From Candidatus Hermodarchaeota archaeon (GTDB lineage: Archaea > Asgardarchaeota > Hermodarchaeia > Hermodarchaeales > Hermodarchaeaceae): a DNA stretch of 38,221 nt. A program made the translations under genes and the position numbers. The stretch is taken from positions 1 to 38,221 of the forward strand of contig JAEOUH010000053.1 in assembly GCA_016839365.1 (NCBI GenBank). Direction: 5' to 3'. Below are positions 1 to 38,221 of this stretch, piece after piece. The notes beneath the pieces were generated by a model. That model did no database searches, was not told where the DNA came from, and saw only the letters and a list, made by a program, of their open reading frames with translations. Positions within the stretch are counted from its first letter, which is position 1, and each line of letters opens with the position of its first letter.

Positions 1-1295
1 ACCATTTCGATGGAGTTTTCGATGTGTTGGTTGATTTTGCCGCCTTTGATGTGGCGTTGGGCGAGGGTTTGGACGCCTTTGTCCATGCCGGGGTTGTTGC
101 CGACGGTGGAGACGATGAGGTTGACGTTGGTGAGGATGCCGTTGGGGTTGGCGGTGTAGTCGTGGATGAGGAGGCCGCGGGGAGCTTCGAGGACGCCGAC
201 GCCGCGTCCGCCTTTGATTTGGAAGGTGGTCATGATGTCGGGGCTGGTGATGGCGGGGTCGGTGAGGAGTTCTTTGGTGCGTTCGATGGCGTAGAGGGTT
301 TCGATCATGCGGGCGTAGTGGTAGAGGAAGGTGTGGTCGGGGGTTTTGCCAAATTGGGCACGGAATGTGTCGAGTTCGGCGTTGGCTTCGGGGGTGGAAA
401 TCTTGTCAGCGACGTTGATGCGGGCGAGGGGTCCGACCCGGTAGATGCCTTTGGGCCAGCCGTGGGGGAGGTAGAAGGGGAATTTGAGGTAGCTGTAGTC
501 TTCGACGTGTTCGCCGATGTATTTGAGGTAGTCTTTGATAGGGAATTCGGCAAGGCGTTTACCATCGGAATTGACGATGCGGACCGGGCCATCGTAGAAT
601 TCGAGGTTGCCGTTGTTGACGAGGCCGACGTAGCTGGTTTTGAGTTCGTCGAGAACTTCGACTTGGCCGAGGAGAGGTTGGACGACAGGGAAGAGTTCGT
701 GGAAGAGGTTGTAGGCTTCCTGGTTCCATTTGAGCATCTCGTCACGTTCCTCTTCGCTGAGGGGTTTGGAGATGCCGCCGGCTTGAGAGGTGACCGGGTG
801 GATAGATCGGCCACCGGTGACTTTGATGCCGTCTTGGCCGATTTGGCGGAGACGGATGACCTTCTTTACGAGGTCAGGGTTTTGTTTGAGAAGGGTGACC
901 ACATGGCGGGTTGAGGGATCGCCATCTGGAATAAGGAGGTCAGGGGCGGCCAAATAGAAGAAGTGCAATACGTGGGAGTGGAGCATTTGATTCTGGTGCA
1001 TGAGCTCACGGAGAAGTTTGGCTGTTCGTGGTGGATCGACCGCGTAAAGTGCGTCAGCAGCTTTGGAGGACGTTAGATGATGGCTGACTGGGCAGATACC
1101 GCACATCCGGGTGGCGATACGGTTGGCTTCTTCGACGGGGCGGTTTTGCATGAACTTTTCATAGCCACGGACATCCATGACGGAAAAGTGGGCTTTGGCG
1201 ACGTTGCCTTTTTCATCTAAATTAATAGTAATTGCTCCGTGTCCTTCAACGCGGGAAACGGGAGCGATTGTGAGGGTTTTCTTTTTTGAGCTCAT
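1..1295 (-). CDS. mvhA: [NiFe]-hydrogenase large subunit, group 3c MvhA-like (3' end runs off the window)
   Basis: Not in the ORF track; translated by hand from ATG 1295 (ATGA overlap with the mvhG stop): [24 protein letters not shown]...ATRMCGICPVSHH...EAPRGLLIHDY. Has RVEGH, the L1 motif RxCGxCxxxH and EAPRG; frame open to position 1. Confidence 0.95.
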   Translation of the reverse strand, partial: MSSKKKTLTIAPVSRVEGHGAITINLDEKGNVAKAHFSVMDVRGYEKFMQNRPVEEANRIATRMCGICPVSHHLTSSKAADALYAVDPPRTAKLLRELMHQNQMLHSHVLHFFYLAAPDLLIPDGDPSTRHVVTLLKQNPDLVKKVIRLRQIGQDGIKVTGGRSIHPVTSQAGGISKPLSEEERDEMLKWNQEAYNLFHELFPVVQPLLGQVEVLDELKTSYVGLVNNGNLEFYDGPVRIVNSDGKRLAEFPIKDYLKYIGEHVEDYSYLKFPFYLPHGWPKGIYRVGPLARINVADKISTPEANAELDTFRAQFGKTPDHTFLYHYARMIETLYAIERTKELLTDPAITSPDIMTTFQIKGGRGVGVLEAPRGLLIHDYTANPNGILTNVNLIVSTVGNNPGMDKGVQTLAQRHIKGGKINQHIENSIEM

Positions 1296-2233
1296 GTTGT
1301 TGCCTTCATTGGTTTGGTTTTGACCGTGGGAGTATGGACGGCTTTCTTGAAGGTGGAATGGGCAAAGGTGAACCGGAGATAAGTGCCAACGAGGTCAGGG
1401 ACTTCTTTGACAATTTTCTCAGGAGCAGGGGCTTTGCTGGGATCCTGAACCACAATGCTGCCCAGAGCACCAATCATTTTGGCGGCTTGATCTTCAACAT
1501 TCTCGGTGGGTCCAAAACAGCCTCTACAGGGAGACAGGGCAGTGGGGCAGCGGGCTTCGCAGCCAGCTTGAGTGCTGGGTCCAAGGCATTGATAGCCTTG
1601 TTCGAGGAAACAGCGTTCGGTGAAGACTATGTCAGTGCCCCAGCGTTTGAATTCGGTGACGGCTTTTTCTTCTTTGATGAGGGGGCATTGATCACAGACA
1701 GTTTTAGGTTCGAGGTGGAATTCTCGACCTTCGAGTAGACAGGTAACTAGTTCCGCAATGAGTTTGGGTGGGGGTGGACACCCGGGGAGGACATAGTCGA
1801 CTTTAACAAAGTCGTCGACCGGGTGCAGCTCTTCGAGCATTGGGGGTACGATTTTAGGGGGGATGATTTTCTTGGGGTTGACGGTAGACTTGGTGTTGAT
1901 GTAGACTTCTTCCATGATTTCGTCCTTGGTATGCAGGTTCGCTAGTCCCGGGACTCCGCCAAAGGCGGAGCAGGCTCCGAAGGCGACTAGGATTTGTGAA
2001 CGTTCTCTGAGCATTTTGAGGCGTTCGAGGTGTTCTTCGTTACGGACGCCGCCGGAGACGAAGCCGACAGTGACACCTTCTTTGGGTGGTTCACGGTGAT
2101 CCATGAGGACTTGGATATATTTGAGGTCGATGGCGTCGAGAACGTCTGCGAGCGCCAGGTGTAGGTCGAGGATGGCGATTTCGCAGCCGGAACAGATGCT
2201 GAGGGTTTCCACTGCTAGACTGGGTTTGGTCAT
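1292..2233 (-). CDS. mvhG: [NiFe]-hydrogenase small subunit MvhG
   Basis: [43 protein letters not shown] Fe-S motifs; lies between mvhD and mvhA. Confidence 0.93.
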
Positions 2234-2661
2234 TTTTCGGGTCCTCCGTTGGCTAGCGGATTGGGTCCTAAAAGCTTAATCTCATTTACAAATGCCTTCA
2301 TGGTCTCAGCGAATTTGTGCCCTTCTGCAGCTGAGATCCATTCTAGGCGGAGTCTTTCGGGTTCAAGACCGATTTCCTTGAGGTACTCCTTAAGCAGAGC
2401 GACACGCCGTGAAGTTTGATAGTTGCCCGAGATATAATGACAGTCGCCAAAGTGACACCCGGCAATGAGTACGCCATCGGCTTTCAGCTTGAGGGCACGG
2501 AGAATAAATTGGGGGTCGACGCGTCCGCTGCAGTTGACACGGATAACGCGGGCGTTGGCGGGGTATTGGATCCGGGATGTCCCGGCCATATCTGCTCCAG
2601 CGTAGCTGCACCAACGACAGGCAAAGCAGACGATTTTGGGTTCCCAGTTCTTGTTGGTCAT
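2230..2661 (-). CDS. mvhD: Hydrogenase [2Fe-2S] subunit MvhD
   Basis: [35 protein letters not shown] and LEWISAAEG signatures; all Cys, no Sec. Confidence 0.96.
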
Positions 2662-2663
2662 GG

Positions 2664-4646
2664 TTATTTCGCTTCCTGGAAGAGGGCGTCGAGTTGGGCG
2701 ATGATTTGCTCCATGGTGAAGTGTTGGGGTGCAATTGCTTGGTTAGGACAAGCCGCAGCGCAGGTGCCACAACCTTTGCATTGGGCTTCGGTGACCTGGG
2801 CGAGATTATCGACCACTTTTACAGCTCCGTAGGGGCATGAAGCTTCACAGATGCCGCAGCCGGCACAGAGGTCTTCGTTGACTATCGCGGCATAGGGTTG
2901 AACTTTTACTTGGCCCGCTGCGACCATGGCAAGTGCACTGGCTGCAGCTCCTTTAGCTTGGGCTACGGAATCAGGGATGTCCTTGGGTCCTTGGACGGCT
3001 CCAGCGATGAAGATGCCATCTGTGTTGGTTTCGACGGGTCGCAGTTTGGGATGGGCTTCTAAGAGGAAGCCATCGGCACTGCGTTGGAGACCGAGAATGC
3101 GGGCAAACTCAGATAGATCTTTGGGGGCTTCAATGCCACAGGATAAGACGACGATGTCAACTTCGGCTTCCACTGGTTGACCGAGGAAGGTGTCTTCTGC
3201 CCGGATTACAATTTTGTCTGTTTCGAAGGATTCACGCACCTCTGATACGCGGCCACGCACGAAGGTGACGGCATGTTCACGGGCAGTTGTTTCGTAGAAT
3301 TCTTCATAGCCTTTCCCGAAGGCTCGCATGTCAATATAGAAGATGGTGACATTGATCTCCGGGTATTTTTCGCGGATCTGACGGGCTTGCTTCAAAGCAG
3401 CCATGCAGCACACCCGTGAGCAATAGGCGTTATACCGTTCATTCCGAGAACCCACACACTGAATATAGGCGATATGTTTGGGTTTCTTCATAGTCGATGG
3501 TCGAAGAATTTTGCCTTCTGTGGGTCCAGCGGCGCTGAGCATGCGTTCCATCTCAAGGTTGGTCATGACATCAGGATACTTTCCATAACCATATTCGAGC
3601 TGTTGCATCGCATCAAAGAGCTCGAAACCTGTTGCGACGATAATGGCGCCAACGTCCAGCTCGAGGATTTCAGGTTTCATCTCATAATCGATGGCTTCCG
3701 CTTCACAGGCATCTTTACACTTGCCACAGGCGATTGGGGTCATACCAAGGCAGTGTTCAGTGTCGATTACATAGGCGTTTGGCACCGCTTGCGCAAAAGA
3801 AATGTAAATAGCCTTTCGCCAACCAAGCCCAGCATTAAACTCGTCAGGAACATTCACTGGGCAGACTTCAAGGCAATCTGCACATGCGGTGCATTTGTCT
3901 TCGATGACGTACCGAGGCTTGCGTTCAACTTTCACCTTAAAATTACCAACATACCCATCAACCTCACGAACTTCACTGTAGGTCAGTAATTCAATGTTCG
4001 GATGCTGACCCACTAGACTCATCTTCGGAGTCAAGATACAACTGGAACAGTCAAGAGTTGGAAAAGTTTTATCGAGTTGGGCCATGTGTCCGCCGATGCT
4101 GGGTTCTTTTTCGACGAGATATACTTTGTAGCCTGCGTCAGCGATGTCAAGAGCGGCTTGGATGCCAGTGATGCCTGCACCGACGACGAGGACACTGGCT
4201 TTGACGTCGACTTGTTTTTGCTCGAGTGGTTTGAGTTCGGCAGCGCGGGCAACGGCCATTTTGACGAGGTCTTTGGCTTTTTCGAGGGCCGCTTCTTCTT
4301 CATGGGTGTGGACCCAGGAGCAGTGTTCACGGATATTGGACATGTCAAAGAAGAAGGGGTTTAATCCGATATTTTCTAAGACACGCCGGAACGTGGGTTC
4401 GTGGAGGGTTGGGCTACATGCAGCAACGACGACGCGGTTGAGGCCTTTTTCTCGGGCGCGTTCTTTGATGAGGTCTTGGCCTGGGTCTGAGCACATATAT
4501 CGGTAGTCTTCGGCTACTACGACATTGGGGAGAGTTGCGGCATACTCGACTAGTTTGGGGATATCAATAACACCGGCGATGTTGGAGCCACAGTGACAGA
4601 TGAAGACGCCGATTTTGGGGTGTTCTGTTGACATAGGATTTCTCAC
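2664..4646 (-). CDS. hdrA: Heterodisulfide reductase flavoprotein subunit A (start may be ATG 4634)
   Basis: [30 protein letters not shown] site, [18 protein letters not shown]...CSRVCC, two ferredoxin domains. Confidence 0.97.
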
Positions 4647-5206
4647 TTCTTCGTGGTTGATTGTTCCATGGCTTTGTGGCCGAGTTGCATGCCCTCGTCG
4701 AAGGCACGGAGGTTGAGTTCTTTATATTTGGGAAAGGCATTGGCAATGGCTTTGCGCATTGCTTCGGGGGTGACCGCTTTGCTGATGGCGGTGAAGGCGC
4801 CGAGCATCACGACGTTTGTCACCAAAGGATTTTTGAGAACTTGGTGAGCCGTGGTAGCGGCTGGTACTTGGTACAGGCGCACACCTGCCTTAATTTTTCC
4901 CGCTTTCACCAAGTCTGAGTCAATAATTACAATGGCTTCTTTGCTGAGATCCTCTTTGTATTTATGGAAGGCGTCATTGGATAAGGCCACCATGACGTGT
5001 GGTGTAAGAACGAGGGGATAATCAATGGGTGCGTCGGAGATGATGACTTCGGCTTTGCAGGCACTGCCACGGGATTCAGGCCCATAGGAGGCTGTTTGGA
5101 CGGCTTCTTTGCCATCGTGAATGGAAGCGGCTTCGCCGATAATGACGGCAGATTTGATGACACCCTGACCACCTAATCCGCCAAGCCGAATTTCTGTACG
5201 TGCCAT
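4643..5206 (-). CDS. korC: 2-oxoacid:ferredoxin oxidoreductase gamma subunit
   Basis: EIRLGGLGGQG, SYGPESRGSAC, NVVMLGA. Confidence 0.93.
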   Translation of the reverse strand: MARTEIRLGGLGGQGVIKSAVIIGEAASIHDGKEAVQTASYGPESRGSACKAEVIISDAPIDYPLVLTPHVMVALSNDAFHKYKEDLSKEAIVIIDSDLVKAGKIKAGVRLYQVPAATTAHQVLKNPLVTNVVMLGAFTAISKAVTPEAMRKAIANAFPKYKELNLRAFDEGMQLGHKAMEQSTTKK

Positions 5207-5216
5207 TGGTTCATCT

Positions 5217-6065
5217 TCACCTCTTTTGCAGCCTATCCGATTGTTGAGCTAATAGGTCGGTGAACTCGGGTTTTTCTGTGTCCACGAATTCGCCGCAGAC
5301 TATTCGTGTGCGATAATCGATTTCAGCCTTCATGGGGTCTGTGAAGTTGCGAATGACAGAAATTTCCCGATACTTTTTCATGACATCGAGACCGGATCCA
5401 TATCGATTATAGCGGTCATAAAGCGTGGGGCAGGGCGAGATGACTTCGATAAATTTGAAGCCTTTCTTTTGGAGCGCTTTTTCGATGGATTTGGTGAGGC
5501 GTCGAGCATGGAGTGCTGTCCATCGGGCAACAAAGACAGCACCAGAGGCGGCTGCTACACTCACCAGGTTGAAGGGGTGTTCGATATTCCCATCTGGTGA
5601 AGTCACGGTGATGGCAGAGTCGGGGGTGGTGGGTCCCATTTGTCCGCCGGTCATGCCATAGTTGAAGTTATTGACGCACAAAACCAGCATATCGACGTTT
5701 CGACGTGCGGCATGGATGAAATGGTTACCTCCGATTGCAAAGAGGTCACCATCACCACTTATGACTACGGGCTTCAAATCAGGGTTTGCCACCTTTACTC
5801 CCGAAGCAAAAGCAATGGCACGTCCGTGTGTTGTGTGGTAGCTATCCGCGGCAAAATATCCGCTTGCGCGCCCTGTACAGCCAATTCCGCTAATGACAAC
5901 TAAACGGTCCATGTCAAAGTTGAGGCTTCGTAGCGCGTTGGCGAAGGCCTGGAGTACTGTACCGATGCCGCAGGCGCTGCAGAAGATGTGGGGGAGCCGG
6001 TCGCGGCGGATGTAGTTGAGGATTGGGTGTTCCCCTTCAGTTGTTGTACGTGTTGTTTGGGTCAG
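5217..6065 (-). CDS. korB: 2-oxoacid:ferredoxin oxidoreductase beta (TPP-binding) subunit; CTG start inferred
   Basis: The track ORF (5217-5912) lacks the N-terminus. The frame extends 51 codons upstream through LPHIFCSACGIG to CTG 6065, which follows an in-frame TAA, has AGGAGG about 8 nt upstream and overlaps the korA TGA. Also SGIGC, GDGD...NN and SPCP. Confidence 0.92.
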   Translation of the reverse strand: MTQTTRTTTEGEHPILNYIRRDRLPHIFCSACGIGTVLQAFANALRSLNFDMDRLVVISGIGCTGRASGYFAADSYHTTHGRAIAFASGVKVANPDLKPVVISGDGDLFAIGGNHFIHAARRNVDMLVLCVNNFNYGMTGGQMGPTTPDSAITVTSPDGNIEHPFNLVSVAAASGAVFVARWTALHARRLTKSIEKALQKKGFKFIEVISPCPTLYDRYNRYGSGLDVMKKYREISVIRNFTDPMKAEIDYRTRIVCGEFVDTEKPEFTDLLAQQSDRLQKR

Positions 6066-7213
6066 TTAATACGCCTCCTAATTTCTTTCATGAGTTCGTC
6101 GGGAGTGTGTGGGGTGCCACAGACCCGTGGGATCAAATGAACCGGGACTTCGTTCCGAATGACCCGTTCGACTTCGCCAACTAACTGGCCATAATTGAGT
6201 TCGGCGACAACGACGTGTTGCGCATTGGCAGCTGCTTCTTTCAATTGTTCCTTGGGAAAAGGCCAAACGGAGATTGGTCGGAATAAGCCGATTTTTATTC
6301 CGTTAGCCCGGGCATCCTTGACTGCGCGTAATGCAGTCCTAGCTTCGCCTCCATAAGCAACGAGGAGGATTTCGGCGTCTTCGGTTTCGGTATTTTCTGC
6401 CCTCGTGATCTTGTCAGCATTTTTACGGATTTTATCGCAGAGGCGGGGCACCAATGCGAGTTGGGCTTCTTCGTCCATGACGGGGTAGCCGCGTTCATCA
6501 TGGGTGAGTCCTGTGGCGTAGAAGTGATAGCCTTCGCCAAAGGTGGCCATGGGAGGGACGAGGTCTTCCTCTGCTTTGAAGGGGAGATACTCTTCGGGCG
6601 GAACGGTTGGTTTTTTACGATTCACGATTTCGATTTCGTCTTCAGGCGGGATGACCAAGCGTTCGCGCATATGACCGATGATTTCATCGGCGAGGACGAA
6701 GGCGGGGACGCGGAATCGTTCGGATAGGTTGAAGGCTTGAATGGTTAGATCAAACATTTCTTGGACCGATGAGGGAATGAGCGCGATAATTTCGTAATCA
6801 CCGTGGCTTCCCCATTTAGCTTGCATAATATCGCTTTGACTGGCTTCAGTTGGTTGGCCAGTTGAAGGCCCACCGCGCATGACATTGACTAAGACCATGG
6901 GTGTCTCGGTCATCACGGCGAGCCCAATGGTCTCATTCATGAGACTAACGCCCGGCCCTGATGTAGCCGTCATAGATTTAACGCCAGCATAGGAGGCTCC
7001 AACCACTGCGGTGCAGGAGGCGATTTCGTCTTCCATTTGGATATAGCGCCCACCGATTCGTGGAAGTCGATAGGCCATGCGTTCGGCGATTTCGGTGGCG
7101 GGGGTGATAGGGTAACCGGCAAAGAATCGACAACCGGCAGCGAGTGCGCCTTCAGCTGCGGCGATATCCCCTTGGGTGAATCTCTCTCCGGTCAGCACTG
7201 CTTTTTGCATCAT
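6062..7213 (-). CDS. korA: 2-oxoacid:ferredoxin oxidoreductase alpha subunit
   Basis: FFAGYPITPATE, QMEDEIAS, ATSGPG, RGGPSTGQPT. Confidence 0.96.
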   Translation of the reverse strand: MMQKAVLTGERFTQGDIAAAEGALAAGCRFFAGYPITPATEIAERMAYRLPRIGGRYIQMEDEIASCTAVVGASYAGVKSMTATSGPGVSLMNETIGLAVMTETPMVLVNVMRGGPSTGQPTEASQSDIMQAKWGSHGDYEIIALIPSSVQEMFDLTIQAFNLSERFRVPAFVLADEIIGHMRERLVIPPEDEIEIVNRKKPTVPPEEYLPFKAEEDLVPPMATFGEGYHFYATGLTHDERGYPVMDEEAQLALVPRLCDKIRKNADKITRAENTETEDAEILLVAYGGEARTALRAVKDARANGIKIGLFRPISVWPFPKEQLKEAAANAQHVVVAELNYGQLVGEVERVIRNEVPVHLIPRVCGTPHTPDELMKEIRRRIN

Positions 7214-7506
7214 TTATCACCCTTTTTGGCCTTGATTTTGGCCTTCTTTTCTTCAACGTGGATGGCAAAATCGGGACATAGAGCCTCACACAGCCCGCAA
7301 CCTACACAACGGTCAATGTTGACCGCTTCAGGGGGATAGTAACCTTTGCTGTTGAATCTTGTTGATTTCTCCAGCACTTCACGTGGGCAGAAGGAATAAC
7401 AGAATCCGCAACCCTTACACCAGTCTTCGTTGACAATAATCTGGTACTTCGTAGCTTGCTCCTCCTCTGGTATAATGGGGGTTCGTTCCTGCCTTGTCAA
7501 CATCAC
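7210..7506 (-). CDS. korD: 2-oxoacid:ferredoxin oxidoreductase delta subunit (2[4Fe-4S] ferredoxin)
   Basis: CKGCGFCYSFCP and CVGCGLCEALCPDFAI. Confidence 0.92.
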   Translation of the reverse strand: MMLTRQERTPIIPEEEQATKYQIIVNEDWCKGCGFCYSFCPREVLEKSTRFNSKGYYPPEAVNIDRCVGCGLCEALCPDFAIHVEEKKAKIKAKKGDK

Positions 7507-8396
7507 ACGCTCATCCCGATTTTTTCTAGGAATGGTGCAACGGATATGTAGTGCTTATCTAGTCCCATTTGCTTTGGTGTAAAGCCTTGGGCTAGCCCTA
7601 AGAGTTGAGTATAATACAGGACCGGGATTTGGTAGTCAGTGCCAAAATGCTTGTTTGCTTGCATTTGTCCAAGATCAAATTGTAGGTGACAGAAGTTGCA
7701 GACATTGACCATCGCGTCAATCTTTGCTTGTTTCATCGCTTCGAGTTTTTCTCGGACCATATCCAGTGAGACTTCAAGTTCTGCGGATCGTAATCCACCT
7801 CCGGCACCACAGCACATATCTTTGAGTTTGTAATCGACGATCGTGCCACCGAGGGCTTCAACAAGTTCATCGACAAGGGTGAAATCCTCAACCACGCCCC
7901 ATGGTCGAATGTCACTGGGTTTGAGTAGGTGACAACCGATATGAATGGCAAATCGTGCATCGATGGGGTTCACTACGGTTTCTTCGATAGCTTCTTTACC
8001 GATATCGTTGTAGAGGACCTCCACTAGGTGTTTGGCTGTAATTTTCCCCTGGAATTGATGTCCGGTGCCTTTTAGGATCTTGTTGATGCGTTTAAGGGTC
8101 ACAGGGTCTTTTAGATCATGTACTCCGGCAATGAGAGTTCCATAGCATCCATTACATAAAACAAGGATGTCTAAACCATTCTCTTCAGCGATCGCCAAGT
8201 TTCGTGCAGTGATTGACAGCCAGGTATCCTTATCGAAGGATTTAATGACTCCTGGCGCCGGGCAGCAAGAGGCTCCTTTCATTTCAACAAGTTCAATATC
8301 TAACTTTGGCGCGATGAGGCGAGTGGCGGCTTCTATTTGAGGAAGTCGGTTGGGAATAACGCAGCCCAGGAAGAAACTGTATCTATGTTTTACCAT
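7503..8396 (-). CDS. hdrB: Heterodisulfide reductase catalytic subunit B
   Basis: Two CCG domains: GC...CCPAPG...CNGC and GCH...CCGAGGG...CNFCHLQFD. Confidence 0.96.
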   Translation of the reverse strand: MVKHRYSFFLGCVIPNRLPQIEAATRLIAPKLDIELVEMKGASCCPAPGVIKSFDKDTWLSITARNLAIAEENGLDILVLCNGCYGTLIAGVHDLKDPVTLKRINKILKGTGHQFQGKITAKHLVEVLYNDIGKEAIEETVVNPIDARFAIHIGCHLLKPSDIRPWGVVEDFTLVDELVEALGGTIVDYKLKDMCCGAGGGLRSAELEVSLDMVREKLEAMKQAKIDAMVNVCNFCHLQFDLGQMQANKHFGTDYQIPVLYYTQLLGLAQGFTPKQMGLDKHYISVAPFLEKIGMSV

Positions 8397-8943
8397 CCTT
8401 TTTGCTCTCCTTGTAGTTAACTAGTTTATCAAAGCCGGTTTGTTTGATAATGTGTTGAATCTCCTTGACGGCTTTGGGGTATGAATGAACGGTGGGAGGC
8501 AGGGGGTCCAACCCGAGCTCTTCCCGCATTTTGCTCCACTTTGGATCATCGATGGGAACTGCGTGTCCCGTTTCGATGAGTTTATGGGAGACACCTTGGT
8601 GTTCGGGTCGCATATACCCTGCTTGGCAGGAGAGATTTCGGAGATAAAGAATGGCTTCCGTAACATCGATTTTACGTGGGCACCTTTCAGTACAAGTGCC
8701 ACATGTCGAACAGAGCCACAGATTTGGGTCTGATAGGACTTCTTCCCGTAGTCCTAGGAGAGCCTTACGGATTAGTTGACGGGTTCTGTAAGCGGTGCGA
8801 CGCCCCGCGGGACAAGACCCGGTACAGGTTCCACATTGAATACAAGAACGAATACGATCCAGACCTGCCTTTGTCATGTCGTCAGCGAGCTTACCATCTA
8901 TTTTTGACCCATTAATTACCCGGCGATCGATCAACAAGGTCAC
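8383..8943 (-). CDS. hdrC: Heterodisulfide reductase subunit C
   Basis: CIQCGTCTGSCP and LWLCSTCGTCTERCPR; GTG start. Confidence 0.95.
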   Translation of the reverse strand: MTLLIDRRVINGSKIDGKLADDMTKAGLDRIRSCIQCGTCTGSCPAGRRTAYRTRQLIRKALLGLREEVLSDPNLWLCSTCGTCTERCPRKIDVTEAILYLRNLSCQAGYMRPEHQGVSHKLIETGHAVPIDDPKWSKMREELGLDPLPPTVHSYPKAVKEIQHIIKQTGFDKLVNYKESKKDGKT

Positions 8944-9060
8944 CCCAAGGAGGTATGCCAGGGCACCTTGACATTTGTAAAGGTAAAAACATTTTCCTCT
9001 TACCGTGTTCCTTGAGGTTAATTTGTGAACCGTAGGGATGACAAGATGAACGCATTTCAG

Positions 9061-9076
9061 AAAAAAGGCTTATATG
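9061..9076 (+). promoter_or_regulatory. Putative BRE/TATA promoter of the membrane-protein gene
   Basis: AAAAAAGGC-TTATAT about 60 nt upstream of ATG 9132, in the divergent intergenic region. Confidence 0.5.
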
Positions 9077-9131
9077 GGGAGACAAGGAGACTCAGTAATG
9101 AAACATTTCCGTGCGGAATGAGGTTATTATA

Positions 9132-9791
9132 ATGCAATTTACCTCAACTGAGACATTCATTATTGGTTTATGGTATGTTATCATTGGCTACTTCTTTCTC
9201 TTGTTCGTGTATTTTCTTGCGTTTCGTTTTCGTGAGAAGCGTAACCCCTTCCATTTAGGGTTTGGGCTTTTCTTCTTTTTACTTGGCGTGGGACGGATTT
9301 TTTATCTTATTTGGGACTTCTATGCGCACATCGAAATTTGGTGGCGCCTAGCCACAGTGACATCTTGGCTAGCAATTTTCACTGTCTTCATCGCGTTAGC
9401 CTATCAGATTTTGGAGAGGAAGTTGTGGCAAATTATCCTGATTTCATCTCCACCACTCATCATCGCGTTACTCATTTTGGTGATACCCGTTTTGTTTTGG
9501 CCACCAACACTTACTAGTGGCATTTTGACCATCGGGTATATCATTTCTAATTATGCAATCCTTCCGCTGTACGTCATTGTGTTGCCGGCGTTGTTCTTCT
9601 TTATTGGATTTCAGCTTATAGGCCAGCTTCGGATGAGTAATTTTCTACTGGGTTCAGGGCTCCTAATCTATTATGGTGGTCGAGTTCTTCAAGCTGTGCT
9701 TCCCGACCTTGGAATCATCGTGGCACCCGTCCTGGTCCTGATTGCGCTTGGGATAATTGCGATGGGAGTATTACTGGAGGCTAGTGAATAA
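9132..9791 (+). CDS. Polytopic membrane protein (about 7 TM), function unknown
   Basis: About seven hydrophobic segments; GAGGT SD-like sequence before ATG 9132 (the track's GTG 9111 is probably too early). Confidence 0.8.
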   Translation: MQFTSTETFIIGLWYVIIGYFFLLFVYFLAFRFREKRNPFHLGFGLFFFLLGVGRIFYLIWDFYAHIEIWWRLATVTSWLAIFTVFIALAYQILERKLWQIILISSPPLIIALLILVIPVLFWPPTLTSGILTIGYIISNYAILPLYVIVLPALFFFIGFQLIGQLRMSNFLLGSGLLIYYGGRVLQAVLPDLGIIVAPVLVLIALGIIAMGVLLEASE

Positions 9792-9810
9792 GCGCTTACA
9801 AAGGGAGATC

Positions 9811-10404
9811 CTATTCGATTAGGTCGAGTTTATTGAGGCGATACAAGAGGACTTCCACATCATCTTGGGTCATCCGCAGGTTTTCAGCGATTTCCTTTGG
9901 GGTTTTGTTGCCGCAACACTGTTTGGCGACATTATATTCGATTTCGCTGATTTGCCCTAATTTGACCATAAGTTTGGGAAGGCCTCGTTTTAGTTTGGGT
10001 TGGGGTGCATCCTTTTCGCCGATAAACCCGTTATTAAGCATTTGATTCAGTTCAGGAGTGAAGGAGAAGAAGACGAGTTTTCCATCCCATGCTTTGAGAG
10101 TTTCTTCATAAAGGTCTGAAAACCGTTCAATGACTTGGTCAAGGGCCTGAAGGACTTGGAGTCGGTTGTCTTCTTTGTCAACAACGGCAGCTATAACGAT
10201 GTAATCGCCAGCAGCATAGGTAATGTAGAATTCACCCATCTCGACGACGCGTGCTTCACCTTTCCCTTTTGAAATCATCCGGGCAAACTCACGGATTGCA
10301 GAAAAAAAGCCGGCCACTAGCGTCGAGTCAAGTTCTAATTCTCCAAATTTTTGGTCAAGGAGACAGACCCCGCTGGGATGCATCAGATAAACTACGTGTA
10401 GCAT
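9811..10404 (-). CDS. Longin-like domain protein with C-terminal winged HTH
   Basis: Starts at ATG 10404: MLHVVYLMHPSGVCLL...LDSTLVAGFFSAIREFA...F..ELNQML fits the longin/adaptin-sigma pattern. C-terminal KTPKEIAENLRMTQDDVEVLLYRLNKLDLI is an HTH. The track's extension to 10728 reads through the tRNA. Confidence 0.8.
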   Translation of the reverse strand: MLHVVYLMHPSGVCLLDQKFGELELDSTLVAGFFSAIREFARMISKGKGEARVVEMGEFYITYAAGDYIVIAAVVDKEDNRLQVLQALDQVIERFSDLYEETLKAWDGKLVFFSFTPELNQMLNNGFIGEKDAPQPKLKRGLPKLMVKLGQISEIEYNVAKQCCGNKTPKEIAENLRMTQDDVEVLLYRLNKLDLIE

Positions 10405-10459
10405 GCGTAAGGCCCCGTGGGAGAGGAAATCCGTAGTAGAAGCTAGGGTATTCGCAGTC

Positions 10460-10464
10460 AAAAA
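10460..10464 (-). terminator. Possible oligo-T terminator after the tRNA
   Basis: TTTTT on the - strand, 16 nt after the CCA. Confidence 0.35.
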
Positions 10465-10497
10465 GGTAACGATGGGAAATTGGTGCGGGGGGAGGGA

Positions 10498-10524
10498 TTT
10501 TCGGAGCTCGCAGTGCGCTGTTCC
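10498..10524 (-). other. tRNA intron 4, position 59/60 (27 nt)
   Basis: Outer GAGGG/CCCUC, central UUCG/CGAA, bulges AA|G and AA|U, inner GA/UC. Confidence 0.9.
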
Positions 10525-10555
10525 TTCGAACCCTCGAACCGCTGCCGGACAGGAT

Positions 10556-10576
10556 GTCTCATTTACCTGGTTAGAT
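10556..10576 (-). other. tRNA intron 3, canonical position 37/38 (21 nt)
   Basis: Central CUCA/UGAG, bulges AG|A and AC|A; the outer helix is the anticodon stem. Confidence 0.92.
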
Positions 10577-10583
10577 CTTGAGT

Positions 10584-10613
10584 AACGCCGTCTACCTGCC
10601 CTTGCAGGCGACT
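10584..10613 (-). other. tRNA intron 2, position 30/31 (30 nt)
   Basis: Relaxed BHB: central CGCA/GGCG (one A-G mismatch), bulges GG|A and UU|A, inner hairpin GUCGCCUGC/GCAGGUAGAC. A 31/32 register gives the same product. Confidence 0.82.
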
Positions 10614-10638
10614 CCTGCGCCGTTAACCAGGCTTGGCT

Positions 10639-10661
10639 GTGGGGTCTCCACCAGAAGAGAT
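10639..10661 (-). other. tRNA intron 1, position 8/9 (23 nt)
   Basis: Strict hBHBh': outer UGGC/GCCA, central GGGG/CCCC, bulges GU|A and AC|A, inner UCUCU/GGAGA. Confidence 0.9.
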
Positions 10662-10745
10662 ACCCCCGCCACCTGTAAGGCGGCAAAGACCCCTTTCGGA
10701 AGGGTCCCCCGCACGAGAGTTGTGGCAAAGGATTATTTCTGAATG

Positions 10746-10762
10746 TTTTAAACGTTTGTTTT
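10746..10762 (-). promoter_or_regulatory. BRE/TATA promoter of the tRNA
   Basis: AAAACAAACG-TTTAAAA on the - strand; implies a start site near 10725 and a leader of about 55 nt. Confidence 0.6.
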
Positions 10763-10862
10763 CAATTTTTATACAGCCTAATCCTTGAAAAGCTTCAACT
10801 AAACAGCTATATAGTTAGAGCGTTAAAACGCGAATTCACCTAATGAACTGGGGTCTTGTAAA

Positions 10863-11255
10863 ATGAGTAAGATTCCTGCTGATTTGCTGTATACAAAGGA
10901 ACACGAATGGGTTCGCCAAGAGGACGGTGTTGTGCGTGTGGGCATCACTGATTATGCCCAAGAAGAGTTGCACGAGATTGTCATGGTGGAACTACCTTCG
11001 GTAGGCACTGCTGTTAAGACCAATGAGGTGTTTGGCACCGTTGATTCGGTGAAAGCCACCTCGGAGCTATTCTCACCGGTCTCAGGTGAAGTAGTTGAGA
11101 TGAATGAAAAGCTTGAGGAAGCGCCAGAACTGGTAAACAATGATCCATACGGTGATGGATGGATGGTAACCATTAAGCTTGCAGACCCTCATGAGGTAAA
11201 GAACCTCATGAACGCGGAAGCTTACAAGGGTTTCCTTGAAGGACTGACTAAATAG
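10863..11255 (+). CDS. gcvH: Glycine cleavage system H protein (lipoyl carrier)
   Basis: YTKEHEW, GITDYAQ, SVKATSELFSP with the lipoyl Lys, NNDPYGDGW. Confidence 0.96.
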   Translation: MSKIPADLLYTKEHEWVRQEDGVVRVGITDYAQEELHEIVMVELPSVGTAVKTNEVFGTVDSVKATSELFSPVSGEVVEMNEKLEEAPELVNNDPYGDGWMVTIKLADPHEVKNLMNAEAYKGFLEGLTK

Positions 11256-11345
11256 TCATTGAAAAGTCTGGTGTGGTCGGTACGAGAAATTTTTTAAGTA
11301 CACGTAATTATCATGGCACCACTTTACATGCCTAATGGTGAATGA

Positions 11346-14300
11346 ATGTCTGTACGCGGCGCGCTACGGTCCATATGGTCTTTTCTTCGTCGATACATAC
11401 ATGGACCAAGGATGGAAATTTCCAGATCAAATATCATAGCAGCCGTCGCGCTCATTATCATCTGCCTTATCACTCTAATGCTTCGGCTTCTCCCCATGAT
11501 CGGATTCGAGATTTTAGTACGCGCATTTGATCCTTGGTATAACATCCGAGAAGTTGAATTTATTTTGCAAAACGGGTTCGGCGCCTGGTTTGGCTGGTAT
11601 GATTGGACCACATGGGTCCCCTATGGTCGGAATATTCCCCGAACCTCATATCCCGGTATCCCGTTTACTGCCACATTTATGTACTTAGCATTTCATGCTC
11701 TGGGAATCAATGTCGATGTCATGACTGTAGTGGTCCTGTTCCCGGCGCTAATGGGTGTTTTTGGTGTTTTAGCCATCTATGCGTTGGGTGTTGAAGTAAG
11801 CTCCAAGGAGGTTGGTCTTCTGGCCGCCTTCTTTATGGCGGTTCTGCCTGCCTATACTCAACGGACCATTGCTGGATTCTTTGACAATGAAGCCGTTGGT
11901 ATTCTTGCTATTCTTCTTACCTTTTTCTTCTTCATCCGCGCCATGCGGAAAGGTTCAATCGCCTCAGCAATTTTGGGTGGTTTGTCATTAGGCTATCTTT
12001 CTGCAAGCTGGAGCGTATATCTGTACGTGTTCCAGATTTTTGCAATCTTTGCCCTTATCATGGTGCTACTTCGCCGGTATTCTCGTCGACTCCTAGTGGC
12101 ATATTCAGGTGTCGTCATCACCGGTATGATCATTGCGGTTTGTGTCCCCCGTATCGGTCCTGACTGGCCAACCGGTACCACGGGTTTGATACCATTAGGT
12201 GTTTGGGGCCTTCTGTTATTAGTTGAATTTAGTCGCACCTTTCGATTATCTGAACTCGGTCTCCCCAACCGTTTGACAGGTCTAGCTACACGGATTCGCC
12301 CCTATTTTGGTTATATCTTCGGGGCAATGTGTGCTCTAATTGTAGTAGGATTGGGCTATCTATACCAATCCGGTTTGATACTTACGCTCGCTTCAGGAGA
12401 AGCCCCGGGAATTCTTGGAAACCTCGGGAGTAAGTTTTACACCGTAATTGATCCATTGATACGACAAAACGCATTTCTCCTCGCATCCGTGGGCGAGCAT
12501 CTGCCTTCCCCATGGGCCACTTTCTGGTATAATTTGAGCTTCTTAATCCTGCTTATGCCATTCGGATTCTACATTGCTTTTCAACGTGAACGCGAAACGG
12601 ACATCTTGCTCATTATCTTCGCTCTTACCGCACTATATTTCACAGGATCGATGATTCGACTGACACTCATTCTCGCTCCTGCAGCCTCTATCCTCGGCGC
12701 ATATGGACTTTTAATGGCGATGCGTCCCTTCCGCCCCATCTTTTGGCAACGCCCCATTCTCACTCGACGCCGGCGTCGCATTACCCCTCCGGTTGGACGA
12801 GGATTTGCTAGCATCGCATACCTATTTATCATCGTGTTGCTCCTTGCCACGACGATTAACGCCATTGACGCCGTTAACGGCATGGGAAGCCCTGAAATTA
12901 CACCCGGATGGCGCGATCAATATACAGGAGATCCAGCCTTCCTTCGAGATTATCTCGAGACGTTCTCGTGGATGCAACACCACACCCCTCAGGGAAGCAT
13001 TTTCGTGTCCTGGTGGGATTACGGTTATTGGACCCGACAGGCGGGTGATCGGTTCACCGTAGTCGATAACGCGACGAACAACAAAACCCAGATAGCATGG
13101 GTAGGTCGGATGTTAATGGAAACCGATCCTATAGCAGCGCTTAGAATATGTCAAATGTTCGACATAGACTATGCCTTTGCGCATTTCGGGCTAAATAACC
13201 CCGGATTAAGTGGCGATGAGGGCAAGTGGCAGTGGATGATCCGTATTGCTGGCGAAGTCTTTGGCGATGAAGTCCCCAACGAGTTTATCTTCTGGGATCC
13301 ACAGCGGCAAACTTACCTTGAGCCATTCTTCAACACAATCCTATACAATATGCTCTGGCTTAACGCGAGCCTCGTAGGGGTTAATCCCCCAACACTGAAT
13401 ACTACTAATAATCCTGGACCAGCACCGAGCTTAACTACCGAACCAGGTCGAACGATTTTCAGCCTCTTTGTCCCTACCTATTTCAGCCAAACACAGCTAA
13501 TGAAGGTTTACCAGTGTAATTACACGTATATTGAAAGTGGTATGGAGATTACAGGTGCCAGTGCTTTTCCTGTGCACCAAGGTAGTACTGAGGCTGAAGA
13601 CCTCTCACAGATTATTGTAAAAGTACATAACACGGGTATTCATCCCCTTACTATTGCTAATGCAACAATTGTGTACTGGGATGAGCGACTGGGACAAAAC
13701 AGAGTGTATCAGCCCCTCGATTTCTATCTAACAACAGATACGAGTAATATGACGATTTTACCTGAAGAGACTGTTATGTTACACATTCGGACGCAACGCT
13801 TCTTCACTGTGGGCACTGATATCAACGTCACAATTAATGCAGCTGGATTTTGGCCCCCACTAGAAGCCAGTATTACAGTGCCAGTCAGACCGACACCAGC
13901 TTATGAGTTGACTGGTCTTGTTGCCAATTCTTGGGCCTATGATAACGGCACCATCTACGTAGAGGTTCAAAATACTGGAGAAGGTTTCATCGAGGTTGAC
14001 GAGGAAGGTCGCCTTAATGACGATGATTTTTCGATCGAGAACGCTATTCTTACGCGGGGGCGCGTACTATTCACTGGTGAGACTCTGGGAATCACCATTG
14101 ACGCCGACTATTGGAATGTTGATTTAGTTGCTGGAGAAGTAGTAACTGTGCAGCTGCACTATATGAGCAGCCAACCCCTATATGCCGGCTTGAATGTGAC
14201 AATCCCCATCACGATACAGGCGGCACCCCCTCCCCCGAGTTCCTCCAAAGCTGGACCAGCTAGTTCATTGACGGAATTTACGCCACCTTTATCGGTGACC

Positions 14301-14396
14301 AATATTTTTGAAGAGAGTTATCTAGACCCCATTTCATTCTCGGTGCTGTGCTTCATGATTAGCTCTCTTTTCATCTTTCGCCGATATACGCCGTAA
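11346..14396 (+). CDS. aglB: Oligosaccharyltransferase AglB/STT3 with a long C-terminal extension
   Basis: FDPWYN, GFFDNE, SVGEH, WWDYG, DNAT, D..K motifs and many TM helices; C-terminal beta-rich domains. Confidence 0.95.
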   Translation: MSVRGALRSIWSFLRRYIHGPRMEISRSNIIAAVALIIICLITLMLRLLPMIGFEILVRAFDPWYNIREVEFILQNGFGAWFGWYDWTTWVPYGRNIPRTSYPGIPFTATFMYLAFHALGINVDVMTVVVLFPALMGVFGVLAIYALGVEVSSKEVGLLAAFFMAVLPAYTQRTIAGFFDNEAVGILAILLTFFFFIRAMRKGSIASAILGGLSLGYLSASWSVYLYVFQIFAIFALIMVLLRRYSRRLLVAYSGVVITGMIIAVCVPRIGPDWPTGTTGLIPLGVWGLLLLVEFSRTFRLSELGLPNRLTGLATRIRPYFGYIFGAMCALIVVGLGYLYQSGLILTLASGEAPGILGNLGSKFYTVIDPLIRQNAFLLASVGEHLPSPWATFWYNLSFLILLMPFGFYIAFQRERETDILLIIFALTALYFTGSMIRLTLILAPAASILGAYGLLMAMRPFRPIFWQRPILTRRRRRITPPVGRGFASIAYLFIIVLLLATTINAIDAVNGMGSPEITPGWRDQYTGDPAFLRDYLETFSWMQHHTPQGSIFVSWWDYGYWTRQAGDRFTVVDNATNNKTQIAWVGRMLMETDPIAALRICQMFDIDYAFAHFGLNNPGLSGDEGKWQWMIRIAGEVFGDEVPNEFIFWDPQRQTYLEPFFNTILYNMLWLNASLVGVNPPTLNTTNNPGPAPSLTTEPGRTIFSLFVPTYFSQTQLMKVYQCNYTYIESGMEITGASAFPVHQGSTEAEDLSQIIVKVHNTGIHPLTIANATIVYWDERLGQNRVYQPLDFYLTTDTSNMTILPEETVMLHIRTQRFFTVGTDINVTINAAGFWPPLEASITVPVRPTPAYELTGLVANSWAYDNGTIYVEVQNTGEGFIEVDEEGRLNDDDFSIENAILTRGRVLFTGETLGITIDADYWNVDLVAGEVVTVQLHYMSSQPLYAGLNVTIPITIQAAPPPPSSSKAGPASSLTEFTPPLSVTNIFEESYLDPISFSVLCFMISSLFIFRRYTP

Positions 14397-14518
14397 CGGT
14401 CTTCAATGGAGAATCTTGCCGGGTGGGCATTTTCGACCGATCCTTTACACTTAGGACAAAGTGTAGAGTTAAGTGTGTAGGTATTACACTGACGACATTT
14501 TTTCAGAAGTTTGGTCAG
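14318..14518 (-). CDS. nop10: H/ACA RNP protein Nop10; CTG start inferred
   Basis: Not in the track; translated by hand: (L/M)TKLLKKCRQCNTYTLNSTLCPKCKGSVENAHPARFSIEDRYGVYRRKMK... Zn ribbon plus HPARFSxxDxY signature, at the usual position after aIF2a. Confidence 0.93.
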   Translation of the reverse strand: MTKLLKKCRQCNTYTLNSTLCPKCKGSVENAHPARFSIEDRYGVYRRKMKRELIMKHSTENEMGSR

Positions 14519-14552
14519 TTACTTTTCCCTCGTATCATAGTTGGCTAGTGGA

Positions 14553-15368
14553 CTAGGATTGGGTGGTGACCTTCCCTTCGCCACCACATTCAGCAATGAT
14601 TTTCAGGCTCTTTTCAATAGCCTCTTGTAGCAGTTGTTCAGCCTGTTTGTAATCTTTTCCACTAACTTGAATTCGGTATCGGGGTGCCCCTTCAATGAAT
14701 ACACTTCCTCCTGACGGTTCAACAATGGCTTCGGCCCCGAGTAAGGCTTTGCGGATTCCTTCCACTCCCTCAGGCCCCCGACAGATAAGCTCAATGGTTT
14801 TTTCCACGCTGACATCCCTGATGAGCACATGTGCTTGGGCGAGTTCATATAATACATCAGCCCATTTTTTCGGAACGCCAATATCAGTTAGGCCTTTTGG
14901 ACCCTTTTCCTTGGCTTCTTCCAAGGCTTCAAGCATATCTGCGTAGTTAGCCTCCATGGCTTTTCCTGCGATTTCATAGGCTTCATTGGGTGTTTTTTTC
15001 ATCCGTTCAGCGGCTAAAGCCAGTAATTTGCTTCCGCGTTGAGCGCGTTTCCATTCTTGAATCTTCAAACGGCCTTGTTCTCTTGTAACACGCCGTAAGG
15101 AGGTATCAACTTGATTTCGATCAGCATCGACTCGAAGAACCTTAACAACTACCTTTTGATTTTCACGGACATAGTTTCGAATATTACGAACCCATGTTGA
15201 GGCGATCTCCGAAATGTGAATGAAACATTCCTGGTCTTTGAATTCATCCATTTGACAATAGGCTCCATGGGAGGTGATTCGGTTAACTGTTGCCAGAACT
15301 AAATCTCCGACTTCTGGAATGTTCGATTTTCCTGATGATTTACTACTGTCTTTGGACAAGGGATGCAC
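14553..15368 (-). CDS. eif2a: Translation initiation factor 2 alpha (start may be TTG 15359)
   Basis: S1 domain PEVGDLVLATV...IHISEIASTWVRNIR...VDTSLRRV, and GAPRYRI. Confidence 0.95.
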   Translation of the reverse strand: MHPLSKDSSKSSGKSNIPEVGDLVLATVNRITSHGAYCQMDEFKDQECFIHISEIASTWVRNIRNYVRENQKVVVKVLRVDADRNQVDTSLRRVTREQGRLKIQEWKRAQRGSKLLALAAERMKKTPNEAYEIAGKAMEANYADMLEALEEAKEKGPKGLTDIGVPKKWADVLYELAQAHVLIRDVSVEKTIELICRGPEGVEGIRKALLGAEAIVEPSGGSVFIEGAPRYRIQVSGKDYKQAEQLLQEAIEKSLKIIAECGGEGKVTTQS

Positions 15369-15402
15369 CTCTGGGTTGGAGTACCGGTGATGGTAGGAAG
15401 GT

Positions 15403-15600
15403 TTAACTTAGTTCTTGGATGACTTCTCCAAGGATTTGTGACTTTCCCCCAGTGGGTTGTGTTAGGGGCTTTCCGCACACATTACAGACGACCTTTTGAG
15501 TGGCCCATCCAAACACTGTCTGTTCATTGTCACATTCTTTGCATTTTACTAAAAGGAAGCGTGACCGGGGTTCGTCAATGGGCTTTTTCTTTTTTGTCAA
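15403..15600 (-). CDS. rps27e: Ribosomal protein S27e
   Basis: PRSRFLLVKCKECDNEQTVF...CNVCG...PTGGK; GGAGG precedes TTG 15600. Confidence 0.95.
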   Translation of the reverse strand: MTKKKKPIDEPRSRFLLVKCKECDNEQTVFGWATQKVVCNVCGKPLTQPTGGKSQILGEVIQELS

Positions 15601-15617
15601 CTTTTTTCCCTCCAAGG

Positions 15618-15893
15618 TTAGACTAGTTCCAATTTTTTCAGCCGAATACCCTCTCGGACAGTGACATGTTCACACTCTTTACACTTCAATCGGAGGGACT
15701 GTTTTTTGGTTACCTTTGAGAAGCGTTTTTGGATTTGCTTGGGTTGGGAACCGTATCCGGATACTTTTCGATCGTAGCGGCGTCGACCAGCCGAAAGGGT
15801 TCGTTCACGACCTTTCTTGTACAGACTAGCGGTATGTTCTGTGTGTTTTTTACACCGCGCACAGTAGGTTCTCATGGTTTTAGGAGCCTTCAT
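15618..15893 (-). CDS. rpl44e: Ribosomal protein L44e (eL42)
   Basis: MKAPKTMRTYCARCKKHTEH...GYGSQPK...LKCKEC. Confidence 0.96.
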   Translation of the reverse strand: MKAPKTMRTYCARCKKHTEHTASLYKKGRERTLSAGRRRYDRKVSGYGSQPKQIQKRFSKVTKKQSLRLKCKECEHVTVREGIRLKKLELV

Positions 15894-16434
15894 GGTGAAT
15901 ATCACCTAGTTCAACAGGTTCTGCTTGATTTTTTCTAATGATTAGCCGGGCGTTTTCAGCAGGAAGCGCCGCGAGGTCATCCGCTTTGAAAGGTCCGTAG
16001 GTTTTTAAATCTACTCCAACGAGCTGCGGGTGTTCATCGAGAAAACGCACAACCAACAACTTTGACGGGCCGTTGGCATCTAAAGAAGCAAATAAATCTT
16101 CTGCAGGCATGAGCGCTGAACGAAGGTTGCGGGTCACTTGGTCCGCAAACCGACGCTCGTTTCCAGTTAGGAGGTCGTAATCGATATCCTGTTCAACGAG
16201 TTTGGCAAGTATCTTTTCTACCCGCATGGTAAGCAGACTTCTCATCATAAATCGCAGATTCATTAACTCGGTTTCAAACAATTGTCGTTGAATTTCAGAC
16301 GTATTTTGTGCCTGACTTCGTTCAAGCACTTGCACTACGTAGTCCCGAAGGTTCTGGAGGAAAGAATCACGGAGAGGAAGCAGGTCTGACGAGTCACGTT
16401 CTGCTTGCCATCGTTCGAGGAGTGTAGCATACAC
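15880..16434 (-). CDS. GINS subunit (Gins51/Gins15 type)
   Basis: Helical A domain (R..KI, LT..E..F) and B domain VRFL...LVGVDLKTYGPFKADDLAALPAENA; conserved position next to priS. Confidence 0.88.
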   Translation of the reverse strand: MYATLLERWQAERDSSDLLPLRDSFLQNLRDYVVQVLERSQAQNTSEIQRQLFETELMNLRFMMRSLLTMRVEKILAKLVEQDIDYDLLTGNERRFADQVTRNLRSALMPAEDLFASLDANGPSKLLVVRFLDEHPQLVGVDLKTYGPFKADDLAALPAENARLIIRKNQAEPVELGDIHHEGS

Positions 16435-16448
16435 GGGGGAAGCCTCCT

Positions 16449-17669
16449 TTAGTTCGCAAGTTCGGCTACCCCTTTGCAGAGGAGTAGCATAGCAGCGGAA
16501 AGCGGAAGCTCCTTTTTAATTGCGCGCATTGGAGGATATTGTTTCCCGTTCAACGTAAATGCAGGGGCATCTAAGACCTTGACGGTGGTAGTGCCGGAGA
16601 AGACCTGGGCATCTTTGAACGGATCAAAATCTTCGAGCTCAGATAATTCAAGTTTCTTTACCTGAAATCCCGTTTTTCCATGTAAGGACCCGGGAAGTCG
16701 AATTAACCGGTGAATGTCAGTGGTTACCGGTTCATCGACTATAGCAGCTAAGGATTCGACGACATATTGCGTGATGGTATACCAGGCCTTTTGTCCGACT
16801 CCTTTGGGTGTAATGTAGCGTGGAGGCGTTTCAGTGAGCTGTTTGTATATAGCTTGGGCATCTTCTTGCAGGAGTCGGATTTGATTGGCCCGGAGCCCAG
16901 GAATATGGCTCAGTTGTTGTGGACTCTGAAACAGGCGTTGAATTCCCTCTGCAATTTTCCCTTCCCATCCCGGAGTCTTCGAATCTGGTCCTTTAGGAAC
17001 ACCATAGCTTTTCTCGACGAAGCCATGATACCGATATTCAATACCAGTTCCTGAGATGTAGTCGACGATTTCACGCCGTTCTTGGGACCCAAGGATATGC
17101 AGCTCTGGGGCGATGCTGTGGATGTGATACCCCCGATGACCTGAGAAGACTACCATGATATTCTTTTTTGAGATTCCCATGTCGGGGATGAGGAAGTTTT
17201 CAATGATCTTAATCGCTTCGGCTTTGGAGTGTGATAAGCATTCTTCGCACATCCATTTGAAGGTTTTGAGTCGGGTGCTGTTACACTTAGTGCATTGCTC
17301 AGGACGGTGCCCATAACCACGGTGGCCACAATCTAAACAAGACCATGAGTCATGTTGTTTTTGGCATGCTAAATCAAAATGGTCTGCGTCAATGTCAAAG
17401 ACCAAATCCGCACCACGCCAACCCTTTAGGGGCATTTGGGGGGCATCTGGAGTGTCATAATAGGCTGCAGAATGGAATATGTGAGCGGGCCCTTCCTTAC
17501 TGATGAACTCGACAAGTTCCTCAGGATTTACAAAATTAGTATGACGGAACACCCCTTCACGATCAAACCAAAAGAATGCGAACTCCCGACTTTCGAATTG
17601 ACGGGGAGGAGTCAAGGGGGTTATTGGATTGAGGTAGTAGTTAGCAAATTGCTTGATAAGGAAGGTCAG
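16449..17669 (-). CDS. priS: DNA primase catalytic subunit; N-terminus extends past TTG 17615, probably to CTG 17669
   Basis: REFAF, LVFDIDAD, FSGHRGYH, DEPVTTDIHRLIRLPGSLH. The upstream in-frame LTFLIKQFANYY matches the PriS N-terminal F..YY helix. Confidence 0.93.
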   Translation of the reverse strand: MTFLIKQFANYYLNPITPLTPPRQFESREFAFFWFDREGVFRHTNFVNPEELVEFISKEGPAHIFHSAAYYDTPDAPQMPLKGWRGADLVFDIDADHFDLACQKQHDSWSCLDCGHRGYGHRPEQCTKCNSTRLKTFKWMCEECLSHSKAEAIKIIENFLIPDMGISKKNIMVVFSGHRGYHIHSIAPELHILGSQERREIVDYISGTGIEYRYHGFVEKSYGVPKGPDSKTPGWEGKIAEGIQRLFQSPQQLSHIPGLRANQIRLLQEDAQAIYKQLTETPPRYITPKGVGQKAWYTITQYVVESLAAIVDEPVTTDIHRLIRLPGSLHGKTGFQVKKLELSELEDFDPFKDAQVFSGTTTVKVLDAPAFTLNGKQYPPMRAIKKELPLSAAMLLLCKGVAELAN

Positions 17670-18700
17670 GGTTTTGATACTCGTTTCCTCCTGTAGCGGT
17701 AGTAATTCAGTGGGTGTCGTCGAACGCCCACCTGGTCAGGATCAACACACAATCGTACGGATAACATGTAGGCACAGCTTGGAGGCGTATAGACTGTGGT
17801 CCCCCGTTTCCCAGCAATATGTTCAATCTGATAACGGGCTAAATCCTCACGGAAATCAGGGGCTTTCATGAACAGCTCAATTATTGAATCAACTTCCATA
17901 CCAACGTTCAGTAAAAACGCCGTTATAGCGAACCGCGCAATATGAGATAGAGGCTTCCCCTCCTTCAGATCTGAGAGAATCGCCTGCATACAGGGTGGGA
18001 ACGCCTCAGGAATGATTTCACCCTCGATTTCCTGTCTATGGCGGTCCACTCGCTTTCGAACTTTAGCGTCAATTTCATCATATACCTGTTGAATGTTAGG
18101 TGGAAATTCGGCGTCGACTTTCTTGATATCACGGACAAGGAGTTGTTCCACTGCGGCTCGAATAACCCGGGTTGTTTCAGTTTTTCGGAGTAAGACAAAC
18201 CCAGTAGACAGTCGCTTATTCACGAGTTTCCATTTGAGGTCGCGAAGTCCTTCAGTCGCGGTTAAATAATTCGTGAAGTGGATGCTGTGGGTGAACGACC
18301 GGCCTGCAATTTGTGATTTCACCGTTTTCATTTGCCAGTTGAATTCGCGTATTGCGATTTGAGCGAGTTTCGAGTCAGTTTCTTTGATGAGAAACTCTTC
18401 TGTTGATTTTGCTTCTGCTGTTGCCCATCGACGTCGCAAGTACATACTAGCGATGGCGTCTACTAACGCTTTTGCCACAAAAAAGCTGGTCAGTTCGACG
18501 TAGGGATCATCATTTAATCCCATGGTGTTTCGTGGAACCTTCGTTTCGAGGGCATCGATCAATCGCAGCTTTGCACGCTTGGTGATCCGAGGATTGTTAT
18601 CCACTTCAGCAAGCAAAACGTTGTATTCTTTGAGTAACGACCTAGCCATCACTGACCAAGGGTATTTGGCTGCTTCATGTATCGAAATATCCTCTTGCAT
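17666..18700 (-). CDS. priL: DNA primase large subunit
   Basis: AKYPW, WKLVN, FPPCM, HIARF, APDFREDLARYQIEHI, YTPPSC, HPLNYY. Confidence 0.95.
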   Translation of the reverse strand: MQEDISIHEAAKYPWSVMARSLLKEYNVLLAEVDNNPRITKRAKLRLIDALETKVPRNTMGLNDDPYVELTSFFVAKALVDAIASMYLRRRWATAEAKSTEEFLIKETDSKLAQIAIREFNWQMKTVKSQIAGRSFTHSIHFTNYLTATEGLRDLKWKLVNKRLSTGFVLLRKTETTRVIRAAVEQLLVRDIKKVDAEFPPNIQQVYDEIDAKVRKRVDRHRQEIEGEIIPEAFPPCMQAILSDLKEGKPLSHIARFAITAFLLNVGMEVDSIIELFMKAPDFREDLARYQIEHIAGKRGTTVYTPPSCAYMLSVRLCVDPDQVGVRRHPLNYYRYRRKRVSKP

Positions 18701-18738
18701 TTTCGTTTCCTAATATTGGGAACGTTGTATTTAGGAAT

Positions 18739-19494
18739 TTAGAAGTCGTCTTCGACTCGTGGAGCAAGGAAGTAGGTAATATGTCCTCCACTACTGACGG
18801 CAAAGACTAGTTTAATGGGAGTACCCTTACCAAATTCCAATTGCACGGTATCAGAGGCTGCAACGGCTTTCATCATGTCGTTGAGATATTCAAGGGCATA
18901 TAGGGATTTGGCAGGTTGTTTAACAGTATACTCTAAGAGCGCCTCCTCAGATTTTCCGATGTTGACCTCTAAGTTGCCTGTATCACCTCGGGCTGAGATC
19001 AGTAGGCTGTCAGGGGTAGCATCAATTGCGATAAAGTCACTGATGATGTTCGCATCCTGTATGATTTCCTTGAGTGTTTCGGCGGTAATTTTGACATTAA
19101 TGTCAAAATCCACATTTAGGCTTGGGGGGCGATCTGCTCCAAGATCAATGAGGGAAATGTTGAAACTCCGTTTCGTACGACCCTGAAGTGTGATTCGTAA
19201 CTGATTCTTTTCCCTATTAAGCCCTAATTCTAGGCTATTTCCTGCACCGGCTCGTTTCACAATTTTGTCCATTTCGTCCAGATTTATCCCGATACGTCCT
19301 TCCTCATCACATTCGTAATGACTAAATGCGCTCTTCGGTAATTCGAAATCGACCATCGCAATCCGTGACGGATCCATGGCTCGAAGCGTAACGCCTTTAG
19401 GTGAAATCTCGAAGTTCGCTTCATCGACCAGGGCTGAAATGGCTCCAATAAGGGATTGCCAGGTTTTTGCATCATCAAATTTTGCAACAAACAA
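18739..19494 (-). CDS. pcn: PCNA sliding clamp
   Basis: RAMDPSRIAMVD, YALEYL, YFLAPRVE; TTG start directly after the upstream TAG, with a GGAGG SD. Confidence 0.97.
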   Translation of the reverse strand: MFVAKFDDAKTWQSLIGAISALVDEANFEISPKGVTLRAMDPSRIAMVDFELPKSAFSHYECDEEGRIGINLDEMDKIVKRAGAGNSLELGLNREKNQLRITLQGRTKRSFNISLIDLGADRPPSLNVDFDINVKITAETLKEIIQDANIISDFIAIDATPDSLLISARGDTGNLEVNIGKSEEALLEYTVKQPAKSLYALEYLNDMMKAVAASDTVQLEFGKGTPIKLVFAVSSGGHITYFLAPRVEDDF

Positions 19495-19839
19495 CTAGGA
19501 ACTCCTCCCGCTGGGGGCGGCTTGGACTATTTTCAATACACGCTTAAATAACTGTTTATCAAGGGCGGTGAGATCTTGTGTAATTTCCGCTCGGAGTAGA
19601 AGGGCACCCTCCGGGGATACTGCGACTGTACCAAATACTCTTACAAAAGTTTGCAGTTCGGGTGGCTGATCAGTAGCTACGGAGATTCGCCCCGTATCAT
19701 CACTGATTGTAAAGCCTGTATTCTCTTGAATGTCAACGACAAAACCGATTATCCGAAACCGTCGACCTGCAGAATCGGAGGTGATATTCCCAATATCGGT
19801 GTACACAGCTGGTGTTCGGACAAAGGGATCGGTTGACAT
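19495..19839 (-). CDS. Single OB-fold protein, RPA small subunit (RPA14/RPA3)-like
   Basis: RIIGFVV...ISDDTGRI...VRVFG OB strands followed by a QDL..LD..L helix; first gene of the replication operon. Confidence 0.7.
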   Translation of the reverse strand: MSTDPFVRTPAVYTDIGNITSDSAGRRFRIIGFVVDIQENTGFTISDDTGRISVATDQPPELQTFVRVFGTVAVSPEGALLLRAEITQDLTALDKQLFKRVLKIVQAAPSGRSS

Positions 19840-19944
19840 TGAAAGCTTCCGCCAGTTGCTCTATCATAGGATGTCTCACTATGTTTCTTAAAGTTGTATG
19901 GTTCCATCAGCTTCCCGAGAAAGGAGAAACTTTAAAATGCCCCC

Positions 19945-19979
19945 ATGTCAGTCTTGACCTGACATCTCAAATGAGATGT
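19945..19979. promoter_or_regulatory. Two overlapping inverted repeats in a divergent promoter region
   Basis: ATGTCAG-N7-CTGACAT (19945-19965) and ACATCTCA-AA-TGAGATGT (19962-19979), just downstream of TTTAAAA at about 19931. Confidence 0.45.
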
Positions 19980-20036
19980 ATCTTACTATTCAGTTCAGAA
20001 TATTTTCTGCTAGATTGTATAGCGAGGTTGAATACT

Positions 20037-20288
20037 ATGACGTGGAGAACAATTCCTCTTCGCAATGTTATTCTCTCTATTCTTGAAAAGCGTCAAGGAG
20101 TCCTCATCGACAGGGAGTTAACGCGGTTGTTGAAGACCAACCGTGTTAACGTGGAACCCCATGAATTGGACCGAACACTAATGGAGTTAGAGATAAGCGG
20201 GAAGATCCATGTTCAACAGATTACCAAAACCAAACGGAAAATCGAGTTGCTTGGTGAACGCCGGTATTTAGCCATTGCCGAGGACTAG
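20037..20288 (+). CDS. Small winged-helix protein, function unknown
   Basis: From ATG 20037: LRNVILSILEKRQGVLIDRELTRLL...ELDRTLMELEISGKIHV, a wHTH pattern. Confidence 0.7.
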   Translation: MTWRTIPLRNVILSILEKRQGVLIDRELTRLLKTNRVNVEPHELDRTLMELEISGKIHVQQITKTKRKIELLGERRYLAIAED

Positions 20289-20317
20289 AGTACCTTCAAT
20301 CTTTGATTCACAGTTGT

Positions 20318-22510
20318 CTAAGTAAAGGGAGAAGTATCAGGGCGAGTTTGTTTCGCTCGTTTGCCCCAAGATTGGTAGGCTTTTTCCATTTCCGGAGTTA
20401 TTGTTGGAGTCACTTCGCCAATCGCTTTCAAGAAGTGGGTACGCGTAACCTTCGTGGATTTCATGTTTTCCTCAAGAGATGCAAGTGCAGCTTCACGGCA
20501 GCACGCTGCGATATCACTTCCCGCGAAGTTTTGAGATTTCTTCACTAACTCATCCAAATCCACATCTTTAGCAATAGGCATATTCTTAGTATAGATTTCG
20601 AAGATTTGTCTGCGTGCGGCTTCATCAGGGGCATGTACAAGGATATGTCGATCAAACCGCCCCGGTCTTAGCATTGCAGGATCCAAGAGGTCAGGACGAT
20701 TGGTTGCGGCGAGAACGACGATATCTTTCAGAGTTTGAATGCCATCAATTTCGGTAAGGAATTGACTAATTACTCGTTCTGTGACATGTGAGTCTCCGGC
20801 GCCTGTTCCTCTTGAGGGTGCGATGGCATCAATTTCGTCGAAGAAGATGATTGCGGGAGCAGCGTGGCGGGCCCGGCGGAACACTTCACGGACGGCTTTC
20901 TCCGATTCACCCACCCATTTGCTAAGGACTTCGGGACCTTTTATACTGATGAAGTTCGCTTCGCTTTCGGTGGCAACGGCTCGGGCAAGCAAGGTTTTGC
21001 CACACCCTGGGGGTCCGTATAGAAGTACACCACGGGGTGGTTCGACACCAAGCCGCGTAAATGATTCTGGGTGTTGTAAGGGCCATTGAACCGCCTGTTG
21101 CAGTTTATGCTTGATCTCCTCAAGCCCACCAACATCGTCCCAACGCACGTTCGGTACTTCAATCGTCACCTCGCGCATGGCGGTGGGTTGAATTTCTCGG
21201 AGAGCTTCGACGAAGTCGTTGTTGGTGACGCGTAAATCAGCGAGAACCTCTGGGGGAATCTCATCTTCTTCGAGGTTAATTCGTGGAAGATAGCGGCGTA
21301 GTGCATTCATGGCTGCTTCGCGACAGAGAGCCGCTATATCCGCACCAACGAAACCGTGGGTGATGTCAGCAATGGCCTCAGGTTTGACAGATTCGAGTGG
21401 CATACCCCGAGAATGAATATGCATGATTTGAAGCCGCCCCTCTTTATCGGGGACTCGAATCTCGATTTCGCGATCGAACCGTCCTGGCCGTCGAAGAGCT
21501 GGATCGATGGCGTTAGGTCGATTACTAGCCCCAATGACGATCACCTGTCCACGTTGTTGGAGCCCATCCATGACAGCGAGGAGCTGAGCAACAACTCGAC
21601 GTTCAACTTCTCCGATAACTTCTTCGCGTTTCGGTGCAATGGCATCCAGTTCATCGATGAACACAATACTGGGTGCATTCTTTTCTGCATCTTCGAAGAT
21701 TTGACGAAGGCGTTTTTCAGATTCTCCATAGAATTTGCTCATGATTTCGGGGCCATTAATGGAGATAAAATGGGCCTCTGACTCATTGGCTACGGCTTGC
21801 GCCAGAAGTGTTTTCCCACAGCCTGGGGGGCCATAGAGCAAGACTCCTTTCGGAGGATTGATTCCTAAGCGAGCGAAGAGCTCGGGGTGTTTCAGAGGTA
21901 ACTCGACCATTTCTCGAATCCGCTGAATTTCGTGGCTAAGGCCACCAATTTCCTCGTAGGTGATAAGAGGAACACCAATTTCAAGTTCCTTTGGTGGTTC
22001 ACTCATAATTGTAAGCTGTGAGTTTAATGCGATGACCACAACACCGGTGGGACGCGAGCGGCGAACACTAAATCGCACAGGGCGCCCAAGAATGGACACA
22101 TGAACCACATCGTCTTTACAGACCGGACAGTTGAGGAGCTTCTGTTTGACGAAGTCATCAAAATCTTTCACCGGGAATCGCATTTCTAAAGGAGCCAAGA
22201 CAACTGAGAGGGCTTGGCGTTCTTGAACTGTATAGACCGTGACCGGTTCTTCTAAGCTGATTCCAGCGTTGCGGCGCATCCGTCCATCCATTCGAATGAT
22301 GCTTTGTCCTTCGTCCTGCGGGTATGCTGGCCACACGATGCCTGCCGTATCTTTTCGCCCCTTGATCCCAATGATGTCTCCCGTTTGGACACCAAGTTTT
22401 TCCATCGTTGAGGAATCTATGCGGATGATGAATCGGCCTGCATCACGTTCGTGGGCTTTTTTCACGCGCAGGTTGATGGTTTTTCCTTTCGGAGGTTGAT
22501 CTTCTTCCAC
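20318..22510 (-). CDS. cdc48: CDC48/VCP family AAA+ ATPase
   Basis: N domain plus two AAA modules (GPPGCGKT twice, FIDE/FFDE, RPGRFDR twice). Confidence 0.97.
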
Positions 22511-22589
22511 GGTTATTCTCCATATAATGCAACAGCGCTAACACATAAAAAACTGTCAGAAAGTCAAGGGAAATCAGCCTAGATTGGTT

Positions 22590-22856
22590 TTATATGAGGC
22601 TGACCGCTTCGACTTCGATTTCGCCAACACCAGTGACTTTCTTGATGCTTTCTTCAACGAAGGCAGTGCCTCCCGCTTCGTCGTCGACAATGAAGCGCAA
22701 GCGAAGCGCAAAGAGTGGTCCAAATATGGGAATTTCCTCCCAGGCTTCGATGCGTACTTTCCCTTCAAGAGCCTGGCCGATCCGCTGGCGTAATTCGTTA
22801 ATGGGCTCATTTGCGTCTTCAGGCATGATTTTCATTATAGCAAGAACCTTTCCCAT
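22590..22856 (-). CDS. ef1b: Elongation factor 1-beta
   Basis: MGKVLAIMKIMPED...EEIPIFG..AL...DDEAGG...VGEIEV. Confidence 0.9.
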   Translation of the reverse strand: MGKVLAIMKIMPEDANEPINELRQRIGQALEGKVRIEAWEEIPIFGPLFALRLRFIVDDEAGGTAFVEESIKKVTGVGEIEVEAVSLI

Positions 22857-22889
22857 GTCAATAACCTTCACTTAGCAGATCAAAACGAA

Positions 22890-23066
22890 TTAAGGTCCCT
22901 CGAAATTACAGGCGGGGCAAGTGTAGGTATTTGCGAATTCCCGACACTTTTGACACCTGCGAATTGTATAGTTCGCGCATGCAGGGCAGGTGAACTGGAC
23001 CGAGTTTTCACGGGGTGTAACGAGGCCACCACAACAGGAGCAGAATGATGTTTTGCTTTCACTCAT
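22890..23066 (-). CDS. Small Zn-finger protein (DUF1610/HVO_2753-like)
   Basis: Not in the track (58 aa): MSESKTSFCSCCGG...FTCPAC...IRRCQKCREFANTYTCPACNFEGP; four CxxC motifs and an FEGP end, at the usual position upstream of EF-1b. Confidence 0.9.
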   Translation of the reverse strand: MSESKTSFCSCCGGLVTPRENSVQFTCPACANYTIRRCQKCREFANTYTCPACNFEGP

Positions 23067-23146
23067 CGTGTTCGCCTTTCTGGTTTAACGTGATTCTGAT
23101 GGATACATGTAGACTTCTTAAATTTTGTTGACTACCACACTCAATG

Positions 23147-23677
23147 TCAATCGATATGCTGTTTGTGAATCGCCCGACGTTTGAGCGTAGTCCCGCACAC
23201 TGGACAAGCAGTTTCGGTTGTTGATCCTGGTTCTTTGTGACCACAAGCCTTGCAATAGGTCTCCCAGTTGATGATTTCACGGATACCGGAAGTTGAGATT
23301 GATTTGAATTCGACACCAAGTTGTTGGGCAACGTTTTGAATTGCGTAATCGTCGGTTACCAAGACAACCCGGTAATCTTGAGTTGAGAGGTCTAAAGCGA
23401 GTGCAAGGAGTTGTTGATCCGGTTCAGAGAGAGTTGGCAAATCTCCCAGCTCCTGAGCAGTAATTTTCACCTTCTCGAGCGAATGGGGTGTAGGTTCGAT
23501 GATGCGGAGTTTGTTGGTTACGATCAAGAGGTCGAGGCTTTCCTTGAGTCCTTTTTGATGCATTTCTTTTTCAATAATTGGTGTTGTCGCTAGTTGTATG
23601 TCTTCGGCGGCGAATTGTTGTTGATGGTAGAGTGCAGAGGTATCAATGACAAAAATGACAGGTCGTTTTGGTTGCAC
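23147..23677 (-). CDS. nob1: Nob1 endoribonuclease (PIN + Zn ribbon)
   Basis: VIDTSAL, LSEPD, TDDYAIQNVA, CKACG...CPVCG. Confidence 0.93.
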   Translation of the reverse strand: MQPKRPVIFVIDTSALYHQQQFAAEDIQLATTPIIEKEMHQKGLKESLDLLIVTNKLRIIEPTPHSLEKVKITAQELGDLPTLSEPDQQLLALALDLSTQDYRVVLVTDDYAIQNVAQQLGVEFKSISTSGIREIINWETYCKACGHKEPGSTTETACPVCGTTLKRRAIHKQHID

Positions 23678-23816
23678 TATTAACGCCTCTAAATTCAGAA
23701 GTGCTTATCAGATGTATCCTCAAAAACTGGTCACGATTCCCTTCTATTTGGACTTTTGCGAAGTAGCAAAAAGGTTTAAGAGAGCGCCTGAATTCTATCC
23801 GGAACGGTGGCAGAAA

Positions 23817-24221
23817 TTGTCGCATAAAGTAGTCGAAGCGGGTAGCTTGAAAGTCGGACGACACCTCGTAATCGAGGAGGACGTCTACAAGGTAGTCAGT
23901 ATTGAGAAGAGCAAATCAGGCAAACACGGGCATGCCAAGGCTCGAATTACAGCAGTGAGCATCTTTGATGGGTCGAAGAAAAGCATTGTATTGCCTACAG
24001 ATACTAAGGTTGATTCCCCTGTAATTGATAAGCGGCTCGCTCAAGTCAACTACATTACTGATGCCACTCCCCCTCAATTGGGGTTAATGGACATGGAAAG
24101 CTATGAGAGCTTTGAGGTCCCAAAGCCAGATCCTGAGAACTTCGAGGGTGAAATTGAGCAAGGTATCCAAATCGAATACTGGATCGTGTTAGGTCGAAGA
24201 AAACTCATTCGGCGACGATGA
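23817..24221 (+). CDS. eif5a: Translation factor aIF5A (TTG start inferred)
   Basis: SKSGKHGHAK hypusine loop; similarity to the family begins at (L/M)SHKVVEAGSLKVG. Confidence 0.95.
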   Translation: MSHKVVEAGSLKVGRHLVIEEDVYKVVSIEKSKSGKHGHAKARITAVSIFDGSKKSIVLPTDTKVDSPVIDKRLAQVNYITDATPPQLGLMDMESYESFEVPKPDPENFEGEIEQGIQIEYWIVLGRRKLIRRR

Positions 24222-24268
24222 AAGGGCCTCTTCACCTACTTGAAATCACTTAATCCGGATTTTTGACA

Positions 24269-25210
24269 ATGTCGCGTCGCTTCGTCAAGCAAATGAAACT
24301 CAAAAAGGGAATATCCCTGCACGAGTTAGTTGAGCAATATCGACAGTCAGGCGTATTGGGTGCGGGGCGAGTAGCGAGAGCTACACATATTGTCCGAAAC
24401 ATCTTTACAACTCCAGAAAATGTCGTCTTCTTAGCAATGGCCGGTCCGATGGTTCCAGGAGGATTACGCGACATCATCGCCCAATTAATAAAAGCTAACC
24501 GCATCCATGCCATCGTAACCAGTGGTGCTAACATCGTTCATGACGTACTCGAAGCAATCGGAGGGCACCACGTTATGGGCGACCTGCACGCCAATGACCG
24601 CGAGTTAGCGGAACAGCAACTCGGTCGAGCGGGCGATGTCTATGTAGAAACCGAAGGCTTTACAAAATTCGAAGATGAGATTAGGTCAATTTTGAGCAGA
24701 ATTCCTGAAGAGAAGCGTAAGGAGGGCCTCTCCCCTTCAGAGCTCATCGCAACAATTGGCGAACAGGTAACGGACCCCGAATCCATCGTGCACCAGGCCT
24801 ATCTCAACAAGGTTCCCATTTTTTGCCCCGGAATATTAGACTCTATGTTGGGGTTACATATTGCCCTTTTCAGCCAGCTTCAGCCCATGAAACTCAACGG
24901 GCTAAAAGATATGGAGATCCTTTACGATCTGGTGCATGATGCAAAACGCGTAAGTGCCATTATTCTTGGTGGTGGCCTCCCGAAGCATTTCACCTTGGGA
25001 GCAAACATCCTCCGTGGAGGACTTGACAATGCTATTCAAATTACCACAGCGCGAGAGGAAGATGGAAGTTTGAGCGGAGCCAAGCTCCAAGAAGGGATAT
25101 CATGGGGAAAGGTGAAGGCAGAAGCGGAGTTTGAAACTGTAATTGGTGATGCCACAATCCTGTTTCCCCTCATAATCGGCGCCGTGTTAGAAGACTTGGA
25201 GTCTTTTTAG
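24269..25210 (+). CDS. dys: Deoxyhypusine synthase
   Basis: TSGAN, DSMLG, GGGLPKH, GSLSGA..EGISWGK, GDATI; adjacent to its substrate aIF5A. Confidence 0.93.
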   Translation: MSRRFVKQMKLKKGISLHELVEQYRQSGVLGAGRVARATHIVRNIFTTPENVVFLAMAGPMVPGGLRDIIAQLIKANRIHAIVTSGANIVHDVLEAIGGHHVMGDLHANDRELAEQQLGRAGDVYVETEGFTKFEDEIRSILSRIPEEKRKEGLSPSELIATIGEQVTDPESIVHQAYLNKVPIFCPGILDSMLGLHIALFSQLQPMKLNGLKDMEILYDLVHDAKRVSAIILGGGLPKHFTLGANILRGGLDNAIQITTAREEDGSLSGAKLQEGISWGKVKAEAEFETVIGDATILFPLIIGAVLEDLESF

Positions 25211-25268
25211 AAAGAATTAAGATGGTGTATTGGGTTATCCGCCCAGTATTCGACCATAGAAGGCAAAT

Positions 25269-26633
25269 ATGATGGTCTTAGGAAAATTAGGTTCATCACT
25301 TCACCAGGCCGTGCAGAAGCTGCTACGGTCTTCAGTAGTTGACGAGAAGTCAGTGAAAGAGCTCGTGCAAGACCTTCAACGAGCACTTCTCCAAGCCGAT
25401 GTGAATGTTCACCTCGTGATGGACCTAACGAAGCGAATTGAACAACGGGCGCTCAAAGATAAAATCGCTCCTGGTATTTCTCGCCGGGAATATGTCGTTA
25501 AGGTCGTATATGAGGAACTGACTGATATCCTCGGGCAGAAAGTCGTACCCCTCAAAGTACAACCCAACCAATCGAACATCTACCTTGTCGTCGGGATTCA
25601 AGGAAGTGGAAAGACCACTAACATAGTGAAATTAGCAAAATTACTCAAAAAAGAAGGACATACAGTTGGTGTTGTTGCAGCGGATACCTTCCGGGCCGGT
25701 GCCTATGACCAGTTGAAACAACTAGCTGACCGAGCGGAAGTTCCCTGTTTTGGAGACCCCAAGGAAAAAGATTCCATCAAGGTTGCCAAGAAAGGTGTGA
25801 AGCACTATCAAGACCAAAAAACGAAGATCATCTTGGTCGATACCGCAGGGCGCCATAAGGAAGAGACGGGCCTTATCAGAGAAATGAAGCAGATCGCCAA
25901 GGCACTCAATCCCACTGAAATTATTCTAGTCGTTGATGGTACTTTAGGCCAACAAGCCTCATCTCAGGCTGAAGCCTTTAACGCGGCAACCCCTATTGGA
26001 TCTATTATCGTTACAAAGCTTGATGGTTCAGCACGAGGCGGTGGTGCACTTTCAGCTGTTGCGGCTACTGGAGCCCCCATTAAGTACATCGGCACGGGCG
26101 AGAAAGTCAACGATATTGAGAAATTCGAACCTACAAAATTCGTTGGGCAACTCTTGGGAATGGCTGATTTCGAATCGCTTCTCAAGAAGGTACAAGATGC
26201 AGAAGCGATGCCAGACAAGGAATTGGCGAAAGCGCTTCTATCAGGTAAATTCACCCTGAAGGATATGATGGCACAAATGGAAGCCATGGGTAATGTGGGA
26301 TCAATAGGAAAAATCTTGAGCATGCTGGGTCTGGGTTACAAAGTGCCCGATGAGATGAAAGAGGTGGCCACAGAGAACTTGGAGAAATGGAAGGTCATCC
26401 TGAAATCAATGACTGAAGAAGAATTGGAAAATCCAAAGCTCATTAAAAGCTCCCGCACTGCTCGAATCGCCCGTGGCTCAGGAACCCAACAAAAAGACGT
26501 TAAAGATTTGCTCAAACAGTATCAACAGTCACGGAAATTCATTAAGACTCTTCGCAAACGACGCGGTGGTCTTCGTATTCCAGGAATGGAAGGTATGATG
26601 GGTGGTCAAAAACCTCCTCGAGGCGGTCGCTAG
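25269..26633 (+). CDS. srp54: Signal recognition particle protein SRP54
   Basis: ALLQADVN, GIQGSGKTT, DTFR, DTAGR, TKLDG, and an M domain with RIARGSG. Confidence 0.98.
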   Translation: MMVLGKLGSSLHQAVQKLLRSSVVDEKSVKELVQDLQRALLQADVNVHLVMDLTKRIEQRALKDKIAPGISRREYVVKVVYEELTDILGQKVVPLKVQPNQSNIYLVVGIQGSGKTTNIVKLAKLLKKEGHTVGVVAADTFRAGAYDQLKQLADRAEVPCFGDPKEKDSIKVAKKGVKHYQDQKTKIILVDTAGRHKEETGLIREMKQIAKALNPTEIILVVDGTLGQQASSQAEAFNAATPIGSIIVTKLDGSARGGGALSAVAATGAPIKYIGTGEKVNDIEKFEPTKFVGQLLGMADFESLLKKVQDAEAMPDKELAKALLSGKFTLKDMMAQMEAMGNVGSIGKILSMLGLGYKVPDEMKEVATENLEKWKVILKSMTEEELENPKLIKSSRTARIARGSGTQQKDVKDLLKQYQQSRKFIKTLRKRRGGLRIPGMEGMMGGQKPPRGGR

Positions 26634-27197
26634 TTGCCCCTGTTACACATTTTCCTTGAATCGCCCGCCAGTAATGAACTCACCAAAACCGAACTCGATA
26701 TTGGAATCGTAACTCACCCCTATGTAGCTATCGCTCACTGCATCCGCGCAGGATTTTGCGTCTCACACGCCCTTCGTGACTGGGTTCGGATCACCATCGG
26801 GTTTACTCAACTCGAACCTTATTCACTGACACTAGACCCCACTACAATTCGATACCTAGGCACTGACGAACGATCTATTCTCCACGTCATTCTTCGTGCT
26901 CAAGAATCCCGCCGACGCTCCAAAGTCAAGGTTCCTTATGGTGTGACCGTTCATGAAGAACCATATCAAGACCAGCTTGAAACTAGCCTTAATCAAGATG
27001 TGCTTCTCTTAATCCCAGACCAAAGGTCATCATGGCAGCCAAAGATTTCTGAATTTTCAAAATTTGCTATGTTTTGTCCACTTTCTGAGGACTGGGACCA
27101 GATTGAACAACCGCCATCAAATATTGCCTATTACCATGATTCCTTTGCCCGAGATATTGCCATTCTAGAAGTTGTTCATGCCTTAGACCGGTTGTAG
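26634..27197 (+). CDS. Divergent TrmY-like SPOUT protein
   Basis: HCIRAGFCVSHALR, IRYLGTDERS, YGVTV and the C-terminal VHALDR resemble TrmY; lies between srp54 and pus10. Confidence 0.6.
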   Translation: MPLLHIFLESPASNELTKTELDIGIVTHPYVAIAHCIRAGFCVSHALRDWVRITIGFTQLEPYSLTLDPTTIRYLGTDERSILHVILRAQESRRRSKVKVPYGVTVHEEPYQDQLETSLNQDVLLLIPDQRSSWQPKISEFSKFAMFCPLSEDWDQIEQPPSNIAYYHDSFARDIAILEVVHALDRL

Positions 27198-27245
27198 ATC
27201 GTTATGCAGAAAGACTGAAAAAGTGGCAAAGTCGTCCTTGGCTTA

Positions 27246-28601
27246 ATGACGTTGGGAAATATGGTGAATAAGGCTCAACGGATTCTTCGTCTCTTCACCA
27301 TTGATGACTGGTGTCTAGGTAGACAGTTTGCCATGCAAGGATATGGGCTGACAAACAAAGATCGAGGAATTGCGTTAAAGACCCTGCTGCTGATGGCTGG
27401 AACAGAAGCCTATCAGCGTAATCCCCAGCGAGGCATTACCCTTCTTCGTCGCCTGGCAGAAAATGGGCAATTTCATCCTGCAAGAGAGTTCCTCGAAAAG
27501 GAAGGAATAACTGAGCTGCAGTCAAGTCGGAAGTGCGATATTTGTAATGGTGTCATGGATCAACTCCCTCAAGCAGCGAAAGCCATGATTCAAGCGCTTA
27601 AAGGCTGGGAAGCAACCTCCCTTCTTATCGGAACCAAAGTCGATCCAACTATAATGGAAAAGGAGGAACAACTGCGAAGTGAGCTACAAATTGACACCGG
27701 AGAACCCATTAAGGCAGAACTAAACCGAGAGATCGGAAAACTCGTCACTGCTAAACTCAATCTGGACGTCGATTTTGATGCCCCCGATATTGTAGGGGTT
27801 ATTCAAATCCCTGGATTTATTGTTGAGCTGGAAGTCCATTCTTTATTCATCTTCGGACGCTATCGGAAACTGGTTCGTGGAATACCACAGACTCGATGGC
27901 CCTGCCGCGAATGCCGTGGAAAAGGTTGCCCACGGTGTAATCAGACTGGAAAAATGTATACTGAGTCAGTGGAAGAGCTCATCGCCCCTACAATTCTCGA
28001 ATATACAGGAGGAAAGGATGTCAAATTCCATGGTGCAGGACGTGAGGATATTGATGCACGAATGCTGGGCACAGGCCGACCCTTTGTCATTGAAGTGCTC
28101 TCTCCCCACACACGTACAATTCCCCTTATTCAAGTTGCGAATCGCATTAACAACTCAACCGATGGCAAGGTGGAGGTGAGTGATCTTCGTTTTGCAAATA
28201 AGGAAGTGGTGCAACGAATTAAAAGCACCGCTACGTCGTCCAAAAAGGTTTATAAGGCAATTGTGCATGTTGACGAGCCCATTGCCCAAAATTCGCTGAA
28301 AACCCTTCACGAGCTGCCGTTACCGCTAGAGGTGCATCAACGAACACCTCAACGAGTCAGCCACCGACGGTCAGACCGTATACGGAAAAAACGTGTCGAT
28401 GCTTTAGAAGCCGTTTTCATTGACCCCAATACCTTTGAACTGACCATCCAGTGCCAAGGTGGCCTCTACGTCAAAGAATTTATATCGGGCGATGAAGGAC
28501 GCACTGTACCAAGTATCACCAAAATCTTGGGCACACCTGCTGCATGTACACAACTCGATGTGATAGATGTAGTAATCGCGGAGGAAAAACTACCATGGTA
28601 A
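27246..28601 (+). CDS. pus10: tRNA pseudouridine 54/55 synthase Pus10
   Basis: GRYRK..RGIPQT, GREDIDARMLG.GRPF, QRTP.RV.HRR, GLYVKEFISGD.GRT. Confidence 0.97.
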   Translation: MTLGNMVNKAQRILRLFTIDDWCLGRQFAMQGYGLTNKDRGIALKTLLLMAGTEAYQRNPQRGITLLRRLAENGQFHPAREFLEKEGITELQSSRKCDICNGVMDQLPQAAKAMIQALKGWEATSLLIGTKVDPTIMEKEEQLRSELQIDTGEPIKAELNREIGKLVTAKLNLDVDFDAPDIVGVIQIPGFIVELEVHSLFIFGRYRKLVRGIPQTRWPCRECRGKGCPRCNQTGKMYTESVEELIAPTILEYTGGKDVKFHGAGREDIDARMLGTGRPFVIEVLSPHTRTIPLIQVANRINNSTDGKVEVSDLRFANKEVVQRIKSTATSSKKVYKAIVHVDEPIAQNSLKTLHELPLPLEVHQRTPQRVSHRRSDRIRKKRVDALEAVFIDPNTFELTIQCQGGLYVKEFISGDEGRTVPSITKILGTPAACTQLDVIDVVIAEEKLPW

Positions 28602-28900
28602 AACGCTCCCACGGATACCGCGTAAGTACCCGTAAACTAATGACCAAAAAAGTTCGCCAACGGGGTATGCCTAGCCTAGGCAAGCTCCTGCACACGTATA
28701 ATGAAGGCGATCGTGTTGATATCATCATTGATTCGGCAATCCATGGTGGTCAACCCCACCGACGTTTTCATGGTCGCGTGGGAATAATTCAGAGACGTCG
28801 TGGCCAAGCCTACGAAGTTGAAACCACGTTAGGAAAGAAAACGAAGTTACTCATAATTCGTCCTGAACATCTCCGCCCCAGTGGGAGCCAAACAGAATAA
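28595..28900 (+). CDS. rpl21e: Ribosomal protein L21e
   Basis: MVKRSHGYR..TR, GQPHRRFHGRVG, RPEHL. Confidence 0.96.
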   Translation: MVKRSHGYRVSTRKLMTKKVRQRGMPSLGKLLHTYNEGDRVDIIIDSAIHGGQPHRRFHGRVGIIQRRRGQAYEVETTLGKKTKLLIIRPEHLRPSGSQTE

Positions 28901-28918
28901 TCAGGGAAGGGAGCAATT

Positions 28919-29278
28919 ATGGCAAAGGAAATTATTGAATCACAGCCGCTTACTCTTGCAGAGGTTAAGTCAACCCTAGCTAAGCGTGGTAAGAAAGCGG
29001 AGCTAAGTTATATTCAAAGGGTAACTTTGGACCATACTGTGAAGTTCTCATCACTTTCACCGCGTACTGCAAAAACACTAGTCAAAAAGCTGGTGAAAAA
29101 TTACGAGATGGAAGAAACCTTAGCTATTCAAATCGTTGATATCGCTCCAACCACAACAGATGAACTCGCTTCTTTTCTCGCTCGATCTCCCCGCACTTAC
29201 ACACCTGATGAAACAGCTGACATTTTAGAGCTTCTTGTATCGTCGATGAAGAAGGAGGCAGCAAAGAAAAAGAAGTAA
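28919..29278 (+). CDS. rpo4: RNA polymerase subunit Rpo4 (F)
   Basis: LTLAEVK, ELSYIQ..TLDH..KFS, IVDIAP; conserved position after L21e. Confidence 0.9.
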   Translation: MAKEIIESQPLTLAEVKSTLAKRGKKAELSYIQRVTLDHTVKFSSLSPRTAKTLVKKLVKNYEMEETLAIQIVDIAPTTTDELASFLARSPRTYTPDETADILELLVSSMKKEAAKKKK

Positions 29279-29349
29279 TCCCCTAAAGGAAACGGGAAGA
29301 GAGATAAACCCGCTGCACCTTCAGTAAACTACTTTCATGAGGGCAAACT

Positions 29350-29949
29350 ATGACATCACGTCCACCCACGAAAAAGTTTGAGGAATATGCATACGTCCTA
29401 GATCATTTGCCACGTGGGTACCCCGAAGACACCCGGCCTATTTTCAAAAAGGATCCCATCGTTCAAGCCGTCGGTGACACCTACTTCACCCTCTTAGAGC
29501 TAGTCCCTCGAAAAGGAGCACGATTCAGCCCTCAAGAACCCATATTCATTGGACGTGACCGACGAGACAAAATCGACCATGTTAAACGACGGATCACCTT
29601 TGACATTCTAACCGCCACCGCGCGAAGTGAATTACCCTTCATAATTGAAAAGCTCGTTGAAAAATCTGAACCCCGGTTTGTTGACTTTTTCAATAATGCC
29701 CGACCGCTAACAACCCGGATGCATAGTCTCGAGCTGCTTCCCGGTATCGGAAAGAAACTAATGTGGGACATCCTTGAGGAGCGCCGAAAGGCCCCCTTCA
29801 CCAGCTTCCAAGATATCGCTGAGAGAACTCAGATTCGTGCCCCCAAAGAAATCATCGTAAAACGAATTCTCATAGAACTCGGTGCCGAAGACAAGTATAA
29901 CCTGTTCACCCGCAAACCCATTGTAGAAAAGGAACAAGATCGAAGCTAA
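29350..29949 (+). CDS. DUF655 family putative RNA-binding protein
   Basis: EEYAYVLD, FTLLEL, RMHSLELLPGIGKK helix-hairpin-helix. Confidence 0.92.
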   Translation: MTSRPPTKKFEEYAYVLDHLPRGYPEDTRPIFKKDPIVQAVGDTYFTLLELVPRKGARFSPQEPIFIGRDRRDKIDHVKRRITFDILTATARSELPFIIEKLVEKSEPRFVDFFNNARPLTTRMHSLELLPGIGKKLMWDILEERRKAPFTSFQDIAERTQIRAPKEIIVKRILIELGAEDKYNLFTRKPIVEKEQDRS

Positions 29950-29964
29950 AACGGAGCCCTCAAA

Positions 29965-30789
29965 ATGACCCCGGGATCTCTTCTCACCCGGACTAAACAA
30001 TGGCTCAGAAGAAATGATATCCGCATCTCCAAACAGCTTGGTCAACATTTCCTCGTGGACGAACAAGTACTCGAACGAATAATCAAATATTCTGACCTCT
30101 CCCAAGACGAACAAGTCCTAGAAATCGGAACGGGGAATGGTTTGCTAACTCAAGCCCTTGCTGAACACGTTCAGCAAGTTTTCACAATCGAAAAAGACAT
30201 AAAATTGTATCAAGTCCTATCAAACGAACTTGGCTCAATAAAGCAGATTACACTGATTCAGGGCGACGCTACCAAAATTGAGTGGCCCCAAACTGACAAA
30301 CTAGTAGCTAATCTTCCCTATTCAATATCTTCTCCTGTGCTATTCCGTATTTTCGAATCCAAGATCCCTTCGGCTATCCTTATGCTACAAAAAGAGTTTG
30401 GGGAGAGACTTACTGCTCAACCCAACACAAAGCAGTATGGACGATTAACAGTGATGGCAGCATACCACTCGATGGTAGAGCTATTAGAGGTGGTCGAACC
30501 TGAGGCCTTCTACCCTCCTCCGGCAGTGTCATCAGCCCTTGTTCGAGTTATCAGAAAGGACCACCCTAAATTCCTAGTTAAAGATCAGATTTTGTTTGGA
30601 CAACTGGTTATTGCACTTTTCAACCAACGCAGGAAAAAAATCCGAACCCCATTGAAGGCGTTTTTGGGGGAGGATGAGTTTCAACAGCTCCAGGATGAAA
30701 TTGCCTGGTTGGACCAACGCGTTGAGACCTTGAACCCAGAACAGCTGGCTGAAATTGCGAACATCATCTATGAGGAAAGAAGCACATGA
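29965..30789 (+). CDS. rsmA: 16S rRNA dimethyladenosine transferase
   Basis: LGQHFL, LEIGTGNG, ANLPYSIS, FYPPPAVSS. Confidence 0.96.
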   Translation: MTPGSLLTRTKQWLRRNDIRISKQLGQHFLVDEQVLERIIKYSDLSQDEQVLEIGTGNGLLTQALAEHVQQVFTIEKDIKLYQVLSNELGSIKQITLIQGDATKIEWPQTDKLVANLPYSISSPVLFRIFESKIPSAILMLQKEFGERLTAQPNTKQYGRLTVMAAYHSMVELLEVVEPEAFYPPPAVSSALVRVIRKDHPKFLVKDQILFGQLVIALFNQRRKKIRTPLKAFLGEDEFQQLQDEIAWLDQRVETLNPEQLAEIANIIYEERST

Positions 30790-31391
30790 CCCCCTCAGTG
30801 GCGTTTTATGAAGATATCTGGGTCGTTGTAGATGACGGCGTCTATGAACCTGCTGATGACACCTTCATGCTCTGTGCAAACCTTGAGATTGCACCTGGTG
30901 AAACCGTACTTGAAATTGGGACAGGCTGTGGGCTAGTCGCCATAGTAGCAGCAAAAGCAGGGGCCAAGGTCGTCGCCACTGATCAATCAGCTGCTGCAGT
31001 TCAAAACGCAAGGAAGAACGTAACGCTTCATGGATGTGGATCTCGAATTGAAATTCGGCAAGGAGATCTCTTCGACCCCATCAATACCAAGGAAACATTT
31101 ACCTTGGTTTTGATTAATCCCCCGTACCTTCCTGGTACCAAGGAAGACCCGGCATTTGATCCTGCTTGGTCAGGAGGAATCAAGGGATATGAGCTTACTG
31201 AAAGATTCCTCGATCAGTGTGTCCAATACCTTGACCCGAACGGCCGGCTCCTTTTGGTTCAGTCTTCTCTGACTGATCCCGAACACATCCAGCTTAGACT
31301 TGAGCGGCTTTTTCGCATGGTAAAAGTGAAAGACGAGAAAGCATTCTTCTTTGAGCGCTTATTAATATTTGAAGCCCAAGACCCCAAATAA
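30786..31391 (+). CDS. HemK2/N6AMT1-like release factor glutamine methyltransferase
   Basis: VYEPADDT, LEIGTGCG, NPPYLP, WSGG..G. Confidence 0.9.
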   Translation: MTPSVAFYEDIWVVVDDGVYEPADDTFMLCANLEIAPGETVLEIGTGCGLVAIVAAKAGAKVVATDQSAAAVQNARKNVTLHGCGSRIEIRQGDLFDPINTKETFTLVLINPPYLPGTKEDPAFDPAWSGGIKGYELTERFLDQCVQYLDPNGRLLLVQSSLTDPEHIQLRLERLFRMVKVKDEKAFFFERLLIFEAQDPK

Positions 31392-31450
31392 AGCCCATTA
31401 TTGATAAAATTTTAGAGTTAGTCTCTGCTGAATGGGATGTGTGGAGCCCC

Positions 31451-32617
31451 ATGCCCGTTAACTTGACCGCTGAAGCTCAAGCTGCGAAAATTGCTTATGA
31501 ACAGGCATCAGGCCTGGATGAGCGGATCGAGAAGCTTGAGAAGTTCATTTCACTTATTCCAAAACACAAATCGTCAGAGAAGATGGTTGCCCACTACAGG
31601 CATCGATTGACTGTATTACGGCAAGAAAAGGAAGACGTACGAGCGCGCCGAAAAATGGCGACCGGAGGACCGACTTACTCGCTAGCAAAGGAGGGAGCTG
31701 GACAAGTTATCCTGGTCGGTGTCACTAATTCGGGAAAAAGCGCCCTTCTAAACCGATTAACGGGAGCTAAGGCCAAGGTTGGTGATTACGAGTTCACCAC
31801 CCAACTTCCTGAACCAGGTATTTTGAAGTACGGAGGCGCAGACATCCAGATAATCGATATGCCCTCGCTGTTCGAAGGTGCTATTGACAGTAGCATCGGA
31901 AGGCAAATCCTGGGAGGGATACGCAACGCGGATCTCATCGTCTTAGTCATCGATCTTACCCGACCCCCGAAGCCCCAACTCGAGTTTCTTTTATCAATTT
32001 TAGAAGAGTCACGAATTAAACTCAACAAGCCCCCACCTCCAATTCGGTTCACCAAAACCGGGAGTGGAGGAACTAACATCGTTGGTGTTACTAACTTTCA
32101 AGGGGATCCGGAGCTAATCCGCCAATTAATGCGTCGTCGACGAATTCATAATTTCTCAATTCAATTCCGTGGTCCCGCAACCTTGGAAGATTTAATAGAA
32201 GTCATTGATAGCCGAACAACGTATGTTCCTTCAATCATTATAGCGACTAAAGGTGATTCACCTAGCAGTTCAACAAATTTTGGTGAATTACACAGGGAAT
32301 ATGGTGAGGTTTTTCCCATGTTTCCGGTTTCAGTGGAGAAGGATATAGGTATTAAAAACGCAGCAGATGGGATTTTCAAAGGGCTAAAGGTACTCCGCAT
32401 TTTTACACGAAAAAGCACAGGAGAAATTGGTGAAAAACCACTTATTTTACCCTTGGAGTCGAATGTCGAAGATCTCGCCAAACGCCTTCACAGTGAGTTT
32501 CATAAAAACTTCCGGTATGCCATCGTTTACCGGTTAAGTACTGGGCAAATGCGTAAGAAAGTCGGATTCTCCTTTGTGCTAGAAGATCAAGATGTCGTCC
32601 AAATCTTTACCTTCTAG
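31451..32617 (+). CDS. OBG/DRG family GTPase with TGS domain
   Basis: MPVNL N-terminus, G1 GVTNSGKS, G2 YEFTT, G3 DMPS, G4 TKGD, C-terminal TGS domain. Confidence 0.9.
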   Translation: MPVNLTAEAQAAKIAYEQASGLDERIEKLEKFISLIPKHKSSEKMVAHYRHRLTVLRQEKEDVRARRKMATGGPTYSLAKEGAGQVILVGVTNSGKSALLNRLTGAKAKVGDYEFTTQLPEPGILKYGGADIQIIDMPSLFEGAIDSSIGRQILGGIRNADLIVLVIDLTRPPKPQLEFLLSILEESRIKLNKPPPPIRFTKTGSGGTNIVGVTNFQGDPELIRQLMRRRRIHNFSIQFRGPATLEDLIEVIDSRTTYVPSIIIATKGDSPSSSTNFGELHREYGEVFPMFPVSVEKDIGIKNAADGIFKGLKVLRIFTRKSTGEIGEKPLILPLESNVEDLAKRLHSEFHKNFRYAIVYRLSTGQMRKKVGFSFVLEDQDVVQIFTF

Positions 32618-32703
32618 TATTGATTGCAGCCTGTTAGCACGTAAGATTAATAAGACGGCAAGATTTGCCATACTTCCTGCCCTCTCTCTTGAGGTGAATC
32701 ATT

Positions 32704-33240
32704 ATGCCTATCAGACCAGGAAAATGCTATAGACTAATCAAACGACCGCCATACACTCGGAAAGAGTACATCAAGCGAATACCAGGAAACAAAGTGGTGC
32801 TGTGGCGTATGGGTAAGAAACGAAGCCGTAACTTTGAATTAACATTGAGCTTGCTAGCGGATGAAGCAGTTCAAATTCGGCATAGTGCACTTGAGGCAAT
32901 GCGTATTGCAGCCAATCGTCACCTCACACGAATTTTAGGACCCGAGGGGTACTTCTTATGGGTTCGCACCTATCCGCATCAAATTCTTCGAGAGAAGAAG
33001 ATGATGGCCTTTGCTGGTGCTGACCGGATCCAAGAAGGAATGCGCCGATCTTTTGGTAAGCCCTTTTCGTTAGCTGCACGAGTAAAACCAGGCCAACCTG
33101 TGTTGACCTTAGAAGTCGATTACAAGAACCTGAAAGCCGCGAAGGATGCCCTCCGTCGGGCAGCAATGAAGCTTCCGACACCTTGTACCATAAATCTTGA
33201 TGAAGCTCCAGAAGAGCTGCGTAAAAAAATCGGTTTCTAG
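32704..33240 (+). CDS. rpl10e: Ribosomal protein L10e/uL16
   Basis: RPGKCYR, YTRKEYI, ALEAMR, GADRIQEGMRRSFGKP. Confidence 0.97.
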   Translation: MPIRPGKCYRLIKRPPYTRKEYIKRIPGNKVVLWRMGKKRSRNFELTLSLLADEAVQIRHSALEAMRIAANRHLTRILGPEGYFLWVRTYPHQILREKKMMAFAGADRIQEGMRRSFGKPFSLAARVKPGQPVLTLEVDYKNLKAAKDALRRAAMKLPTPCTINLDEAPEELRKKIGF

Positions 33241-33295
33241 CAAAGTCACTCTCTATCTCAGAAAATAAAATGAGTAGTGCGAACAGGCGTAGTTG

Positions 33296-34588
33296 CTAGT
33301 TTACCTTGAACTTTCGAAACTGATCTCCAGCATACCTACCTTTATCCCCTAAGTCTTGGTTGATTTTGATAAGACGATTATATTTCGCTGTTCTTTCACC
33401 TCGAGCTGGTGCCCCGGTTTTAATTTGCCCACAAGAGAGAGCTACCGATAGATCAGCAATGAAGGTGTTTTCTGTTTCTCCACTACGGTGGCTAACAATA
33501 ACAGTGTAACCGTTTGATCCCGCAAGCTTAGCCGCTTCTCTGGCTTCTGTGAGCGTGCCAACCTGGTTGACTTTGAGCAATAACGAGTTCGCCGCACCCA
33601 TATCAATGCCCCTTTGCAGACGAGCGCTATTTGACACAAATATATCATCCCCTACAATCTGGACTGACTGACCAATTAGTTGGGTTAGTTGGGCAAAACT
33701 TTCGAAATCATTCTCTTCAAAGGGATCTTCGATGGAGATGAGCGGATACTCTTTGCTCAATTCACGATAGAAATCGAAGAGATCCTGTGTTGATAAGTGG
33801 CGGCCATCAACTGCATATCCACCCTGAGAATGAAATCCAGTAGCAGCTGCATCCAAAGCTAAGCCTATCTCTTTTCCAGGTTTGTAGCCTTCTTGTTCAA
33901 TCGCAATTATTATGGCATCGAGGGCCTCGCGAGTGTTTTGTATTGGAGGAGCATATCCTCCCTCATCACCGATGTTCTTGCCTGGGGGACCATACTTTTG
34001 CGCTAGTACCTTACCGAGAGTTTGATAGACTTCTATACCTGCGCGTAAAGCTCGGTGGAAATCATCAAATCCAAAGGGCATAATCATAAACTCTTGAATG
34101 GAAAGGTCATTTCCTGCATGGGCTCCACCATTTAGGATATTCATCATGGGAACCGGTAGCACATATTCTTCACGTTGGGCAAGATATTCGAACAGGTGCT
34201 GGATGCCAGTATCTGCTGCGACTTTAGCCACTGCTAGCGATACGCCCAGAATTGCATTCGCGCCTAGATTGCTTTTGTTGTGAGTACCATCCAATTGGAG
34301 CATTATCGTATCGATTGCTCGTTGTTCTCGAGCGTCCTTCCCGATGATGGCGGGCCCAATGATTGTGGAGATATTTTTTAGTGCTTGGAGAACGCCGCGC
34401 CCGTGAAAGCGCTTTGGATCGTTATCGCGCAATTCGACAGCTTCGTATTTCCCTGTCGAAACCCCTGATGGAACCATTGCTCGCCCATATGCTTCCTTGG
34501 TGAGAACCTCTACCTGAATTGTTGGATTACCACGGCTATCCAAAATCTCCATGGCCCGAATATCTTTGATGGTATATGGATTTGACAT
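33296..34588 (-). CDS. eno: Enolase
   Basis: EILDSRGNPT, PSGVSTG, GDEGG, VGDD, LLKVNQ, SHRSGET. Confidence 0.98.
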   Translation of the reverse strand: MSNPYTIKDIRAMEILDSRGNPTIQVEVLTKEAYGRAMVPSGVSTGKYEAVELRDNDPKRFHGRGVLQALKNISTIIGPAIIGKDAREQRAIDTIMLQLDGTHNKSNLGANAILGVSLAVAKVAADTGIQHLFEYLAQREEYVLPVPMMNILNGGAHAGNDLSIQEFMIMPFGFDDFHRALRAGIEVYQTLGKVLAQKYGPPGKNIGDEGGYAPPIQNTREALDAIIIAIEQEGYKPGKEIGLALDAAATGFHSQGGYAVDGRHLSTQDLFDFYRELSKEYPLISIEDPFEENDFESFAQLTQLIGQSVQIVGDDIFVSNSARLQRGIDMGAANSLLLKVNQVGTLTEAREAAKLAGSNGYTVIVSHRSGETENTFIADLSVALSCGQIKTGAPARGERTAKYNRLIKINQDLGDKGRYAGDQFRKFKVN

Positions 34589-34687
34589 AATTTGATTACC
34601 TCCGAGTACTCAAGATTTTAGCACCTCGATGCAGTTAAGTGTTAACAATACAATGGTTCTAAAAAAGCTAGAGGGCGAGAATGGTTT

Positions 34688-35323
34688 ATGTCAGCACTTC
34701 TACCCCGAAAGCAGTTGGGAATATTGCTTAGTCAACTCAAAGGATTTCCTGATCCTAGCCCGAATATGGAGCAATATGAGGTGTCTGATGAGGTAGCGGC
34801 CACTATAGTCTTCACAGCTGCAACGTATGGAGACATTGAAGACCGGACCGTATATGATCTTGGTTGTGGCCCAGGACGCTTAGCCATTGGAGCCGCGTTG
34901 CTAGGGGCTAGCAAAGTTGTTGGGGTCGATATTGATTCGAAAGTATTAAATGTCGCAAAACAAAACGCAGTTCAAGTTGGTGTGCAAGAGCGAATCGAAT
35001 TCGTCGCACAAGCCATTGAGACACTCTCGGCCAAGGCAGATACCGTTCTGATGAACGCCCCATTTGGAGTTCAACGGGTTCATGCTGATCAACCCTTCCT
35101 CCAAAAAGCGTTGGAAATCGGTAAGGTGGTTTACTCCTTGCATAAAACCTCGGAAGGGGGGCGAAAATTCATCACCCGGTTTGTCTCAAATCTTGGAGGA
35201 CGAATCTCATTTGTTCAAGAAATGTCGATGGCACTTCCAGCGACCATGAACTTTCATGAGAAAAAACGATATACCATTCAGGTTGATTTTTACCGAATAG
35301 AAAAACAGGAGGAAACTGTATGA
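34688..35323 (+). CDS. METTL5-family rRNA m6A methyltransferase
   Basis: MEQY, DLGCGPG, MNAPFG, YSLHK, FHEK. Confidence 0.9.
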   Translation: MSALLPRKQLGILLSQLKGFPDPSPNMEQYEVSDEVAATIVFTAATYGDIEDRTVYDLGCGPGRLAIGAALLGASKVVGVDIDSKVLNVAKQNAVQVGVQERIEFVAQAIETLSAKADTVLMNAPFGVQRVHADQPFLQKALEIGKVVYSLHKTSEGGRKFITRFVSNLGGRISFVQEMSMALPATMNFHEKKRYTIQVDFYRIEKQEETV

Positions 35324-35934
35324 CCGGTCAACGTATCAAAGAGGGAGATTCGGTTTTACCCGGAGTAAAACTAGGAGTGATTGAGGAGTTCCTGCCAGGT
35401 GAGGGAACCTTTCAAGATGAAGATGACATCATATACGCGAGCATAACTGGTATTGTCCACATAGATATGAAAGAACGGAAAATCAGTGTCGAGTCGACAA
35501 CGCGGAAACCAGTATATCCAGAACGGAATGACATTGTCTTGGGTTTTGTCCAGACTGTGACCAAAAAATCGGTCATCGTGAACATCTTTCAGATTGGAGA
35601 CAAAGAATGTCCAGTTACCTTTTCTGGATACTTATTCATCAAAAACGCCGCAGGAGGTTATGTCGATCAAATGCGTGATCTGTTTGCACCTGGTGATCTC
35701 ATTATTGCACGGGTACAACAGCATGCAGATGGGCTTGCGCGCCTTTCAACGGTCGGCTCACGATTTGGAGTACTCCAAGCCAATTGTAGTCGATGCGGTG
35801 AACCCCTGCATTTACAGGGACAGCGGCTCGAATGTGTCGATTGTGGGAACTATGAACGGCGAAAACTCGCCCAAAATTATGGGAAGCTTCCCGCCTCTGA
35901 AACTCGGATAGAGAAAGAAAAAGACACAGAATAA
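35320..35934 (+). CDS. csl4: Exosome RNA-binding subunit Csl4
   Basis: VLPG..LGVIEEFLPG, S1 domain, CSRC...CVDCG..ERRKLA. Confidence 0.93.
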   Translation: MTGQRIKEGDSVLPGVKLGVIEEFLPGEGTFQDEDDIIYASITGIVHIDMKERKISVESTTRKPVYPERNDIVLGFVQTVTKKSVIVNIFQIGDKECPVTFSGYLFIKNAAGGYVDQMRDLFAPGDLIIARVQQHADGLARLSTVGSRFGVLQANCSRCGEPLHLQGQRLECVDCGNYERRKLAQNYGKLPASETRIEKEKDTE

Positions 35935-35949
35935 GGAGTCGAGGCAAGA

Positions 35950-36159
35950 GTGGCTCGTTGGACAAAAAAGAGCCTCACATTCCAAATAACTGGTGCGCAA
36001 GTTCAAATTGATTTCATTGACCAGTTGAAACGAAAACTCAAAGTTGATTTCCACATCAAAGCTGACCAAAGAGGAGTTACAGTAACATTGCGTGGGGATC
36101 CTGAAAACGTTCGAAAAGCCGTGTCTCAAGCTCAAGGAATATTTCGTGATTTCAAATAG
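35950..36159 (+). CDS. Small protein resembling the N-terminal part of DUF2067
   Basis: 69 aa, GTG start after GAGG, beta-alpha-beta-beta-alpha pattern; occupies the csl4-rpo11 position. Confidence 0.55.
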   Translation: MARWTKKSLTFQITGAQVQIDFIDQLKRKLKVDFHIKADQRGVTVTLRGDPENVRKAVSQAQGIFRDFK

Positions 36160-36254
36160 AATATCCACTCGTCAAGGATTCATGAGGTAAGCAAGATTTT
36201 AAAAGCAAAGTTGTGTAGGATTCGCCTGCCTAAAAAACATTGAATTGGGATTTG

Positions 36255-36545
36255 ATGGCCATGAACATTCATATCGTCAAAAATACCGCCAAGGAATTAG
36301 AACTAGACATAGAAGGTGAAGGACATACCCTTTGTAATCCCCTTCGAGAAATTCTCTTTGAAGACACACACCTAACCTTTGCTGGCTATTCAGTGCCCCA
36401 CCCACTTGAACGGAGTGCAAAGTTTATCGTGCGAACGGACGGAAAGGTTAAGGCCATCACCGTGTTCAAAACTGCGGCGCAAAAACTGATAGAACGCACA
36501 GAAGAATTTCGCACGGAATTTAAAAAAGCCCTCAAAGCCGTGTGA
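36255..36545 (+). CDS. rpo11: RNA polymerase subunit Rpo11 (L) (start 36255 or 36261)
   Basis: GEGHTLCNPL...AGYSVPHPL. Confidence 0.95.
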   Translation: MAMNIHIVKNTAKELELDIEGEGHTLCNPLREILFEDTHLTFAGYSVPHPLERSAKFIVRTDGKVKAITVFKTAAQKLIERTEEFRTEFKKALKAV

Positions 36546-37009
36546 CCGGCGTGTCGTTATTTGAGGATTTACGTACACTTCTCGAAACCAAAGGTATTCA
36601 TTCACTCGAGTCCGCTTTGAGAAACAAAGAATTAGCCAAGCTTGGAGATCCCCTCACGAACTTAATATTCTCCTTAGCTCTTTCGAGTCATTCCAAACGA
36701 TTTGAAGGACAGAAGGTGTCAGGAAAGATCCTTGCGGCCGCCCTTCGGCTAGCCGAACTCCGTCATTTGGCACCTTCTCGCCTTGATGCTCATGGCCTGG
36801 GAGATTGCGTTGAGGCCATGATAGCATATGGGTGGCTTCGCGGGTTTTTAACCATCCCTGAAGCAACTCAGACCTTACATGAACAATTTATTCGAACCGG
36901 AGTAGGAACAACCCAATCAAAGGCGGAACATAATGAAGCAATTGCCATGGGATTCGCCGTTTTACTGCAACAAATATGGGAACACGAACAAGCGGAAAAC
37001 TCTGTGTAA
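36542..37009 (+). CDS. Archaeal mini-RNase III-like protein
   Basis: LAKLGD.LTN..SLALS and LGDCVEAMIAYGWL RNase III signature segments; no dsRBD. Confidence 0.75.
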   Translation: MTGVSLFEDLRTLLETKGIHSLESALRNKELAKLGDPLTNLIFSLALSSHSKRFEGQKVSGKILAAALRLAELRHLAPSRLDAHGLGDCVEAMIAYGWLRGFLTIPEATQTLHEQFIRTGVGTTQSKAEHNEAIAMGFAVLLQQIWEHEQAENSV

Positions 37010-37076
37010 AGCCAATACATTCTTATGCAATTTCTCGAATGCTTTCCAACCCTTACCGGCTGGGAGATTACTTTAG

Positions 37077-37421
37077 ATGGAATTTTGCCCTGAATGCTCA
37101 AGTATCCTCACCCCCCAAAAAAATGGAGAGAAGAAAGTCTTACTCTGCCAGAGTTGTGGTTACACCAAGCCTCTCACTTCAAAAAGTGAAAAGAAGTATC
37201 GATATGGAGACAAGATTGATCATATCCCCGAAAAGGAAGAGGTTGTTGTCATCGATGAGGAAATGCTTGAACAGCGAACCATGCCCACAGTTCGTGCGGT
37301 TTGTCCAAAATGTGGGCACAAGGAAGCCTATTATTGGCAGGTTCAAACCCGGTCGGGAGATGAAGCAATGACCACGTTTTATCGCTGCACCAACTGCAGT
37401 CAAACTTGGCGTGAATACTAA
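37077..37421 (+). CDS. tfs: Transcription factor S
   Basis: MEFCPEC...CQSC and CPKC...QTRSGDE.MT.FY.C..C. Confidence 0.96.
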   Translation: MEFCPECSSILTPQKNGEKKVLLCQSCGYTKPLTSKSEKKYRYGDKIDHIPEKEEVVVIDEEMLEQRTMPTVRAVCPKCGHKEAYYWQVQTRSGDEAMTTFYRCTNCSQTWREY

Positions 37422-37436
37422 TCCGAGGACTGAATT

Positions 37437-38221
37437 CTACCCCCAAATGAGGCGGGGTAGAAAACGGACTTTTGATATCAACAATCCTAGGACGCTCCGC
37501 AACAACACAGGAGAGGTAAACGCGGTCGTAATAAGTCGACCTTGGCGGTCAATATCCCCATAATCTTCAATGATTTGCCGAGCGCGACTATGCTGGAGGC
37601 TGTTAAAAAGGCGATCGAGCTCTTCGTTGGTGAGAGTATTAATTAATCGGCGAAGAAGGGACATCAGATGGAGTTGGCGGCCCCAACTACGTTTCCATCT
37701 GCGCTCGTAACGTTGGAGTTCTTTATGATTATAGGATTCACCCTGAAGAGCTTGGTGAATGCTCGAAGCAGCCATGATTGCACAGGCACCTCCCGCGACC
37801 ACACCACCACCAGTAGTTGCTTTCGTTTGACCCGCCGCGTCTCCGATGTTTACGAAGCGTTCAGCAATTGTCCGCGCGGAAGGACCGCCTGAATAAACAA
37901 TGCCTCCATAGCGTTTGTCAATCTTGGCCCCTGCGATAAGGTGGCAGTTCTTGAGAAATTTGTCCAATGCTGAGGGGGCCTGTTTGTTGACCGTTGCTAG
38001 CCCAACCCGTGCATGCTGGGCGTCAAGGGGAATCAGCCAGGCGAAGAAGTCTTTTGCTAGTTGGGTGTCAAAGAACAAGTGCACCGTATCTGTCGGTAAT
38101 GAGACGTTCGAGACTTCATACTGGAGGGCAGGGAGCATATAGGCCCGTTTCGGTCTAGGTAAGTTGAAAGGCTTCATCAGTTGGGCATTGATTCCTTCGG
38201 CGTTGACCACCAAGTGGGTGC
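37437..38221 (-). CDS. Geranylgeranyl reductase family flavoprotein (5' end outside the window)
   Basis: VVNAEG, FAWLIP, IGDAAGQTKATTGGG; frame open to the window edge. Confidence 0.88.
   Translation of the reverse strand, partial: THLVVNAEGINAQLMKPFNLPRPKRAYMLPALQYEVSNVSLPTDTVHLFFDTQLAKDFFAWLIPLDAQHARVGLATVNKQAPSALDKFLKNCHLIAGAKIDKRYGGIVYSGGPSARTIAERFVNIGDAAGQTKATTGGGVVAGGACAIMAASSIHQALQGESYNHKELQRYERRWKRSWGRQLHLMSLLRRLINTLTNEELDRLFNSLQHSRARQIIEDYGDIDRQGRLITTAFTSPVLLRSVLGLLISKVRFLPRLIWG

Follow-up and report, generated by a model that had tools for sequence, protein, structure and literature searches.

A conserved tRNA-Leu(CAA) gene of Hermodarchaeia with four BHB introns and candidate cis-acting helpers for its splicing

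In a stretch of 38,221 nucleotides from Candidatus Hermodarchaeota archaeon (contig JAEOUH010000053.1 of assembly GCA_016839365.1; hereafter the window), sequence comparison confirmed positions 10669-10481 on the minus strand as a genuine and conserved tRNA-Leu(CAA) gene in five pieces that are separated by four bulge-helix-bulge (BHB) introns. The 189-nt locus starts with GCGGGGG and ends with CCCCCGC-A-CCA, and excision of 23, 30, 21, and 27 nt at tRNA sites 8/9, 30/31, 37/38, and 59/60 leaves an 88-nt class II tRNA-Leu(CAA) with encoded CCA (Table 1). The original prediction of this gene had been made from the letters of the window alone, and its coordinates and intron lengths were re-derived exactly, including the claim that more than half of the gene is intron (101 of 189 nt); the genome, which had been suspected to be of Asgard origin, belongs to the Hermodarchaeia. 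What can be read directly from the sequence comprises the gene and its introns, the motifs and conservation of the latter, and the presence of genes for the processing enzymes. Taken as a whole, a four-intron tRNA-Leu(CAA) gene whose precursor would be processed by an alpha/beta-type EndA together with RtcB along a pathway with helper elements is, in our judgment, very probably the best explanation of the locus.

Table 1. Features of the tRNA-Leu(CAA) locus and its flanks in the order of presumed transcription (window coordinates).
Feature	Position	Strand	Details
A-rich BRE-like stretch	10753-10759	-	immediately upstream of the TATA-like box
TATA-like box TTTAAAA	10746-10752	-	presumed tRNA promoter; by eye
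Spare 5' acceptor strand in leader, GTGCGGGGG	10706-10714	-	7-nt copy GCGGGGG = 10712-10706
Leader hairpin 1	10689-10705	-	directly after the spare strand; by eye from the alignment
Leader hairpin 2, GCCGCC/GGTGGC	10668-10684	-	extends into G1-C2; alternative to the outer helix of the intron 1 BHB
Exon 1 (E1)	10669-10662	-	tRNA positions 1-8; 100% identity, 17 genomes
Intron 1 (I1)	10661-10639	-	23 nt, site 8/9, full hBHBh' motif
Exon 2 (E2)	10638-10614	-	positions 9-30: D arm, position 26, start of anticodon stem; 96.6% identity, fixed length
Intron 2 (I2)	10613-10584	-	30 nt, site 30/31, relaxed BHB
Exon 3 (E3)	10583-10577	-	7-nt micro-exon, positions 31-37, anticodon CAA; 100% identity
Intron 3 (I3)	10576-10556	-	21 nt, canonical site 37/38
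Exon 4 (E4)	10555-10525	-	positions 38-59: anticodon stem 3' strand, 14-nt variable arm, T stem 5' strand, and most of T loop
Intron 4 (I4)	10524-10498	-	27 nt, site 59/60 in T loop
Exon 5 (E5)	10497-10481	-	positions 60-76: T stem 3' strand, acceptor 3' strand, A73, encoded CCA
T5 run in strongly conserved trailer block ATCGTTACCTTTTTGAC	10460-10464	-	presumed terminator

When given the spliced 88-mer, ARAGORN recognizes a tRNA-Leu(CAA) over the full length, including a class II variable arm, A73, and CCA, and draws it with a 7-bp acceptor stem, a D arm, a 5-bp anticodon stem, a 7-nt loop with U33, and a 5-bp T stem. The variable arm comprises 14 nt with a 3-bp stem, the anticodon is CAA, and A73 is directly followed by CCA. 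Both length and layout equal those of the other three 88-nt Leu tRNAs in the genome, with which the spliced sequence aligns without any gap and shares 65-74 of its 88 positions. As an aside, CCA follows the discriminator base in every listed tRNA locus that has a visible 3' end.

Both by eye and in our own BHB search, all four junction pairs display 3-nt bulges, with the predicted cut after the second base, around a central helix. This geometry, which had been proposed for all four introns, is complete in introns 1, 3, and 4 and comprises three of four central pairs in intron 2. The central helix of intron 1 (GGGG/CCCC) pairs G3-G6 with CCCC and is flanked by an outer helix of 4 bp (TGGC/GCCA; leader position -2 to C2 with G10-A13) and an inner helix of 4-5 bp (TCTC/GAGA). 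Intron 2 has a central helix CGCA/GGCG in which the A.G mismatch is kept in 17/17 genomes, flanked by a strong inner hairpin of 3 + 5 bp and an outer helix of 2 bp (relaxed type). For intron 3, the central helix CTCA/TGAG pairs C32-A35 with TGAG, the anticodon stem serves as outer helix, and the inner helix is almost nil with ca. 1 bp (hBH type), while intron 4 is defined by the central helix TTCG/CGAA with the T stem as outer helix and an inner helix of 2-4 bp. When we forced the exact BHB geometry in ViennaRNA, the probabilities were low for all four introns (P = 0.005-0.06) because the energy model of this program penalizes 3-nt bulges.

A permissive first version of our BHB search yielded spurious parses by the hundreds within 3 kb, and we dropped it. 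The strict version is constrained by the cloverleaf and demands U8, A14, the GG of the D-loop, U33, the T-loop motif, CCA, and better BHB scores; run on both strands of all 93 contigs, it gave exactly one parse at the locus, and the geometry used here also recovers the canonical introns of other tRNAs in the genome. With each junction being limited by the cloverleaf to 2-4 sliding alternatives, the chance of finding helices this good at all four junctions in random sequence is ~6e-5, a rough estimate in which the flanking helices are uncounted. Moreover, a motif-free global alignment of the raw 189 nt with the mature paralogue Leu(UAA) places the same four gaps.

The locus was found in all 14 same-genus and all four same-family genomes that we searched (n = 18), one of which (G004, L015) is incomplete at a contig end; alignments comprise 17 genomes. 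Across these, exons are 96.6-100% identical and constant in length with only 6 of 88 columns varying, whereas introns are 58-69% identical, vary in 87 of 115 columns, and differ in length by 1-2 nt. The cloverleaf stems that are formed across the split exons are intact in 17/17 genomes with the exception of D-arm pair 13:22, which is unpaired in all of them, and the stem of the variable arm in exon 4 shows one compensatory change. Despite the drift of the introns, their BHB helices are 75-100% paired in the 17 genomes, compared to 37-52% when the partner columns are slid. The central helices change solely to G.U, and compensatory double changes are found in the inner helices of introns 1, 2, and 4. 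In intron 1, the central helix is paired in 100% of cells, as is the inner helix with one compensatory switch between AU and CG; in intron 2, three pairs of the helices have changed on both sides; and in intron 4, the outer and central helices are paired in 100% of cells. The constancy of exons alongside drifting introns with preserved helices argues that the four-intron state is older than the divergence of the two genera and subject to selection. Beyond the family, a BLAST search of 22 other Asgard genomes gave no match, as expected for exons this short, and is thus no sign of absence.

ARAGORN left the raw locus uncalled with intron mode on or off, irrespective of whether it was given the window, the raw locus, or the whole genome. 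Similarly, no Rfam family matches the window at gathering score, and a genome-wide run of RF00005, the tRNA model of Rfam, at E<=1 gives no match at the locus. It had been anticipated that common tRNA finders would miss the raw locus, which is borne out by the silence of both ARAGORN and the Rfam covariance model, and that other tRNAs of the lineage may be hidden likewise, which for this genome agrees with the many intron-bearing genes in our own census. While Rfam reports 23 tRNAs above threshold, this census holds at least 34, of which 22 have at least one intron and eight have at least two, with the four introns of Leu(CAA) being the highest number; it is partial, as it lacks several isoacceptors and comes from a genome of 84% completeness. 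Three census parses (C19- 25650, C83+ 12928, and C85- 12874) were set aside as spurious or redundant due to long or weak "introns". Apparent gaps in the tRNA sets of Hermodarchaeia MAGs are thus largely a detection artefact, and the pattern of hidden tRNAs that has been reported for Atabeyarchaeia and Freyarchaeia now extends to another Asgard class.

Two readings would deny that the locus is a functional tRNA gene. One of them starts from a 305-aa ORF (9811-10728, minus strand) that includes the locus in its N-terminal part and whose frame is open across the region, and takes the cloverleaf for an over-fitted chance match of the kind that a permissive BHB search can yield in numbers. We give this next to no credence, since the ORF has no Pfam match, 1-2 nt indels in relatives break its frame, and a plausible protein begins only at the in-frame ATG at 10404, while the chance estimate and the four gaps of the motif-free alignment speak against an accident. 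The protein-coding reading of the full ORF was rejected on these grounds; it is a mechanical run-through over the tRNA gene, which the ORF track had read as protein. According to the other reading, the locus is a decaying or silent tRNA pseudogene, and Leu UUG codons are read by another tRNA. It is very improbable in the face of exons that are 97-100% identical across two genera with drifting introns and of cloverleaf stems, BHB helices, promoter box, CCA, and trailer that are all kept, even if the genome is incomplete and its tRNA-Leu(UAA) might wobble-read UUG, such that a Leu(CAA) gene need not be essential and might be dispensable. In addition, no second Leu(CAA) gene was found by ARAGORN, Rfam, BLAST, or BHB search in this 84% complete genome. 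ARAGORN does label a gene on contig C77 as "tRNA-Leu(caa)", but with 75 nt and a short variable loop it belongs to the class I tRNAs and is probably a Val(CAC).

The genome also encodes candidate enzymes for cutting and joining. There are two EndA genes (G000:C43, 186 aa; G000:C19, 196 aa), each with the N- and C-terminal EndA domains (PF02778 and PF01974). The 186-aa protein matches the Aeropyrum pernix alpha subunit (3P1Z_B) with E=6e-46 and keeps the Tyr/His/Lys motifs, with FAVYRRGPGIDHS and SVRKRF aligning to A. pernix alpha. Within an ungapped stretch, residue K41 falls opposite K44 of the A. pernix subunit, the crenarchaea-specific loop Lys that confers a broad substrate range (PMC3488258). 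Its 196-aa paralogue has Thr where the EndA of M. jannaschii has the catalytic His (DKEHS) and is probably a structural, beta-like subunit. Judging from these alignments, the architecture appears to be the two-subunit alpha/beta type, one of the two that had been expected, with a catalytic alpha subunit carrying the loop Lys and a paralogue devoid of the His. The alpha2beta2 type of EndA has been linked with non-canonical and multiple introns (PMC4090602). RtcB is present in the genome as well.

Upstream of the gene, the TATA-like box is conserved in 17/17 genomes with four invariant bases (columns T6, T7, A9, and A10). Based on the usual archaeal spacing, transcription would start around positions 10727-10722 and produce a leader of ~50 nt, and the T5 run downstream of the gene would presumably act as transcription terminator. 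The leader contains two hairpins besides the spare acceptor strand. Leader hairpin 1 persists by eye even though its sequence has been replaced in G008, G011, and genus g2, and 81% of its cells are paired with columns fixed on G000. In leader hairpin 2, a G.U pair is changed to A-U in G005, G006, and G008 (seen by eye, with no formal count).

The spare strand in the leader can pair over 9 bp with the 3' acceptor strand, A73, and C74, a pairing that is predicted with P=0.97. Its 7-nt copy of the 5' acceptor strand is 100% identical in 17 genomes, compared to 65% for the whole leader. An 8/9 intron occurs in three of the 34 census genes, i.e., His, Leu-CAA, and Leu-UAA, which are also the top three in complementarity between leader and 3' strand, with values of 9, 9, and 8 nt vs at most 7 nt in all others, and the sole 7-nt case without an 8/9 intron lies upstream of its TATA box. 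The four Leu genes have one common acceptor stem, and only the two with an 8/9 intron carry an upstream copy of it. G001, the sole relative without intron 1, is also without the duplicate strand. Since Leu(CAA) and Leu(UAA) are paralogues, this three-out-of-three association rests on about two independent cases; the copy that matches tRNA-His differs from theirs in sequence and spacing (-15 vs -45), which points to an independent origin. Folding predictions do not set the spare strand apart from other leader sequences. Replacing the spare strand in silico leaves the pairing of exon 1 with intron 1 unchanged at 37 and 60 °C, and only at 75 °C does the spare strand raise this pairing (0.76 vs 0.42), with shuffled leaders spanning 0.21-0.89. 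After removal of all introns, the spare strand is still predicted to stay paired with the 3' strand (P=0.91-0.99).

The duplicated acceptor strand invites two further interpretations. With two copies lying 36 nt apart, the upstream one might be the true exon 1 and the stretch between them a fifth intron. We rejected this reading of the leader on geometry and see only a slim chance for it: its central helix would have to form between two CGGG strands, which lack complementarity, the base after the upstream copy is A in place of the universal U8, and the single parse of the strict search starts from the downstream copy, while all products that the permissive search made from the upstream one were malformed. 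According to the second interpretation, the upstream GCGGGGG is a mere footprint of how intron 1 or the leader originated, e.g., by local duplication, in which case it would have no role in splicing and the gene would be a plain multi-intron gene with no helpers. The absence of any effect specific to the spare strand in the modelling at 37-60 °C is in line with such a footprint, as is the common descent of the arrangement in Leu(CAA) and Leu(UAA); furthermore, the upstream copy of G001 is itself exon 1, making the copies homologous by duplication or deletion. However, a footprint would not be expected to stay invariant over 7 nt in 17 genomes within a leader that is otherwise 65% identical, nor to have arisen independently in tRNA-His with another sequence and spacing, and census genes without an 8/9 intron never exceed 7 nt, with their lone 7-nt case placed upstream of the TATA box. 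We regard the footprint as rather unlikely.

Besides the leader copy, which we read as a possible helper element, there is a second candidate in intron 3. The interior of this intron, TAACCAGGT, is complementary over 9 bp to the D-loop, GCCTGGTTA (window 10632-10624), and the pairing is found in 13/13 same-genus genomes with two compensatory double changes. This complementarity is absent in the sister genus, which has the same four introns, and the helix is thus not essential. ViennaRNA further predicts an effect of the order in which introns are removed: the central helix of intron 3 rises from P 0.15 to 0.98 after removal of intron 2, while prior removal of intron 3 lowers the central helix of intron 2 from P 0.53 to 0.08. 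Intron 4 involves the T arm only. In their BHBs, intron 1 takes up G1-G6 and G10-A13 and intron 2 takes up C25-A28; by using strands of the acceptor, D, and anticodon stems in this way, they leave no cloverleaf during their cutting. Splice motifs and three of the four stems cannot coexist in this tRNA, which poses a folding problem. The locus and its 18 orthologues offer testable candidate solutions, namely the decoy strand, a clamp of the D-loop by an intron, and splicing in a set order.

From these features we infer splicing itself, its order, and the helper roles of leader and intron 3, and propose the following pathway. Transcription would begin from the TATA box ~80 nt upstream of the tRNA gene. 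In the precursor, the spare strand of the leader would hold the 3' acceptor strand and the interior of intron 3 would hold the D-loop. Intron 2 would then leave before intron 3: the anticodon stem provides the outer helix of the intron 3 BHB and could form only in the absence of intron 2. Removal of intron 3 would free the D arm, and the true acceptor stem could finally displace the leader, which would be trimmed off. Each intron would most likely be cut by the broad-specificity alpha/beta EndA of the crenarchaeal kind, with RtcB joining the exons to yield the 88-nt class II tRNA. Our most far-reaching proposal is that Hermodarchaeia precursors contain dedicated cis-acting helpers, i.e., a leader decoy that is required for cutting at 8/9 and an intron that clamps the D-loop, in a non-cloverleaf fold with a fixed order (introns 1 and 2 before 3). 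This is tentative, and we put its chances at somewhat below even.

To our knowledge, three introns are the maximum for crenarchaeal tRNA genes, and the original prediction had supposed that four introns in one tRNA might be undescribed. This supposition does not hold, because four-intron tRNA genes of Asgard archaea have been in print since 2024 (Valentin-Alvarado et al. 2024, PMC11291895) and a 2026 preprint describes Asgard tRNA genes with up to five intervening sequences (10.64898/2026.10.13.758758). In Supplementary Data 4 of the former study, tRNA-Arg(TCT) and Ile2(CAT) of Freyarchaeia have four introns by both tRNAscan-SE and R2DT, and Leu(GAG) of Freyarchaeia and Trp(CCA) of Atabeyarchaeia-2 have four introns by R2DT. 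The gene presented here is a further case, and prior examples remove its novelty without touching the gene call itself, just as had been foreseen. Among the papers searched, we found none on tRNA introns of Hermodarchaeia and none with a leader copy of the acceptor strand, a covarying pairing of D-loop and intron 3, or an order of intron 2 before intron 3. The candidate helpers, i.e., the leader copy, the D-loop clamp, and the splicing order, may therefore be the only part that is new. Neither the annotation nor the folding findings change the current picture of archaeal tRNA splicing.

The closest known systems are the multi-intron tRNAs of Atabeyarchaeia and Freyarchaeia/Jordiarchaeia, which share with the present gene the Asgard background, short BHB introns of ~20-30 nt, and a mix of canonical and non-canonical sites. 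Many tRNAs of Atabeyarchaeia and Freyarchaeia are missed by standard annotation as well, and tRNAscan-SE misses 30% of such genes in the focal families of the recent preprint (10.64898/2026.10.13.758758). Unlike these cases, our gene comes from the class Hermodarchaeia, which is not named in the main text of that preprint. Leu(CAA) itself has three introns in Atabeyarchaeia and two in Freyarchaeia (PMC11291895) compared to four here, and the main texts of both studies (PMC11291895 and 10.64898/2026.10.13.758758) do not mention leaders or a leader copy of the acceptor strand.

More distant parallels exist outside the Asgard archaea. The multi-intron tRNAs of Thermoproteales (Sugahara et al. 2007, 2008; Marck and Grosjean 2003; via PMC4090602) likewise have multiple non-canonical introns of the BHB/HBh'/hBH types, and these organisms similarly encode a broad-specificity alpha2beta2 EndA and show related intron sequences between paralogous tRNA genes (PMC4090602). 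They differ in belonging to the phylum Thermoproteota and in the three introns that a 2014 review cites for crenarchaeal tRNA genes (PMC4090602). By their description in PMC3728597, to which our comparison is limited, nuclear tRNAs of Cyanidioschyzon merolae can also have several introns per gene, non-canonical sites, and BHB-like junctions, though in a eukaryote with a heterotetrameric Sen complex. With regard to the proposed helpers, the best comparison is with the split and tri-split tRNAs of Nanoarchaeum equitans and Caldivirga maquilingensis (Randau 2005; Fujishima 2009; via PMC4090602), in which sequences outside the tRNA, i.e., leader and trailer, likewise pair so that the substrate forms. 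However, leader and trailer of split tRNAs build a BHB between two transcripts, whereas the leader copy described here lies outside any BHB and would only sequester the 3' strand in cis.

In the same-genus genome G001, the orthologous Leu(CAA) gene (locus L014) lacks intron 1, and introns 2-4 are present. The sequence motif GCGGGGG normally occurs twice, as the acceptor strand of exon 1 and as the spare copy in the leader; the part of the leader that separates these two copies is missing as well. As a consequence, the upstream GCGGGGG copy is joined straight to T8-A9-GCC, which it abuts directly. We speculate that this layout could have arisen through a single recombination event with cDNA of the spliced tRNA, in which one crossover fell within the upstream copy and the other within exon 2. 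At tRNA-Lys(CTT) of the source genome, the first eight bases of the gene (GGGCTCGT) recur 57 nt upstream, past the TATA-like box. tRNA-Lys(CTT) has no 8/9 intron, and the copy may therefore be a remnant of a duplication.

Downstream of the Leu(CAA) gene, a mechanical ORF list extends the frame of the following coding sequence up to window position 10728 and thus across the entire tRNA gene, though the ATG listed in the table is probably the real start. No Pfam match was found for the product. The trailer of the tRNA gene contains a block, ATCGTTACCTTTTTGAC, that is near-invariant across two genera (in the window and at the same place in loci L002-L019) and conserved far above the remaining trailer. 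Its role may be to terminate transcription, to act as part of the promoter for the gene that follows, or to do both.

Our BHB-aware census of the whole source genome (84% complete), which covered layouts with up to five introns of up to 130 nt, located outside the acceptor stem, found no genes for Ile, Trp, Phe, Glu(CTC), or Leu(CAG) and only one gene with a CAT anticodon (Met). The genes not found may be located on missing contigs or may have layouts beyond these limits. A locus on contig C77 labeled "tRNA-Leu(caa)" by ARAGORN, with a 33-nt intron, is a class I tRNA of 75 nt with an anticodon loop reading CTCACA; based on these two features, it is probably tRNA-Val(CAC) with a misplaced intron call.

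Coordinates of features in the window, the source genome (G000), and the same-genus genome (G001)
Feature	Location	Strand	Remarks
Leu(CAA) intron 1	window 10639-10661	-	
Trailer block	window 10455-10475	-	
Downstream CDS, 3' of tRNA gene	window 9811-10404	-	probable start ATG 10404; about 197 aa; begins MLHVVYLMHPSG
Leu(CAA) gene without intron 1	L014, G001:C12, about locus 1503-1737	-	introns 2-4 present
tRNA-Leu(UAA)	G000:C19:56945-57055	+	
tRNA cluster (Asp, Tyr, Thr, Leu-UAA, Thr, Pro)	G000:C19:54020-57621		encloses beta-like EndA gene
Beta-like EndA gene, core	G000:C19:55223-55483		within tRNA gene cluster
RtcB	G000:C19:38833-40143		neighbors tRNA-Ser(TGA) 38023-38134; same contig as beta-like EndA
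tRNA-Lys(CTT)	G000:C15, census coordinates 8912-9012 on reverse strand	-	
ARAGORN "tRNA-Leu(caa)"	G000:C77:4336-4443	-	

Among the leucine tRNA genes, Leu(UAA) has a single intron, inserted at 8/9, which matches Leu(CAA) intron 1 in length (23 nt) and in the sequence of both ends (ATCTC...GAGACCCCAC). Leu(TAG) has an intron of 32 nt at the 59/60 site of Leu(CAA) intron 4. These matching 8/9 introns and the common 59/60 site show that introns are shared between paralogous Leu genes, either by descent or by conversion.

Follow-up and report, generated by a model that had tools for sequence, protein, structure and literature searches.

A covarying helix between the 37/38 intron and the D-loop may bias splicing order in a four-intron tRNA-Leu(CAA) gene of Hermodarchaeota

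In the tRNA-Leu(CAA) gene of a Candidatus Hermodarchaeota archaeon, nine bases of the intron at position 37/38 pair with the D-loop of the same precursor, and this intron-exon helix, here called helix P, is conserved and covaries among orthologs. The gene lies on the minus strand at 10712-10481 of the window (the whole stretch of DNA analysed, 38,221 nt of contig JAEOUH010000053.1) and is interrupted by four BHB introns, at 8/9, 30/31, 37/38 and 59/60; the 30/31 intron is intron 2 and the 37/38 intron is intron 3. The reading that we favour, though with slightly more doubt than confidence, is that the antisense segment was selected as a clamp on the D-loop, such that the 30/31 intron is cut first and the micro-exon between introns 2 and 3 is retained.

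Introns were assigned by a BHB criterion in which a 4-bp central helix is formed by the exon bases 5' of bulge 1 with the intron bases 5' of bulge 2. The central helix is complete (4/4) at 8/9, 37/38 and 59/60 and has three of its four pairs at 30/31, which belongs to the relaxed class; at this site C25-C27 pair with GCG, an A.G mismatch is added, and the bulges are GG^A and UU^A. The anticodon stem serves as the outer helix of the 37/38 BHB, whose inner helix is nearly absent, and the T-stem serves as the outer helix at 59/60. The inner helix of the 8/9 intron contains two covarying pairs and is paired in 100% of the cells of the ortholog alignment. After in silico excision of the four inserts, ARAGORN recognized an 88-nt class II tRNA-Leu(CAA) in the window and in 16 orthologs, and the exons are invariant or nearly so across orthologs. 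The strings ACTCAAG (10583-10577), CAGGA (10617-10613) and TCCTG (10554-10550), cited in an earlier sequence-only reading of this DNA, were located on the minus strand; every string and coordinate of that reading is correct, and its statement that the exon between introns 2 and 3 is only ACUCAAG is borne out by the segmentation (Table 1).

In its unspliced form, the gene went undetected in the window by ARAGORN and by Rfam, with no family reaching the gathering score. The genome, which is 84% complete, yielded no second genuine Leu(CAA) gene; what ARAGORN called 'tRNA-Leu(caa)' on contig C77 proved to be a class I tRNA of 75 nt that contains an intron and had been miscalled. A box C/D guide reading of the 21-nt 37/38 intron was also discarded, as the intron has neither a C box (RUGAUGA) nor a D box (CUGA) and matches no Rfam family. 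The mechanical ORF at 9811-10728 on the minus strand crosses the tRNA gene, so the real ORF start must be further downstream. The spacing from the TATA-like box to the first acceptor copy is identical in all orthologs and in a tRNA-Leu(UAA) paralog. Some 10-25 nt past the tRNA 3' end, the block GTTACCTTTTTGAC (10451-10470, minus strand) is conserved in both genera compared below and probably represents the oligo-T terminator together with its context.

Table 1. Features of the tRNA-Leu(CAA) locus, in window coordinates (^ marks the division within a bulge)
Feature	Position	Strand	Basis and remarks
TATA-like box TTTAAAAC	10745..10752	-	32 nt upstream of first GCGGGGG; read from sequence
Acceptor 5' strand, copy 1, GCGGGGG	10706..10712	-	invariant in 18 orthologs
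36-nt 5' element, two covarying hairpins; intron or internal leader	10670..10705	-	covariation
Acceptor copy 2 and U8, tRNA positions 1-8, GCGGGGGU	10662..10669	-	BHB segmentation; G3-G6 = central helix of 8/9 BHB
Intron 8/9, 23 nt, canonical hBHBh'	10639..10661	-	GGGG/CCCC central helix; bulges GU^A, AC^A
Exon, positions 9-30: D-arm and 5' side of anticodon stem	10614..10638	-	segmentation, ARAGORN
Helix P 5' strand, D-loop G15-A20b, GCCUGGUUA	10624..10632	-	MFE, RNAalifold, covariation
Intron 30/31, 30 nt, relaxed BHB	10584..10613	-	3/4 central pairs; strong covarying inner hairpin
Micro-exon ACUCAAG, 7 nt, positions 31-37, anticodon CAA	10577..10583	-	segmentation, ARAGORN
Intron 37/38, 21 nt, hBH type	10556..10576	-	CUCA/UGAG central helix 4/4, UGAG at 10561-10558; bulges AG^A, AC^A
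Helix P 3' strand, bases 4-12 of intron 37/38, UAACCAGGU	10565..10573	-	MFE, RNAalifold, covariation
Exon, positions 38-59: 3' anticodon stem, long variable arm, T-stem, most of T-loop	10525..10555	-	segmentation, ARAGORN
Intron 59/60, 27 nt, canonical BHB atop T-stem	10498..10524	-	UUCG/CGAA central helix, 100% paired; bulges AA^G, AA^U
Exon, positions 60-76 including encoded CCA	10481..10497	-	segmentation, ARAGORN
Oligo-T, likely terminator, in conserved downstream block	10460..10464	-	sequence and ortholog comparison

The sequence-only reading had recognized an 8-nt complement between the D-loop (CCTGGTTA, 10631-10624) and intron 3 (TAACCAGG, 10573-10566, both on the minus strand). This complement is real and extends to the 9 bp of helix P, a G15.U pair followed by eight Watson-Crick pairs, and the helix encloses the 30/31 BHB, which was fairly described as weak given its three of four central pairs. 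Helix P is present in the MFE structure and in the RNAalifold consensus, where it appeared unprompted. Another 9-bp pairing in the MFE structure, which joins the 5' element to the 3' end of intron 3 and the anticodon 3' strand, fails in ortholog L012 and was treated as chance. When intron 3 was shuffled, an 8-nt Watson-Crick complement to the exons arose with a chance of 0.5%, or 11% if any of the five inserts is allowed to score; such single-sequence odds are suggestive only, and it is the comparative data that decide.

Ortholog loci were taken from 14 genomes of the same genus and four of a sister genus, and eight more came from metagenomes, four of them distinct and new; one ortholog is that of Candidatus Hermodarchaeum yapensis. 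This gave 18 distinct same-genus sequences, the 13 complete ones of which were used for pairing statistics. Helix P keeps at least eight of its nine pairs in 18/18 distinct same-genus sequences and is 99.1% paired among the 13, whereas sliding the partners by 1-3 columns left pairing at 47% or less. Two pairs have changed on both sides: C17-G became A-U in the L010/L014 clade, and U20a-A became C-G in L013 and L073. Wobble changes also occur (G15.U to G15-C; G19-C to G19.U in L011), and the four further distinct metagenomic orthologs contain no violation of the helix. As judged by covariation, which comprises only two independent compensatory events, the pairing of helix P is shown to be selected. 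Covariation in orthologous loci had been named in the sequence-only reading as a check on the pairing, and once run it returned a conserved helix with these two double changes. Outside the family, exact-pattern scans of genome and metagenome contigs gave unrelated chance matches only.

In the sister genus (L016-L019), the 37/38 intron is shorter and carries ACC-N-AGG. To pair with the D-loop sequence CCUGG(UU), this motif would need a 1-nt bulge, and it shares bases with GGAG, the central-helix strand of the same intron; it may represent helix P in a decayed or an ancestral state. Both the 30/31 and 37/38 introns and the micro-exon are kept in these genomes without a contiguous helix P.

The 3' strand of the anticodon stem and UGAG are both located 3' of helix P, and their partners (27-31 and CUCA) are enclosed by it. 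Coexistence of helix P with either the anticodon stem (27-31/39-43) or the CUCA/UGAG central helix of the 37/38 BHB would be a pseudoknot in which a 3-nt linker spans a 9-bp stem, so by topology helix P should be mutually exclusive with both. We used ViennaRNA to calculate, for each of 32 intermediates of the window's sequence, what every BHB costs in free energy when it is forced; the earlier reading had counted 16 intermediates, and a fifth intervening element 5' of the gene may double the number. Nearest-neighbour energies of this kind leave out coaxial stacking, tertiary contacts and the protein. For the window's sequence, the model puts the full 37/38 BHB at 8.1-9.6 kcal/mol with intron 2 and 1.5 kcal/mol without it, and in all 13 same-genus orthologs the cost is 8-12 kcal/mol before removal of the 30/31 intron and 0.6-3.3 kcal/mol after. 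The full motif becomes cheaper by 5.6-10.9 kcal/mol once intron 2 is gone, and the four sister-genus orthologs change in the same direction. The sequence-only reading stated that the full CAGGA/UCCUG outer helix is continuous only after intron 2 has been removed; a contiguous CAGGA that can pair with UCCUG is also present in the unspliced RNA, since intron 2 begins with A. Pairing of that CAGGA with UCCUG in the unspliced RNA is not stacked on the 37/38 central helix.

The 30/31 BHB responds in the opposite sense to intron 3. Forcing it in the window's sequence costs 2.8-3.5 kcal/mol with intron 3 and 4.0-5.0 kcal/mol without it in the model, and the gain from helix P of about 1-3 kcal/mol kept its direction in 12 of 13 same-genus orthologs, being absent in L011. 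The 30/31 central helix has a modelled probability of 0.54 when the precursor is complete, 0.18 without the 5' parts and 0.02 without intron 3. In the absence of intron 3 the anticodon stem is predicted to form, with the intron's first A replacing A31, and to take up C27-G30. Introns 8/9 and 59/60 have no influence on the interplay of the other two in these calculations, and the cost at 59/60 is independent of the other introns. Replacing either strand of helix P by its complement in silico made the 30/31 BHB costlier in the majority of cases (up to 5 kcal/mol more), and complementing both strands restored the original cost in 10/10 cases. Two checks named by the sequence-only reading, folding of all intermediates and mutation of the segment with a D-loop compensation, have thus been run computationally; in the model, the 37/38 BHB is favored after loss of intron 2 and the 30/31 BHB while intron 3 is present.

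The effect is modest. Intron 3 as an internal guide for intron 2 is supported to the extent that its presence lifts the predicted 30/31 central-helix probability from 0.02 to 0.18-0.54, but the energy involved is small, and the stronger claim, that 30/31 is forced before 37/38, is not sustained. With intron 2 still in place, a relaxed 37/38 motif (i.e., without the outer helix) is modelled to require no more than 2-6.5 kcal/mol, orthologs differ in the balance between conformers, and the sister genus lacks helix P. In some orthologs (e.g., L004) the anticodon-stem conformer is predicted to dominate despite an available helix P, and in L010 and L013 helix P is predicted to be dominant still after removal of intron 2, so that the conformational switch, as modelled, is not clean and its balance varies between orthologs. 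Broad-specificity endonucleases cut relaxed motifs, so the order need not be strict. What the in silico data support is a bias in splicing order.

The 5' end of the gene bears on a second possible use of helix P. Copy 1 of the acceptor strand pairs with the tRNA 3' end in both the MFE structure and the RNAalifold consensus, and the 8/9 BHB is modelled to cost 3.3 kcal/mol with copy 1 and 6.5-8.1 kcal/mol without it; copy 1 can occupy the 3' acceptor strand, with copy 2 left to build the 8/9 BHB. The 43-nt stretch made up of copy 1 and the 5' element (10670-10712, minus strand) always co-occurs with the 8/9 intron in loci L001-L019, and L014 is without both. We checked eight registers of the 7-nt repeat by hand for a fifth canonical BHB intron and none fits; the best register (5/6) has three of four central pairs, reached only by using a leader base, and its flanking helices are absent. 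Removal of this element by RNase P, through a second cut at copy 2, is therefore as likely as splicing.

The tRNA-Leu(UAA) paralog (contig C19:56900-57060, plus strand; six orthologs examined, L043-L048) has copy 1, about 36-42 nt, copy 2 and an 8/9 intron, and none of the other introns. Its 5' element contains an 8-9 nt anti-D-loop segment, GACUAAGC, which extends the outer helix of the 8/9 BHB. The UAA copy 1 in the genome studied here has one G fewer. Sequestration of the D-loop is common to the CAA and UAA genes, and helix P could act on the 8/9 intron as well, or instead. A tRNA-Leu(GAG) gene (contig C74:4059-4174, minus strand) has a single 27-nt D-loop intron and lacks the duplicated-acceptor architecture, which is thus specific to the CAA/UAA gene pair.

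This leads to the most serious alternative, that the nested architecture alone sets the order, with the 30/31 intron interrupting the 37/38 outer helix, and that helix P most likely serves the 8/9 intron. It may do so by holding the D-loop next to the 8/9 outer helix (G10-A13), by preventing the D-stem and possibly by stacking on the 8/9 BHB. The UAA paralog speaks for this, as it bears an anti-D-loop segment contiguous with its 8/9 outer helix although it has no 37/38 intron, and shuffling that segment raised the modelled 8/9 BHB cost from 1.8-2.8 to 2.9-6.4 kcal/mol. In the CAA gene, helix P starts one base past the 8/9 outer helix, and the sister genus retains the predicted energy asymmetry of 30/31 then 37/38 without helix P. 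However, the 8/9 BHB of the CAA gene is not made cheaper by intron 3 in the model (3.3 kcal/mol with, 2.7 kcal/mol without), and ortholog L014 has lost the 8/9 intron and kept helix P intact, although L014 is close to L010 and its helix may have lacked the time to decay. We regard this explanation as unlikely on balance.

That helix P has no function at all is considerably less probable. It would then be a relic, such as an intron derived from antisense D-arm sequence, and its compensations would reflect chance or hitch-hiking in close genomes. Such a view can draw on the fact that there are just two independent double changes, a number reached by 7 of 500 shuffles that take no account of relatedness, on the 11% family-wise chance of an 8-mer in one sequence, and on the sister genus, which manages without helix P. 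A relic, however, does not readily account for the pattern of substitution on the intron side, where pairing is preserved or re-established by 4/4 substitutions but the two bases that follow the helix on its 3' side vary freely through many states, nor for the growth of helix P to 10-12 bp in several lineages. At U20a-A, the L010 clade does have an uncompensated C.A, which is matched by the compensated C-G of the L013/L073 lineage.

Helix P might also act by masking. The anticodon is not among the elements read by LeuRS, so failure to splice the anticodon arm would not in itself block charging, and G18, G19 and their neighbours are needed for the L-shape and for class II tRNA-Leu recognition. 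That helix P hides these bases until the last anticodon-arm intron is gone, so that molecules spliced only in part are not charged, CCA-repaired, modified or used, is the least probable explanation and a decidedly improbable one: the D-loop is sequestered by an intervening sequence in both Leu paralogs, and helix P persists in the model until intron 2 or, in some orthologs, intron 3 is removed, but the UAA paralog reads most simply as BHB support and the GAG gene shows no such segment.

Returning to a clamp that biases the anticodon-arm introns, the problem it would address is that of the micro-exon: if both flanking introns were cut at once, nothing would hold the 7-nt exon for ligation. In the proposed pathway, helix P would form, possibly before UCCUG is transcribed, and close a domain comprising positions 21-37 together with the complete 30/31 intron. 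Because the anticodon stem could not form, C25-C27, G29 and G30 would be available to the 3' end of intron 2 for building the weak BHB at 30/31; an (alpha-beta)2 splicing endonuclease would cut 30/31 first and RtcB would ligate. The continuous CAGGA-CUCA could then pair with UGAG..UCCUG, displace helix P and present the 37/38 BHB. The cuts on either side of the anticodon exon would in this way be separated in time, so the exon would never be released as a free piece. From the data above we infer the formation of helix P in vivo, its control of the order and the importance of that order for fitness.

The genome appears equipped for such processing. It encodes a predicted catalytic EndA alpha subunit of 186 aa with Tyr, His and Lys present (contig C43:37410-37664, minus strand; best PDB match A. 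pernix EndA chain 3P1Z_B, E 6e-46) and a 196-aa EndA paralog (contig C19:55223-55483, plus strand) that has Glu in place of the catalytic His and is likely, from its sequence, to be the structural beta subunit. Several tRNA genes, Leu(UAA) among them, are located no more than ~2 kb from the beta gene. An alpha plus beta subunit make-up is that of the broad-specificity (alpha-beta)2 endonuclease (PMC5829648, PMC4090602), and RtcB and RNase P RNA are encoded as well; from its gene content, the host is predicted to be able to cut non-canonical sites and to ligate the products.

The locus is transcribed in a relative. A metatranscriptome contig of 225 nt, which comes from a relative with 94% identity, covers 10711-10484 (C2 of copy 1 to the discriminator) and has no joints. 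This contig is an end-trimmed, fully unspliced precursor, and it shows transcription, not order. It was the single match in the assembled RNA contigs, found in run X20 (X19 and X24 had no match), and no spliced junctions or intermediates were seen in those contigs.

An obligatory order in nested archaeal tRNA introns has already been described (PMC3728597, citing Sugahara 2008). Nested pre-tRNAs of Crenarchaeota/Thermoproteales resemble the gene described here in having several BHB introns per gene, non-canonical positions and an (alpha-beta)2 endonuclease, and in that one BHB is complete only after removal of its neighbour, which in the present case is an in silico result. They differ in lineage, which here is Asgard, and in the presence here of a 9-bp covarying helix that links the later intron with a distant loop of the exons. 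The new element is this long-range intron-exon helix, which is located outside the BHB and is exclusive with the intron's own BHB; no comparable intron-exon clamp is described in the searchable literature on nested archaeal tRNA introns. The locus provides a concrete case, supported by covariation, in which an RNA element other than the BHB could determine the order of cutting.

Multi-intron pre-tRNAs of Cyanidioschyzon merolae lose their D- and T-arm introns before the anticodon intron, as seen by RT-PCR (PMC3728597, PMC9602550). Unlike the present case, C. merolae is a eukaryote in which the BHBs fold independently and the order tracks BHB free energy, with no long-range intron-exon helix. 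An intron that pairs with an exon of its own precursor for a purpose other than the BHB also has a parallel in archaeal pre-tRNA-Trp, whose intron encodes a box C/D guide (Singh et al. 2004, cited in PMC4090602). The 37/38 intron differs in its length of 21 nt and its lack of C/D boxes, and its pairing would act on folding, not on methylation.

Heavily interrupted tRNA genes with up to five inserts are known from other Asgard classes (PMC11291895; bioRxiv 10.64898/2026.10.13.758758), and the present gene resembles them in its many non-canonical introns, with BHB-compatible boundaries, of a kind often missed by annotators. Those studies focus on Atabeyarchaeia, Freyarchaeia and Jordiarchaeaceae, with no mention of Hermodarchaeota. 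In bioRxiv 10.64898/2026.10.13.758758, as in present studies of tRNA introns from archaea, Asgard lineages included, introns were scored singly in the fully spliced context, and splicing order, the interplay of introns and intron-exon pairing other than the BHB are not covered. A family of Hermodarchaeota now joins the Asgard lineages whose heavily interrupted tRNA genes are invisible to standard tools, and the locus is small enough for a direct test with one transcript and two recombinant subunits.

A wider reading, which is speculative and which we consider doubtful, is that anti-D-loop segments are general, selected cis clamps that program the fold pathway and splicing order of Hermodarchaeal class II pre-tRNAs. 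If true, the clamp would be carried by the 37/38 intron in the CAA gene or by the duplicated-acceptor 5' element in the UAA gene, and it would add to BHB recognition a timing layer that is independent of protein. Such a layer could explain how Asgard archaea tolerate four to five interruptions, micro-exons included, in one essential tRNA.

The tRNA set of the genome itself comprises 23 matches above the Rfam cut-off, and ARAGORN reports 32 genes, of which 17 contain an intron; the set lacks several isoacceptors. As in other Asgard classes, many of the tRNA genes of this genome are probably hidden by multiple introns.

Follow-up and report, generated by a model that had tools for sequence, protein, structure and literature searches.

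Archaeal tRNA introns are generally held to survive solely at sites that allow a BHB. Transcribed flanks that pair transiently with mature sequence and are later discarded are familiar from other settings: in ordinary pre-tRNAs pairing between the 5′ leader and the 3′ end extends the acceptor stem, and rRNA leaders guide folding in cis. We know of no link between leader pairing in ordinary pre-tRNAs and splicing.

Flanking sequences that build BHBs have been reviewed for split and permuted tRNAs only (PMC4090602, PMC4033280). In the split tRNAs of Nanoarchaeum equitans non-tRNA flanks pair to build a BHB helix that the exons alone cannot form; the halves are separate transcripts united in trans, with EndA removing the flanks. 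In the permuted tRNAs of Thermofilum pendens (PMC3218864) the promoter lies at a long distance from the mature 5′ end and the sequence between the two is derived from the tRNA: it is the real 3′ half, which is brought into place via a circular intermediate.

Here we describe a tRNA-Leu(CAA) gene from an Asgard archaeon. Like other genes with BHB introns from Thermoproteales and Asgard archaea it has a strict hBHBh′ intron, here at position 8/9, together with multiple introns and EndA genes in the same genome; it has four introns, however, and reviews place the maximum per tRNA gene at three (PMC4090602, PMC4033280). The accounts of non-canonical and multiple BHB introns (PMC4090602, PMC4033280, bioRxiv 10.64898/2026.10.13.758758) describe introns alone, and the last of them, on Asgard tRNA introns, does not mention leaders; the present gene has an accessory leader in addition. 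As in N. equitans, flanking sequence appears to help build a BHB helix, but all parts are in cis, no BHB cut delimits the leader, and a copy of the acceptor strand is present in it as well. As in T. pendens, tRNA-derived sequence separates a distant promoter from the mature 5′ end, but here it comprises a seven-nucleotide spare copy together with hairpins, and the tRNA can be built without permutation. In comparison with ordinary pre-tRNA leaders, the leader would replace one strand of the acceptor stem rather than extend the stem. We regard it as a new accessory to a known system, BHB splicing – a view built wholly on sequence comparison and energy models. A search of the open literature returned no published account of a spare acceptor strand in a tRNA leader.

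A tRNA-Leu(CAA) gene with four introns

The gene lies on the minus strand of the window (the whole stretch of DNA that was analysed, 38,221 nt) at 10481-10669, where sequence inspection reveals four introns and an encoded CCA. Computational removal of the corresponding segments of 23, 30, 21 and 27 nt leaves an 88-nt tRNA-Leu(CAA). Neither ARAGORN nor Rfam at the gathering threshold detects a tRNA in the window, and a genome-wide search with RF00005 also misses the gene. The relevant features, in window coordinates, are:

10746-10752 (−): TATA box TTTAAAA, with the upstream copy following after 40 nt and the real G1 after 83 nt
10714-10706 (−): upstream spare copy of the 5′ acceptor strand, GUGCGGGGG (GCGGGGG at 10712-10706, with GU in front)
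10706-10700 with 10694-10688 (−): leader hairpin 1, 7 bp with a 5-nt loop
10685-10688 (−): pyrimidine linker CUUU, for which G-U pairing with the G run of either copy is possible
10684-10678 with 10674-10668 (−): leader hairpin 2, 7 bp, its 3′ strand ending on G1-C2
10662-10669 (−): first exon, 8 nt, the real 5′ acceptor strand G1-G7 (GCGGGGG at 10669-10663) plus U8
10639-10661 (−): 8/9 intron, 23 nt, strict hBHBh′ (BHB scan: H 4/4, h 4, h′ 5)
10481-10638 (−): remainder of tRNA-Leu(CAA), with further introns at 10584-10613, 10556-10576 and 10498-10524
10491-10483 (−): 3′ acceptor strand C66-C72 (10491-10485) plus A73 and C74, CCCCCGCAC, partner of both copies

The copy is offset from G1 (10669) by 43 nt, with 36 nt between the two copies. 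The initial annotation had drawn attention to GUGCGGGGG at this distance upstream of G1, to its potential to form 9 bp with the 3′ end CCCCCGCAC (10714-10706 with 10491-10483), and to two hairpins in the leader, the second of which overlaps G1-C2: all are present. Its use of G-U pairs to assign the leader to the minus strand was also sound, both hairpins having such pairs, which become A-C mismatches on the plus strand. Pairing with the linker can lengthen hairpin 1 so that it reaches the G run of the copy. Hairpin 2 abuts the BHB central helix of the 8/9 intron, in which the intron sequence CCCC (10644-10641) pairs with G3-G6 of the acceptor strand. Because the BHB uses G3-G6 in this way it cannot coexist with the acceptor stem, with whose seven G-C pairs it competes.

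Two observations concern the surroundings of the gene. A mechanical ORF of 305 aa, beginning at a TTG (9811-10728, −), spans the entire tRNA gene, such that automatic annotation could swallow the tRNA; the true downstream gene must start well after 10481. Right after the CCA, at ∼10452-10475 (−), is a stretch with a run of five T that is conserved in both genera, and which probably represents the terminator, the beginning of the next gene, or both.

Promoter spacing

In ordinary tRNAs of the same genome the distance from TATA box to tRNA is 32-47 nt. From TATA box to upstream copy the distance is the same throughout the orthologues of both paralogues with the 8/9 intron, Leu(CAA) and Leu(UAA), and in a Leu(CAA) gene that has no 8/9 intron (from genome G001) the real G1 sits where the orthologues have the upstream copy. 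Together these facts suggest that the promoter has kept its ancestral geometry and that the whole 43-nt unit should be transcribed; with initiation ∼25 nt downstream of the TATA box, transcription would begin at about 10718-10725. A start site downstream of 10706 had been named in the initial annotation as fatal to its proposal; promoter spacing would instead put the copy inside the transcript. It was by the same spacing anomaly that Chan et al. found permuted tRNAs (PMC3218864).

The retention of ancestral spacing to the upstream copy, and the location of G1 in the intron-less G001 gene at exactly this position, would also fit a different scenario: that the mature tRNA takes its 5′ strand from the upstream copy, and that the 43-nt unit, with its two hairpins, is a fifth intervening sequence. 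We consider this very unlikely.

Search for a motif that would excise the 43-nt unit

We scanned all cut pairs for BHBs, defined by a 4-bp central helix composed of the nucleotides upstream of both cuts and by flanking 3-nt bulges. The true 8/9 and 59/60 introns pass strictly. For excision of the 43-nt unit no cut pair in the eight registers (0-7) passes even relaxed criteria, and no accepted BHB class (hBHBh′, hBH or HBh′) applies; the initial annotation had dismissed a fifth intron of 43 nt, and the systematic scan agrees. The lack of a motif is to be expected because both would-be central-helix tetranucleotides are the same G-rich repeat. Further difficulties are that U8 is found after the downstream copy only, the upstream copy being followed by A or C, and that RNase P is present, making an ordinary route available.

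A BHB-like motif does occur inside the leader (10678-10712, −), with a central helix of 4/4 that includes three G-U pairs and cuts after 10704 and 10684. An intron at this place (14-20 nt excised) was rejected: it yields a different product, and the motif is not conserved, being absent from L011, L013, genus g2 and all Leu(UAA) genes. Confined to the closest relatives, it is possibly the remnant of a duplicated intron. Removal of the 43-nt unit by a BHB-independent pathway, with the upstream copy as the mature 5′ strand, strikes us as highly improbable; if true, it would constitute a new kind of tRNA intervening sequence.

Several other explanations of the repeat were ruled out. Excision of 66 nt as one intron, with the upstream copy as 5′ strand, would leave A8 or C8 in place of U8. 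Target-site duplication does not fit two copies that lie on the same side of the intron, nor does attachment-site duplication by an integrated element fit a distance of 36 nt between the copies, with no coding capacity and with spacers of 33-36 nt. Finally, the gene is neither split nor permuted: a single promoter is followed by all exons in linear order on the same strand, and together they give a complete 88-nt tRNA.

Conservation of the copy and the hairpins

Taken in its own genome alone the leader repeat lacks significance: this genome has 55 instances of a GC-rich 7-mer that recurs at a distance of 20-90 nt and is accompanied by a downstream reverse complement, which sets the chance level. 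It is conservation that makes the repeat significant. Orthologues were sought in one genome per species by means of a pattern that described the gene with its 8/9 intron but not the upstream copy, and relatives were added. Gathered via the 8/9 intron alone, the set comprises 27 distinct genes for tRNA-Leu(CAA) and tRNA-Leu(UAA) from Hermodarchaeota-type Asgard MAGs.

An exact copy (7/7) is found 40-43 nt upstream of the real strand in 26 of the 27 genes, which answers in the affirmative the question of conservation raised in the initial annotation. In the remaining gene, tRNA-Leu(UAA) of the genome under study (C19:56905-57056), the match is 6/7: the upstream copy is one G shorter. Shuffled upstream windows contain an exact copy in 0.7% of trials, and the 15 nt 5′ of the copy are conserved to just 36-76%. 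The extra pairs U-1:A73 and G-2:C74 are not conserved: GU precedes the copy in 9/17 CAA orthologues, and U-1 could pair with A73 in 13/17. These genes are related to one another, and the independent events number few: one origin common to the two paralogues, one joint loss, and two cases in genome G024 (the last two are described below).

The leader design is shared by both paralogues, including the Leu(UAA) gene of the genome under study, although their intron content differs: four in Leu(CAA), the 8/9 intron only in Leu(UAA). The spacer between the copies is 33-36 nt long and varies by single nucleotides. Hairpin 1 is common to both paralogues and is followed by a pyrimidine tract in all Leu(CAA) orthologues, while the second half of the spacer differs. 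The Leu(UAA) gene just mentioned is located outside the window; an EndA-family gene (C19:55223-55483) lies ∼1.4 kb upstream of it, within a tRNA gene cluster.

Hairpin 1 has undergone compensatory changes among the orthologues (for example from A-U to G-C in four sequences), and the helix of the 8/9 intron shows compensatory changes on both sides. MAFFT misaligns hairpin 1 in divergent orthologues, with the consequence that the formal covariation count understates it. Changes in hairpin 2 are solely one-sided and preserve pairing (G-U, A-U, G-C). The acceptor stem is invariant across orthologues, which places pairing between the copy and the 3′ strand beyond the reach of a covariation test.

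Each element of the real unit – acceptor strand, intron hairpin, pyrimidine run and GCC...GGC hairpin – has its counterpart in the leader, which suggests that the leader began as a tandem duplicate of the 5′ part of the gene. It is conceivable that this duplicate is now a decayed and functionless relic: beyond the piecewise match, close relatives keep the BHB-like leader motif (H 4/4, G-U pairs included), and the linker resembles, in a form weakened by G-U pairs, the strand with which the G run pairs. We nonetheless think neutrality quite unlikely. Exact copies in 26 of 27 genes amid variable flanks, and pairing in hairpin 1 that is maintained through compensatory changes, speak against it, as do the loss of copy and intron together on a short branch and the same design built from different sequences in G024. 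A present function is, moreover, compatible with an origin by duplication.

Association with the 8/9 intron

Eight genes of the same class – seven for tRNA-Leu(CAG) and the Leu(CAA) gene of G001 – share the acceptor strand and the start of the D-arm and have no 8/9 intron; none has a copy within 90 nt. A ninth gene, L020 from another family, likewise has neither intron nor copy. The G001 gene is nearly identical to, and closest in sequence to, that of G005, which retains both elements, and because of this near-identity the copy and the 8/9 intron appear to have been lost together on the short branch leading to G001.

For unrelated lineages five genomes from other families, complete or nearly so, were searched with a tRNA model, and the seven hits with model positions 8-10 as their 5′ limit were examined. 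Two carry an 8/9 intron, both in G024 (family f7). The first (L059, G024:C2:40499-40823) has a strict 8/9 BHB and, 5 nt upstream of its acceptor strand GCCCCGG, which differs from that of the gene under study, an exact copy of that strand. The second (L062, G024:C1:1073996-1074310) has a leader octamer complementary to positions 68-75 of the 3′ end, not to the whole strand. The other five hits have an intact 5′ end and are without 8/9 intron and copy. A second survey of five genomes gave no further 5′-truncated candidates among the matches listed, 33 weak ones lying outside the listing; the sample of unrelated lineages is thus small.

Scans for exact repeats in the genome under study, directed at other tRNAs with a leader copy, returned chance matches only, with the exception of Leu(UAA). 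A case on contig C15 was rejected, its copy lying upstream of the TATA box, and C85:24947-25059 was discarded as a counter-example, its 5′ end being intact.

As far as gene comparison goes, then, the spare copy is shown to be strictly associated with an 8/9 intron that uses the acceptor strand, and to be absent from the compared genes without such an intron.

The Leu(CAG) genes of relatives (L048-L054) have peculiarities of their own: large introns are present in the D-loop region, and in most of these genes a conserved inverted repeat, GGGCAAAGG ... TTTTGCCC, brackets a TATA-like element ∼50 nt upstream.

Predicted folding of the precursors

Partition-function folding was performed for all 25 full precursors at 37 °C, with a model that leaves tertiary contacts, Mg and proteins out of account. 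A register shifted by one nucleotide is preferred in this energy model, and BHB occupancy is given as a register-free measure. With the native leader the 3′ strand is predicted, for every orthologue, to pair with the upstream copy (0.96) and not with the real strand (0.00), and the predicted occupancy of the BHB helix is 0.66 in Leu(CAA) and 0.95 in Leu(UAA). With a leader of 9 nt, which has neither the copy nor the hairpins, the predicted values drop to 0.23 and 0.74, and it is the real strand that now pairs with the 3′ strand (0.71 in Leu(CAA)).

The initial annotation had proposed that the copy holds the 3′ strand and so frees the real 5′ strand for the BHB, with deletion of the copy as a test of 8/9 splicing. 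Carried out in silico only, removal of the copy alone lowers predicted BHB occupancy from 0.66 to 0.55-0.58 in Leu(CAA) and from 0.95 to 0.84-0.87 in Leu(UAA). Because this drop is modest, while that seen with the 9-nt leader is larger, the larger contribution to the BHB comes, in this model, from the 3′ half of the spacer rather than from the copy. In Leu(CAA) the 3′ half is hairpin 2, which is predicted to stack on the central helix; in Leu(UAA) its predicted partner is the D-arm in the 3′ exon, and this pairing would bring the outer helix to about twelve pairs. The original proposal thus survives in part: the copy is conserved, predicted to be paired with the 3′ strand and linked to the intron, but most of the help to the BHB appears to come from a segment whose role in the outer helix had not been foreseen.

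The model continues to favor the copy once splicing is complete. In this gene the spliced precursor has a predicted energy of −69.3 kcal/mol with the upstream copy on the 3′ strand as against −62.3 kcal/mol with the real strand; in seven of eight Leu(UAA) genes the copy is favored by 0.7 to 6.5 kcal/mol, and overall it is preferred in eight of the nine cases tested, by 0.7-7 kcal/mol. The preference arises from hairpin 2, which has to open before G1-C2 become available for the acceptor stem. Exchange of the copy for the real strand is consequently uphill in the model. This is not fatal to the idea of the copy as a placeholder, since the model ignores tertiary contacts, Mg and proteins, and since cleavage by RNase P is irreversible; it does, however, keep two rivals alive. 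One is the scenario discussed above in which the upstream copy is the true 5′ end, for the model has this copy on the 3′ strand both before and after splicing.

The second rival divides the leader into two functions: the outer-helix segment helps splicing, and the copy is conserved mainly to act as a lock or timer that sequesters the 3′ strand, A73 and CCA from RNase P, CCA surveillance or LeuRS before splicing. The slight effect of copy-only deletion on BHB occupancy would be in keeping with such a role, as would the modelled persistence of the copy on the 3′ strand after splicing, the potential of U-1 to pair with A73 in 13/17 CAA orthologues and of GU to pair with A73-C74 in 9/17, and the leader octamer of L062, which covers positions 68-75 rather than the whole strand. 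What a lock leaves unexplained is the restriction of the element to acceptor-proximal introns, many tRNAs with introns elsewhere having none; furthermore, in orthologues in which −1 is unpaired the copy helix is itself an RNase P-like substrate. We judge this alternative unlikely.

A model for the leader

The reading that we favor, and regard as reasonably probable given the comparative data and predicted folds, is that the 8/9 intron is the reason for the 43-nt unit, which would be transcribed as a structured 5′ leader with the copy as a placeholder. Judged by the folding model, the segment that contains hairpin 2 (or undergoes D-arm pairing) would be at least as important as the copy.

According to the placeholder model, the central helix of the 8/9 BHB would take G3-G6 of the real 5′ acceptor strand, leaving only G1 and C2 for the outer helix. 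The spare copy would pair with the 3′ acceptor strand and so keep it from invading the BHB, while the 3′ segment of the leader would build a stable outer helix ending on G1-C2: hairpin 2 in Leu(CAA), D-arm pairing in Leu(UAA). EndA would then cut and ligase would join U8 to A9, whereupon the real strand would replace the copy on the 3′ strand. The displaced copy could fold back on the pyrimidine tract of the leader (the linker) by means of G-U pairs. RNase P would act last, removing the whole leader at G1 (10669). We infer this order of events, together with the strand exchange and the RNase P cut, from the arrangement of the gene and its predicted folds.

The genome encodes a full-length RNase P RNA (RF00373, 175 bits, C80:3030-3407) and two EndA-family genes (C43:37410-37664 and C19:55223-55483), so that an ordinary route exists: splicing first, followed by a cut at G1. 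A manual check for EndA cleavage of the leader at G1 found no fitting motif.

Implications

A long promoter-to-tRNA distance combined with a repeated acceptor strand would offer an annotation rule for tRNA genes missed by ARAGORN and Rfam. The leader should be of interest to specialists in tRNA processing: if our reading is true, a folding-helper element is added to the tRNA maturation pathway. Intron positions adjacent to the acceptor stem should be nearly forbidden, given that the BHB there has to contend with the tRNA's most stable helix. A leader that, in cis, parks the 3′ strand and supplies the outer helix would, if true, explain how such positions came to be colonized in Asgard archaea.
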